A stretch of 55,972 bases of DNA, filler included, from Dimargaris cristalligena (Eukaryota): assembly GCA_003614675.1 (NCBI GenBank). It is 5 parts of 5 records of this genome, joined end to end, with 100 filler letters (N's around TTAATTAATTAA, not from the genome) between each part and the next. Parts side by side here need not be neighbours in the genome. Positions count along the whole stretch, not along the records: positions 44,899 to 55,972 come from ML003129.1; 4 more parts are not named here. The stretch is one strand, 5' to 3'. Shown here piece after piece: positions 1-55,972 of the stretch. The first letter of the stretch is position 1, and the number at the start of each line of letters is the position of its first letter. Position numbers and translations under genes: made by a program. The notes below the pieces were generated by a model, which saw only the letters and a list, made by a program, of their open reading frames with translations, was not told the DNA's origin and ran no database searches.

Positions 1-33
1 GATACCCTTGCCAGATCCGTACATGCGACCCAT
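1..33 (-). CDS. RPS13: 40S ribosomal protein S13 (uS15), N-terminal fragment; the gene runs off the window start
   Basis: The reverse complement of 1-33 reads ATG GGT CGC ATG TAC GGA TCT GGC AAG GGT ATC = MGRMYGSGKGI, the conserved N-terminus of eukaryotic uS15 (MGRMH/YxxGKGI). Confidence 0.85.
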   Translation of the reverse strand, partial: MGRMYGSGKGI

Positions 34-1360
34 GGTGATTAGATTGGTAAACTCGTCGGGAGAGAGAAGAGTAAGGTAAAAAGTACCGTGGAGTAGTCCG
101 AGTGAGATCGAAATGAAAGAAGAGGAGGAATCTCGAGTAACGAGTGGTTGCCGGGTTTTGTATAGAGCTGGCGGGTGTCGAGTTTTCCAAGAGTTTCACC
201 TTTTCAAATAGGGGGGAGGGTTTTTTTTTCACTCAAGGGGGTGGTGTGGGTTACGGTGGGATTTATATTCAGCTCTAAACTTTTAATAGTGTTTATTTTT
301 TCCCCATCTGATATTATTTCTTTCTAGGCTTCTCCCCTCCTGTGGCCATTTGGCTGACCGCGGGCTTCATCAATCGGCCGAAACGACCCCATCAGTCATG
401 TGATAACACGTGATCTGCAATTCCCCCGAGCGGTACCGAGTACAGAGGCAGATTAAATGGCGTCGCGAAGGGGGAGGAGAGTGTGAGTGGTGGTAGTATA
501 TTGCCTCAAAGAAGGAATTAGGTGATTAATGGATCCGCTCTGTACCGAGGGGGAGGAAGCAGGGATATTTATCATTCGGGTTGTGAGTCTCAGCCGGATG
601 CTTCGGTCAGCCGGCACTACATGATCAACAGACTGGGGAGAAAGGATAGGTTGGGGAGGGGGATTTCCTAGTGGTTGGGATAGCAGTCAATCACAGCCAT
701 TAATGACGTTGTGCCGACTGGCTGATTACCTCCTGCCCCACATCCATGAAAGGCATCGTCGGAGAAATTCCAAGGAATCCCGCGCCAATGGCTCTGGACT
801 GGTGCGTGGCCTCCGTATCTAATGGGCATGTTTCGGTCGCCAGGGGTTCCCAACAACGTTCGTCTGCGGGGGGTGAATCGTGCATAATCAACATTCAGTT
901 GAGCCTTCCATGGCCGTGGACTCCTGCCATTCTACAGCTATAAAGCATTGTTCCTGTTCATCCACTCCCGTCATTGCTACACTCCAACTATTAACTACTT
1001 CATGCTTCGCTCTTCTAGGTACATGTCCAACTTCGATTAATCTCCCTATTTTTGTCCCTTCAGGTACTACAGGCCTTGGATTTTTGATAGAACTCTGCTG
1101 GTCTTATGAGTAGGCCGTCTATAGCCGCTCTACTTCGAAACACCCGTGGTGTCACCTTTACTAATATAGACATATATACGAATATATCCCTCTATCTATC
1201 CCGAAGCCTCTCCCTTAAACCTCGGGTTACTACCATACTACTCATTTAGACTTTGGACCGTTCTATTGCCTTGACTGTTACTTCACCCGCTTCATTTTAT
1301 TTCGGTACCACCTTCCGCCTTGACCTTTTGGCCGTGACTGTTTAGTACTGTACTTCCAAC

Positions 1361-3838
1361 ATGCCCTCCAAACCGCTGGGCAAACGCTCGGCCCATTTCG
1401 CGCCCATTGGCTCAGAGAGTGATGGCAACCTCGCCAGCTACACGCTTCCCGGCGAGGGTGCAGACCCTCTCGATAGTCTTCCCCCCAATGCCAAGCCCGA
1501 CTATTCCCGCCACCACCCCTCCAACTCCGAACCAACCCCAACGACTCTGGCCGGGGTCGAGACCGATGCCGATACTGAAGCGCAATTAGGCTACTTTGAC
1601 CTACTCCCTAGTGGGGCATCCCAATCGTACGGTCGCCGTAACAATAACCGGCATGGTAGCCAGGTCGACTATTCGATTGATATGGGCGACGACGACGCCG
1701 ACTCCCATCTCTCGTGTGAGGGTCTCGAAGAGTACGCTCCCATGGCCCCGCCCACGCCCCGGGCGTCGGTAGACCTGAAGCGCCGACCCTCGCGAACACA
1801 CGGCCGAACCCCGCGCCGAAACTTGTGGCTGGGGTCAATGGCCCTCGGCGTGTGTATATTTACGTTTACGTGTCAGACAGTAAGTCCTATGATCCCCCAC
1901 TATTTTAATGCTTTGTGCATTGGCTATGTTTATGGAGCTATAAAAGGCTGTTCCAAAATTAGCCAAATTTTGGAATGCCCATCACTTTGGTTACTGACTA
2001 TTCAGTGTAATCTTTCTGGGGGGAGCCTATCCGGAAATCAGCGGACCATCTCAAATGGGCCACGGGAACAAAGTGCGGTGGCGAGGGCAACTCGCTATAG
2101 CTGCTGTAGGGGGCCACGCCCACCTGATCTTACCAATAGAGTGGTTATCTCTTCCTCCATTCTCTGATTCAAGCCACCTACCTGCTTGACCAATTCCCAT
2201 GTAATATGATCGGCAAATCCCGGATCTCCTAGGGGGCCCCCAGTTTCAATTTCGATAAACTATATTCAAATACTAACATCCGAATTTCTTTGCCTGCATT
2301 GTCTGCCTATTTTCGCGAACGTTGCGCCATGGACTCGCCTGATTTTTCTTATTCAACTGCAGATGGTTGCCCGCGGCATCCAATCCTGGTATAAATACGA
2401 TAAACCCTATTTTATCCTGTAAGTACTCTAATTCACCATAACGGGCAACAAGCCACTGCCCCACCCACAGCCTGGCTGCCGCTATATTTTAGCCATTTGA
2501 TATGCCACCTGATCCAGAGGATTGGCCATCGCCGCGTAACTAACCTGACCTACCTTTTAACCCCCTCCTATATCCAACCGGGCCCCATCTCGACCGACTA
2601 CTAGCTATGTGGCCCATTCCCTGCTATTCGTTATTTTGCCCCTCCATTATCTCTATGAACGGCTGGGCCCGTCCAAACGGCGATTCGCCAACCAATGGGA
2701 CGAGGTCATGTTGGGTGGGGCTAAATTGATGGGCCAAAGTGGCTATTCCCTGGACGACCACCTCCAAGCACCCGACCTAGTCACGATGACCTGCACCACC
2801 CCCATCCATCCGCACCGCGCCGATTCGAGCGATAGCTACACGGCCATCAGTCCGACCCCCAACGACTACCACCCTGAAGAAACCCACCGATCCCTCCGCA
2901 ACAACAGTACCGGGAGCGGCGGTGGAGGAAGTCGTCGACCCCGCATCCCCCGCCAGTACCACCGGACCATCATGAAATTCCTCTTTTGGCGGTGCCTCTG
3001 GTTGGCCCTGCTCCTCAATCTTGCATCGTACCTGTGGTACGTGGCCGTTAATCTAACCTCCATGTCCAAAGTCAGCGCCATCTATAATACCTCGTGCTTC
3101 TTCGCTTACCTTTTTTCCATTCTATTGCTCAATGATCGGATCATGGTGAGCAAAATTGTGGCCGTTTTTATCAGTATTGCCGGAGTCATGATCATGATTT
3201 TGGTGAACCGGCCGGGGGAAACGGTGGATGGTGGGGAGAGACAGGTTCCCGATACCCACAGTCAGTTGGTAGGCCGCGCCTCGGCTTCTTCTTCGGCTGT
3301 ATCTACATCGGCGGTGGATGTTCATGGTGGGCAGCGGGAATTCATTGGGGACGTGGTCTCCCTATTATGTGCCAGCCTCATCGGGCTATACCAAGTCGTA
3401 TACAAACGGTTCGGCACGCTGTCCGACTACCATTCCCTCCTATTCGTCGATGCCATGCTGGCCATCATCGGAGTGTGTACCCTCGTTATTTGTTGGCTGC
3501 CCCTTCCTTTTCTGTCCTGGATTGAATTCGAGGTGTTCGAAATTCCCGCCTGGCCCATCTTCCGCCTGCTTCTATTGAACGCCTTTTTCGGGGTCCTGTA
3601 CAATGGTGCTATTCTCGTGGTCTTGGTTCTGACTTCACCCCTATTCGCATCCGTCGGTATCATGCTCACTATCCCCGTCATTGCGGTCATCGATATGATC
3701 ATTAATGGGCAGGTGCTGGCTTGGAACGTTGCCCTGGGTGGAGTCGGAATTCTAGTAGGGTTCGCGATATTGACTTACGTTCAAGTGAAGGATGCGTTGG
3801 ATAATCCCGGTCGGTCCAGTGGAATTTCAGTCCACTAA
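1361..3838 (+). CDS. Drug/metabolite transporter (EamA/SLC35F-like) multi-pass membrane protein, 3 exons
   Basis: Exons 1361-1879, 2363-2418 and 2605-3838 with GTAAGT..AG introns join in frame (CQT|MVARGIQSWYKYDKPYFIL|YVAHSLLF). About 10 hydrophobic helices. The motif LWYVAVNLTSMSKVSAIYNTSCFFAYLFSILLL is typical of fungal SLC35F/DUF6 transporters. Confidence 0.85.
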
Positions 3839-4400
3839 ATAATGTTTTTTTAAGGTTTTCCTCCGTCTAGTTGGCCTTGTTGTCCGTAAATATTCGTTTG
3901 TGCCAAAGGGTATTCCACAACGAGGATTACTTGTTTATTTTATATTGTTGACATGGACACACACTCTCTCTCCGCCATCTATTATATACATATACATATG
4001 CACATATTCCTTGATTCATTATTTCTGGTTTGGCAATTCACTTAGTGAGTAGCTCAGTATAAATGGGTATATCCCAAATTTTAATTGAGATTTTTAATAA
4101 TTGGAGGCAAGTTAAATGTGATACATTATTAGTAATATTTGTGACCCATATTCTATGTATAAAACAAGCTATTGGATACAGATACGCAATTGATTGCGGG
4201 TGAACGGTTCAGAATAATCATATAAAATACTAGACGAGTTTGGTGCAATATTTACCAAAACATATCCCCGTTGAGGTAATATTTTAGTAAAGAATGTCGG
4301 ACTTTTGCTCGGTACTTTTTGTATAGTCACATTGATGAAGGGATGACTGCTGGGATAAATTGAACTATAAATATTGAAACCCATCATTTTTGTAACTAAG

Positions 4401-5805
4401 CTACTCCAGCAGCCAGTCCGGAATGGTCATTTGCACCGATTCCAGGATGCTATGCACCGTATTCCGGGGGAGCCATACTGATTCTTCGGCCGGTAACCCG
4501 GCCTCCCGCAGCAATTCAAGAGTGGTAGATTTGCGGACCCGGATGGCCAATCTGGGGGACCCATTCGAATCACGGTAAAGGTGGACGTGTCGGTGGGCGC
4601 TAGGTTCACCGGGGTCGTACGGCCAGGGCAATTCGCGAATGGGCAGATCAGCGGGAAACGACTGGAAGGCTTGCTGAAAGCCCTGGCGCTGGGCCATACC
4701 CTTGGCCGCGCTCTCCGGGCCCGCGTGGGCGATGGCCCATTCCCGTGATTCCAAACCCCCGTATTCCAGGACCACTACGGCGAGAAATTGCTGGACTTTG
4801 GAGTCAACGGGGATGTGTGGACTGGAGGAATGGTTCACCAGGTGCATGAGTTTCGCAATTTGGCCCGTGACGGCCAAGGTGGCCCCCACACTGACCAGAA
4901 ATTCGGTGACTAGGTTGGAGTATAGGGGGTTCCATTCAATGGTTTGGAACATTTTGACATGGGCGCGAGTCAGGGGGTCCTGGTACCGGTCGGCCGCGGC
5001 AATGATGCGGGGATAATCCCAGGTAACGGCGGAGAACCTTTCGTAAATGAGCATCATGAGGTCGGCGGGAAAATTCGAGAGCGCATAAATGAGGGGGAAT
5101 ACGACCCGACACTGGGCATGGGTGAGGCGGGTGTAGTCGATGTAGTCCCACTCGGCCGTTAGAGCATGGAGGTTGTCTCGTTTGGCGAGCAAATACCTGT
5201 CTAGCAGGATTTGCTTACGGGCCAACGTAGTGTCGCCGTGGGCCCTATTTAAAACCCGCTGTAGGCCCGTGAGATCCCACCTCCAGACTGTACGCATGAT
5301 GACGCTTTCTAGTTGCAGGGGTATAAGAGCTCCGAGAGACTCTGGGCTTAGGTGTTCTCGACTCAGAAGGGGAACGACCTGCACCGGTTGACGTGTGATG
5401 GCGGTTGATAGAGCTGCAGTGGGAATTGGTTAAAGGCAATATAGTAACCTATTCGAATACTCCGAGGGGCTTGGTCAGTACAGAGAGGCGGCCGCAACAT
5501 GTAGTAATATAAATAAGCAAACAACTTACAGGCATAATCATGTTCATTCTATGATTGTTGTTGGCCATGCGGCTAATATTTTTATTAACGGTAACTAAAC
5601 GACAAAGGTTCCTCCAGGGCAGGTTATCCACGACCTGGTCGAAAATTTCCTGGGGTAGGGCAAGCAGTCTTGATGCCTGGAGACTGGCCTCGTCGGGTGG
5701 GCCGCTCTTCTCAGCTGACACATAGCTGGGGAAAGGGTGTCCGGTCGGAGTAAGGGGTAAAGCGAGAGCCATCCCAACTCCGAATACAAGATACCGTTTT
5801 AGCAT
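4401..5805 (-). CDS. Putative secreted protein: signal peptide + F-box-like motif + unknown helical domain, 2 exons, about 417 aa
   Basis: Exon 1 5805-5530, phase-0 intron 5529-5379 (GTAAGT..CAG), exon 2 5378-4401; this joins the two ORF-track fragments. N-terminus MLKRYLVFGVGMALA/LP looks like a signal peptide. LLALPQEIFDQVVDNLPWRNLCRLVTVNKNISRMA matches the F-box consensus LPxEIxxxIxxxLxxxxLxxLxxVxK. Confidence 0.75.
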
Positions 5806-7564
5806 CGATGCGTCGAACCCACCAGGGGAAGGGCGTTTAGATTGTAACGATTAGGTAAATATGGAAAGGCAGCAGTATAAGGTATGCTTGGAATACCACA
5901 GGGTAGTAAATATATATATATCCAAAATACCAAAGCAGAATGGTCCATACAAGAACTACAATTGGCAAAATGGGTGCAAGGCAGTCCCAGGATATATATA
6001 CAATACACGAGGGTATGCTAAGCAGTACTGCGTGGGGGTTTAAATTAGAGCTATTAAAGAATAGATAGGGTCGCATGTCTGGAAGCCATATTAAGAGTAC
6101 AGCGATTACGAGGGATATGATACGGCAATCCCCCTTATGGACATGTGCCCCTAGTAGTAGCCGCATCTAACTGATAGGGCCAGTTGACTAAAGTCACTTG
6201 TTTAGGGCCTATTTGCTTGTACCACGCTGGCGGCTCATAGGGTCTTATCGGTGTATCATTTCGACTTCCCAATTCTAAATTCAGTTGGATTTGGAAGTGA
6301 AGCTGGGGAAAAGCGGTAAGCAAACTGCAATGTGGCGGGAGAGACAGAAGAGGTCGTGCAACTCGTCTATAAAGCGAGCACATGGTTTCGCTGCAAGGCC
6401 AACCGAGAGGGCCTTTTAGACTGGTATTCAATGGTGAAATTATCTTGATTTGGGCGAGTCTTTGGATATAGGCATGTTTCTTCCATGGTAGAGCAAAAAG
6501 TGTATATATCTCGTGGTTGGTCACGTAAGGAACAGGGAAAGGGAATCGCGCCGACCCGGGAAATGTAAAATCGCTGAACATTAGAATACCCTTATTGAGG
6601 GTAGGGGCGACGGGACTTACGACCAACGAGATGTAAATAGACCACACTTCTTCAATTGGACGGGTTTCGTATTAAAATATAGGAGCCGAGGATAATGTAT
6701 TAGGGCATACATGAAGTCATTATGTTTACCGTCTTTTAATTCATGTGCCTCCCCGCTTCCCCGGACTAGTACTGGCTAAAAGCTATTCTCACATATTCGC
6801 CTGTACACGTATTATGTATAACCCTATACAGCTGGTTTGAATTTCATCCAATATATTTCGCTAAAGAGCAACAGTACACGTTGTGTCCAAATTGCCTTGG
6901 TGAAAATAAGCCTGAAGTCCATGTATTCCATACACACTACTGGGGCAATTAAGGCACAGTGAATAAATATTGCCCCACGCCAGGGCACATTTTGTCCCAA
7001 GGCCCTCCTCACCTCCACCCAAGTAGTAGTGAATTACAGGGGGGGCGGAGTTGGATATTCGATGCTCGACTCCCTTTGGTGGGATGAAAGCGACTGGTTG
7101 TTTTACGGGGGAAGTCGAGCCCTAAGAGCTGGCAAAGAAGCCCTCGCCAATCTCAACAGCGACAACGACTATGACAGTCAACCCAGCCTACGAAAGTGCC
7201 CATTAAGTAAGCGTTAGCTTAGAGACTCGAGAACCACTTACTCACTCACTGTTCTCCTACTTTCCACCTGTGCCGCATTTCCCTTCTATCTCTCCATCCT
7301 CTCTACGGTTCCTAATTTATCCGTTGCTCCGAGACTATCGCAGTGCCATCCCAACCCACCTACTGTTATCGGTAAGCCCTTTCGTCCATGTTAGCAGATG
7401 GCCGGGCAACCCCTCTCCCCCCGCGATTCCTTCTCGGGGGCCAATCGCACTTTACTATCCCCCCCCAACTGCAGGAATCCTACCCCGGCATTGCCTAAGG
7501 CTAATTCATATTCGACCATCCCGACCCTCTTCTTCTGCCCCTATCCTCCCACCCCGGCTAGACT

Positions 7565-9590
7565 ATGGAATACGAGGATGTCTTGACCAACCAGCCCGTC
7601 GTCATTGACAATGTAAGTAGCTTCCGTAAAAGGGCTTATTTATTACTAGCCGACCCTACACATTCCCCCCCCCCCCGCTCGACACATTGGTGGTGTAAAT
7701 TTGCCTCGGAAATACTCCCGTATTGTGGACCCAAACTAACGATAGGCCTAGGTTCGCTTGATTATCTAATGTAGGGCTCGGGTGTTATTAAGGCCGGTTT
7801 CGCCGGTGAAGACAAACCCAACTGCTTCTTTCCCAGCTAGTAAGTTTACCATTTACTAGGATTCCTCTTTTATTGAACTCATACTGCCTTGTTCGTTGAT
7901 AGTGACTCTCATTTTATCCATCAAGCTCCCCACCAGTATTTAGGGGTGAACCAGCCTGCTCCGCCGCTGGGATTGGGTAATGAAAGGGCCTGTCAAAGAA
8001 TTACACTGACCCCCCTTTTATTCGACATTCTATTTCCCTCGGCACTTTACCTCCCCAGTGTGGGTCGCCCCAAACACACCCGGGTCCTGGCGGGCGCCGT
8101 GGAGGGTGATCACTTTATCGGCCGCAAAGCCGAAGAACTGCGGGGTCTCCTCAAGATTAAATACCCGCTCGAACACGGAGTGGTTACCGACTGGGACGAT
8201 ATGGAGAAGATATGGCAGCATGTCTATACCGAGGAGCTGAAAATACCATCGGAGGAGCACCCCGTTCTCTTGACCGAGGCGCCCCTGAACCCCCGGCAGA
8301 ATCGCGAACAAGCCGCCCAAATCTTTTTCGAAACCTTCAACGTCCCGGCTTTCTATACCTCCATCCAGGCCGTGCTCAGTCTCTATTCTTCGGGCCGTAC
8401 CACCGGTATTGTCCTGGACTCGGGAGACGGAGTCACCCACGCCGTGCCGGTTTTCGAAGGGTTCGCTATGCCCCATGCCATTAAGCGGATCGACGTGGCC
8501 GGTCGGGATGTGACCGACTATCTCCAGCTTCTGCTCCGCAAATCCGGCTACCACTTCCATACCTCAGCGGAAAAAGAGGTGGTTCGTATTATCAAGGAGA
8601 AGACGTGTTACGTGGCATTGAATCCCAGTAAAGAGGAAAAGGACTTTGGTAACAAGAGCAACGACTTTGTTCTACCCGACGGACAAGTCATCAAAGTAAG
8701 TATACCATTAAGCTCGGTACTGGTCTTTCGCAATCCCGCTTCTCTCTAAGCCCTTTCACTTTATTCCGGGGCGTATGTAAGAGCACCACCATCTCACCAC
8801 ATAACCTTTCCTCCTATGCTACTTAATTTTCTGCACCGATAATTAGTTGGGTTCGGAACGCTTCCGTGCTCCCGAGGTCCTGTTCGACCCTGAAATCATC
8901 GGCGAGGAATTCCCAGGTATCCATCAGATCGTTGTTGACTCTATCCAGAAAGTTGACATGGACCTCCGCAAATCATTGTACTCCAATGTGGTTTTGTCTG
9001 GGGGCACCACTCTCTGCCGAGGTAAGTTCCACAGTTTACCGCCATAATCATCTAAATTGCCACACACCCCCTCTTGCTTATCCGGTATGGGGCTGGCTGT
9101 ACATTGGGCCATAGCGACTAATCCATTTTTTACGTTGTTTAACATTGTATCATTTTCAATGCCGTTCCTTACTTGGTCACCCATGATGTCGTCGATTGAA
9201 CACTAACCAGGCTTCGGTGACCGTCTTCTTAACGAAGTGCGTAAACTGGCCGTTAAAGATAGCAAAATTAAGATTTCCGCCCCTCCCGAGCGTAAATACA
9301 GTACCTGGATCGGTGGTTCTATTCTTGCCTCGCTCGGCACTTTCAAGAAGGTTGGTCTTGTTTATTATCCACTGCGGTGGTTTTGTGCAATGATAGGTGT
9401 GGTTTCCTCGTCACTACATGTAAATAGATATACATCTCCGTAGTCCTTGTTCACCTATGTATTTAACCAATTTACTAACTATTGGTTTTCTTATTTATAC
9501 GTGTATCGTGCTAATTCCCGACTATAGATGTGGGTATCGGCTGATGAATACCAAGAGGACCCAGATATCATCCACCGGAAGTCGTTTTAG
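7565..9590 (+). CDS. ARP1: Actin-related protein 1 (centractin, dynactin filament), 6 exons
   Basis: Exons 7565-7612, 7775-7839, 8059-8695, 8847-9021, 9211-9350 and 9528-9590, all with GT..AG introns. Arp1-diagnostic stretches: [59 protein letters not shown], and the C-terminus [10 protein letters not shown]. Confidence 0.95.
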
Positions 9591-10834
9591 AAATTGGTTT
9601 AATTTAGTGGTGTTTCCGTTGGCCTGTACCCATCATTTGATGGCTTTAACTTTATGATGCTCACGTCCACTGTTTGTTTTTACTCTATAAACCTATGCTA
9701 CCGCCGATGAGACTAACGCATTCTCAGTTTCTTGTGTACCACAACAAGTCTGGGGTAAATTCTTCCCTCCCCTCCCTCTTCCCCTCGACAATTTCGGGAA
9801 AACAGATACTAGACAAGTACAGCGTCCACTGAATTGAGTAATAAACCCATCGAGGTTAGAACTTTATGCTAATACACCCCCCCATTTGTTTCCATTATCA
9901 ATCATTCACCGGACTGGCGTTATCAACCCCCCTTCTCCCATTACCGGCCGTTCTTTTCCCCTCTCCCTGTTTCCCTTGCCACTGATGCGCTTAGTATGTC
10001 TTCTTCTGTTCTCACCCTCTCGAGTGACTTTAACCCATTTTTATTCATTGGATTGTTTCAAGGATTTTTTTATTATTCGAAATGTAATCATTTGGCCATT
10101 TGAAAAAATACATTGTGCAAAGAACAATGGTTGTGCTGGCCCTATAACTGATGGCGGCACTAAACAGCCAGGGAATGAACCACCAACTGAGTGGGCTGTA
10201 AAAAGGTCAAGATGTACTCTAGTACTCCAGGATTCCAAATGTTAAGGCGCTGTATGGCCAGCTAATCGTGTGTCGATTGGCTGTTCTTAAACTGGCATAT
10301 ATAGACATAATTGAAAAGATGACTAAAGCTGTAATAGCCGAACCCAGGAGGGGTAAATGTGGAAAATCATAAATACACACAGAGGCCAGGCTGGTATAAA
10401 TAATAATTAAATAGGCCGATTGTAGTTGTATACTCCACTCATCTTGTGCGACATCCTGACCCACACGTATAATAATTATAAAACCAATTTTTCCCTCAGA
10501 TAGTCAGTAAATATCCATAATATAACTTGGGAGTCTAGGCTATCGGACCAGCTCTTCGCCCAGTCAGTTTTAGTCACTTCCCCATTATTTGTATTTGCTG
10601 TTAAAAAAACCCAATTCAATGCTGTAAATATATATAAAAACGGAATTTATTAGCATCCTGCCGAGGTCATATTAATTTATAATAATGACCACATATATCC
10701 AACATGCCCAGAAGCCACCATAAGCATAACTTTGGTATATTATTACTAAGTTGTTTGGGCCATTATAGGATGCAAAAACAAATGTAAGCACCTTGTTGAT
10801 CACGGTTGGCAAAAGATGAAGAATAAAAAAATGT

Positions 10835-10907
10835 CGCCCGAAGAGGGGCTCGAACCCTCGACATTAAGGTTAAAAGCCTCACGCTCTACCAGCTGAGCTA
10901 TCCGGGC
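10835..10907 (-). tRNA. tRNA-Lys (anticodon UUU), intronless
   Basis: Minus strand GCCCGGATAGCTCAGCTGGTAGAGCGTGAGGCTTTTAACCTTAATGTCGAGGGTTCGAGCCCCTCTTCGGGCG: 73-nt cloverleaf with A box and B box (GGTTCGAGCCC) and anticodon loop CTTTTAA. A T7 Pol III terminator follows at 10825-10831. Confidence 0.95.
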
Positions 10908-11135
10908 TCACATGTGTTGTGGTAGGACCTGAGACCACTTAGTTAACCATAGTATTCCCTGATTAATCACATATATCCTTTTATCAACGAAGTTCTGATT
11001 TATTATTTTATAGCCTTGCAATATCATAGCAAGTGAGAAATACATCAAATATCATTCGCATTTATATTTGATATCATCATTAGCCAGATATATTCGTAAA
11101 CTCGTCATTATTTATCAATTCAAGCAGTAATACCA

Positions 11136-11235
11136 NNNNNNNNNNNNNNNNNNNNNNNNNNNNNNNNNNNNNNNNNNNNTTAATTAATTAANNNNNNNNN
11201 NNNNNNNNNNNNNNNNNNNNNNNNNNNNNNNNNNN
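11136..11235. other. Artificial contig-join linker (N44-TTAATTAATTAA-N44)
   Basis: A 12-mer with stop codons in all six frames between two 44-N runs, identical at four positions in the window. Confidence 0.97.
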
Positions 11236-12963
11236 AATTTCAAGGCACCCAGAGCCCACGCCCGGGGGGGCGCTGGAAAGGGAGGTGGGGCACCACCACT
11301 CCCGAAGAAGAAACTGTCCCTCTTTGCCCAGCGGCGCGAATTGAAAGCGGCCGGCGCGGAGGGCATGCGTAATAGTAATAATCGACATATGGGTAGGGAC
11401 TACGGTGCCACCACGGCCTCTGGTCCCACTATTTTCTCCCCGGACCGTAGGTTAACCGCCCACTCCCCGTTGGCGCCATTCGCAGGGGAAACTACAGTGT
11501 CCCGCCTATCCCATACCAAGCCAACCCGGTCGTGGGCCGGATCGTTGGAGCGGGAAATTGGTCTCACGGCTGAACAAATCCATGAACAAAACGAACGGCT
11601 GTTGGCCGATATGACGGAGGATGAAATCCGCGAAGCGCAGGAGGAGATCCTCGGTATGCTACCCCCTGATGTGGTCAAGGGTCTATTACAACGTAACGCC
11701 CCCGCTCCCGAGTCATCCGAATCAGCCGCATCGTTGAAGTCGAACCACTCTGACCCTATGCCAAGGGAGTCCAACGCACAAGCCAACGCGAATACGGATA
11801 CGAATACGAATACGGAAACCGCCGAAGCCGAAACCCAATTTCTACGCCAGTTAAAGGAGCGGTATTTCCCCAATTTACCTACCGAGTACGAAAAGTTGGA
11901 ATGGATGGGGGTATGTAAACCCCCCGTGGAAACCACTCCCACCCCCATGGTTGCCCCCGCGTCTATGCCCACCTTAGCCCAATCCGATACCACGACCGAC
12001 GCCTTACCCGCTGAATCCACCTGCCCACCCCTCCGTTTTGATTTCCGCGGCATGATTCTTCCCGAGAATACCGATTTACCCGTGCACAAGGGACTGCACC
12101 ATCACGGGGATCGCCCCGACCAAGCCGGTTATACGCTAGCCGAATTGTTGTACTTGGCCCGTAGTGCGGTGGCCGTTCAGCGGGTGTTGCCCCTGCGTAT
12201 GCTAGGCCAGATTCTGGGACGGTGTCAACAAGCCCTCCTGTCGGATGACGACACCACCCCCGTGCCTGCACCTGAACCTGAACCTGAATCCGAGCCTGTG
12301 GTTGACCCTAAAAAGTCCGGCAAGTCCCGGTCGGTTCCGATTGGCCGCTACCCCCCGGACCTGGCTACCGATATTCTGGCTTATTTCCACCGCGCCCGGC
12401 TACCGTTGTATCTGATGAATTCCCTTTACGAGTCCCATCGCACCTGTATCATGACCGCCTTGGACGTCCTGTACGGACTACTTTTACCCCAGGGTGAGCC
12501 TTCCCTGGTCCCAGTCCCAGTCCAATCTATACCACCCACGACCCCGTTCGCTACGCCGCATCATCAATTCGCGGAGGCTAATTTGCTCGCCGCCGACCGC
12601 CTCGCCGCCCAATCAACTTATACGGGCCTCATCCAAATGGGTCTGGTGGCCCGGCTCGCGGACTTGCTGGGCCCCCGGTCGCCTGTGGTATTGCTCCCCA
12701 TGGCTCGTTATCATGCCCTCCTGCTACTCTGGGCCCTGGTGAAAGTAGCGGGACCGCGGGAATTGGCCATGGATAAAGATGCCGTCAAGGCCCTGGAGAA
12801 GGTGCTGCAGTCTCCAAGTGCCCCGAGTGAGTCGGAATCGAGTGGAGTAGTTGCTGAAACTGACGAAGATACTCATCCCGCACAAATGCTGGATGGTAAA
12901 CTGAAGTCTCTTTCGACTTATCTGCTGACCCAGATTAAACCCGAATCCGACCACAAGAATTAA
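11236..12963 (+). CDS. RBA50: RNA polymerase II-associated protein RPAP1/Rba50, 5'-truncated by the contig start
   Basis: Frame is open from the contig edge (KKKLSLFAQRR). RPAP1_N motif QIHEQNERLLADMTEDEIREAQEEILGMLPP. RPAP1_C motif LRFDFRG..VHKGLHHHGDRPDQAGYTLAELLYLARSAVAVQR. Confidence 0.9.
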   Translation, partial: NFKAPRAHARGGAGKGGGAPPLPKKKLSLFAQRRELKAAGAEGMRNSNNRHMGRDYGATTASGPTIFSPDRRLTAHSPLAPFAGETTVSRLSHTKPTRSWAGSLEREIGLTAEQIHEQNERLLADMTEDEIREAQEEILGMLPPDVVKGLLQRNAPAPESSESAASLKSNHSDPMPRESNAQANANTDTNTNTETAEAETQFLRQLKERYFPNLPTEYEKLEWMGVCKPPVETTPTPMVAPASMPTLAQSDTTTDALPAESTCPPLRFDFRGMILPENTDLPVHKGLHHHGDRPDQAGYTLAELLYLARSAVAVQRVLPLRMLGQILGRCQQALLSDDDTTPVPAPEPEPESEPVVDPKKSGKSRSVPIGRYPPDLATDILAYFHRARLPLYLMNSLYESHRTCIMTALDVLYGLLLPQGEPSLVPVPVQSIPPTTPFATPHHQFAEANLLAADRLAAQSTYTGLIQMGLVARLADLLGPRSPVVLLPMARYHALLLLWALVKVAGPRELAMDKDAVKALEKVLQSPSAPSESESSGVVAETDEDTHPAQMLDGKLKSLSTYLLTQIKPESDHKN

Positions 12964-13682
12964 GGGCGGATTATCCAATCCATATGCCTGCACTTTTACC
13001 ATCTTGAAAGCATTTTTAATAAAGTTTAGCAGGATCTGCATTATTATCCCGGAACTTCATCTCGCCAAATAACTATTATGGGCCAATTGGGTTTGATATG
13101 GGCTTACTATTAAAAAGATATACGAGGAGGGGGAGAGGGGTTAGCAAGAATAAACGTATTATAAAAGCATATATTGTGAACTATAGAGAAGTGGAGGGAC
13201 TGAGAGTGAATTAAAGAGATTTTTCGAGGGAGTTAATGGATTGGAATAGAAGGGAGGGGGAATATTACAGCCGAGCGGGACATGATATATAAAATTAGTG
13301 GAGCAAACCGGGAGAGAATAAAGAAAAAAATAGGACATGTTTACCATATCTGCAACGCATACGCACGAAATAATAAGTTGAGGGTGAGAGATAGTTAGAC
13401 GGGGAAGTGAAGACCGGTAGGCTAAATATTACAACCAATACAGACGGAAATGTGACGGGAAAGTCAAGATGGACGTGGACGTACAAAAACAAAGAAGGCG
13501 CATTAGAAGTAATTCGTTTGGTGAAGATAGAAAAAAACAGCCAAGAGCCAGGGATGGTTAAAAAAATAGATTGACGACGTCTCTGAATACGGATAGCTTT
13601 TCATACAATGATAATAACCGTGGCGGGTACCACAGTTGGGGTAAATAACCATATACCGTGCCATCATTAAATAATAATAGAA

Positions 13683-16600
13683 TTAAGCCTTGTCCGATAC
13701 CTCCGAGCTCACGGGGTTAGTCTGGGTATCTACGCCGGATTCACCATTGTCAACATCGGGGGTTTCCATGGCCACTGCAATGGGGGTTTCTTCCACTGTT
13801 TCAGTCTGGCAGGATTTACTAACCGCCGACCACAGCCGGTCGGCCCATTTCTGTTTGAGGGTCCGCACCTCCAGAGTCAGGTTACGGTTTTCATCAAACA
13901 GGGTGTCCAATTGCGTGCGATGTTGGGTCCGGACATTGGCTACTAGATCCCGGAATTCGTTACGCAGGGTCAGTAGCTGGGGGTAGAGTTTGGCGAACTT
14001 CTGGGCATTGAGGCTGTGTAAAGGTGCACCGCCGGGGGTACTAAACGATAGGGATCGACCACTGGATACGGAGGTAGGGGTCCCGGCGTGGGAGGTGGAG
14101 GGCGAGCCGCCGCCACCACCAGAGAGTCGGGCCAGAGACGTGGGGGGTAACAAAGGGGAAAGCTCCATGGTTGATGATATTTCCCCATCCAGGTGTTCGC
14201 TCGCCTGAATGGCCAGACCCTGGCTGAGGTTCGGTCGGAGTAAAGTTCCCGAGGATCTACCAGACTCAAGGGTCGGAGTAGTGACACCCAGGGCCCCTAT
14301 CATAGAAGGGTCGGCAGAATTCCGCCGGGCCTCCATATGCGACTCGTTCATCCCATCCTCAGTGACAGTAGCAGCAGTGGTGGTGGAGGAAGGGCGACCG
14401 AATGGGGATGCTGACCGGACGGAGAGCATAGACTGCTGGAGTAGTGACGACGACAGAGCCGGGGATTTCGAGCCGGGGGCATCAGCCGTGCTGGTCGATA
14501 AGTGCGACGGGGAGTCACTCCAACCGATAATACGGTCCACACGTGATTGGGTCAGGGCGGTTTCCAGCGCAAACACCTGGTGCCGTAAATCATCAATCTT
14601 GTGTTCATAGCGACCCCGTTCCGTCTCGAATTCCTGGCACCGCTTAGTAATACGTTCGAATTGGCTGATGACTTGGTCCAATTCGCGGCGCAGTGCGTCG
14701 TCCCGTTGGTTGAGTTGCTGATCCTTGGCCAGGTATTGGCCGTGCGTCTTATGCAGCTGGGCGGTATGTGCCAGGCGGATCCGACTGAGTTGGGATTCGT
14801 GCTCACTAAAAAGGCGCTTGCGTTCCTTTTCCAGCATGGCGGGTGTGAAGTGGGTGCGCTGGCATTCTACGATGGATTGTTGAAGGTGGGTGGCTTGGGT
14901 CTTATGGTGGTTAACCTCGTCCTCCTTGTCGCGCAGCCGCACCTGTAGGGACTTGTGGGTGGCCGTCAACTGGTTGAGACTGGCCTGGGTGTCTTCCAGG
15001 TTGGTCTGGGTGGTGTCCAAAGTTTCCCGTAGTTGGGCCAATTCTAGAGACTGGTGACCCAATCGCAGTTCCAGGCGATCGATTTGATCATACTGGTCGG
15101 GTACTTGGGCGGCGGGTGGATCAGGGACACTGGTACTGCGACTCAACACATGGGCTTGCTGTTCCTGTTCGAGCTGGGTCTGAATGTCCCTAACGGAGAT
15201 GGCTAATTCATTACGCTGGGTCTCCAAGGTCTGCAATTGGGTTCGCGTGGTGGATAAATCGGCAATGGTCTGACTACACCGTTGTTGAATCAGTCCAATT
15301 ATCCCCTGGTTGTCCGGGGGTGGACTGAGTCCATCGGCATCATCATCGACGTCGTTGTTCGCTGACCCCGATCGGGGCAGGTGCTGGTATAGATCATGTA
15401 GTTGGAAACTCAGTTGCTCCAGACTTTGGTTTTTGGTAGCAAATGCACCTAGGCAATGTTCCAATTGCTTGTGGATGGTTTTGAGGCGAGTCGCCGGATC
15501 AATCAGACTAGTATTGGCTTGGGTGCCGTTATCAAAGGGCATCGGGGAGCGAGGCCATTGGTACCGCTCAAAAGCCAGACCCAGTGTTGCTTCCACCACA
15601 TCCAGATCCCGGCTGATCGACCCTTTGAATTTCCGAATCTGGAATTTCTCCTCCTTAAGGGCCGATTCCGCGGCCGCCTGGGCCTTGGTAGCCGTAGTGA
15701 GGGAGGATTTAAGGTTGGCCGTGTCGTCTTCGATGGTCGAAGTTTCCCCAAAGTGACTGGTGATCGACACGGCGTCATTCATAAAGCTGGATTGCGAGAA
15801 GCGGGACGACGGCTTGGCCCCTTCAGACAGGCGCAGATCGGCAGTGGAGCCGGTTGCCGATACAGGGGCAGTGCTGCCCTCCAGTTGAACAATCCGTTGG
15901 AGAAGTACGGATTTCTCCGTCTTGAGTTCCTCGATTTGGGCCTGCAGGTGGATGCTCGTTTCGGTGGCCTCTTGGGTCCAGGCAGGCAAAGACACACCGT
16001 GCATGTCCTGCTCCAGGGACTCGAGACAGGCCGAAGGGGTACGGAAAATCGCCGGAGAGAGGGCGGTGTTGGAATTGGATATGGAACCGGTGGAGAACGT
16101 GGTGGTAGACCGGCGGAAGGCCTGGGGGGTCTCCGCCGAAGCTTCGTTAGCCCGGGCCCGTTCCAGGTCCTCCCGTAATTCAATGATCAACCCGTCCTTT
16201 TGGTCCAACTGGACGTGGGCCGCATCAAGCGCATCCTGGGAGCGCTGTTGGTCCTCGTGAAGGGATAACAGTCGGCGTTCCATTTCCCGGAGACGTTCCA
16301 TGAAAGGGGCCATGTCGGCTTCGGGGGCCGCGCCCCGGTTGGTGTTACTGGAGGAGTTGCTCTTGATACTGCTACTCCGCCCCAAACGTTCGCGGGACGT
16401 GCTGGCAATCGACAACTGGTCCCGCGAAGATACGGTGGAAATACGGGGCGCCCGGGCCCGGCGCTGGCCATTGATGCAACTCTGGCGGAGAATGGCGGCG
16501 GAGTGTTGAATTAGGAGAATCTGGTTCTGGAAATGGCGCTGATTGAGGGCGCGTAATTCCTCTAGGACCTGAGTCACTTTGCGGTTGGTGTTGTCCAGCT

Positions 16601-18221
16601 GTTCCTTGGCCTGTTTGGCCATTTTCTTGCTGTTAGCGTGCAATTGGGCGAGGGACCGGGCGGCATCGCGCATTTTGACCTCAAGCTCGAGTCGGGTTTC
16701 GAGGCCCCGAATGCGGGTGGTCAACAGTACCTGATCCTTTTTAATGGCTTCTAGGTGGTCTAATCCCATGGGGATAAAGCTGTGGGTATCGTCAATGGCC
16801 CGGGGTAGAACCCCATTGAGAACAAACTCGTCCGTCAAATCGAGTTCGGACGGCAAGTCTTGGGCCAACGTTGATTTCGGGGTAAGCGGTCGGGGTGGAG
16901 GAGGAACCTGAGTGGTGCTGATGTCGCTGGCTTGACTAATCATGAATTCATCGGGGGCTACCTCGGGGAGAGATGCCTCATCGGTACTTGGTGAAGCCCG
17001 GGTCGACATACTAATGAACGTGCTCATGGGCCGGTTATGGGAGGAAATCTTGCGATGGTTGGCTGAGACGGGGCCACTGATTTTATTGACACCTAGGTCA
17101 CCGGAGCTACCCGGGTGGAACGACATGGGGCGGGTGGCCTTATTGTGGATACGCGAGAACCAGTTATCGGTGGGGCTAGTGCCATTAGGGACCATCTGGG
17201 GTTGGTTGGTGACACTGGTGGCGGAGGAGAGGCTGTCAATATGGATGGATTTAATGGCTTCGACACTAGCATTGGAGTGCTTAGGCGTTGGCTGAATCGA
17301 TTCGGGTACGTCGGTTTCGTCACGAACAAGATCCCGGAGAGTGGGGCCCAGGTCGTTCAGAGCATGGGAGGGGTGAACCAGAATAGGGGAGGATATTTTA
17401 AGGGCTGATACTCCGGCGTTGTGAGGCCGTGCCAGTTCATTGGAGCTACGATTGGCTCTAGGAAGGCCAAAGAACTTGGTAATCCCACTAGGGGATTCAC
17501 TCGGTGAGCTTCCGCGTGAAGCCAGCTTAAGATTGTCGAAGGATCCAGACCGGCCACGGGTCTTTAAGGCGAAGGGCTTTTTCGGGGCCTCCAATGGGGA
17601 CAAATCGGCCTGGCCCGCACCGGCGGCATAGGGACTGTTGTAGAACATAGTTACCGGCCGGGCCTGGCTCGTCTTGATCGCCAGAGGTCGGGGCGGTGGA
17701 GCCGGGGATTTGTTAGAATGGAAACGGACCCCGGGTCCCGCCGATGATGCAATACTGGGCCGCGGTGAAGCCGTGCCATCGGACCGACGACTGGGTCTAG
17801 CCGGAGAAGCAGACAGGTCGAAGGACGAGGAATTAGAGGCAACTCCGCTAGCGACAATATGCGGCGAGGGTGTATGGAAACTCGCCTCGCTACTGCCTGA
17901 CGACGACCGGGCTCGGTTTTCGTCGTGGGAATAGACGGAGTCGGGGTGAGTATTTACGGTTTGGGACCGCAGCCGGTTGTGGTATTCGGCCCGCTGAAGA
18001 AACCCGCCGGGTCGACCGTCGGGCGATGACGAAGTCCTTGGGTCGGGATCGGGCGGAGCGGACTCGCGCCGGCTGAAAATTATGGGCGAGTGACGACCAA
18101 CATTATTACCGTGGTCCGTGGTGGCGGAGACGCGGGATACGGGGCCGGTGGAGGCCTGGCTCAGAATAGAACTCCGTTCATCCTGGTCGGGGTCGCCGCG
18201 GGAGGAAGGAATGGGGCTCAC
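13683..18221 (-). CDS. Uds1 (up-regulated during septation) domain coiled-coil protein, 1512 aa, intronless
   Basis: One long ORF with a Ser/Pro-rich disordered N-terminus. Uds1-like motif LEAIKKDQVLLTTRIRGLETRLELEVKMRDAARSLAQLH. Extensive heptad coiled coils. C-terminal blocks (ELDQVISQFERITK..EFETER; LRNEFRDLV) resemble fungal Uds1-family proteins. Confidence 0.8.
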   Translation of the reverse strand: MSPIPSSRGDPDQDERSSILSQASTGPVSRVSATTDHGNNVGRHSPIIFSRRESAPPDPDPRTSSSPDGRPGGFLQRAEYHNRLRSQTVNTHPDSVYSHDENRARSSSGSSEASFHTPSPHIVASGVASNSSSFDLSASPARPSRRSDGTASPRPSIASSAGPGVRFHSNKSPAPPPRPLAIKTSQARPVTMFYNSPYAAGAGQADLSPLEAPKKPFALKTRGRSGSFDNLKLASRGSSPSESPSGITKFFGLPRANRSSNELARPHNAGVSALKISSPILVHPSHALNDLGPTLRDLVRDETDVPESIQPTPKHSNASVEAIKSIHIDSLSSATSVTNQPQMVPNGTSPTDNWFSRIHNKATRPMSFHPGSSGDLGVNKISGPVSANHRKISSHNRPMSTFISMSTRASPSTDEASLPEVAPDEFMISQASDISTTQVPPPPRPLTPKSTLAQDLPSELDLTDEFVLNGVLPRAIDDTHSFIPMGLDHLEAIKKDQVLLTTRIRGLETRLELEVKMRDAARSLAQLHANSKKMAKQAKEQLDNTNRKVTQVLEELRALNQRHFQNQILLIQHSAAILRQSCINGQRRARAPRISTVSSRDQLSIASTSRERLGRSSSIKSNSSSNTNRGAAPEADMAPFMERLREMERRLLSLHEDQQRSQDALDAAHVQLDQKDGLIIELREDLERARANEASAETPQAFRRSTTTFSTGSISNSNTALSPAIFRTPSACLESLEQDMHGVSLPAWTQEATETSIHLQAQIEELKTEKSVLLQRIVQLEGSTAPVSATGSTADLRLSEGAKPSSRFSQSSFMNDAVSITSHFGETSTIEDDTANLKSSLTTATKAQAAAESALKEEKFQIRKFKGSISRDLDVVEATLGLAFERYQWPRSPMPFDNGTQANTSLIDPATRLKTIHKQLEHCLGAFATKNQSLEQLSFQLHDLYQHLPRSGSANNDVDDDADGLSPPPDNQGIIGLIQQRCSQTIADLSTTRTQLQTLETQRNELAISVRDIQTQLEQEQQAHVLSRSTSVPDPPAAQVPDQYDQIDRLELRLGHQSLELAQLRETLDTTQTNLEDTQASLNQLTATHKSLQVRLRDKEDEVNHHKTQATHLQQSIVECQRTHFTPAMLEKERKRLFSEHESQLSRIRLAHTAQLHKTHGQYLAKDQQLNQRDDALRRELDQVISQFERITKRCQEFETERGRYEHKIDDLRHQVFALETALTQSRVDRIIGWSDSPSHLSTSTADAPGSKSPALSSSLLQQSMLSVRSASPFGRPSSTTTAATVTEDGMNESHMEARRNSADPSMIGALGVTTPTLESGRSSGTLLRPNLSQGLAIQASEHLDGEISSTMELSPLLPPTSLARLSGGGGGSPSTSHAGTPTSVSSGRSLSFSTPGGAPLHSLNAQKFAKLYPQLLTLRNEFRDLVANVRTQHRTQLDTLFDENRNLTLEVRTLKQKWADRLWSAVSKSCQTETVEETPIAVAMETPDVDNGESGVDTQTNPVSSEVSDKA

Positions 18222-20501
18222 ATTGGTGCTAAAGACCCCGGAATCCTTGGCGTTGGTCTTAATTTTGTTGAAGGACTTTTTCTTTTTCTACGGGTAGCAA
18301 CCGAGTGAGGGGGTGTAGAGAGAAATATAAAGTACGGGGTGGGCTGGGTTAGTAGGAGGGGTATATTAGGTGGTATGTGAATGGTGGTAGTGGCCGGGAC
18401 GCCTGGGATGAAGGCGATTATTATTCCCAGGAATATATAAATAAAAAGCAGCGGCGGCGGTTCGAGCGGGACAGGTCAGCCGAGCGACTTACGTCTTTGG
18501 TAAATTTCGTTAAGAGCTGCATGGTGAGTAGTCTCGAAGGATGGCCGGGGATAAACCAAGGCCTGGGTAATCGAGCAGAAAGGAAAAAAGGACTAAACTA
18601 AAAGGAGGAGAGATGGTTGCACTTGGGCTATTTTGAAGCAAATAAGACAATAGTGGTAATCAACAGAGGGCAGTTGAGCCCGGGACGGGGCCTAGCACGG
18701 CGGAACAGGTCGGAGGAGCGTCTATGCGGATGAACGGTGCAGAGCAGCGAACTTGGGAAAATAGGAAGTGTGTACTTTAAACGAAGCAACGAAGCCGGCG
18801 GTCAAACACAAGCAAAACGAAGCATTCCCTAGGTGGAATGAGAGAGACCAAGGCTGGGGCGGAATAGGGGAAAGAAGGTTCGGATGGTATGGGTAGGTAA
18901 GTAGGTAGAGTACTACTAATCCAAGAGAGCTGCTCTCCTCTGCCTGGAAGATACCAACGACCTGCGCATATCCTCTCTCTCGTAAGGCCTGCACGAGGGG
19001 ATAAATCAACCATGACATGTTTCCCCACGCTGTGAAGCCATGTCAGTCCAAGCCCCCGCGGCGTCGTCGGCCCGGCTGGGGAATGAACGGTGTATACTAC
19101 TTAAGAAGGCGTGTGTGTGTAATCGCGCCTCGCCATTCTCAAAAATGCGGCTCTAAGCCCTCTCCCCGCACCCTATACTCGGCATAGAACAGCACCCTCG
19201 TGTCGCGCAGTACGGCCGGCGGATCCTGTCGCCCCCCCTGACGAACGGGTCTCGTCAGTCACTCTGGCGCTCTCCCATACTAGAGAGACCCCCCCTCCTA
19301 CTAACGCCCACTCTGCATCCCTCTCATAGAGTGTCGTGTGTGAGTGTGTGGCCAACTGAAAAACCCAACTGGAATTAAGGCCAGATTCAGTCGCTCATTC
19401 CTAACCCACTGTGGACCCCTGAAACTATCCGTGTCGTTGGATGAGACTGCCGGACTGCGCTGGGCCAGTCAACCGCTGGCGAAACGAAGAGAGAAACCGT
19501 TGGCTCCGTCGCAGCTCTCAGACCTAAACCAACGGGATAATGATGCTAAAATCGGGGGAATGCCCTTGCCGAACAGTTGCTTAGCCAGCCCTACCCCACC
19601 CGTCTATATCACCTTGCCGATCTTCTGGCCTTAACCTTGTCATCTTTGAAGTGTCGATCCGCCGCCCTATTTTTAACTAGAAGTCGTCCCATTCCTCTAC
19701 TTCGACAATTACCATAGTCTGGGAAATATCAACGCCAGAAAACGTTCAAGAAGTATAGCGCAGCTAAGATGAATGTGGGCCATGGAGGGTGGCTGAATAA
19801 CGCCCACGTAAGTCAAGGCAGCGGGTAAAAATGATGAACCTTGTGTTAAGGCAGTATAGTGATGGCCCTGCGTCGACTTTGACGAGCAGCACAAATCGAC
19901 CATATTTGCAGAATGCCGTCGGTACATCCACTGGTTTTATAACATATAAGCAGCCGATCGAAATGAATTAACCCGATTCGACCGAATGGCACGCAGGCAA
20001 GTAAGTTCCTTTCCTAAGTCCTATTGTTCTATTGTGACTTTACTTGTCCAATAAATGGCGCTAAAAAATATACGTAGAATGAAGAATGTACGCGGTCAAT
20101 CCCCGCAATGAAGTACTATCGCTGAGTTTATTTAAAGAACAACGCATCTGCGAAATAGACAAGGCCGAAAATCCTTGATAGTATATTAATATATATATAT
20201 ATAATGTGTACTGTGTACAATGCGGCCTTAATTTAAACTCGTCAACCAGTAACTCAGCACTCTTCCCAGTCACATTAATACATTTCTAAATATCCGGGAA
20301 ATAGGAAGAAACAGGCTGCCCACAGATGAATTTCCAACCTAATATTTTCAATGGAGAGTATGCTTCCGGGTTCCCCAGCACCTGGCTGTCTTGGCATGAA
20401 GAGGTGCATTATCAAGGTGGTTTTATAGTATATAATGTATTCACAAATAGGCCTGTAGCGAATGGAGGGCCCACAACATATAAATGATAGATGCCTATCC
20501 C

Positions 20502-22368
20502 CTAGAAAGGGCAGGCAATCACGTCAAGCCATAGTACCAGCCGTTTTTCCCGATTGCAGTACTTCACGAATTCTTCGTAGGCGATGTGGTTCTTGCGTTT
20601 AGGGCGAATGTTGTTAAAAGTTTCGTCCACCAATTGTTCAATGGCGCTATGGTTGAGCGATTCCATAATCGGCCAGTGGGCGTTAGCCTGGTTGTAGTCA
20701 GCTTCATAGGCTAGGGGGTCCGTCGCCGAGGCAGGAGTGGTAGTGGAGGTGGGGACTACCTGCGGGGGTTGGGGCCGCCCGAAGCGGGGGCTATTTAATT
20801 CGTCAGCCACATCTTCCACGTCGGTGGAATGCCGGAGGTGTTCCAGATGGGGGGGTATAGCCACGCTATAGGCCGCGGACATGGGCTGGCCCGGGAGGAT
20901 TCGGGAGCTGTCGAGGGCGTTTTGATCCATAGATATGATCACGTCGCGTAGAGTGGTGATGTGGACATCGAGAAAGGACTCGAAAATCTTGGTCAAATCA
21001 CTTCTTCCGATATAGTTGTCGCCATCGATATCGTAGCATTTGAATATCACTAGAATGTTCAGTGGTCCATGGAAAACGAGTTATACACAGGGTGAGCATA
21101 CATAGTTTCGGATTAGTCCCGCATCAACAAGCGGGTTAGTCAATAGTCAGGTATTAACTAAGGGGGGGGGGTCGATTCACCAATTTGCGGTGTACATGCC
21201 AATGATACAGGCCAGTTAGAATCTAATACCTAGCGGTGCTTAATCAGGGAAGGTGGGTGGTGACTTACATGGAAGGCGTTCCGGAACAGGGGCCTTAGTT
21301 CCGAAGTAAACGGCATAGGCCATTTCCTCAAATGAAAGCAGGCCGTCCTGGTCCCGGTCATAAAGTTGGAAAATGCGTTTGGTAATCAAGGGCCGTCCAA
21401 CCACACAGGGACCGAGGCATTTGTAGTAGGTGTCCTCGTCGATGGCCTCCAAATCACCATGGTCAGTCGCCAAGAGCTTAAACTGTTCATACAGGGCATC
21501 GACTTCGTATTTGTTCACTATAAAGTGGGCATGGTGAGTCCCGAGTTGCAAAGGAAGTGTAATTGAAAGCAGGTGAAATCATTAATTGGTATTAACATAG
21601 CCTTTAGAAATCCGACGCTCGAACGAGAATTCTTCGAAAATATCAGCCACGCGACAGTCTATCGACAATAGTGCAATCCAGTACTTACTTTTGGTCAGAT
21701 TTTGTACATATTGAATTTCCAACCAGGTCAGCACACGCTGTCCGGTTAATTTCCCTAACGAAGGATTGCGGATAATCGGTGTGATTGGGTGCGAAGACGA
21801 GTAGACGATGTGATTAGATAGGTAATTGGGGCAGGCCTGGTATATGATGGTGCTGTTACCGGACAGTTAGGAATACCAGGGGTGTTACTTTAGTTATTTA
21901 ATTCCAATCGCACTTACCTGGATAAAAAGAGCTGCACAGCGGGGCCCGGGGCGAGGCCATGATGGGAATGGGGACACGGATTTTGATGAAAATATGGTGG
22001 GGAAAATGGGTATTCTCGCACTCGCAATTCTCGCATAAGTCAAAGTCGGGGCAGTTGGTACACCGGTAGCGGATGCCACAAATGGGGGAGGTTTGGCAGT
22101 GATTGCAGGTAATGCCCCGGTGAACATAGGCCTCTATGGTTTCAGGGGTAGACCGAATGGGAGCCGTCGGCAAAGAAGAGTATAAAGGGGTTAGTCAAAC
22201 ATATATAAAAAATACCGGTTGAATATCACCGAGCCACCGGTACCATAAAGGTATGGCCTACTGAACTATAGGTAGGTATATGTATAGGGGAAATAGAACC
22301 TACCTCGGCGTCGCTGGTCGTCCGCGATGGCCCGTAAGAATTTTAATATGTGTCGATCCTCAGCTGGA
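20502..22368 (-). CDS. ZZ-type zinc finger + EF-hand protein, 5'-truncated, at least 5 exons
   Basis: Exons 22368-22304, 22133-21918, 21754-21689, 21517-21269 and 21049-20502 join in frame. ZZ motif HRGITCNHCQTSPICGIRYRCTNCPDFDLCENCE..HFPHHIF. EF loops DRDQDGLLSFEE and DIDGDNYIGRSD. Confidence 0.88.
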
Positions 22369-22468
22369 NNNNNNNNNNNNNNNNNNNNNNNNNNNNNNNN
22401 NNNNNNNNNNNNTTAATTAATTAANNNNNNNNNNNNNNNNNNNNNNNNNNNNNNNNNNNNNNNNNNNN
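22369..22468. other. Artificial contig-join linker
   Basis: N44-TTAATTAATTAA-N44. Confidence 0.97.
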
Positions 22469-23322
22469 TTTTCGGCGGCGTCATCAATGGTCGAACGGCT
22501 GAACCAACTGGTGACCCAGTTCTTGGCGCCTTCGGCCTCTTCAGCGACCTTGTGTTCCGCCTGGCCCACGGTTTCAGCAGCGCCGTCGACGGCCTGGCCT
22601 AACCAATGGGAAGTCTTGTTCTTCACGTCGCCCGCGACTTCACCCGCGACTTCACCGCCTTCCTTGGCGGTGTCGAGGGCCGCGCGGACGGACCGGCTGA
22701 CCGTCTCGCCCACCTTGCTGGTGGCGTCTTCCACCGTTTCCGCAGCGCCCTGCGCCTTGTCGTAAACGGTGTTCAGAGACTGGTTGATGCCGGAACTGGC
22801 CTTGTCCTTGGCGTCGTCAACGACCTCGGCCGACTTGGTAAAGGGCAAGAAGGAGAGCAGCGAGGAGGTATTGTTGTTGTTATCGTTGTTGTTGGAGGAA
22901 GTGGAGGCAGTTGAGGGTTTGCGGTGGCCAACCACTTGCTCGGTGCGGATCTTATGGTCCACAACAACACCATCACCACCACTGGCGCGGCGTTCATAGC
23001 CGCCCCCAATGGCGTCCACGGCATTGTCCATGGCGCTGTGGGCGGTGTCATAAGTTGAGTGCATGGATTGGGCCACGCGCTGACCAGCAGTAGTACCACG
23101 GTTGTCTTGTTCCATAGCTACCGCAGGTCCATTAGTCGTTCGGGCGGATTCCTCGGCCATGGCGCGGATATCAGCCGTAGTGGTGGGAGGGCGGTCAGCA
23201 ATATCGTCGCCCATGTTGGCAGTGTCCGTGTACCGGTGGCGGTAGCCCTGGGTGGACATGGCCGAGACTATCGGGGCAGCCAGGGGCATGGAGGCGGCAA
23301 CTAGAGTAATAGGGTTCGGCAT
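22469..23322 (-). CDS. LEA-like/hydrophilin protein rich in Ala, Asp, Glu, Lys and Thr; 3'-truncated by the contig edge
   Basis: ORF stays open to the contig edge and has GC-rich coding-like codon use. Amphipathic LEA-type repeats: KAQGAAETVEDATSKVGETV, GEVAGEVAGDVKNKT, AEHKVAEEAEGAKNW. Confidence 0.65.
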
Positions 23323-26300
23323 ATTGATGATAGTGGTGGTTTAGTTGTGGAAAACCAAGCAAGTGGGGGGGGAGGGAATAGGTGGGGGAGTTTTGATTGA
23401 TATAAGTTGTTGCGACAGAGACGGTATATGATCTTCTGAGGCAAGCTGGAGGGGAAATATATAAAAAAATAAGGTGGCTTAAAAGAAGAGTGAAAGTGTA
23501 GTAAAACGGTGTACTACTGCCTCCACATGGAAGTTGGCCTTAGTTAGGGGTGGTTTAAGGGAGCAGAATAAAATGGGTTTGGGGGGTTGTGTGTAATAAA
23601 GGGATATAAAAGGGTTCAGGTGTAAATTTGATGGAGTAAAAAACAGGATCCGTGGAAAAATGGATCTATTTAAATAGGTAGCTTGAAGCAGAGCCCTAGC
23701 GACGCAGTGGTGGTGGCGGGGGCTGCTTGCGATCTGCCCTATCTCCGATGGCCCTCGTTGCCACTAGGTGCTCCGCCCAGGGCACGGTCATTGACCAAAG
23801 TATCCAATAGTCAACGGTATCCTATATAACATAGGGCGTAGGCTGGTTGAACAAAATAAGCAATGTATTGGATGAGGGGCGAGGTCTTGTTTTAACTTGG
23901 TGATAAGATAACCCGCCGACTCTCGTTGAGCTCACCTTGACGTCAATGAAGAGCTATGAAAAATAATGAATTTCGGCGTTTCTATATAATAATTTATATA
24001 TGGATCGATATGATTGAATGATCTCTCCCCCTCTATAGTCACCACCGCTCGGGTATTTTTATTGACGCAAAAACAAAAGGTATATATGGCTAACTAGGCT
24101 TTGCCCTCTTCTTTGCCACGGTTGGCTATGTATCATTATCTGAGAAGATTTATTTGTCCGTTATTTTCCACTAGGTTACAATATAAGAGATGCCACTAGC
24201 AACTATAGTTCTAACGACATGATAAAAATAATCTAAATGATTGCCTAATATTTCTTGAGGGCCCGTCGGAGAGACCATTTGTCGCCAAAACCTACAATTG
24301 TTATGATAGCGACCATGGGTATAATATATATTACGTATGAATATTTTTTTGGTTTTTCAGCCAATTATCATTCGGCAGTCGGCTTACCGGAAATCTAGCT
24401 CGCTTCAATGACGGTGCGGGTACATAAATAACACAGTGATTTAAGTGTTATTACTAAGTTTGGCATTTTCGGTATACTTTTGACGTGGAGGGTATGTTGA
24501 TGTGCGTAACACTCCTCCTACTCTGGGGGATGTAGACAATTTACGGGGATGTGTTCTACTAAGCCGAATAAAGGGACCTATTGCAGAGATAATAGATCAG
24601 TAAGTGGCATTGTTGAAAGAAATGGAAATGGAAGAGGTAATAAATAACACCACCCGTCCTCTTTTGGGATTGGTGGTGGTTGCAGTATGGCGATGAAACC
24701 TGGTTAATAAAACATTTCCGTATTCACTTCTACACCCCCCCCCCAGTCCAGCCCATATTGACTGGTGATCCTGGGGACGAATTAGGAGGGGGGAGGGTGA
24801 CTGGTTCGAATACTATATGACCTGTTTCCATGGGGGTAAAATTTCCATCTTATCCAAATCACGTGAAATGGGTTTAGTTGGCGCACGTCAACAGCTCTCT
24901 CCCCACTAGGGGGGGGGGGATAGGGCGCCAAAGTAAAATGTCAAATGGCGGAAGGGCGTTTGGATGAAAATGATTACTAGATTGTTTTTATTCATGAACC
25001 TTGTGGAATGTATGATGCGCATCATGGTCTGTGCCTCGTCCGTCCACTGGACTGTGGTGGGGGTTTTCGACTTGGGCCCCATGTGAGAGAGTACGTGGGA
25101 GAGGAGGGTGTGGGTATGCGAGAGGGGAATTAAAAACCACAGTGGTGGTTGGTCGTCTTCACCGTATTTTGTTTCGGCCATTCCGCTACCAAAGCCCAGT
25201 TAGTTGCATTTGCCAGAACCTCAAGGTGTGTACAATTTACATTATAGCACTCCTCAGACCAGCGGAAACTAGTCGCTGCAGTGGGGCGGATAGACTAGAG
25301 TAATAGAAGCGCATCATCATAGCCTTCCCCACACGTGCACACCAATTGGGAGGAGGGGTTATAAATAGCCTCATCGACTCTGTGGTCTGTCCGCTGCATA
25401 TGTATGTTGTCAAACTGGGGGGAATCTTCTTAGGACAGGCAGGTAAAACAATAGGCAGGAGAAGAGGAGGGGGTCACAGGGATTCCGGCCGGACTGGCAG
25501 ATAAAATGCGCCAGCACCATGCGCCTAGGGAGAGAGTAGGGGCACACACACACACACACTCTAGCCACGAGTGCAGAACTAACACACGCCGCCCTGCCTA
25601 AGAAACCACCTACGTGTAAATATCGTGTCAACAGCTCAGGGAAAACTGCCGGCTTTATCCAAACATAACAACAACAGGCCATGAAGCACACAGGGTCTGT
25701 TGTACGCGTGGTGGTGGTGGTGGTGATATAGTGTAGTCGTGGTGGCCGGAGTCCAATCAATCCATAATGGCCAGAGCCATATGTAGTACGCATGGGGTAG
25801 GCTGCAAAGGAGAAGGGATGTGCGGCTGGGTTAGGCGGATTTCGGGGTACAGCCATGGTGTGGGGTTTATAGGAATTACCGTATCTACTGCCGCACCCGC
25901 TGTCTTGTAATAATAATAGGAGGGAGGTATTTCCTATTTCTCCAGAGGCCTATTTGAGCTTCGTGGGGCCTTTGTGTATTTTTTCACCCGGGCTGAGCGA
26001 ATTGTCGAGGTTCCTCTTCCTATAAATAGGCCCCAAAGACAATGAATGGTACCCGACCCCATGGTTGGAGGAGACTAAAATAGAACCACCCAATGAGAAC
26101 GGGGCCGAAAAGGAGGAGGGGGGGATGGCTTTATCCCCTATCCTGTATACCTCCAGTGGGTTCGCCCCCCTCCTCGTCCACATTGCTCATCCGTGAGTAT
26201 CGAAATAGGCAGTGGTTGCTGCTGCCATGTAAGTAGGAAGGGAGGGCGTAAGAGGATTGTATATTAAATGTACGGTAACGGCATGGCCGGGTGACTAAAG

Positions 26301-27744
26301 TAGTAAAGCGAGAGAACCTGCAGATGGCGGGGAGGGGAGAACATAGATTAATAAATAGGGACGTGATTAATCCACCCTCTCCTTCGAACGTACATGGATG
26401 GACCCGAATGCGGGAGGGCCTGAAAACCAAACAGCCATCTATTATCGAGGCGAAGGTGCAGGTTGCAGGGGAAGAAGGAAAGGGGGGAGGAATGGATACG
26501 GCCAATCTACGGGGTGGGCAGATGACCAACGAACTTAGATGCCCCGATCTTGAGGGGAATAATGGCGCACCAGCCGCCCCTTTTATGGAGGAATTCTACG
26601 AAGGCCAAGGGAGTGGTATAGAGGTTCCTTGAGATTGAATGTAATTATATATATATATATATTTATATATGTGTGGGGTTATAATGCCGCGGCATTGCAG
26701 CGACGGAAATTATAGTATAGAGAGACATTGTTGGCGGTGTAGCTGGGAGCTCTTTCGTCGTCCTCTCTCTTCATTGAATTACGCAGACCGGCCCCTCAGC
26801 CATTACCAGCCCATAGGCGGAAATTAATTTATCCCCCCATACATAACTTGCCTTTGTGGTGATGGTGCAAAAATCGAGGGCCATCTCTCCCCCTTGTATT
26901 ACCCCCCTCTCAGCAATGGAGCACAGAACAATGGGGCGACCTACCGCATCCTTTCACGGGCCGGCTATACCATATATAATATGCAGCATTTTATTTTAAA
27001 GGGCATGTGGGTAAACACTAAGGGGCCAAGGGAGGTTGGGTGTGGTGGTGGTGACTCGCTCGCACAGAGAGGCCTTTTGCTTGGCAGTGCCTGCCGAGAC
27101 GGCCACACTCCCTGGAATCCCAATCTATATAAGAGTGCAGCACGCTTGCTGGTAGGATTTGATTTATATATTATTTTTGTACGATACGGACAACCCGTTT
27201 CCCCTGGCCATTTCCCGGTGAAGTTGTATTTTATTACTCAGCTGTATAGAGCCCCATTCTGCGCTCTTTAGGCCTGATTGCCCTCCGACTGTACCAGACT
27301 TTTGGCGTGAATTATCGGGTGTGATTTTCCCTCCATACACACACACACACACACACTAGCAGCTCGTTAGGATTTGCTCATTTCTGAAGTCGCCCCTTCT
27401 TCCCTACTAACCCTGTCTCGCTCTCCATCTATCCCCGTCGTTTGCGTGGTTATTGACATTGCCCTTTTTTACTTGAATTTCCGGATAAAAGTCCCCGTCT
27501 CCCCCGCCCACACTGTCTCGACCACCTACTTCTCTCTCTCTCTCTCTCTCTTTAGTTTGTACTTTACTATTATCCACTGCGCTACTTTAGTTCAGTTACT
27601 TTGGGTCTATTCTCGGCTACTCTAGTTTGTCAGTGCCTGCCCCAGTTTCCCTTCCGTTCGCTGAATACTTACTTACTTTCCACCTATTCCCCGTACTTTA
27701 CTGCCCTTTGCCATTCGCCTCTATCCACTCATACGTTCGCCACC

Positions 27745-28458
27745 ATGAAGGTCTTCTCTATTCCCACTGCTCTGCTCGGCCTCGCCCTCGTTAGTGCCGC
27801 CGTAGCCCAAGACACCACCGCCGACATCTTCGACGATTCGGAACCCACCTCCGACCCCAACGACCTCATTGGCACCATCGGGGCCATCTTCAGCAATTCG
27901 ACGGGAGTCCAAGGGGTGGTGACTTTCAGCCAGGAGCGGGGCGCGCCGGGTCAGGTCGACTTCATCAGCATCAACGTGAAAATCAGCAAAGGTCTGACCA
28001 AGGGCAAGTCCTACCCCTGGCACATTCACCAGAACCCCGCCAGCGCCAACGGCCAGTGCGGCTCGGTGGGCAACCACTTTGACCCTTTGATGATTAACCA
28101 GAGCAGCCTGTACAAGTGCCAGAAGAACAACCCCAACGCGTTCCAGGCCACCTGTGAGCTGGGCGACTTGGCCGGTAAGCTGGGCAACCTCAATGTGACC
28201 GCGGACGACGGCTCGTTCTCCGGTACCTTCAGCGACCCGAGCATCCCTATTGATGGGACCAACACCATAGTGAACCGGTCCTTGGTCATCCACGTGCCCA
28301 ACACTAAAAATGTCCTGGCCTGCGCTACTATCCGTAGCTTGGAGCAGGAGGATGTCGCGAAAATCGGCGCCGCTTCGTCCCATATGATGGGCGCCGGCTA
28401 TACTTCGCTTGCCTTGGCCGCCGTCTTCGTTTCCAGCGGTCTTGCTCTGCTGATTTAA
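27745..28458 (+). CDS. Secreted, probably GPI-anchored Cu-only superoxide dismutase-like protein (SOD5 type), 237 aa
   Basis: CACC-ATG start at 27745 and signal peptide MKVFSIPTALLGLALVSAAVA. Cu ligands WHIH, GNHFDP and VIH. CELGDLAGKLG has Glu where a Zn-ligand His normally sits. Short loop before ACATI (no electrostatic loop). Hydrophobic C-terminal tail. Confidence 0.88.
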   Translation: MKVFSIPTALLGLALVSAAVAQDTTADIFDDSEPTSDPNDLIGTIGAIFSNSTGVQGVVTFSQERGAPGQVDFISINVKISKGLTKGKSYPWHIHQNPASANGQCGSVGNHFDPLMINQSSLYKCQKNNPNAFQATCELGDLAGKLGNLNVTADDGSFSGTFSDPSIPIDGTNTIVNRSLVIHVPNTKNVLACATIRSLEQEDVAKIGAASSHMMGAGYTSLALAAVFVSSGLALLI

Positions 28459-29969
28459 TTCCCCGGTTTGGAGAGAGCACGGTGCGATGAAATAGTGGAA
28501 TAGGATGAGTCTGGCTGGTTTAACAAAAACATATGTATATCTCTCAGTCCGGCTTCTTTGGGATCTTTACTGTTGTTGCTTCTATTGCCGTCGTCGTCGT
28601 CACCGCTGCCTTGACAATCCTCCCCCAATGGCTAGAGCAGCCTCCTCCTCTTGCCTGAGAATGTCATAGTCAGTCAACTTATAATTAGTCGATCTTACCA
28701 ATTTGGCATTTCACTCACCTGTTATTCCAGCTAATTCTTAAAGATCATGATGAGTTTCATATTTCGTTGTTTTTTATTATTACATATTTATTTTGCTTAG
28801 CTCGTTTTTATCCCTTTAGTAATGATGTTGATGATATTTGTATTAGTTAGTAGCCCGTTAATTTTAGTGTCTTATTGAGGAGTGCCCGGTCCGGTGGGTG
28901 CAGGGCGGTCTGCCCCTTGAATTGAAAGGGCTTTTTTACATTTGGCACTGCTGATTTTACACTATATCCCCCCCACTGGGTTGTGCTACCCCTCCTGGTG
29001 GCACCCGTAGACCCCTATTTCTCTTTTCCTTTCTCGTCTCCTCTCTTCTTTATTCCCTTTTATTGGGACTCTATTATCTGGGCCCTTGTTCCGTTTGATA
29101 CTGTATTTTTCCCCTCGTTTTGCACCCCACCAGTCAATAAATTGACTCACACCGACATTATTTTCATACCACAGGATTAATAATGGATTGCCAACCTTGG
29201 GTGAGTGAATAATAATAATATTCGGTCCAATTAGGGTTTTCGTTGGAGTGTGGGCGGTCTCATAGGCCGGGATCGCAGCGGCCCACTGTTTATTCTCTCT
29301 ACGGTAAGCCATCATCCCCCGCCCCAAGGATGCACCTGTATGGGCGGGGGCTCCACTATATTCTTTCTTCCGTTCCGACGTATCCATCCACCCATTCAGA
29401 CGAACACCACCACTACCGCATGGCCCCATTGGATCCAACGGATCACTACACATATGATGGCTGGCCAATGGGCCCAAGGGGGCGACGGTAGTGTGAGAGA
29501 GAAGGCCGGCTTATAGAGCCGCTTGGGGGTGGTGGGCGGAATATCTGGCCTCTTAATATAAGATTGGCGCGACTATGCAAGAGCTGATGTGAAGTTGGCC
29601 AATAGTTTGGTAGGCATTGTCAGGCGACATAGAAGAGACAAGACAGTCACATCGCAGCAACCCAGACAAGCCCCGTTACAGTAGATGATCCTTCTTATAC
29701 TAAGTCTCTATTTCTATAGAGTATATAGCTGGTGGATTATGTCGGTTGATTATCGAATGCGACGAATGTATTATTCAATAGAAGGTTAATGTGCTCCGCC
29801 ATACTCGTTCAGGTGGGCCGTTTTGGCTGAAACCGCAACGCATACGGACAATACGGTGGACGGCCTTTACAATTCATGGGACTGCTAAACCCTATAAATG
29901 GTCGGAAACCAACCACGACATGACCTCCTCACATGGACACACCAATAAACGGGATAAACCGAGTATGGT

Positions 29970-29971
<2 letters not shown>

Positions 29972-30003
<32 letters not shown>
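29972..30003. repeat. (GA)16 microsatellite
   Basis: Perfect dinucleotide run about 240 bp upstream of the IVD start codon. Confidence 0.9.
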
Positions 30004-30007
<4 letters not shown>

Positions 30008-30242
30008 AAAGGACTATACAGTCCCATCAGGCCTTGTGACTACGCTTCTCACCCATACCACATATATAGGAGGGTTTCATGCAGTCTTCTCTCTCGCCTA
30101 AGTGACTTCTCTTTTTAACCCCTTGCTCGCTGTATAACCCCTCTCTACCTTTGTCTCTATCCCTATCCGTCTATTGCCCCTCATCTCTTTCTCCGTCTAG
30201 CCACTTTATAACCCAGTCCAGTCGTCTACAACCCCCTCCCCC

Positions 30243-31502
30243 ATGGCCCATCTCCTTCGTCGTCTCACTACCACCGCCGCTGTGGGCCCCGGGCCTGCCC
30301 TAGGTCGGACCAGTCGGGCCTTCCTCTCCACCTACAACGCCGCCATAGCCGGTCTTACCGAAGAACAGGCCGAGTTCCGCGACACCGTCGAAACCTTTGC
30401 CCAAAAGGAACTGGCCGACCGGGCCGCCGCCGTCGACCGTGACAACCAGTTCCCCATGGACATGTGGCGCAAGTTCGGCGACATGGGCCTTTTGGGCATC
30501 ACCGTCCCGGAAAAGTACGGCGGTTTGGGCCTCGGCTACCTCGAACATATCCTTGCTATGGAGGAAATCAGCCGCGCCTCGGGGTCCGTGGCCCTCAGCT
30601 ACGGCGCCCACTCCAACCTGTGCGTCAACCAGATCGTGCGCAACGGTACCGAGGAACAAAAGGCCCGGTATTTGCCCGCGTTGATCAGTGGGGAGCACGT
30701 CGGAGCTTTGGCCATGAGCGAAACCGGGTCCGGGTCCGACGTGGTGTCCATGCGGCTGACGGCCGAACGGAAGGGCGATGCGTATATTTTGAACGGCACC
30801 AAATTCTGGATCACCAACGGGCCGGACGCCGACGTCCTCGTGGTGTACGCCAAAACGGACCCGGCCGCCGGTCCCAAGGGGATCACCGCGTTCATCATTG
30901 AACGCGACTTCCCGGGGTTTACCACCGGTCCGAAATTCGATAAGCTGGGCATGCGAGGATCCAACACCTGCGAACTCATTTTTGATCACTGTGAAGTACC
31001 GGCCGCCAACGTGTTGGGCCAAATCAACGGTGGCGTCTACGTACTCATGAGCGGCCTAGACCTGGAACGACTCGTGCTGTCCGGGGGCCCTTTGGGCCTG
31101 ATGCAAGCGGCCCTCGACTGCGCCGTCCCGTTTGTCCACCAACGCCGCCAATTCGGCCAACCCATCGGGAGTTTCCAGCTCATGCAGGGGAAACTGGCCG
31201 ACATGTACACCAAGTCCAACGCCGCCCGGGCGTACACTTACGCGGTAGCCCGCGCCTGCGACCACGGAAAAATCAGTCGCAAGGACTGCGCGGGGGTTAT
31301 TTTATACAGCGCCGAACGGGCGACCGAAGTGGCTCTGGATGCCATTCAGTGTCTCGGGGGCAACGGCTATGTCAACGAATTCCCCACTGGTCGCATCCTG
31401 CGCGACGCGAAATTGTACGAAATCGGGGCCGGTACTTCCGAAATTCGGCGCATGCTCATCGGGCGGGAGTTTAATAATGAATTCAAGGGGATGGGCCTTT
31501 GA
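30243..31502 (+). CDS. IVD: Isovaleryl-CoA dehydrogenase, mitochondrial, intronless
   Basis: Arg-rich presequence. IVD-specific motifs [58 protein letters not shown] and [23 protein letters not shown]. Confidence 0.95.
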
Positions 31503-32587
31503 TTGAGCCATAGAAGAGGTCCGATTGGGGTCTTTTAATTATATTCTCCTCTCTCACTACCATCCCGGTTTCCCTCTCCGTTCATTCATAATGAAACTGA
31601 ACGATACATGTGGTATGGGTTATCCATGGCATCGATTTGCATCTCACATACACAACCAGTGCTCGAGGTATCTTTTATTACCAGCCCAATCTCTTCTGGA
31701 ATAGTTATGGATGGGGAGTTGTTTATAAACAAATTAATTATTTTAATTACTCGCATGGGGATGCTCTAAATTTCTGTAGAGCGGTGTGCCTTCAGTAGAT
31801 TGGTTTTACTACCATCACCCGGCACTGAGAATATGGCTGAAGAAGAGCCACCCAGCGGGTTATAACTGGTTGTCAGGAATTGATATTGTCCGTTAGCAAT
31901 GCCTGAATCGATAAGTATATATTTAGTCCAGTTTTATCCAGTCAACGTCTATGTTTTAGTCTTTTACGATCAATAGACCTGGCCGCTATGGCACCTTTGC
32001 CGTTGATAAATTTTTAGTGATTTATTTCACTTTCAATACAATATTTCCAATATAGCACCTATAGTTTCGCCTATAAAAGGCGCGCTGGAATCCTATGAAG
32101 ACGAAAAAGTAGTCGATATTCAGAGAGGTGTCATTTGCTATAATAATACTTCTTTTTGCCAAAATTTAAAGGAAAAATCTGTTACTCTTCGCTCATCTAT
32201 TCCGCATCTATACTATTCCGCCAGCGATGAGTCTCAGCACTCCCGAATCCATTCCTGTTACTCCTTCAGGTATTCCCAGGTCCAGTATAATGAAACCAGA
32301 GCTAACCGACACGGGCTCCTCTATTTACAGTGGCTCAACGGGACTCGCAAAAGCCCAGTCCCACGGCGATCCAATAGGAAAGATACCGGCCTTATTGGGG
32401 GCTTCGCTTCGCCCTTTCCTTCATTCCAATCCCCTACATTCCTATTATTCATTTACTTATTTGTACTAACCCGGCCCTAAACGTTTATGAGCCAGCGTGG
32501 AAACCAAAACGCACTCAGCCGGTTCGCTTCTGCCTTCCCGTCTACTATAATATCGCATACTCCCTGCCCTCTGGGCCAATCTGAACC

Positions 32588-33594
32588 ATGTCCCCGAAAC
32601 CCCAGTCCATTTACGAGCAATTCGAACGATTCGACTTCAATGGCAATACCGAATTCCAGGTCAGTCAATAGCTTTTCGGGTCCGCCTAGTCGAATAGCTG
32701 AATTACCTATCGACAGAATGTGCAACCTATGGGAATGTGGGGTAGGGGTGGGAGCGTGTTTGGAACCCTTCGTATATGCTGGGTTCGAGTAGGGTCGCTT
32801 TCTCTGCTATCGACAGCCGTAACCTTGGTCGGTACTCACACTGCTGGCAAGGAATTGCGTCCGTGTCTCTCTCCTCCGTTCTCACCATCTCTAGTCAGTT
32901 AGGGTGGCATTATTAGTATAGGGTTGTTAAATCCCCCCCCCTTACTGGTCGTGTATTATACGCTCTACTCTGTATGTCTTTTCACACGCGGCCTATCGAC
33001 TGTTGGTTTAGAATGGCCTCCGTCGTTTATTTCCGACTACTGAACCGGGTGCGACCATCTCCGAAGACCAGTTAGTCCAAGCCAAGTGGTTTTACTACAA
33101 TAAGTAAGTAACCTCTCAATATCCACTTGCCCACAAAACACCACTTTCATTGCATATTGATATGGGTGAAGTTTAGCTTTGCTATATAAGGGTTTAGCTG
33201 ATATGTATATGGGAAAATCGGTGGTATTTTTATTTTCAACCAGTAGTATTTGCCTCATCAAATGGATTTTTCGTTATACAGCCTTGTTGAACTACTCCCA
33301 TATTATACGTTGATAGCACTATCTATTTATTGCCGAGCATGGATCGTATGCACTCGGAAAACCCATGCTTAGCAGTAATAATAAAAAAAGGACAGCGATA
33401 AATTTACCAATAATCGACTAACTAAATCCCCCCCCTGGCTTTTTTAAAAATTACTTCTCTCCTTCATAGACTGGTTGAACCCTTCAACCTGGCGGACTAT
33501 TTAAAATGGAAGAAAGGGGGACAGCAACCCCCTGCCACGCCCTGTCTGGGCCGATGGAGACGGTGACCGGCAATGATAGACATCTCCCCTTTCG
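32588..33594 (+). CDS. Spliced DUF5572/PEX39-like (C6orf226/YJR012C family) protein, 3'-truncated; not in the ORF track
   Basis: Exons 32588-32659 (donor GTCAGT), 33012-33103 (donor GTAAGT) and 33470 onward join in frame: MSPKPQSIYEQFERFDFNGNTEFQ|NGLRRLFPTTEPGATISEDQLVQAKWFYYNK|LVEPFNLADYLKWKKG. This fits the fungal pattern YexF.xDF..d.EFQ.GL..L.QAK.FYy...f..Y..W. A probable 1-nt indel lies near 33540. Confidence 0.65.
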
Positions 33595-33694
33595 NNNNNN
33601 NNNNNNNNNNNNNNNNNNNNNNNNNNNNNNNNNNNNNNTTAATTAATTAANNNNNNNNNNNNNNNNNNNNNNNNNNNNNNNNNNNNNNNNNNNN
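33595..33694. other. Artificial contig-join linker
   Basis: N44-TTAATTAATTAA-N44. Confidence 0.97.
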
Positions 33695-36105
33695 TTGAGA
33701 CTTATATTTCCTCATACCAATAACTATTGATTCCAATGTAAGAAGCCTGCGACTTCATTTACATGATACACCACAAGCATACACCGAAGGTCATCCACGA
33801 TGTACAAGTTATGGATTTTTAAATACACTACTAAACCAAACTAACTTCATCGTGATTAGCGACATTGTGTATGAAAATGACATTGATATGTCGAGACAAT
33901 GAGCACCTGATCGGGAGTTCAACTAATCTAGCAGGATATGACCGGGTTTATCGGTGATAAATTTTAATTTCCGACTTGGTTTGAATAACCCAAATACATT
34001 GTACAGTAGGTCTCATAACAGGGATTGGATTCCTTCCCTGATTAGGTGTCTATTGTTTGAAAACAGGCAAGCATGCAGCGGTGGAGTGTCATTTTGTAGT
34101 CATCATGAATATCAAGTTTTGTAAAAGTTACTATTGAAGAATCTTGGTACAATCACTATCCCACAGCCAGGCATCGTAAGTAGTGCCTTCAGTCATTATA
34201 TTAAGCCACTGTGACCGGCCTTTTCCAAGTGACCAACCTGATTCCAGGTACTTCATAATAAGATTTCATGAATCCAGCCGAATAGTTATCCCAGCCAATC
34301 TGTGGACATCGTTATTATCCCTTGTCAAGTTTTGACAATAAATATTCAATTGGCCTATTGTTCACCCGAAGAATATATATAATATCTTTTGATGCAAGCA
34401 TACTTTGGAAGTTCAATTGGCCATCTTATAGAACAGCTACTTATTACGAGCATAAATTTGAATATATAATGGTGAGTGAACATTGTCCCACTAAACATTA
34501 TTTCACTCTTGTATCACAAATTTTCAAATCATTTCCCCGCAATTTCCCCAACATCCCGCTACAAAAATATACCATCATACTTTCTAATGACTGTCCCAAG
34601 ACCCAGACTGTCCAACCTATCTGCCCATGGCAAAAAGAGTTTTCAACATGCTATAATGCAGGCAAAAAACCTATTCACTCACACCCGCAGTAATACTTCC
34701 AGCAATCGCTCCCTTGTCTTGGGGAGGGACTATACCACAGCCAAACCCTCTGCCAAGCTCTCCGCGGCACAGGGGTCGACCCAATGTACCGGCCACCTCA
34801 TAATCGAAACCTGGGTGGTGCCTGCCAATGTGTAGGTTAAATGCATGTATAATTAAATTTTTGTTTTCTTAATAAATTTGTATGTCTAGCTGAATTTATT
34901 AGGAAATAGTGGCCTTTTTATATTGGTGATTTGGATTGGTGAATTAAATATAACATTAAACAATGATTTGTTTTAAATCTGGTGTAAAATAAAGTTTAGT
35001 ACCAAGGCGATAGGTTTGGATTCTTCTATGTTTATGGTAATTCCACGATAGCGGTTTGAATGAGGAGGGGGCAGTGGATGAAATCCTTTGTTCGGCTAGA
35101 TGTAAACTATTGAATAAGCCACTTGAAACCGCTGCATTAATATTTATAATTCTAGATTTAATGACGCATGCCTTCCACTGAAATTATTAGTAGTTTGAAG
35201 CTAAGGTTGGTTATATATTTGGTTTATTATGTGTTTCTCGTTTATACACACTGGAATTCCAATATACCTCGTAAATTTAATTGACACTTACTTTTCACCC
35301 AAAAATCACACCACCAGCTAATATACGATCAAAAATACAATGTGATGTGTACCTCATATGGTGGGCATACTACTAAACCCGAGGCCCTTGTCAACAAATC
35401 CATCAGGCTGCCCAAGGCTAGAAAAACGTATTCGCATTTGGTTCCTGTTAAAGCCGTCAATATAACCGGCATTTATAAGTCTAGTCCTTTTAGTACCCTA
35501 CACTTCGGTATCCCCTTCTTACGCTAAGCCTTTGCCAAACCATTGGTCAACCGTACCCAGGTGGATTTATTATGATATCCTCCCGAAGCTCCGACTCGCC
35601 AGTATGTCCCACTAGTCAGTTGGACCACCCAGCTTACATTGGCTGTAGGCGAATAAGCTCCTTGTTATATAGTATTTTGTAAACAGATTACGACCCAGCA
35701 CATGCCATCATTTTCTATTGGTGGACAATTCATTCAGCAACCCATCCTACCAAAATTGGATTTCCCAAGAGCCGCCAAAATCGGCGTTGATAAATTTAGA
35801 CATGCCTGCTACCAACAAATTCATTTACAGCTAGGTTTGGATAGGGAACAGGTCAGTATAATTACTGTAGGCTGGAAGCAAAAACAATTACTATTATCAT
35901 AAATATGGGAACGGCAAATCCTCCACGGTGTAGCAAGGATACTGTTCTAAACGCTGGGCACTAATGACATACTGCTTATAGGACAACTACAGTCGTAGTA
36001 CAGAGAATTTAGGTAAATGTTCCTCATTTCTAGAGCGGATGAAGCCGCTGAGTGACAAAAAGCCGGGAGAACTAAGGTCGCGGAAGTACCTTGAACTGAA
36101 ACAAG

Positions 36106-37719
36106 TTAAGCAGGATGCCGGCTGCGGTAGTAGATGGAGATCTTTTCCAGCACCATAAAAGTGATGATGGTATGCGGACCCAACCGCGAAAACGATGGCA
36201 GCCAACCTTTAAATAGGGCCCGCATGCCTTCGTGCCGCACGGTTTGCACCAGAGCATCCACGGCATTCTTGTACTTGCCCCCTTTGGAACTATTCATGAT
36301 CCGTGTCTTGATAACATCCACTGGTGAGCACACAGTGGTGGCAAACACACCCGCCAACAGGCTGGCGGCGAAATGGGTCGTGGTGCTCTCTTGGAAATAA
36401 GGGGTGGAGAGGAGGAATTGTTTGAAGGCATCGTAGCTGGCCAGCTGGGAGCAGGTCATAAGAATGGCCCGGTTGGTGTTGGGACCGAGTCCGCGGAAGA
36501 GGGTGCTTACACCTTCTTCACGGGAAATCCGTAATAGGCCGTCCAGGGCGTGTTTGTAGTTGCGTCTTTTATCGAGAGGCAATTGGCCGTCGTTTTGCAT
36601 GCGGACATTGACGATATCCGCTGGGTTACCAAACGCGCCCCCGACCAGACCTATTGGTGCATGTGGGTTGATATCAAAATATATATGGTTGAAAATAAAG
36701 GTGAGTGACGATGGTGGGGGCTTAGTGACTAGCGAATTAATGATCGATTATAATACAACCCATCCGAAACCAGAAGATAATAGGTAATACGGGACATAAC
36801 TTACCAGCAGAAGAGGCGGCAATCAACATTTTGTATAGGGGAACTGGGCCTATACGTTTGGTAACAGGTAAATGACAAGGCGATTTAAGAAATAGTGTGG
36901 GGTAAATATGGGGTAGAAAAGGCTATTTGATATTTACTATCAGAGGTAGTCATTGACCATCGCTGGAAAGAGTTGAACGATAGTCAAATAAGGTCGTCAT
37001 TTTCCGACTATATAGGGAGTATAAGAGCGGTGTAACGGATATACCTTCATGATCCTTCGAAAGTTCGTGCTTGATATAGTCGTAAGTCCCAAAACGCACA
37101 GTGGAATAAGTCTACCGATATCATCCGGGGTGGTTATAGTCGGAGCAGTATATAAATATGGATAAACGCGGGATTACTAGACAGTTAAATGCGAATCGCC
37201 AGTTGGAAAACACCGCCTGCATTAAAAACTGGTATAGAAACACGTCTTCAGAAATTAGTAACGGCCACCGGTTCGGATGAATAACGCGGATGAGGTACAC
37301 ATAGTAACTTACCGCTTGTCGAAGCAGACTAGCACTTAGGCCGTTGAATAAGGCGGGCAGACCCTCGCTGCGGGCCACGTGGAATAGAGTTCGGACCATA
37401 CCGCGTCCCTTGGTCTGGGTGGTTTGCAGGCGAACTTTGACGAGATCAAGGGGGTGGGTACACACCGTCGCAACGCTGGCCGAGAAGCCTGAAGAATGGG
37501 ACAAGTTACCCGGCAATATAAAGTACAATTATGTATGAACAATCCACCCGGCTTGGTTAAAGAGGTCCTCTCAAGAGAAACCAAGCCCTCGGTATAGAGG
37601 CTGGAGAAGTGAAGGCGGGTTGATAAGTCGAGAAATAAGGCTCAAATAACCATATGGCACGATAACTAACCTCCGAACCAAAAGGGAACGGTCGTCTTGG
37701 CTGTACTCGAAGACGACAT
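36106..37719 (-). CDS. DIC1: Mitochondrial dicarboxylate carrier (SLC25A10/Dic1), 5 exons
   Basis: Exons 37719-37671, 37488-37313, 37111-37045, 36849-36805 and 36650-36106 join in frame. Three carrier signatures: PLDLVKVRLQ, PADIVNVRMQ and PVDVIKTRIM. DIC-specific PFWFGG, MQNDGQLPLDKRRNYKHALDGL and RLGPHTIITF. Confidence 0.92.
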
Positions 37720-39312
37720 GGTACTTGGGAGCAGGAGTGGGAGAGGCCGAGTATTGGCGAGGCAATGGGGAAGTAGGCAATGGACCGACACCAGGGAGAC
37801 TATACAGCTGGAAAGTCGATGCGCCGATGGAAGGAGGCAGTCGCTCTATAAAGGGCCTGAACGGGGTTCGGAGTATCGGCAGTTCCGCTTTGAAAACCGT
37901 TGGGGAGATGTATATATATGTATATATAATAAGAACCCGATTGGACCCGATGGCTGACACAAAATGACAAGTTTCCCAGCCTGAGAGAAGAGTCCCTGGC
38001 TATATGAAGGGGACGGTTGGTTGTTTACAAGGCAATATGTAAGTGCGTAAACCGAAATAACCGCGAGCAGAAACACTACTGAAAAGGCACAGTAGTCCGC
38101 TTCCCTATTAAAACCCAATCAAAAAAGGCTAGAGCGATAAAAAAGAAACCCAATGGAGAAAAAAAGCAATCATGGGAGCCACCAGGGGGTATAGAATACT
38201 AGTAATTGAGTCACCACCGCCGGAAATATCCGAGAAATCTCGTTTAGGGAAATGAAGAAGATAAATAGCGGATACGTGGCCAAAATGGGGTCAGAAAGAA
38301 CGCTGGGTAAGGGAAGCAAAGGCTGCTATAATATATCATTGGGAAATCCGTACAGAAGACCTCGTATACTACCCGCCGCCCCTGGATAGATAAAGTATTC
38401 ATATATCGTCCGTTAGCTTTGTTACAAATATGGCCCGGTTTCGTAAAAAGGATGGGCAATATATATCCACCCACCAGTATCCTCATGACCCAGAAGGAAT
38501 TGATAGGGTCCGCAATGGACCAGCGGCACCTCTACGCAAATGAAAAACTATTATTCTGTGACCGTCTTCGTGAGGCATGTCCAATCACCGGAATATCAGC
38601 TGCGAATCCAAGGGGTGCTGCCGCCGCCGCCGAAGGGGAATTAACAAGCAGGGTGTCATTGCAGGAAATAAACCAGAATAGAGCCACCATTGTATGTCTA
38701 GCCCAAGGGTATTCTGATTAGAAAACGGATTGTTGGAACCCCTGCCACGAAAGGCAGTTTCGCCGTGACGGTCACGGACCACGAGAACTAACCCCTCCAC
38801 CCGAAACAACCCACACGGGCGGATGTCGGACCTTTATGCGATATCCCCACACCAACAAAGACATTAAAGCAAGGGGACTTACCACATAATCTAACAATCG
38901 TCAACATTTACAATTGGCTAACAATGCTCACCAAATGAACCAGTATACAACGTAAATGAAACTAAACGCAACCCAGCGATAATCAATACTAACCCCCACA
39001 ACCAAGATCTATCAGATGTTCTTTCCAGACATTTTATTTCCACAATCACTACAGCAACTCTGCTGAACACCTCGATAACCGGCAAATCTAGCCCTGGAAT
39101 TTCTCGTGAATCGAAGTTACATTGGACATCCGGAAAGAATACAATAAAGAAAATGACCAGGATTAGGGTATTGAAAGTCCGTACACGTCAATGAAAGCAG
39201 ACAATTTATAGAATGGATTGCACACGACGGAAAGGAGAGGGGGGAGAATAGAGTAGGTGTGGGAGAGAGAGAGAGGAAGTGCAGTGGTTAAGAAAAGCAA
39301 GGGGTAAATAGC

Positions 39313-40536
39313 TTATTTCTTGGACTTGATCTTCTTGAGGTAGAACTCGAGCTCCTTGCCTTCCAGGATGTAACCGTCAGCGCGACCGCACTGACCGGGA
39401 CGGGAGGCAATGACGGCGTACAGACGACCAGTGACGAACTGCTCCTCGAGGAGGGTATCGACCTTGGCGTTGGACTGGCGCTTGCGGATCTTGTTCAGGA
39501 GCGACTTGGAGCGCTTCTGGGACAGCTCCTCGGAGGCAGCAGCGGCGTCTTCGGTGGCGGACTCGTCGCGCTTCTTGCGGCCGAGGGGCAGCACGTAGTG
39601 CGATTCGTACCACTGACGGAAAGGGGTGGCGTCAACCTGGATCACAGCACCCTTGACCAGAGTGTTGGTACGGACCATCTCGTTGTTGGTGGCGTTGTAC
39701 ACCACGGACACGATACGGCACTTGCGGGTGGTGGATTCGGAACCCCACGAGTAGTTCCCGGACTCCAGACGCATGGCACGGCGCTTGGTGTTGCCACCAC
39801 GGGTACGCACAGTGTGGATGCTCTTGGCGCCGACCTTAGTGCTGGCGGGCTGGCGACCGGATTCGAACTTTCTCTTCTTGCGGTAGAAGGCGCGCTTGGC
39901 ACCTGAAGCGGAGCGCTTATGGCGGGAATCACGGCTAATACCTATTAGGGGGAAAGTCGATTAGAACATTCCGGTTGAAGATGGGCATGGGGAGTACAAG
40001 GGGGATGGTGAAGAGGTTTAGTCTTTGGTCAAGCTGGGCAAAGGGTAACGTGGATCTACAACCAACCGGGGGGATTCGCAGTCGAGATGGGATGCCATGT
40101 CCCTCGGACGAGGCGATTCGGCTCGGCATAAGGTCGGCGTGAGCTGCGCTATGGCATAATAAAGGCCAACAATACCGCAGTGGGGTTGCAAAATGGCAGT
40201 ACCGGTACCTAACCATCCATCCAACCATCCATCCGTCCCGTTAACCAAATCGATCAGCATATTGACCAGGTAACCTTCCAACGAGTTACCGGCAGAGTCA
40301 ACCGATCAATGAGAATGTAAAGTGCTGGACATCGACGGCAGTCGTGTGTTGGGCCGCACGCGAATATGCAAACAGTGAACGTCGGTTATCAGTGGAACGT
40401 GGAATCGATGGTTCACGAGTCGACAGGCGGGACATGGGTTCGGTTGCAGAGACGGGCGTGTGGGTAGGTGGATGGATGGATGGGTAGCGGACGGGAATTC
40501 GGGATATCAACAAATAGGGAATGGGCACATACCCAT
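39313..40536 (-). CDS. RPS8: 40S ribosomal protein S8 (eS8), 2 exons
   Basis: Micro-exon ATGG at 40536-40533, 591-nt intron GTATGT..TAG (40532-39942), exon 2 39941-39313. Translation [56 protein letters not shown]. Confidence 0.96.
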
Positions 40537-41545
40537 TTTGACTGTGTTTCACGAACGACGGTGGCTAAAATCAATCGGACGGGGTGAAAAGAAGGAACTA
40601 AATGTAACTTTGGGCAATGATATTTATGGTCTGTATGTGTGTCCGCTCTCCTTTTTTTGCGGCCCACCCAGTTGGCTGGACCGCGCAGAGAGCATATCAC
40701 CACACCCCTGTTAGCAAAAGGCGGTGGGCCGGTCCACTACGCTATCCAGCGTATAGCAGCCCCAGCCCATGGTACGGGAATTTCAACCGTGGGATATTTA
40801 TTTATGTTCACTATTATTATCTGCTCTTCTGGTGTCCAACAACTAGAACTGCTAAATGTCAGGTGACCTGGAAGCCTGTGCGAGTTGTAGGGAAGGTGTG
40901 TATTTTTCTACTAGTCTATGGGGAAGGCACGCGGTTGGCCCGAGCCATTGTCGTTTACCTCTCTCCAGGCTTATCTTGATACTCTATGCCCAACCCATAT
41001 AGAAGCTAATAATACAAATACCACGGATAATAGCAATAATGAATTATGCCTGTGGTTTCAAAACGGAGAGGAAATAACCTATAGTCCATTCAGTGTAATA
41101 AACTGCGTAGGACATCTCGCCTTAGGTAAAGCAGTGCCTCGGGGCAGAGTAGGGGGGGGAGGGGAACTCCAAGGCCCTCAAGCCTAAACGGCCAGAAATC
41201 CCAAGGTGTGGCAGACGCGCACCCTTTCCATCCTCAGTGCCGTTACTATTCAATTGCAATGCATGGATTTTACGCGACTGTTTCATATCCCCCAACCCAA
41301 GTCTAAATTGGCTCACTCCCTGCTAAAGACAAGTGACACCACTACCTCTTTATCCAGGGTGCATTACACATTAAGAGGGCTATTATTCCTTGGACTTGGT
41401 GTCTGTAATGTATGTTAGCATGGCTGGCTATCCTTTCTACCCTTGAGTTTCAGCCTCCCTTTCTATCAGCTCCGTTGGTACATTCGTCCCTCTTTGTATA
41501 GTTTACCAATAAATACTATTTCACCCACGCCGCCCACCTTCTCCC

Positions 41546-44500
41546 ATGGAGCCACCCGTACCTGACAAGGAAGGCAATGCATTGCCGACTCCACCTCAAC
41601 CTCAACCTCAACCACAACCACAACCCCAATCCAATGTCCAATCACCAGCTCCCGTGGACTCGACAACCCCTTCTGTTACCCCCCTTAAACGCAAGCGCGG
41701 CCGTCCGTCCAAGAATGCCCAAACCCAGCCCGCGTCCCTGCTAGCGCCAGGGGTTATGGATTCCCCCACCGTCACCCCTCTAAAACGCAAGCAAGCACAA
41801 GCCCCTAGGAGCTCGGCCACCCCATTCCCCACCCTATCCACCACATTAGCCAGTCCCACGCGGGAACGACAGTCCATTTTATCCTTTTTTACTCCCGGGC
41901 ACCGCCAACCGAGACCGGCGGCCCCCACCCCACTACCGCCTACCACTGCGCCGGTCGGCACTCCGTCACCTTCGCCTCTACCCCCGGTTGTCTTCAAACG
42001 ACCCCGTGGTCGACCACCCAAGAACGGCTATGATAATCAACTCCAGGCAAGTGATACGATGATACCTTCGCCGTCACCCGCCCGTAATCAGCCCACATCC
42101 CAACAGCAATCGCTGCGATGGAACCAATCGGCTAGCCTTACGTCTCCCACCTCACCAACTCCTATCACTGCTAAATCACCCGTGCTTACCCCCACGCCCG
42201 CCAGACGACCCCCAGGTCGACCTCCAAAGAATACGCAAACTCCAGTCACCAATGGTAGTGCCGATACTCCTACTACAGTCCGATCGAGCTCAGCCAGACG
42301 GGGCCTGCCCGCATTGGATCGATTCTTACAGGCCCAGCCGGCCCAGGCTAGTCTGTCGCCCCCGACACCGACCCCCGATCCACCAGTCATCGAACCTCAG
42401 TCCACCCCTCCAACTATATCGAACCAGCCGGACAATTCGCCGGCGGTTAATGAAGCTCCTGAATCTACCCCAGCTGGGCGTGGTCGAGGAAGGGGGCGAG
42501 GTCGCGGGCGGGGTAGGGGTAGGGGTGCGGCCAGATCCACGCCTGGGCCCTCTGATGCACTACCCATCGCTTCGACTTCTAATGATTCTGAACCAACCCC
42601 ACTGACACCGGGAAGCAAGGGCCGCGGCCGAGGTCGAGGAAGGGGTGCGGCTATATCCACGCCCGAACCCTCTGATGCACCACCCGTCGCTTCGGCTCCT
42701 AATGGTTCCGAATCAACCCTATCGACACCAAGCAGCAGGGGTCGTGGTCGCGGTCGAGGCCGAGGCCGAGGAAGAGGCGCCAGCGATACTCCATCTACGC
42801 GAGGCCGTGGAAGAGGGCGACCTTCTCAAAACGGACCCATCGGTGGTTCCGCACGACCGACCCGTCCGGAAAAATCAGACGAAAGTGACTACGCGGAAGA
42901 GTCCGACGAGGGAGGGGCGTCCGATCATGACGTGGCCAGTGCTGCGACCAGCAGTGATTTCGAAGTGCTATCCGAGGGTCCACCATCCCCTCGACCCCGG
43001 AACCTACCGACGACGCCTAGCCAGCCAGGGGGGGCCGTTATGGCCCGGAAAATGCGCACGCTGGCACTGGCCTATGGTCCCGGCAAAGACGCCGGCTTAA
43101 GTATTGTCACCCATCCCTGGGCCCGGGAGAAGGGTACCGAATCCCTCACCCAGTGCGGTGATCATGGGCAAGGGGAACCCGCCGAGCATACACTGACCTT
43201 CAAGCCGGCCCTATACATTGACCCGTACGCATCGGTTCGCCTAACCCAGGCCCAAATAACCTACGTCCCCCTAGCCAAGGCAGCCGCCCTGTGGCAACTT
43301 CCCTCCATGACCCGCAAGGTCCAAGAAGCCCCGGCGCCCCCCGCTGCTAAACAGGGGAGTGCACTGAAAGGTGAACATGACCCCGCCACCCTGGAGTTAC
43401 CCGCACTGGAAGCCCGGCCTTTGGCCAGTGGCCGAGGTTATATTCTGAACACCGGTTTACCCATTTGGGGGCTCGACTGGCGACCCGATTTTACGGCACC
43501 CGTCACCGACCAGTACTTGGCAACCGCCGGGTTTACCTCCTGGACACAGGTAGAAATGGCCGGAACCGTTCAACAACCCCCCTCCTCCGGCTGTATCCAC
43601 ATTTGGCGGGTGTCCAATCGCTATCGGTCCACACTTAAGCCCCCGGCCAAGGCCGCCCCGGACGACGAGTCGGTGGAGGGGGTGGTGGCACCTAGGGTGG
43701 TCCTTACTTTACTTCACGAGTACGGCAGCGTCCGGGATTTACAGTGGGCACCGATTTTCTACCCTGGCCAGACCGGCGGTGGTGGTGGTGGAGGGACGGC
43801 CCCCGCCGACCCGAATGGGGGGTCAGACTCCGTACCTAACCTCGGTATCCTGGCAGTGACTTTCGGGGACGGGCGATTGTGCGTGTTCCCGGTACCCGAC
43901 CCCTCCTACCTTGAGCCAATCGCCGCACCGACCCCAGCGGCATCCCCCCAGGGCCACCAGACACCGGCTTCCCGCTCACCCATCTGCATCCAACTGCCAC
44001 CACCCGTCCTTGTCCACCAACACCCCTACCGGAGCTATCACTCGCTCAGCTGGGGAAATGCCACCACTTTGGCAGTAGGGTCCACCGACGGAACCGTACT
44101 CATCTGGAACCTCCGCCCACTCGTCCAGGAGTGGCACCAACGGGATAGCAAATCAGGGGGAGGGGGAGGTGATGACCTTGCCATGACTGCGCCCCCGGCC
44201 CCAACAGTCGATACAGCATCGGTGGGGAAACAGTACCGCAAACAACTACCGATTCTCCAAATCCCTGCCCACCACGCTACCATTCGGCGCGTGTCTTTTA
44301 GTCCCCACTATTCCCTCCTCTACCCCGACCGGGACGTCCTACCCGAGCACTTATTAACCTGCGCCGAAGACGGACGGATCAGCCAATACCGCTTGGCCGA
44401 CCCCGAATTCCCCGTGGAAACGATCCGCCAGCGCCTCCCCATTGACTGTGCGGGCTGGCACCGGTCGGGACGCCTGCGGCTTCACCAGGAGTTTACCTGT

Positions 44501-44798
44501 GCGCTCCGGGCCATCCTCCTGGACGAAATCCCTAACCCCCGCAGTCGGCGCCAAAAACACCAAGAAAGGGGCAAGCTGAGCAAGCAGACCGCCAAGCAAA
44601 ACCCAAAAGGGGATGCTGATAACGAGGACGGCGAAGGAGAAGACGACGGCGCCAATAGTGACGAAATAGCATGGCTCGCTACCAGCCACGCTGGGACTAT
44701 CCTAGATATCGACTCGTCGTACTTTTGTAATTATTTGGCATCGGCGGGTACGGATGGCCTAGTAAGAGTCATTAATTTTACCGGGGCCATCGATGGGC
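41546..44798 (+). CDS. TFIIIC tauB WD40 subunit (GTF3C2/Tfc6-like) with AT-hooks, 3'-truncated
   Basis: AT-hooks KRKRGRPSK, RPRGRPPK and PGRPPK. Tfc6/GTF3C2-type blocks ILNTGLPIWGLDW, QYLATAG, GCIHIWRV, VRDLQWAP, LGILAVTFGDG and LAVGSTDGTVLIWNL. Confidence 0.8.
42521..42760 (+). repeat. Coding tandem duplication: 2 x 120-bp units (40 aa) bounded by (GR)n runs
   Basis: 42521-42640 and 42641-42760 align in register: GAARSTPGPSDALPIASTSNDSEPTPLTPGSKGRGRGRG versus GAAISTPEPSDAPPVASAPNGSESTLSTPSSRGRGRGRG. Confidence 0.85.
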
Positions 44799-44898
44799 NN
44801 NNNNNNNNNNNNNNNNNNNNNNNNNNNNNNNNNNNNNNNNNNTTAATTAATTAANNNNNNNNNNNNNNNNNNNNNNNNNNNNNNNNNNNNNNNNNNNN
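44799..44898. other. Artificial contig-join linker
   Basis: N44-TTAATTAATTAA-N44. Confidence 0.97.
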
Positions 44899-45429
44899 GT
44901 ACCCCCTCCCCATCGCAATATAGGCCAAGTCTCCTTGGCTTATGTTGGCAGCGATGGATGGGTGGATAATATAGGGGGGGGAAGGTTATGTCCGTCCTCT
45001 AAAGGTCACGTGACCTAAATATGATGGCCCCCCTATATGGATTTTACCCTATATAGTCGGGTTGAACTTTACCCAATATTTCCATATCAACTCCTCCGCT
45101 ATACTTAAAGTTAGGGCCAGATGGGGTGTTTGCAGTGGGGTTTTTTAATATCCACATCTATATAGTTATTGTATGTCCACTGTACATTTTGATGCATTAC
45201 TTTTAAGTTGTTGCCACATGGTTATCCTACAGCATAACTGATTATTACTACCAGCTCTTGACCCTCCAGTTTTATAGAAGTGTGTTTCAATCTAGCCTTA
45301 TAGTACAGATTGTACTGGGAAAAACAAAATTGCTGGCTAAAATAGGAGTTTCCTCTGAATTCCACCAGATATTTTAGTCAAACTCCAATATAATTGTACT
45401 GAATTTCGCTTATTTTTGCCACCCTTGCT

Positions 45430-45715
45430 TGTCCAACAACCCCCCAGCTCTTAGAATACCTCCTCTGAATCAGTGACTGTTTTATCTTCCCCGCTGCTGC
45501 TTTATTATTATAACTCTTCCTGGTTTATGATGACTGCTCCCTCCCTCTCTCTCTCTCACCCTTTCCATGTGTCTTCATTTGTCCCAGCATAACTTATATG
45601 TGATTACCTGTCTCTTGAATTTCCCAATAACTTATTATTATTATTTTGATATTGGCAGCTCGCGCTTCTCGAATTGGTCGCCGCATCCTGCGTGGTATTA
45701 TACTCCCATTTCATT
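45430..45715 (+). repeat. Dispersed repeat copy A (about 285 bp), inverted relative to 54585-54850
   Basis: Shares CTTAGAATACCTCCTCTGAATCAGTGACTGTTTTATCTTCCC exactly, and TCCCAGCATAA.TTATATGTGATTACCT nearly, with the reverse complement of 54585-54850. Confidence 0.85.
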
Positions 45716-46949
45716 AAGAAATGTGGGTGAAATTCAACTCGCCCTTGTGGACTTCGATTAAGAATCTAGGCAGGTAAAGTATTGTTATCTAGATATTTTA
45801 TTATATAATTGGTCGCATCAAAAGGCCTTTTCGCTTTTCAGTCGAATATGAACACGGCCCATGAATACTATTTACAATCTAGGCCAGTACTCCAGCATCA
45901 GTGTTGCTCAACTGCTGAATTTTTCTTCGAAATGAATGAGAGTTCACTGTTGGGGATGGCCCAATTGGTATGCCATAACAGTGGGTAATACAGTTCGGGT
46001 CGAAAAAATAAGCACGCTAATGGCGAAGCTAGCTGACCCTATTTCCCCCCAATCAGTCTGGGGAAAGTCGCCAAGAAGTGGAAATGGGGTTCATGGTCAT
46101 ACGTCAGCCGGGTATATTTATAGCCGCGCCCCTGGACATCCCTGATGGTTTTAGGAATCGTTCCATTGCAGGGATTTATTTTTGTGCATGTTGTGTAGGA
46201 ATTATCGGCGGGATTAAGTAGGGAGGTGGGTGTTGCTTGTCAATGAAATATCCAGCTTTGTTGAAGGCTGTCGTAGCCGGAAATGTAGGCTTTTAGATGG
46301 AAAATGGGCCACAATTTGTTAGCAACTAGTTAATATAGCGAGGAATTGGAGATGACCGAACCCGTTTTTTCTTGGTTACTCACAAATGATGCGTGCGTCA
46401 GCCATTGGTGGGGGAATGGGGGTTTACGAGGCGTCGAAATTGGGGGGGAGTCGTTGCCACAGACTAGTTGCTATTGGCTGCGCTCTGGCGGGTTTGTTTT
46501 GGCTGATCACATCCATCGTGGGCTTTATCTGCCAATACCCACAACGGCGGGCTATTGTTTCTGGGTGTATATCGTTTGGCTATATATGGCGCAGGGCATT
46601 TAGGGGGAGAAAACATTCCTTTTTGCAAGGGCTGGCCAATGTATTTGAGCCGATGGACATTTGCTTTATATCGCACTACACTGTCTCCAATCAATGAGAG
46701 AGAGCACTCCATAAGAGTACCGATGACAGTGCAATAAAAGAGAGATATCATCGCTCTCACACATGGGGTTGAGTGCGTTGCTTTATAATTTCCGACTGAC
46801 CTAAATACTATCTATTGTTTCCAGGTTTCTTCCACTAGTGTCTCTAGCCCATCTCTTTCCTAGGTTCCCCCCCTCCGTCTGTAACATCCACCACTACTCA
46901 TTCTCAGTTAGCACCCTTTCCTCCCCGCCCTTTTCGACCTAGTGTGAGC

Positions 46950-48251
46950 ATGGGTCGTCTCACCCCTCTCTCTACTCACTCTTCCGAGGCCATCGAGCGC
47001 ACTTCCCTCCTTCCGACCGCTGGCGCTTCTCCACCGAACTACGGCACCGACCAACGGGCCTCAACTCCCCCGGCGGGCGACCAGGCCGCTGCGAACGAAG
47101 GCAGTGCCGACGCCGTCACCACGGTGGACGTTAGCCCCTTTTACGATCCCCTCAAGCTATCCGACCGCTTCAAATCCCCCGAGGAGTTGGAACGGATCCG
47201 CAAAACCCAGCCCGGTCCCGTGTACGACTTTTACGTGAGCCAAAATTCGCACATTGAGGAACTCCTCTTTACCTCCCCGGAAAACCGCATATCGGGCCAG
47301 TCCACGCCGTTTGAAAATTCCCTACAGGCCCAACTCGAGAATGACTTTGAGGCGGAGGAGGCGAGGCTGCGTAAGGTCCAGTGGGCCGTTCACCTGTCGG
47401 TCGGGGCCAACGTGGTCCTGTTCCTGGTCCAGCTAGCCGCCGCCATTAGTTCGGGTTCGCTGTCCCTGTTTGCCACTATGGCCGACGCTTTCATGGACCT
47501 CCTGTCCAGCGTGATTTTACTCATGACTAGCTGGGCCATGGCTAAACGCAACCAAGTGAAGTACCCCACTGGCAAAGCTCGGTTAGAGACCGGCGGTATT
47601 ATCGTCTTCTCGTCGCTCATGGCGACGCTGTCGGTCCAACTTATCGTGGAGAGTATCAAGTCCCTCATCTCCGGCGAACATGAGCAAAATGTCACCTGGT
47701 TTAGCATCATCTCGATCATGGGGGCCTGGGTGACCAAATTCGGGCTTTACCTGTACTGTCAGGCCCTCAATAAATACCCCAGTGCCCGCATCCTGGCCCA
47801 AGACCACTTCAATGACCTCATCGTCAACGCCTTTGGTCTAACCATGTGCTTGCTGGGGACCCATATGAGCTGGTGGATCGACCCCGTTGGTGGTATCCTG
47901 GTGGCCTTAATTATCCTGCGCTCCTGGTCACTCACCGCTTTTGAGCATGTTATCCTGATTGTGGGTAAAACCGCCGACCCCGCTTTCTTGCAGAAAATCA
48001 CCTATATCGCCTTGACCCATGACCCCCGCATCATGGAAATCGATACCTGTCGGGCCTACCACTTGGGCCACAATCTGTACGTCGAGGTAGATATTGTGAT
48101 GCCACCCGAAACGCCCCTCCATGTGAGCCATGATATCGGTGAAAGCCTGCAGTTCAAGCTGGAAAAATTGGACAATGTCGAACGGGCCTTTGTTCATGTC
48201 GATTACGAAAGCGAGCATCACCCTGAGCACAACGGAGAACGCAGTGTATAA
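46950..48251 (+). CDS. Cation diffusion facilitator, Mn-CDF clade (MTP8-11-like), intronless
   Basis: SGSLSLFATMADAFMDLLS (TM2 DxxxD), KYPTGKARLE, AQDHFND (TM5 DxxxD), WWIDPVGG, and a C-terminal ZT-dimer domain (SHDIGESLQFKLEKLDNVERAFVHVDYE). Confidence 0.92.
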   Translation: MGRLTPLSTHSSEAIERTSLLPTAGASPPNYGTDQRASTPPAGDQAAANEGSADAVTTVDVSPFYDPLKLSDRFKSPEELERIRKTQPGPVYDFYVSQNSHIEELLFTSPENRISGQSTPFENSLQAQLENDFEAEEARLRKVQWAVHLSVGANVVLFLVQLAAAISSGSLSLFATMADAFMDLLSSVILLMTSWAMAKRNQVKYPTGKARLETGGIIVFSSLMATLSVQLIVESIKSLISGEHEQNVTWFSIISIMGAWVTKFGLYLYCQALNKYPSARILAQDHFNDLIVNAFGLTMCLLGTHMSWWIDPVGGILVALIILRSWSLTAFEHVILIVGKTADPAFLQKITYIALTHDPRIMEIDTCRAYHLGHNLYVEVDIVMPPETPLHVSHDIGESLQFKLEKLDNVERAFVHVDYESEHHPEHNGERSV

Positions 48252-48848
48252 TACCTATATATTAAAGGGCTGAAAAGAACCCCGCCCACTTGTTTAGATG
48301 AGACCTCCTAGCCGTGGTCACAGGGCACGTCAATGGGGGAATAGCTAGCTATATATCCATCGACCCCATCCTATATTAACGATTGCTGCCCCTCTCCTTC
48401 TATTGGATTGTTTGACGACTCCAACCGCGACTGGTGCATCTTTTGATTCGGCTTTTATAGAAACATCTAAGAAATCCTCCTAAAAATACCAACCTTTTTC
48501 TTTATTTAACTTTTTCTAATGGCCCTACATTAAAGGCATCCCGTATCATTCTTCAAACTATTTAATTACCCCTCAATGCATTTTCAGATCTGTTCGAATA
48601 TTGCATATATATTTTATTTATGTTCCGTACATTCTCTTAAATCCTTTTTGAAAAAATATATATTAAAAAAAAAACAGCTTTTATCCATGTCAGCTATATT
48701 ACCATGAAGGGAGATTAAACAGACACGCCTGCGTCAAACTCTCTATCCGGTAGCAGTGAATGAATCTGTACAGTCCTCTACTGATCGACAGTCACGGGCA
48801 TTGTTGTTTACTTTACCCTGTCTTCATTGGAATTCGTGGTCGAGTATT

Positions 48849-49676
48849 TTAGTTATCCTTATTGGGACTACTTTCATCATCCAACACTTCCTTGACATTG
48901 CGCAGGAGTTCAGAAATCACGGGGAATCCCAGGAAAAAAGTGCCTGCGATATACTTGGCGGCCACCGTCCGAGTCATGTAGCCGGGGGCCAAAATCAGCA
49001 CCACCACACAGGTCATTCCGGCCGCCATCATTTCGAAAATATGGGCAGCCAAAGCAAAGAGGCCGATGGCGTTGACTATCCGTTGGGTCAAATAATTGCG
49101 TATCTCGGCCAGCGGTGAAATGGGCTGGGAACTGACAATCATATGCACTAGGGCTGTTAATAGGATCAGAATGATGGCTGAGGGGATTTGGGCCGGCGGC
49201 ACAAAGGGGACTTGTTTGTGGGCCGGGACTTGGCTCATCGTTTGGGAGACGATACCCGTACGGGCCTCGTCAAAAAGGTCGGTGAAACTAGCCGGGATGT
49301 CGTCTTCGTCCTGTAGCGGGTTGCGGAAGACGATGCGGACCTGCTGGGGGCCATTGGGGACCACAGGGGACTTGGTTAGGGGTGAGGATGGTTTAGCGCT
49401 GGCAGCCGCCGTACCAGGAGGAGACGAGGGTCCTACACGGTGGTATTCCAGAGTACAGCCCTGCGAATCGATGTCTATAATACGGGGGTCCCGGACCTGT
49501 TCTACGTGGGCAAAGTGGCGGCACAGGACTTCCAAGGTCGACCCGTATCGCTTGTTCAGAATGGGGAGTAAATCGAGAGCGGACTGGGCAATCGGGTCAC
49601 GTTCCGGGCGGCGCTGGTGGAGACCCGGATGCTCGGTGGCCGAGAAGGAAAAGGCCCGGGAGTGGACTGTGGTCAT
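48849..49676 (-). CDS. DUF2470-like domain + C-terminal TMEM254-like transmembrane region
   Basis: 275-aa ORF. The segment LCRHFAHV..PRIIDIDSQGCTLEY..VRIVFRNPL..SFTDLFDEA fits DUF2470. It is followed by 3-4 hydrophobic helices including AHIFE and TFFLGFP. Confidence 0.65.
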   Translation of the reverse strand: MTTVHSRAFSFSATEHPGLHQRRPERDPIAQSALDLLPILNKRYGSTLEVLCRHFAHVEQVRDPRIIDIDSQGCTLEYHRVGPSSPPGTAAASAKPSSPLTKSPVVPNGPQQVRIVFRNPLQDEDDIPASFTDLFDEARTGIVSQTMSQVPAHKQVPFVPPAQIPSAIILILLTALVHMIVSSQPISPLAEIRNYLTQRIVNAIGLFALAAHIFEMMAAGMTCVVVLILAPGYMTRTVAAKYIAGTFFLGFPVISELLRNVKEVLDDESSPNKDN

Positions 49677-51223
49677 GGCTAGATGTGGGGGATGTTATTA
49701 GGTGGAAGGGAGGAAACGCGAGAAGGTTGCTCAAAAGGAGAGTGGGAATGTTGAAAGGCGAAATGGGGCAATTCGGTTGAAGTAATAAGGCGGAACTGGG
49801 GAATAGCGAGTGTGGAAGAAGAACAGGTAGAGTATATATGCGCCCCAGCGCCAAGAAATCGAGGAGCTTTTGCATTCACAGGATAATAGGGAGGGGAGGG
49901 AAGTTACTAGTTATTTCACTGAGTCCATGATTGAGGTCATTGCGCCTTTTCGCAGCGTCGTGCAGCGTACCATTCTCTACTAACTAACTAACTGGTCGAC
50001 ACGCACGTATTATGAGGTACCCAGCCCATCGAATAGGGCGGGGCCCTCCCTCCCTCCTCTGCTAACCGCAATAAATGTGGACAGCTGTTCTCTAATGGCT
50101 GGTTAAAAAGGGACCACCCCGCCTGTTATAAAATAGTCTGTCCATTAAGCCACCCGTATAGTAACCCTAACTCCCGGTGCGTGCGGTTATACATGCCGAT
50201 TATTCGCTTAGTCCTGGTTTGGCCCAAGCATGATGATTAGTTGCCATTTCTAATTTGCACCAATCAGTTAAGGACCCTCGGAAATGACTGAGATTTGGGT
50301 GCAGAAATGTGTTTAGCATCCACTAAAAGGTATATTATTATTATTTCGAACATTCCATGTTCTGCGCCTTTGAATAGAAGCCCTGGTTTTCACATTGTAT
50401 ACATACAAAAGCAGTAAAATAGTATATATATTGTATATCTCCTTTTCACCCTGCACACATGGATGGCTCTTAGCCATAGTGGCATTTATATCAACTACTT
50501 GTCCTTGCTTATCCACACTTGACCATGTGTACGCCTTTGGGCTATTCAATTGGTGGTGAGATGGGTGTAGTTCATATATTGGTGCCTTTCTTGGTAGAGG
50601 TGGTGTATACTACTAGCCCCCCTTTAGCCCAGACCACACAATATAAAAAAACTCGATGTCTTCTTCATACACCACTTTCTTACACCCCCCTAGATACTAT
50701 TCGAAGGAGCTCCGTGTAATTCTATTCTTGGCTAGAGAGGCCTTTGGGCCAACTAAGAAGGAGCATGGCTCATTTCATTTTCTTCACTGGGGCTATATTT
50801 ATACCACAGTGACATCATCAATGCCCCTAAATAGGTCACGTGCTACAAATAGCCCCAGAGCTCATATCGTTTTACATAGGTGGGATTACATGGTATATAC
50901 TACCTTTTAAAATGAGAGCTGCCGCAGTCGTCGATTTCGTCACAGGTCGAATTGGAGGGTTGCCTTGCCACATAAGGTTCCATTGTTCACATGACATTTC
51001 TATAGTGAAGTTTAACCAGACAATGAATGGTCTCATGTTTAGCATGGGACATCAACTACAATATTTTGCTCGCCTTATTACTCTACAGGCCTTTGTCAGT
51101 TCCCCAATTGCCTCGTTCGTTGTACCTTTTTTTTTTTTTGCAATACCTAATACTCACATCGTTAGCAACGAGTTCCCTCTCCCACATTCACCGTCGAATG
51201 AACACATACCAGAACCCGACGGC

Positions 51224-54200
51224 ATGGACCCTCCCACCCGCCAAGTAGTATCCCGGGCAATTCGCAAATTGGTTACTTCTGGGCAGGACCAGCTTGACGA
51301 AAAGGAAATGAAGGTAAATTGGAGGGCCCCTTTTCTCATAAAAGTACATTTAGGCACTGGAACTGTATTCACGCGAAGACTGCTCCTAAACGCTGAAGTG
51401 CGCCCAAGAATGTACCGACATACCCTTATTTGCTTTTCCATTCCGTCAGTCGAGTCCCCTCCCTCTTTTTGCAAACCAGACCAGGCCCATGAGTATGGCG
51501 TATAAACCCATATAGCTCCACCATAAACGAGGCGACTAATTGTTATACCAACTCATTAAACTCCCTATTCAATACCAAATATAGGCCATCAAAGTCCAAT
51601 GCAAACGGGGTGACGAATTCGTCGATGTGGTCTACACACTTCTAACGGGCCAGCTTAATCGCAAGCATTCCCAAGCCCGCTACGCCTGCGCCCAAATAAT
51701 TATTGAGTTGTTCAACCGCTCGCACCATTTCAGGGACCGCCTCACGCATGACTTCCCCACGTTTCTGAGTCTGACTTTGGGGGTGTACCGGCAGGAACTT
51801 CCCCCGCCCACCAGCTATGCGGGCAAAATGAAAGTCCTGGTGGTTCGGGCACTTCAACTGTGGGTAACGAAATACGGATCCCATTACCGTGCCATCCCCC
51901 TTGGACTCGATTACGTTAAACAGAAACTTCACGTCCGCGCCCAATTCGAAGCAACTGCCGAAAACGTCGTCACCCACGCTGAAGAACAGCAACGTCAAGC
52001 CGCATTGGCCAAACGCCGGGAACACGATCTACAGTGCTTTATTCGGTTACGTAACACAGTGGAGCCGTTGTTAGTCGACTGTGAACAAACGGCTCAGGAA
52101 ATGAACTCGGGGCTAGAACTTCTTGTACCCGATGTAACGGGCCCTGCGCCCATCCGAAGGTCAACTGGAAGTGGAAGAAGGGATCAGGCCTCCTCTTCCT
52201 CATCATCACCACTGGCCCCATCTCTCTCGTATAAAGATACCATGGCCTATCTCGGCATGGGCTCTAGCAACTATCAGCTTACCCTAACCTTCAACCCAAA
52301 CAACCCCCTTAACGTGACCGAGTCGGCCGAGAACACCGTTATTTTCGACACCCTGCGGGAAGGCCTTAAGGTAATCGACGAGAAATACTGGTCAACCCTC
52401 ACGGCGTCGATCGTTGAACTGTCAAAACTGCAAGTAGAGTCGGAAAAAGAGGCACTGGATCAACTGATCAAGCGCATGATTAACGAGAAAAGTCGACTGC
52501 GGGTGTTGCGCCAGAAATGCGCAGAGCTCAATGTGACCGTCCCCTCGAATGAAGGTGAGCAGTGGTCTATTTTATACATCTACAGTCTTATTTTGAATAG
52601 GTTACCAATACGTACTATAGGCTAGACTACCAGTTAATCCGAACTCGCTCTTTTCTCACTAATTATTTTTTTAGAATCCTATTATCCTATTATTTATTGT
52701 CACTTGCGGGTTTTTGGAATTAGATCCGGATGATTTTGAGGATGTACTCATAGGTGACGAGCCAGAACCATTGGCGGCCGTTCCGTCGGTTACTCCTATG
52801 TCACCTCAACCGGAATCTCCAGGCCAGTCTGATGCACCATCAACTGTGGCCAATAAAGCCGGGCCCGATAGCAATGCTGATACCACATTCTCACCCAAAA
52901 GTTACAGGCACACTCCATCACCGGCTCGAGTAAAGCCGAAGCCCACTACCGATAAAGTGAACCATGACCCACAGTCCACTGGCAGCCATCTCAGTGAAGT
53001 AGAGAAAGGTAAATTTCTTTACTTTAAATTAATTGTCCCACAACCCCCTTTGCCAAATCATTTTAACTTGAGCTATAATGGATTTGTTCCATGCGACTAG
53101 GCTACTACACCATTGATGTAAACTGAGCTGGCTTACTATCTACCCCTCCCTATAACACAACATTATATATATGTTACCATGTAATAACTGCATCCGCTGC
53201 TCAAACAAATCGCAACTGCCAGAATTACTCAAGATCGCCCCTGTAGTTGAGTACGGGACAGATCTCTATTATTGGGACAAGGACGAAGTGGCATTTAATC
53301 AAGGTGGAATCGGTAAGAATGAGTGGAGGTCGCTATATATTACTCCATGCATTATCCCTAAACATCCTGCAACTGGCTATGCTTGACGATCACTGAATCG
53401 ATAAACAACATTATCTCTAATAGCCGGATAATTATAATCCCCTCAACCTGTTCGTTCCCTTTGGCCTGGCTACTTTCCCCATTACACCCTACAGAATACA
53501 ATCATCGGTTTTACGGCGAAGGGGGAGGGGAAAAATTCCTGTCGCGTGAGACACTGGACCAACTTCGCAAGCGGGCCGTATACCTGACCCCCAAGCGGCC
53601 TACCGCAATCAAGGCCTGTCGGGCACCCCTTAAAACCGGAGGACTCTGTCCCCGACGCGATCTAGTTAGGTGCCCTTACCATGGCCCAATCGTGCCCCGG
53701 GACGAAACGACCGGTCACATCGTTGACCCCCATGTTCCGGGTGATCAGAAAGGCAAGAAGCCGGCGGTGCCCGACGGGGGTGATGGGTCGGCTGAGTCGG
53801 GTGAGCAGCAGCCGGATACGTTCGAAGAACTCTTAACAGGCCCTCCTCCCGCCTTGCATCCCGTGGACCCTTCCTCCCATTCCTTTCCGCCGGCATCTAA
53901 TTACTCGAGCCTGGCGCATTCGGAAACAAGGCCTTTAGAAATAGAGACCAGTCGATATGCGTGGGAGGAGATTGAGGATGAAGTCAATGCCGCATTGGGA
54001 CTAGATAGAGGGCAGTTTCCGACGGGGTCGAAGCGGAAGGGCCGTAAGCGGGGTTCTAATCTCATTGATATCAGTGAAACACAAAATACGGCCCGGCACC
54101 GACTTCAGAGGCGGTTAGATGACCGCCGGGTTCAGAAACTCATGACTGAGGTAGGTCATTTTTTGCGAGTCATGATTAGATATAGTCACTTCTACTTTCA

Positions 54201-54389
54201 ATGTGTAATGTATATTGGTCATTCGCAGCAATGAAATAGAAATGTAGTAATTTACATAATAATGGTAATGATAATTAATGCCGATATTTGAAAATTCATA
54301 TAATTACTGTTGGTTATTATGAATAGGACGCTCAGTACCAATTAGCTGTTCGGCAGAGAGAGAAAAACGCGGGAAACTGGAACTCTTAA
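51224..54389 (+). CDS. UVSSA: UV-stimulated scaffold protein A (UVSSA) homologue, 6 exons
   Basis: Exons 51224-51313, 51585-52554, 52724-53008, 53223-53312, 53495-54150 and 54327-54389 join in frame. VHS domain: KLVTSGQDQLDEKEMKAIKVQCK..HSQARY..ELFNRSHHFR..LGV..LPPP. DUF2043/Zn finger: APVVEYGTDLYYW, HRFY, CRAPLKTGGLCPRRDLVRCPYHGPIVPRD. Confidence 0.88.
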
Positions 54390-54584
54390 AATAGACCCAG
54401 CTATTTGTGTTTATAATTTTATAACATTTTTTGTATATAGACCACCAGGCTTAAATCCCTATAGCACTGATTTATATATACTGCTAACATGGCTCTATAT
54501 GTCTATTGATTGTTGGACTGTAATAATATTAAGTGCCATGGGTAAAAATGAGAGAATTCTAAGACAGTGTGGGCTTTTATTGGG

Positions 54585-54850
54585 AAATAAAGTGGTGGCT
54601 TGATAGCATGCTGGATGCAACAACCCATACATGAAAACCGAAAGCTACAAATATTAAAGAAGCACAGTATGGGGAAACTGAAGTAATAGGTAATCACATA
54701 TAACTTATGCTGGGATAAAGGTATATACAGGGAGAGAGACAGTAGCCATCATAAACCTCTAAAAGTTGCACTAAAATAACAGTAGTAGGGAAGATAAAAC
54801 AGTCACTGATTCAGAGGAGGTATTCTAAGTGCTGGGGGGGTTGTTAGATG
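54585..54850 (-). repeat. Dispersed repeat copy B, inverted and transition-mutated relative to 45430-45715
   Basis: The reverse complement aligns to copy A over about 270 bp. Differences in the well-aligned blocks are mostly C->T and G->A. Confidence 0.85.
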
Positions 54851-55330
54851 TTGCCTGGGTTAACCACTCTTAGTCCATCAAGAGTCTTGGGGATAGGCTT
54901 CTAATGGTAGGCGGGGTGTTGGGCACAGCTAAGTAGGCTGCTAGCATTAGGTGGGGGCTGTACTAACTAAATAAAGCAAGTGTAGGTTACATATGTAGGG
55001 GGTGGGCACTGATGCACACTTACTAATCAGTATGAGGGGGTGAGTGTATATAGGAGTTTATTTGGGGTAAACTAGGGGGGTAAGAATAAGCTAAGAAATC
55101 TAACCAGTCCCAATGGGGCCCAGTTATATATATACAGGAGACTACTCCAAAGGGAGGTCCCAAGGGGAAACTACATAACTAAGTTATCAATAAGAAAGGT
55201 CAGGTAATCCTTGTATAAGAGAAGGATTCCATAGGGACTGGAAGATACTAGGATCATTAGGGAGTAAGTAGTATAAACCCCAGGGGGTCTGGCCGGCAAG
55301 GTAATACATAATGTTTGGTGCCCAGGTAGG

Positions 55331-55746
55331 ACTGGGGTGTCCAATATGGTGCTATAAGGCCTGATATGGCAGTGATCATTAGAATGGATTAGGCTAAATT
55401 AGAAGGGGCAACATTTTCCATATTAATTTTATTAGTTACTTAAGTATTACTTCCTGTAAAGAACTGAAATCAAATCCTCAAAAACTGAACTTAATTTGAA
55501 AACTTAAAGAAGAAAAGGTAAAGATGATAATAGGCTTACTATTCTAAGAGGTAATAGTAAGGGGGAGTATTTATACTCAAGAAAGGAAGCTTAAATAAGA
55601 AGATAAAGGAATAATGGAGAAAGAGATAGAAGGTCTCAGAATATTGGATGACTAAGCAAAGGTGTCACCTCTCCTAATTTAACCTAATCTGTCCCAAATG
55701 ATTACCATCATAGCAGGCCTTATAGTGCCATATTGGACACCCCAGT
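55331..55746. mobile_element. Degenerate MITE (non-autonomous DNA transposon), 416 bp, with terminal inverted repeats of about 83 bp
   Basis: 55331-55413 versus the reverse complement of 55663-55746: the first 19 nt are identical (ACTGGGGTGTCCAATATGG), with 16 mismatches and 1 indel overall. AT-rich non-coding interior. The right end CCCCAG|TA fits a Tc1/mariner-type TA target site, but the left side reads GA. Confidence 0.82.
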
Positions 55747-55972
55747 ATCACAGTGCGGTGGTGTCAAGCCACTAAAATGAACAACAAAATATATCAAAAA
55801 GGGCAGGGTGGCTTCTCCAGGTGAACTGGTTAGTCACTCTATAAAATTCTTTAAAAATATAATACTTTTTATAATAAAATAAAACCAGTTTAAACCAAAG
55901 TAATAGAAATACCTGTTTGGAAGCTCAAAAGGACCATTTCCTTGGCAACCACAACTTCAGAGGCATAAAGAA

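Follow-up and report, generated by a model that had tools for sequence, protein, structure and literature searches.

CpG decay with a secondary CpA component in the repeats of the zoopagomycete fungus Dimargaris cristalligena

Does the CpG-poor end of a contig of Dimargaris cristalligena (Zoopagomycota) record a RIP-like hypermutation of repeats, as the original prediction proposed, or some other form of decay? The DNA analyzed here (the window, 55,972 nucleotides) consists of five contigs joined by N spacers and is drawn from an assembly of 30.65 Mb in 2220 contigs. The spacer at 44799-44898 marks the junction with contig ML003129.1 (G000:C922, 44899-55972), and the CpG-poor stretch is the final 1583 bases of that contig (54390-55972), at its far end. 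The stretch contains 4 CpG and 52 GpC dinucleotides where 55 CpG are expected from its base counts, confirming the roughly 4 CpG in about 1580 bp first noticed here, and its CpG observed/expected ratio (o/e) is 0.07, against 0.86 for the whole window. The minimum among 144 overlapping 1583-base windows of unique non-ORF DNA in the window was 34 CpG, and the same minimum was found within the 22 of these with less than 41% GC. The UVSSA gene (51224-54389, plus strand; start and exon limits judged by eye) ends in a TAA stop codon at 54387-54389, directly before the stretch. Its exons are rich in CpG, as had been claimed for the neighboring exons, and matches to the Pfam domains UVSSA_N (E 1e-26) and DUF2043 (E 4e-20) support its identity. 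The original prediction was conditional on an early-diverging host. The host is indeed a zoopagomycete and not an ascomycete: a protein from the window matches a D. cristalligena entry at 100% identity, followed by D. verticillata and two Dispira species at 79-80%.

Contigs from the sequencing runs X1, X4, and X5 match the window over the parts that they cover, and so an assembly artefact is an unlikely cause of the stretch. The X1 letters are identical over 45462-54817, 55343-55492, and 55463-55786. The DNA of the window may itself derive from X1 and X4; X5 is another sample.

The stretch consists of LTR-type repeats nested at the end of the contig, together with a two-copy repeat. Following UVSSA are copy B of the two-copy inverted repeat (54600-54848, minus strand), a solo LTR of family E (54849-55413, plus strand), a piece of the LTR-like family M (55455-55662, plus strand), the inverted end of a second E-type LTR (55663-55745, minus strand), and, interrupting the latter, the start of the younger LTR-like family C (55746-55972, plus strand). 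The solo LTR is 565 bases long, runs from TG to CA with a 7-base terminal inverted repeat, and has 2 CpG. No target-site duplication was found at this copy; elsewhere in the family, for which 40 of more than 1000 candidate genome places were scored and 35 copies examined, a 5-base duplication, one mismatch being allowed, was present in 13 of the 27 copies with both ends located. The family M piece has the fixed TG start seen in its 11 copies and no CpG. The family C piece has 1 CpG and is 93-98% identical to 10 other copies, mostly at contig ends. At one locus (L175) an E end adjoins a Copia-type body, but no primer-binding site is evident beyond the E end; E is at most a candidate LTR of this Copia family, and we assign it to no superfamily. 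The E-type LTR end at this locus (L175:8195-8419, at the end of G000:C1124) retains its CpGs, with 11 of them in the final 419 bases, and lies beside about 8 kb of Copia-bearing DNA nearly without CpG. Elsewhere in the window, a 120-base tandem duplication (42500-42759, 79%) codes for RGRGRG-rich repeats within a long ORF (41513-44798).

The CpG loss is restricted to repeats, as claimed: only 4 of 200 1-kb windows of contigs C1 and C2 had a CpG o/e below 0.5, and all four lay at or beside an LTR copy. Counts in the window and in C1 and C2 showed CpG to be kept in genes and depleted in repeats. Measured against two CpG-rich copies, decay in family E amounted to 109/136 at CpG and 33/391 at CpA; in families bearing an integrase, 36/90 CpG sites had changed compared with 218/3676 CpA sites. 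The cells of 32 CpG columns in family E read CG 236, TG 347, CA 327, TA 38, and other 32. Thus, CpG decay is near saturation, with the TG and CA products about equal. A coupled CG>TA double hit was considered as a separate process but is not needed, as TA made up 5.3% of decayed CpG cells against a CA>TA rate of 8.5% in never-CpG columns. Taken alone, the CpG part of the pattern is ordinary. Copies of family E (L011, L074, L084, and L089 versus L029, L071, and L076) range from 1 to 27 CpG at mutual identities of 73-82%; being about equally distant from one another, they indicate that exposure varies by locus and not with age alone. A 381-base repeat (L198:5827-6207 and L144:359-739, 97.6% identical) has CpG o/e values of 1.45 and 1.24 and has so far been spared decay.

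The comparison from which CpA hypermutation was originally proposed is that of copy B, with 1 CpG, and copy A (45432-45700, plus strand), with 7 CpG in the aligned piece. Copy B makes up about 250 of the 1583 bases of the stretch; the remainder belongs to other, high-copy families. A low-sensitivity search gave no further A/B copies beyond two candidates per query. The two copies differ at 57 of 253 aligned positions, 28 of them transversions. At CpG there are 6 differences with C in copy A and none in reverse, and so the claimed decay from A to B held for this dinucleotide. At CpA, however, the differences run both ways (7 versus 5), as they do at CpC (1 versus 1) and CpT (4 versus 5). The motif pairs that had been quoted are all present in the sequence, but the CpA-to-TpA changes among them are a selection, and the pair is weak evidence of CpA change. 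Copy A was also rejected as an undecayed ancestor, given the two-way CpA differences and the variation of its own CpGs between samples: X5 reads TpG at two CpG sites of copy A (45682 and 45691). One extra CpA/TpA difference was found between X5 and copy B, at 54607. The inverted pair flanks about 9 kb with three genes, which we take to encode a transporter of the cation-diffusion type, a small protein not assigned to a family, and UVSSA. The pair may be a trace of an old inversion, lying at its breakpoint, or of a lost element whose ends it represents.

A CpA excess nevertheless emerged from the larger repeat families. Changes were counted at sites with agreeing flanks and polarized by the majority letter among related real copies; changes shared by related copies are counted more than once in the figures that follow, so that the cells are not independent events. 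In the never-CpG columns of family E (35 copies), C>T changes occurred at 71/863 CA, 82/2129 CC, and 53/1462 CT sites, a CA/(CC+CT) ratio of 2.2 (1.4-3.4, bootstrap over these columns). Family C (37 copies) gave 93/819, 3/549, and 13/571, respectively, for a ratio of 7.4 (3.5-22), and CA>TA accounted for 20 of the 38 changes in its 11 young copies, spread over 16 columns. The corresponding counts were 49/242, 32/731, and 54/927 in family F (21 copies) and 10/86, 5/108, and 3/154 in family M (11 copies), so that across the four LTR-type families the CpA rate was 2.2-7.4 times the CpC/CpT rate. Of the 67 integrase loci, 34 were unclustered and left out, and the remaining 33 formed 10 clusters; the polarized count covers 25 copies in 6 clusters, the other 4 being pairs that entered the pairwise count only. 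These six integrase families yielded 218/3676 CA, 50/3420 CC, and 91/3755 CT (pooled ratio 3.0), with T>C rates of 0.010-0.019. Their CpA changes were alike on the two strands (104/1933 and 114/1743). By these counts the CpA>TpA excess over CpC and CpT is real and reproducible across ten repeat families, including at sites that were never CpG. The part of the original prediction that concerned CpA in repeats therefore stands for families E, C, F, and M and the integrase families but not for the A/B pair on which it was based.

The CpA change is coupled to CpG loss. In family E the CA rate rose from 9/174 in the 7 CpG-rich copies through 33/443 in the middle group to 29/246 in the 10 CpG-poor copies, a 2.3-fold difference between the extremes (p 0.024), whereas the CC+CT rate stayed level (28/692, 67/1884, and 40/1015; p 0.90 for CpG-rich versus CpG-poor). 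The Spearman correlation of CA change with CpG over the 35 copies was -0.56. At third codon positions, 7 disjoint CpG-poor pairs gave a ratio of 3.26, and 2 CpG-rich pairs still gave 1.49 (p 0.014 for the latter). This coupling, the best sign of a connection, suggests that CA decay is part of the same repeat-directed state as CpG loss.

Unique DNA offers a comparison. X5 differs from the window at 17 sites in 8.6 kb of unique DNA (about 0.2%), and the 14 transitions among them fall at CG 7, CA 3, CC 3, and CT 1. The contrast of 3 CpA with 4 CpC/CpT is not significant in so small a sample (p 0.69). Across the end of copy A and the CpG-poor stretch, at least 4 CA and 5 CC/CT differences occur among those listed, and at least 6 lie within the stretch itself (CG 1, CA 3, CT 2). 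The strain comparison is too small to argue for or against restriction of the CpA bias to repeats. In the gene-rich unique DNA at 45760-54389, strain transitions are enriched at CpG (7/14, p 0.014), which may point to a low level of methylation in gene regions or to a CpG effect that is general. X5 also shows 12 differences, half of them transversions, in the 710 bases at 45050-45760 (1.7%, against 0.2% in unique DNA). In unique non-ORF DNA, T/(C+T) was 0.557 before A, 0.456 before C, and 0.586 before T. No recent host gene duplicate was found among the matches listed for 200 kb of C1 and C2. Of seven HSP70 loci the closest pairs are 71-77% alike, and the third positions of three paralogue pairs, which are old, under selection, and not independent, showed no CA excess (CA 29/170 versus 69/279).

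Profile searches with PF00145 and TIGR00675 detected two DNA methyltransferase genes, on contigs C729 and C715. The C729 gene has RFD, BAH, and methyltransferase domains with the N-terminal catalytic motifs present. The best solved-structure relatives of its methyltransferase domain are DNMT1 enzymes (E 1e-32); 9BAQ, which we take to be Neurospora DIM-2, scored 1e-17. Orthologues occur in five sister Dimargaritales at 75-79% identity over the domain. The gene (L033:2724-6770, at the end of G000:C729) is cut by the contig end in the middle of the catalytic domain, and residues 1433-1864 (the last ~430) of the D. verticillata orthologue had no match anywhere in the assembly, showing that genes can be absent from it. 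The C715 gene is presumably DNMT2-like, judging by its CFT motif. Two other BAH genes had no methyltransferase domain in the parts scanned (596 of 960 and 629 of 1827 residues). Searches with PF00145, TIGR00675, BAH, and DNMT1 proteins gave no RID- or DIM-2-type gene in this incomplete assembly. Of the enzymes that had been suggested as candidates, DNMT1 is thus represented, by a cut gene and alongside a DNMT2-like one, and the absence of RID, DIM-2, and DNMT5 is tentative.

We consider that the pattern probably reflects repeat-targeted cytosine methylation by DNMT1, with CG as the main and CA as a secondary site, followed by gradual deamination, and give this reading a probability of about 0.55. 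Transposon copies would be cytosine-methylated after insertion, and the methylated cytosines would turn gradually into thymine on both strands, presumably by spontaneous, non-enzymatic deamination. CG would be the main target and erased early; CA would be a secondary one that goes on decaying some 2-9 times as fast as CC and CT, in the order CG >> CA > CT >= CC. The observations that this reading would join are the anatomy of the repeats, the spectrum of substitutions in them and the link of this spectrum to CpG loss, the strand symmetry, and the DNMT1 gene. The likeliest writer would be the single DNMT1 (RFD-BAH-MTase). As the sole DNA C5-methyltransferase found, it would need de novo activity and a specificity less strict than that of its mammalian counterpart. 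Methylation of CA by DNMT1 is the weak step of the mechanism, because the mammalian enzyme is reported not to methylate non-CpG sites (PMC6266221).

True RIP, which also strikes duplicated genes, would consist of pairing-triggered premeiotic bursts with a preference for CpG and CpA, here carried out by some enzyme that is not RID. One RIP feature is present, in that both strands of the repeats show C>T transitions, and CpA is the preferred context outside CG. CpA is not the main target, however, since CpG decays faster. RIP is expected to leave burst-like, strand-coordinated clusters in each copy. Strand heterogeneity was absent from a set of 20 copies (chi-square 13.3, df 14, p 0.50). Neighboring changes shared a strand in 111/195 cases where 105 were expected, an excess that is not significant (p 0.21; p 0.08 by shuffling within copies), although L159 is a copy with 12 same-strand changes in a row. 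The CA>TA load scales with other divergence (rho 0.58). Nearly identical 2-kb copies persist (L113-L115, 99.6-99.7%; L151/L155, 99.6%) with a CpG o/e near 0.57, and integrase open frames extend to 1963 codons; rare sex could mask RIP in such young copies. The RIP index cut-offs are a product index above 1.15 with a substrate index of at most 0.75. The CpG-poor stretch has a product index of 1.23 and a substrate index of 1.09, the latter outside its cut-off, as it is in all 35 E copies, none of which passes both. Family F, the oldest, comes near the composition typical of RIP (product index as high as 1.86, substrate index as low as 0.71), with 1 of the 9 copies listed passing both. We rejected these indices as evidence: the product index is 1.42 in CpG-rich E copies and 1.31 in CpG-poor ones and is largely inherited LTR composition, and across C1 and C2 the composite index is positive in 80 of 398 windows. 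Composite-index signals have been described in Entomophthorales (PMC11105155). With CpG dominant, no strand-coordinated bursts, surviving near-identical copies, and no RID- or DIM-2-type gene found, the RIP-like process of the original prediction is not borne out in the mechanistic sense. We regard true RIP as improbable; the pattern appears to lie outside RIP, as methylation decay with a Dim2-like CA shoulder.

Other explanations keep the methylation but change the enzyme, or dispense with it. DNMT1 may account for the CpG decay alone, with the CpA decay due to a missing or recently lost DIM-2-type enzyme as in Zymoseptoria tritici, where Dim2 causes mitotic C>T changes at CA (PMC8016269). 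Basidiobolus and Conidiobolus proteins group with Dim-2 in a published tree (PMC10538959), and an assembly of 2220 contigs that lacks part of DNMT1 itself could lack another gene. Nevertheless, our searches returned the C729 and C715 genes only, the row for Linderina in that work gives one DNMT1-clade protein with the adjoining column marked ND (PMC10538959), and CG, spared in Z. tritici, is the main casualty in D. cristalligena. We think this explanation unlikely, if the strongest of the alternatives. Less likely again is a general CpA>TpA bias of the fungus, or of poorly repaired heterochromatin, that requires no CA methylation and shows in dead repeats only since these are neutral. Strain SNPs that are alike in repeat and unique DNA, at small n, and the mild CA excess (1.49) in CpG-rich transposon pairs are consistent with such a bias. 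It does not predict that E copies of high and low CpG content differ 2.3-fold in CA rate with CC/CT equal, and T/(C+T) before A in unique non-ORF DNA is intermediate between the values before C and T; the HSP70 pairs, with the reservations given above, also lack a CA excess. Least probable is an origin in retrotransposition, through errors of reverse transcriptase or editing of the cDNA by a deaminase. Every well-sampled family is LTR-type or bears an integrase, as this origin would have it. Such editing is expected to be strand-biased, yet both strands change alike, and there is little CA bias in the divergence between active lineages (ratio of 1.2 at the third positions of mixed pairs).

Methylation by DNMT1 with gradual deamination, the reading that we prefer, can be set beside several known fungal systems. 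In Microbotryum, Melampsora, and Puccinia, methylated transposons undergo CpG decay in the presence of DNMT1/Masc2 enzymes (PMC4352252). D. cristalligena resembles these fungi in its repeat-restricted CpG>TpG loss, its DNMT1 of RFD-BAH-MTase architecture, and the failure to find RID; it differs in having a secondary CpA component with DNMT1 alone detected, whereas in the fungi of that study a CpA signature is reported to accompany only RID/Masc1 (PMC4352252). With Z. tritici Dim2 it shares CpA>TpA change in repeats, a presumed tie to methylated regions, and, presumably, independence of a sexual cycle, but in Z. tritici CG is spared and more than 98% of C>T changes are at CA, whereas in D. cristalligena CG goes first and no DIM-2 was found (PMC8016269). 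The RID-dependent RIP of Neurospora and other Pezizomycotina likewise produces C>T changes on both strands of repeats with CpA preferred among non-CG contexts. Unlike Neurospora RIP, the process in Dimargaris is dominated by CpG, appears clock-like and unclustered by strand, and leaves near-identical repeats; no RID was found.

Closer relatives provide further comparisons. Repeat 5mC has been described in Phycomyces (CG and CHH, with DNMT1 plus DIM2) and in Linderina pennispora (PMC11258239). Linderina, which belongs to the same subphylum as Dimargaris, is likewise a zygomycete-grade fungus with repeat-confined 5mC, a state that Dimargaris presumably shares; the work on these two species concerns methylation and not the substitution spectrum, and Phycomyces has DIM2 (PMC11258239). 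The RIP-like signal in Entomophthorales, also Zoopagomycota, is index-based, whereas the evidence in Dimargaris consists of substitutions (PMC11105155). RIP-like k-mer signatures are reported as confined to ascomycetes in a survey of scaffolds above 50 kb, whose main text does not name Dimargaris (PMC12543289). With the column meanings of the supplement taken from the tree, Linderina is listed with one DNMT1-clade protein, and Basidiobolus and Conidiobolus with proteins of the DIM-2 clade (PMC10538959). In row 73 of supplement file 1, Coemansia reversa is given KXN73869, a protein labeled Conidiobolus in the tree (PMC10538959); this is probably a table slip and affects the counting of Coemansia as a DIM-2-clade bearer. 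Further background came from PMC7862722 and PMC13297926. We found no report of such decay in Dimargaris or Kickxellomycotina in a search that took in few subscription papers.

In ascomycetes, repeat decay biased toward CpA has been linked with RID or DIM-2, and the fungi that have only DNMT1 are described as CpG-only. If a CpA component does arise in a lineage with DNMT1 alone detected, then either DNMT1 exceeds CG maintenance or another route exists, which bears on the origin of RIP out of ordinary repeat methylation. We put forward only tentatively that D. cristalligena is a DNMT1-only zoopagomycete with a repeat-directed CpA mutator independent of RID and DIM-2, whether a de novo, CA-active DNMT1 or an enzyme-assisted deamination. 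Such a mutator, if real, would represent an independent or ancestral route to RIP-like transposon inactivation outside Dikarya.
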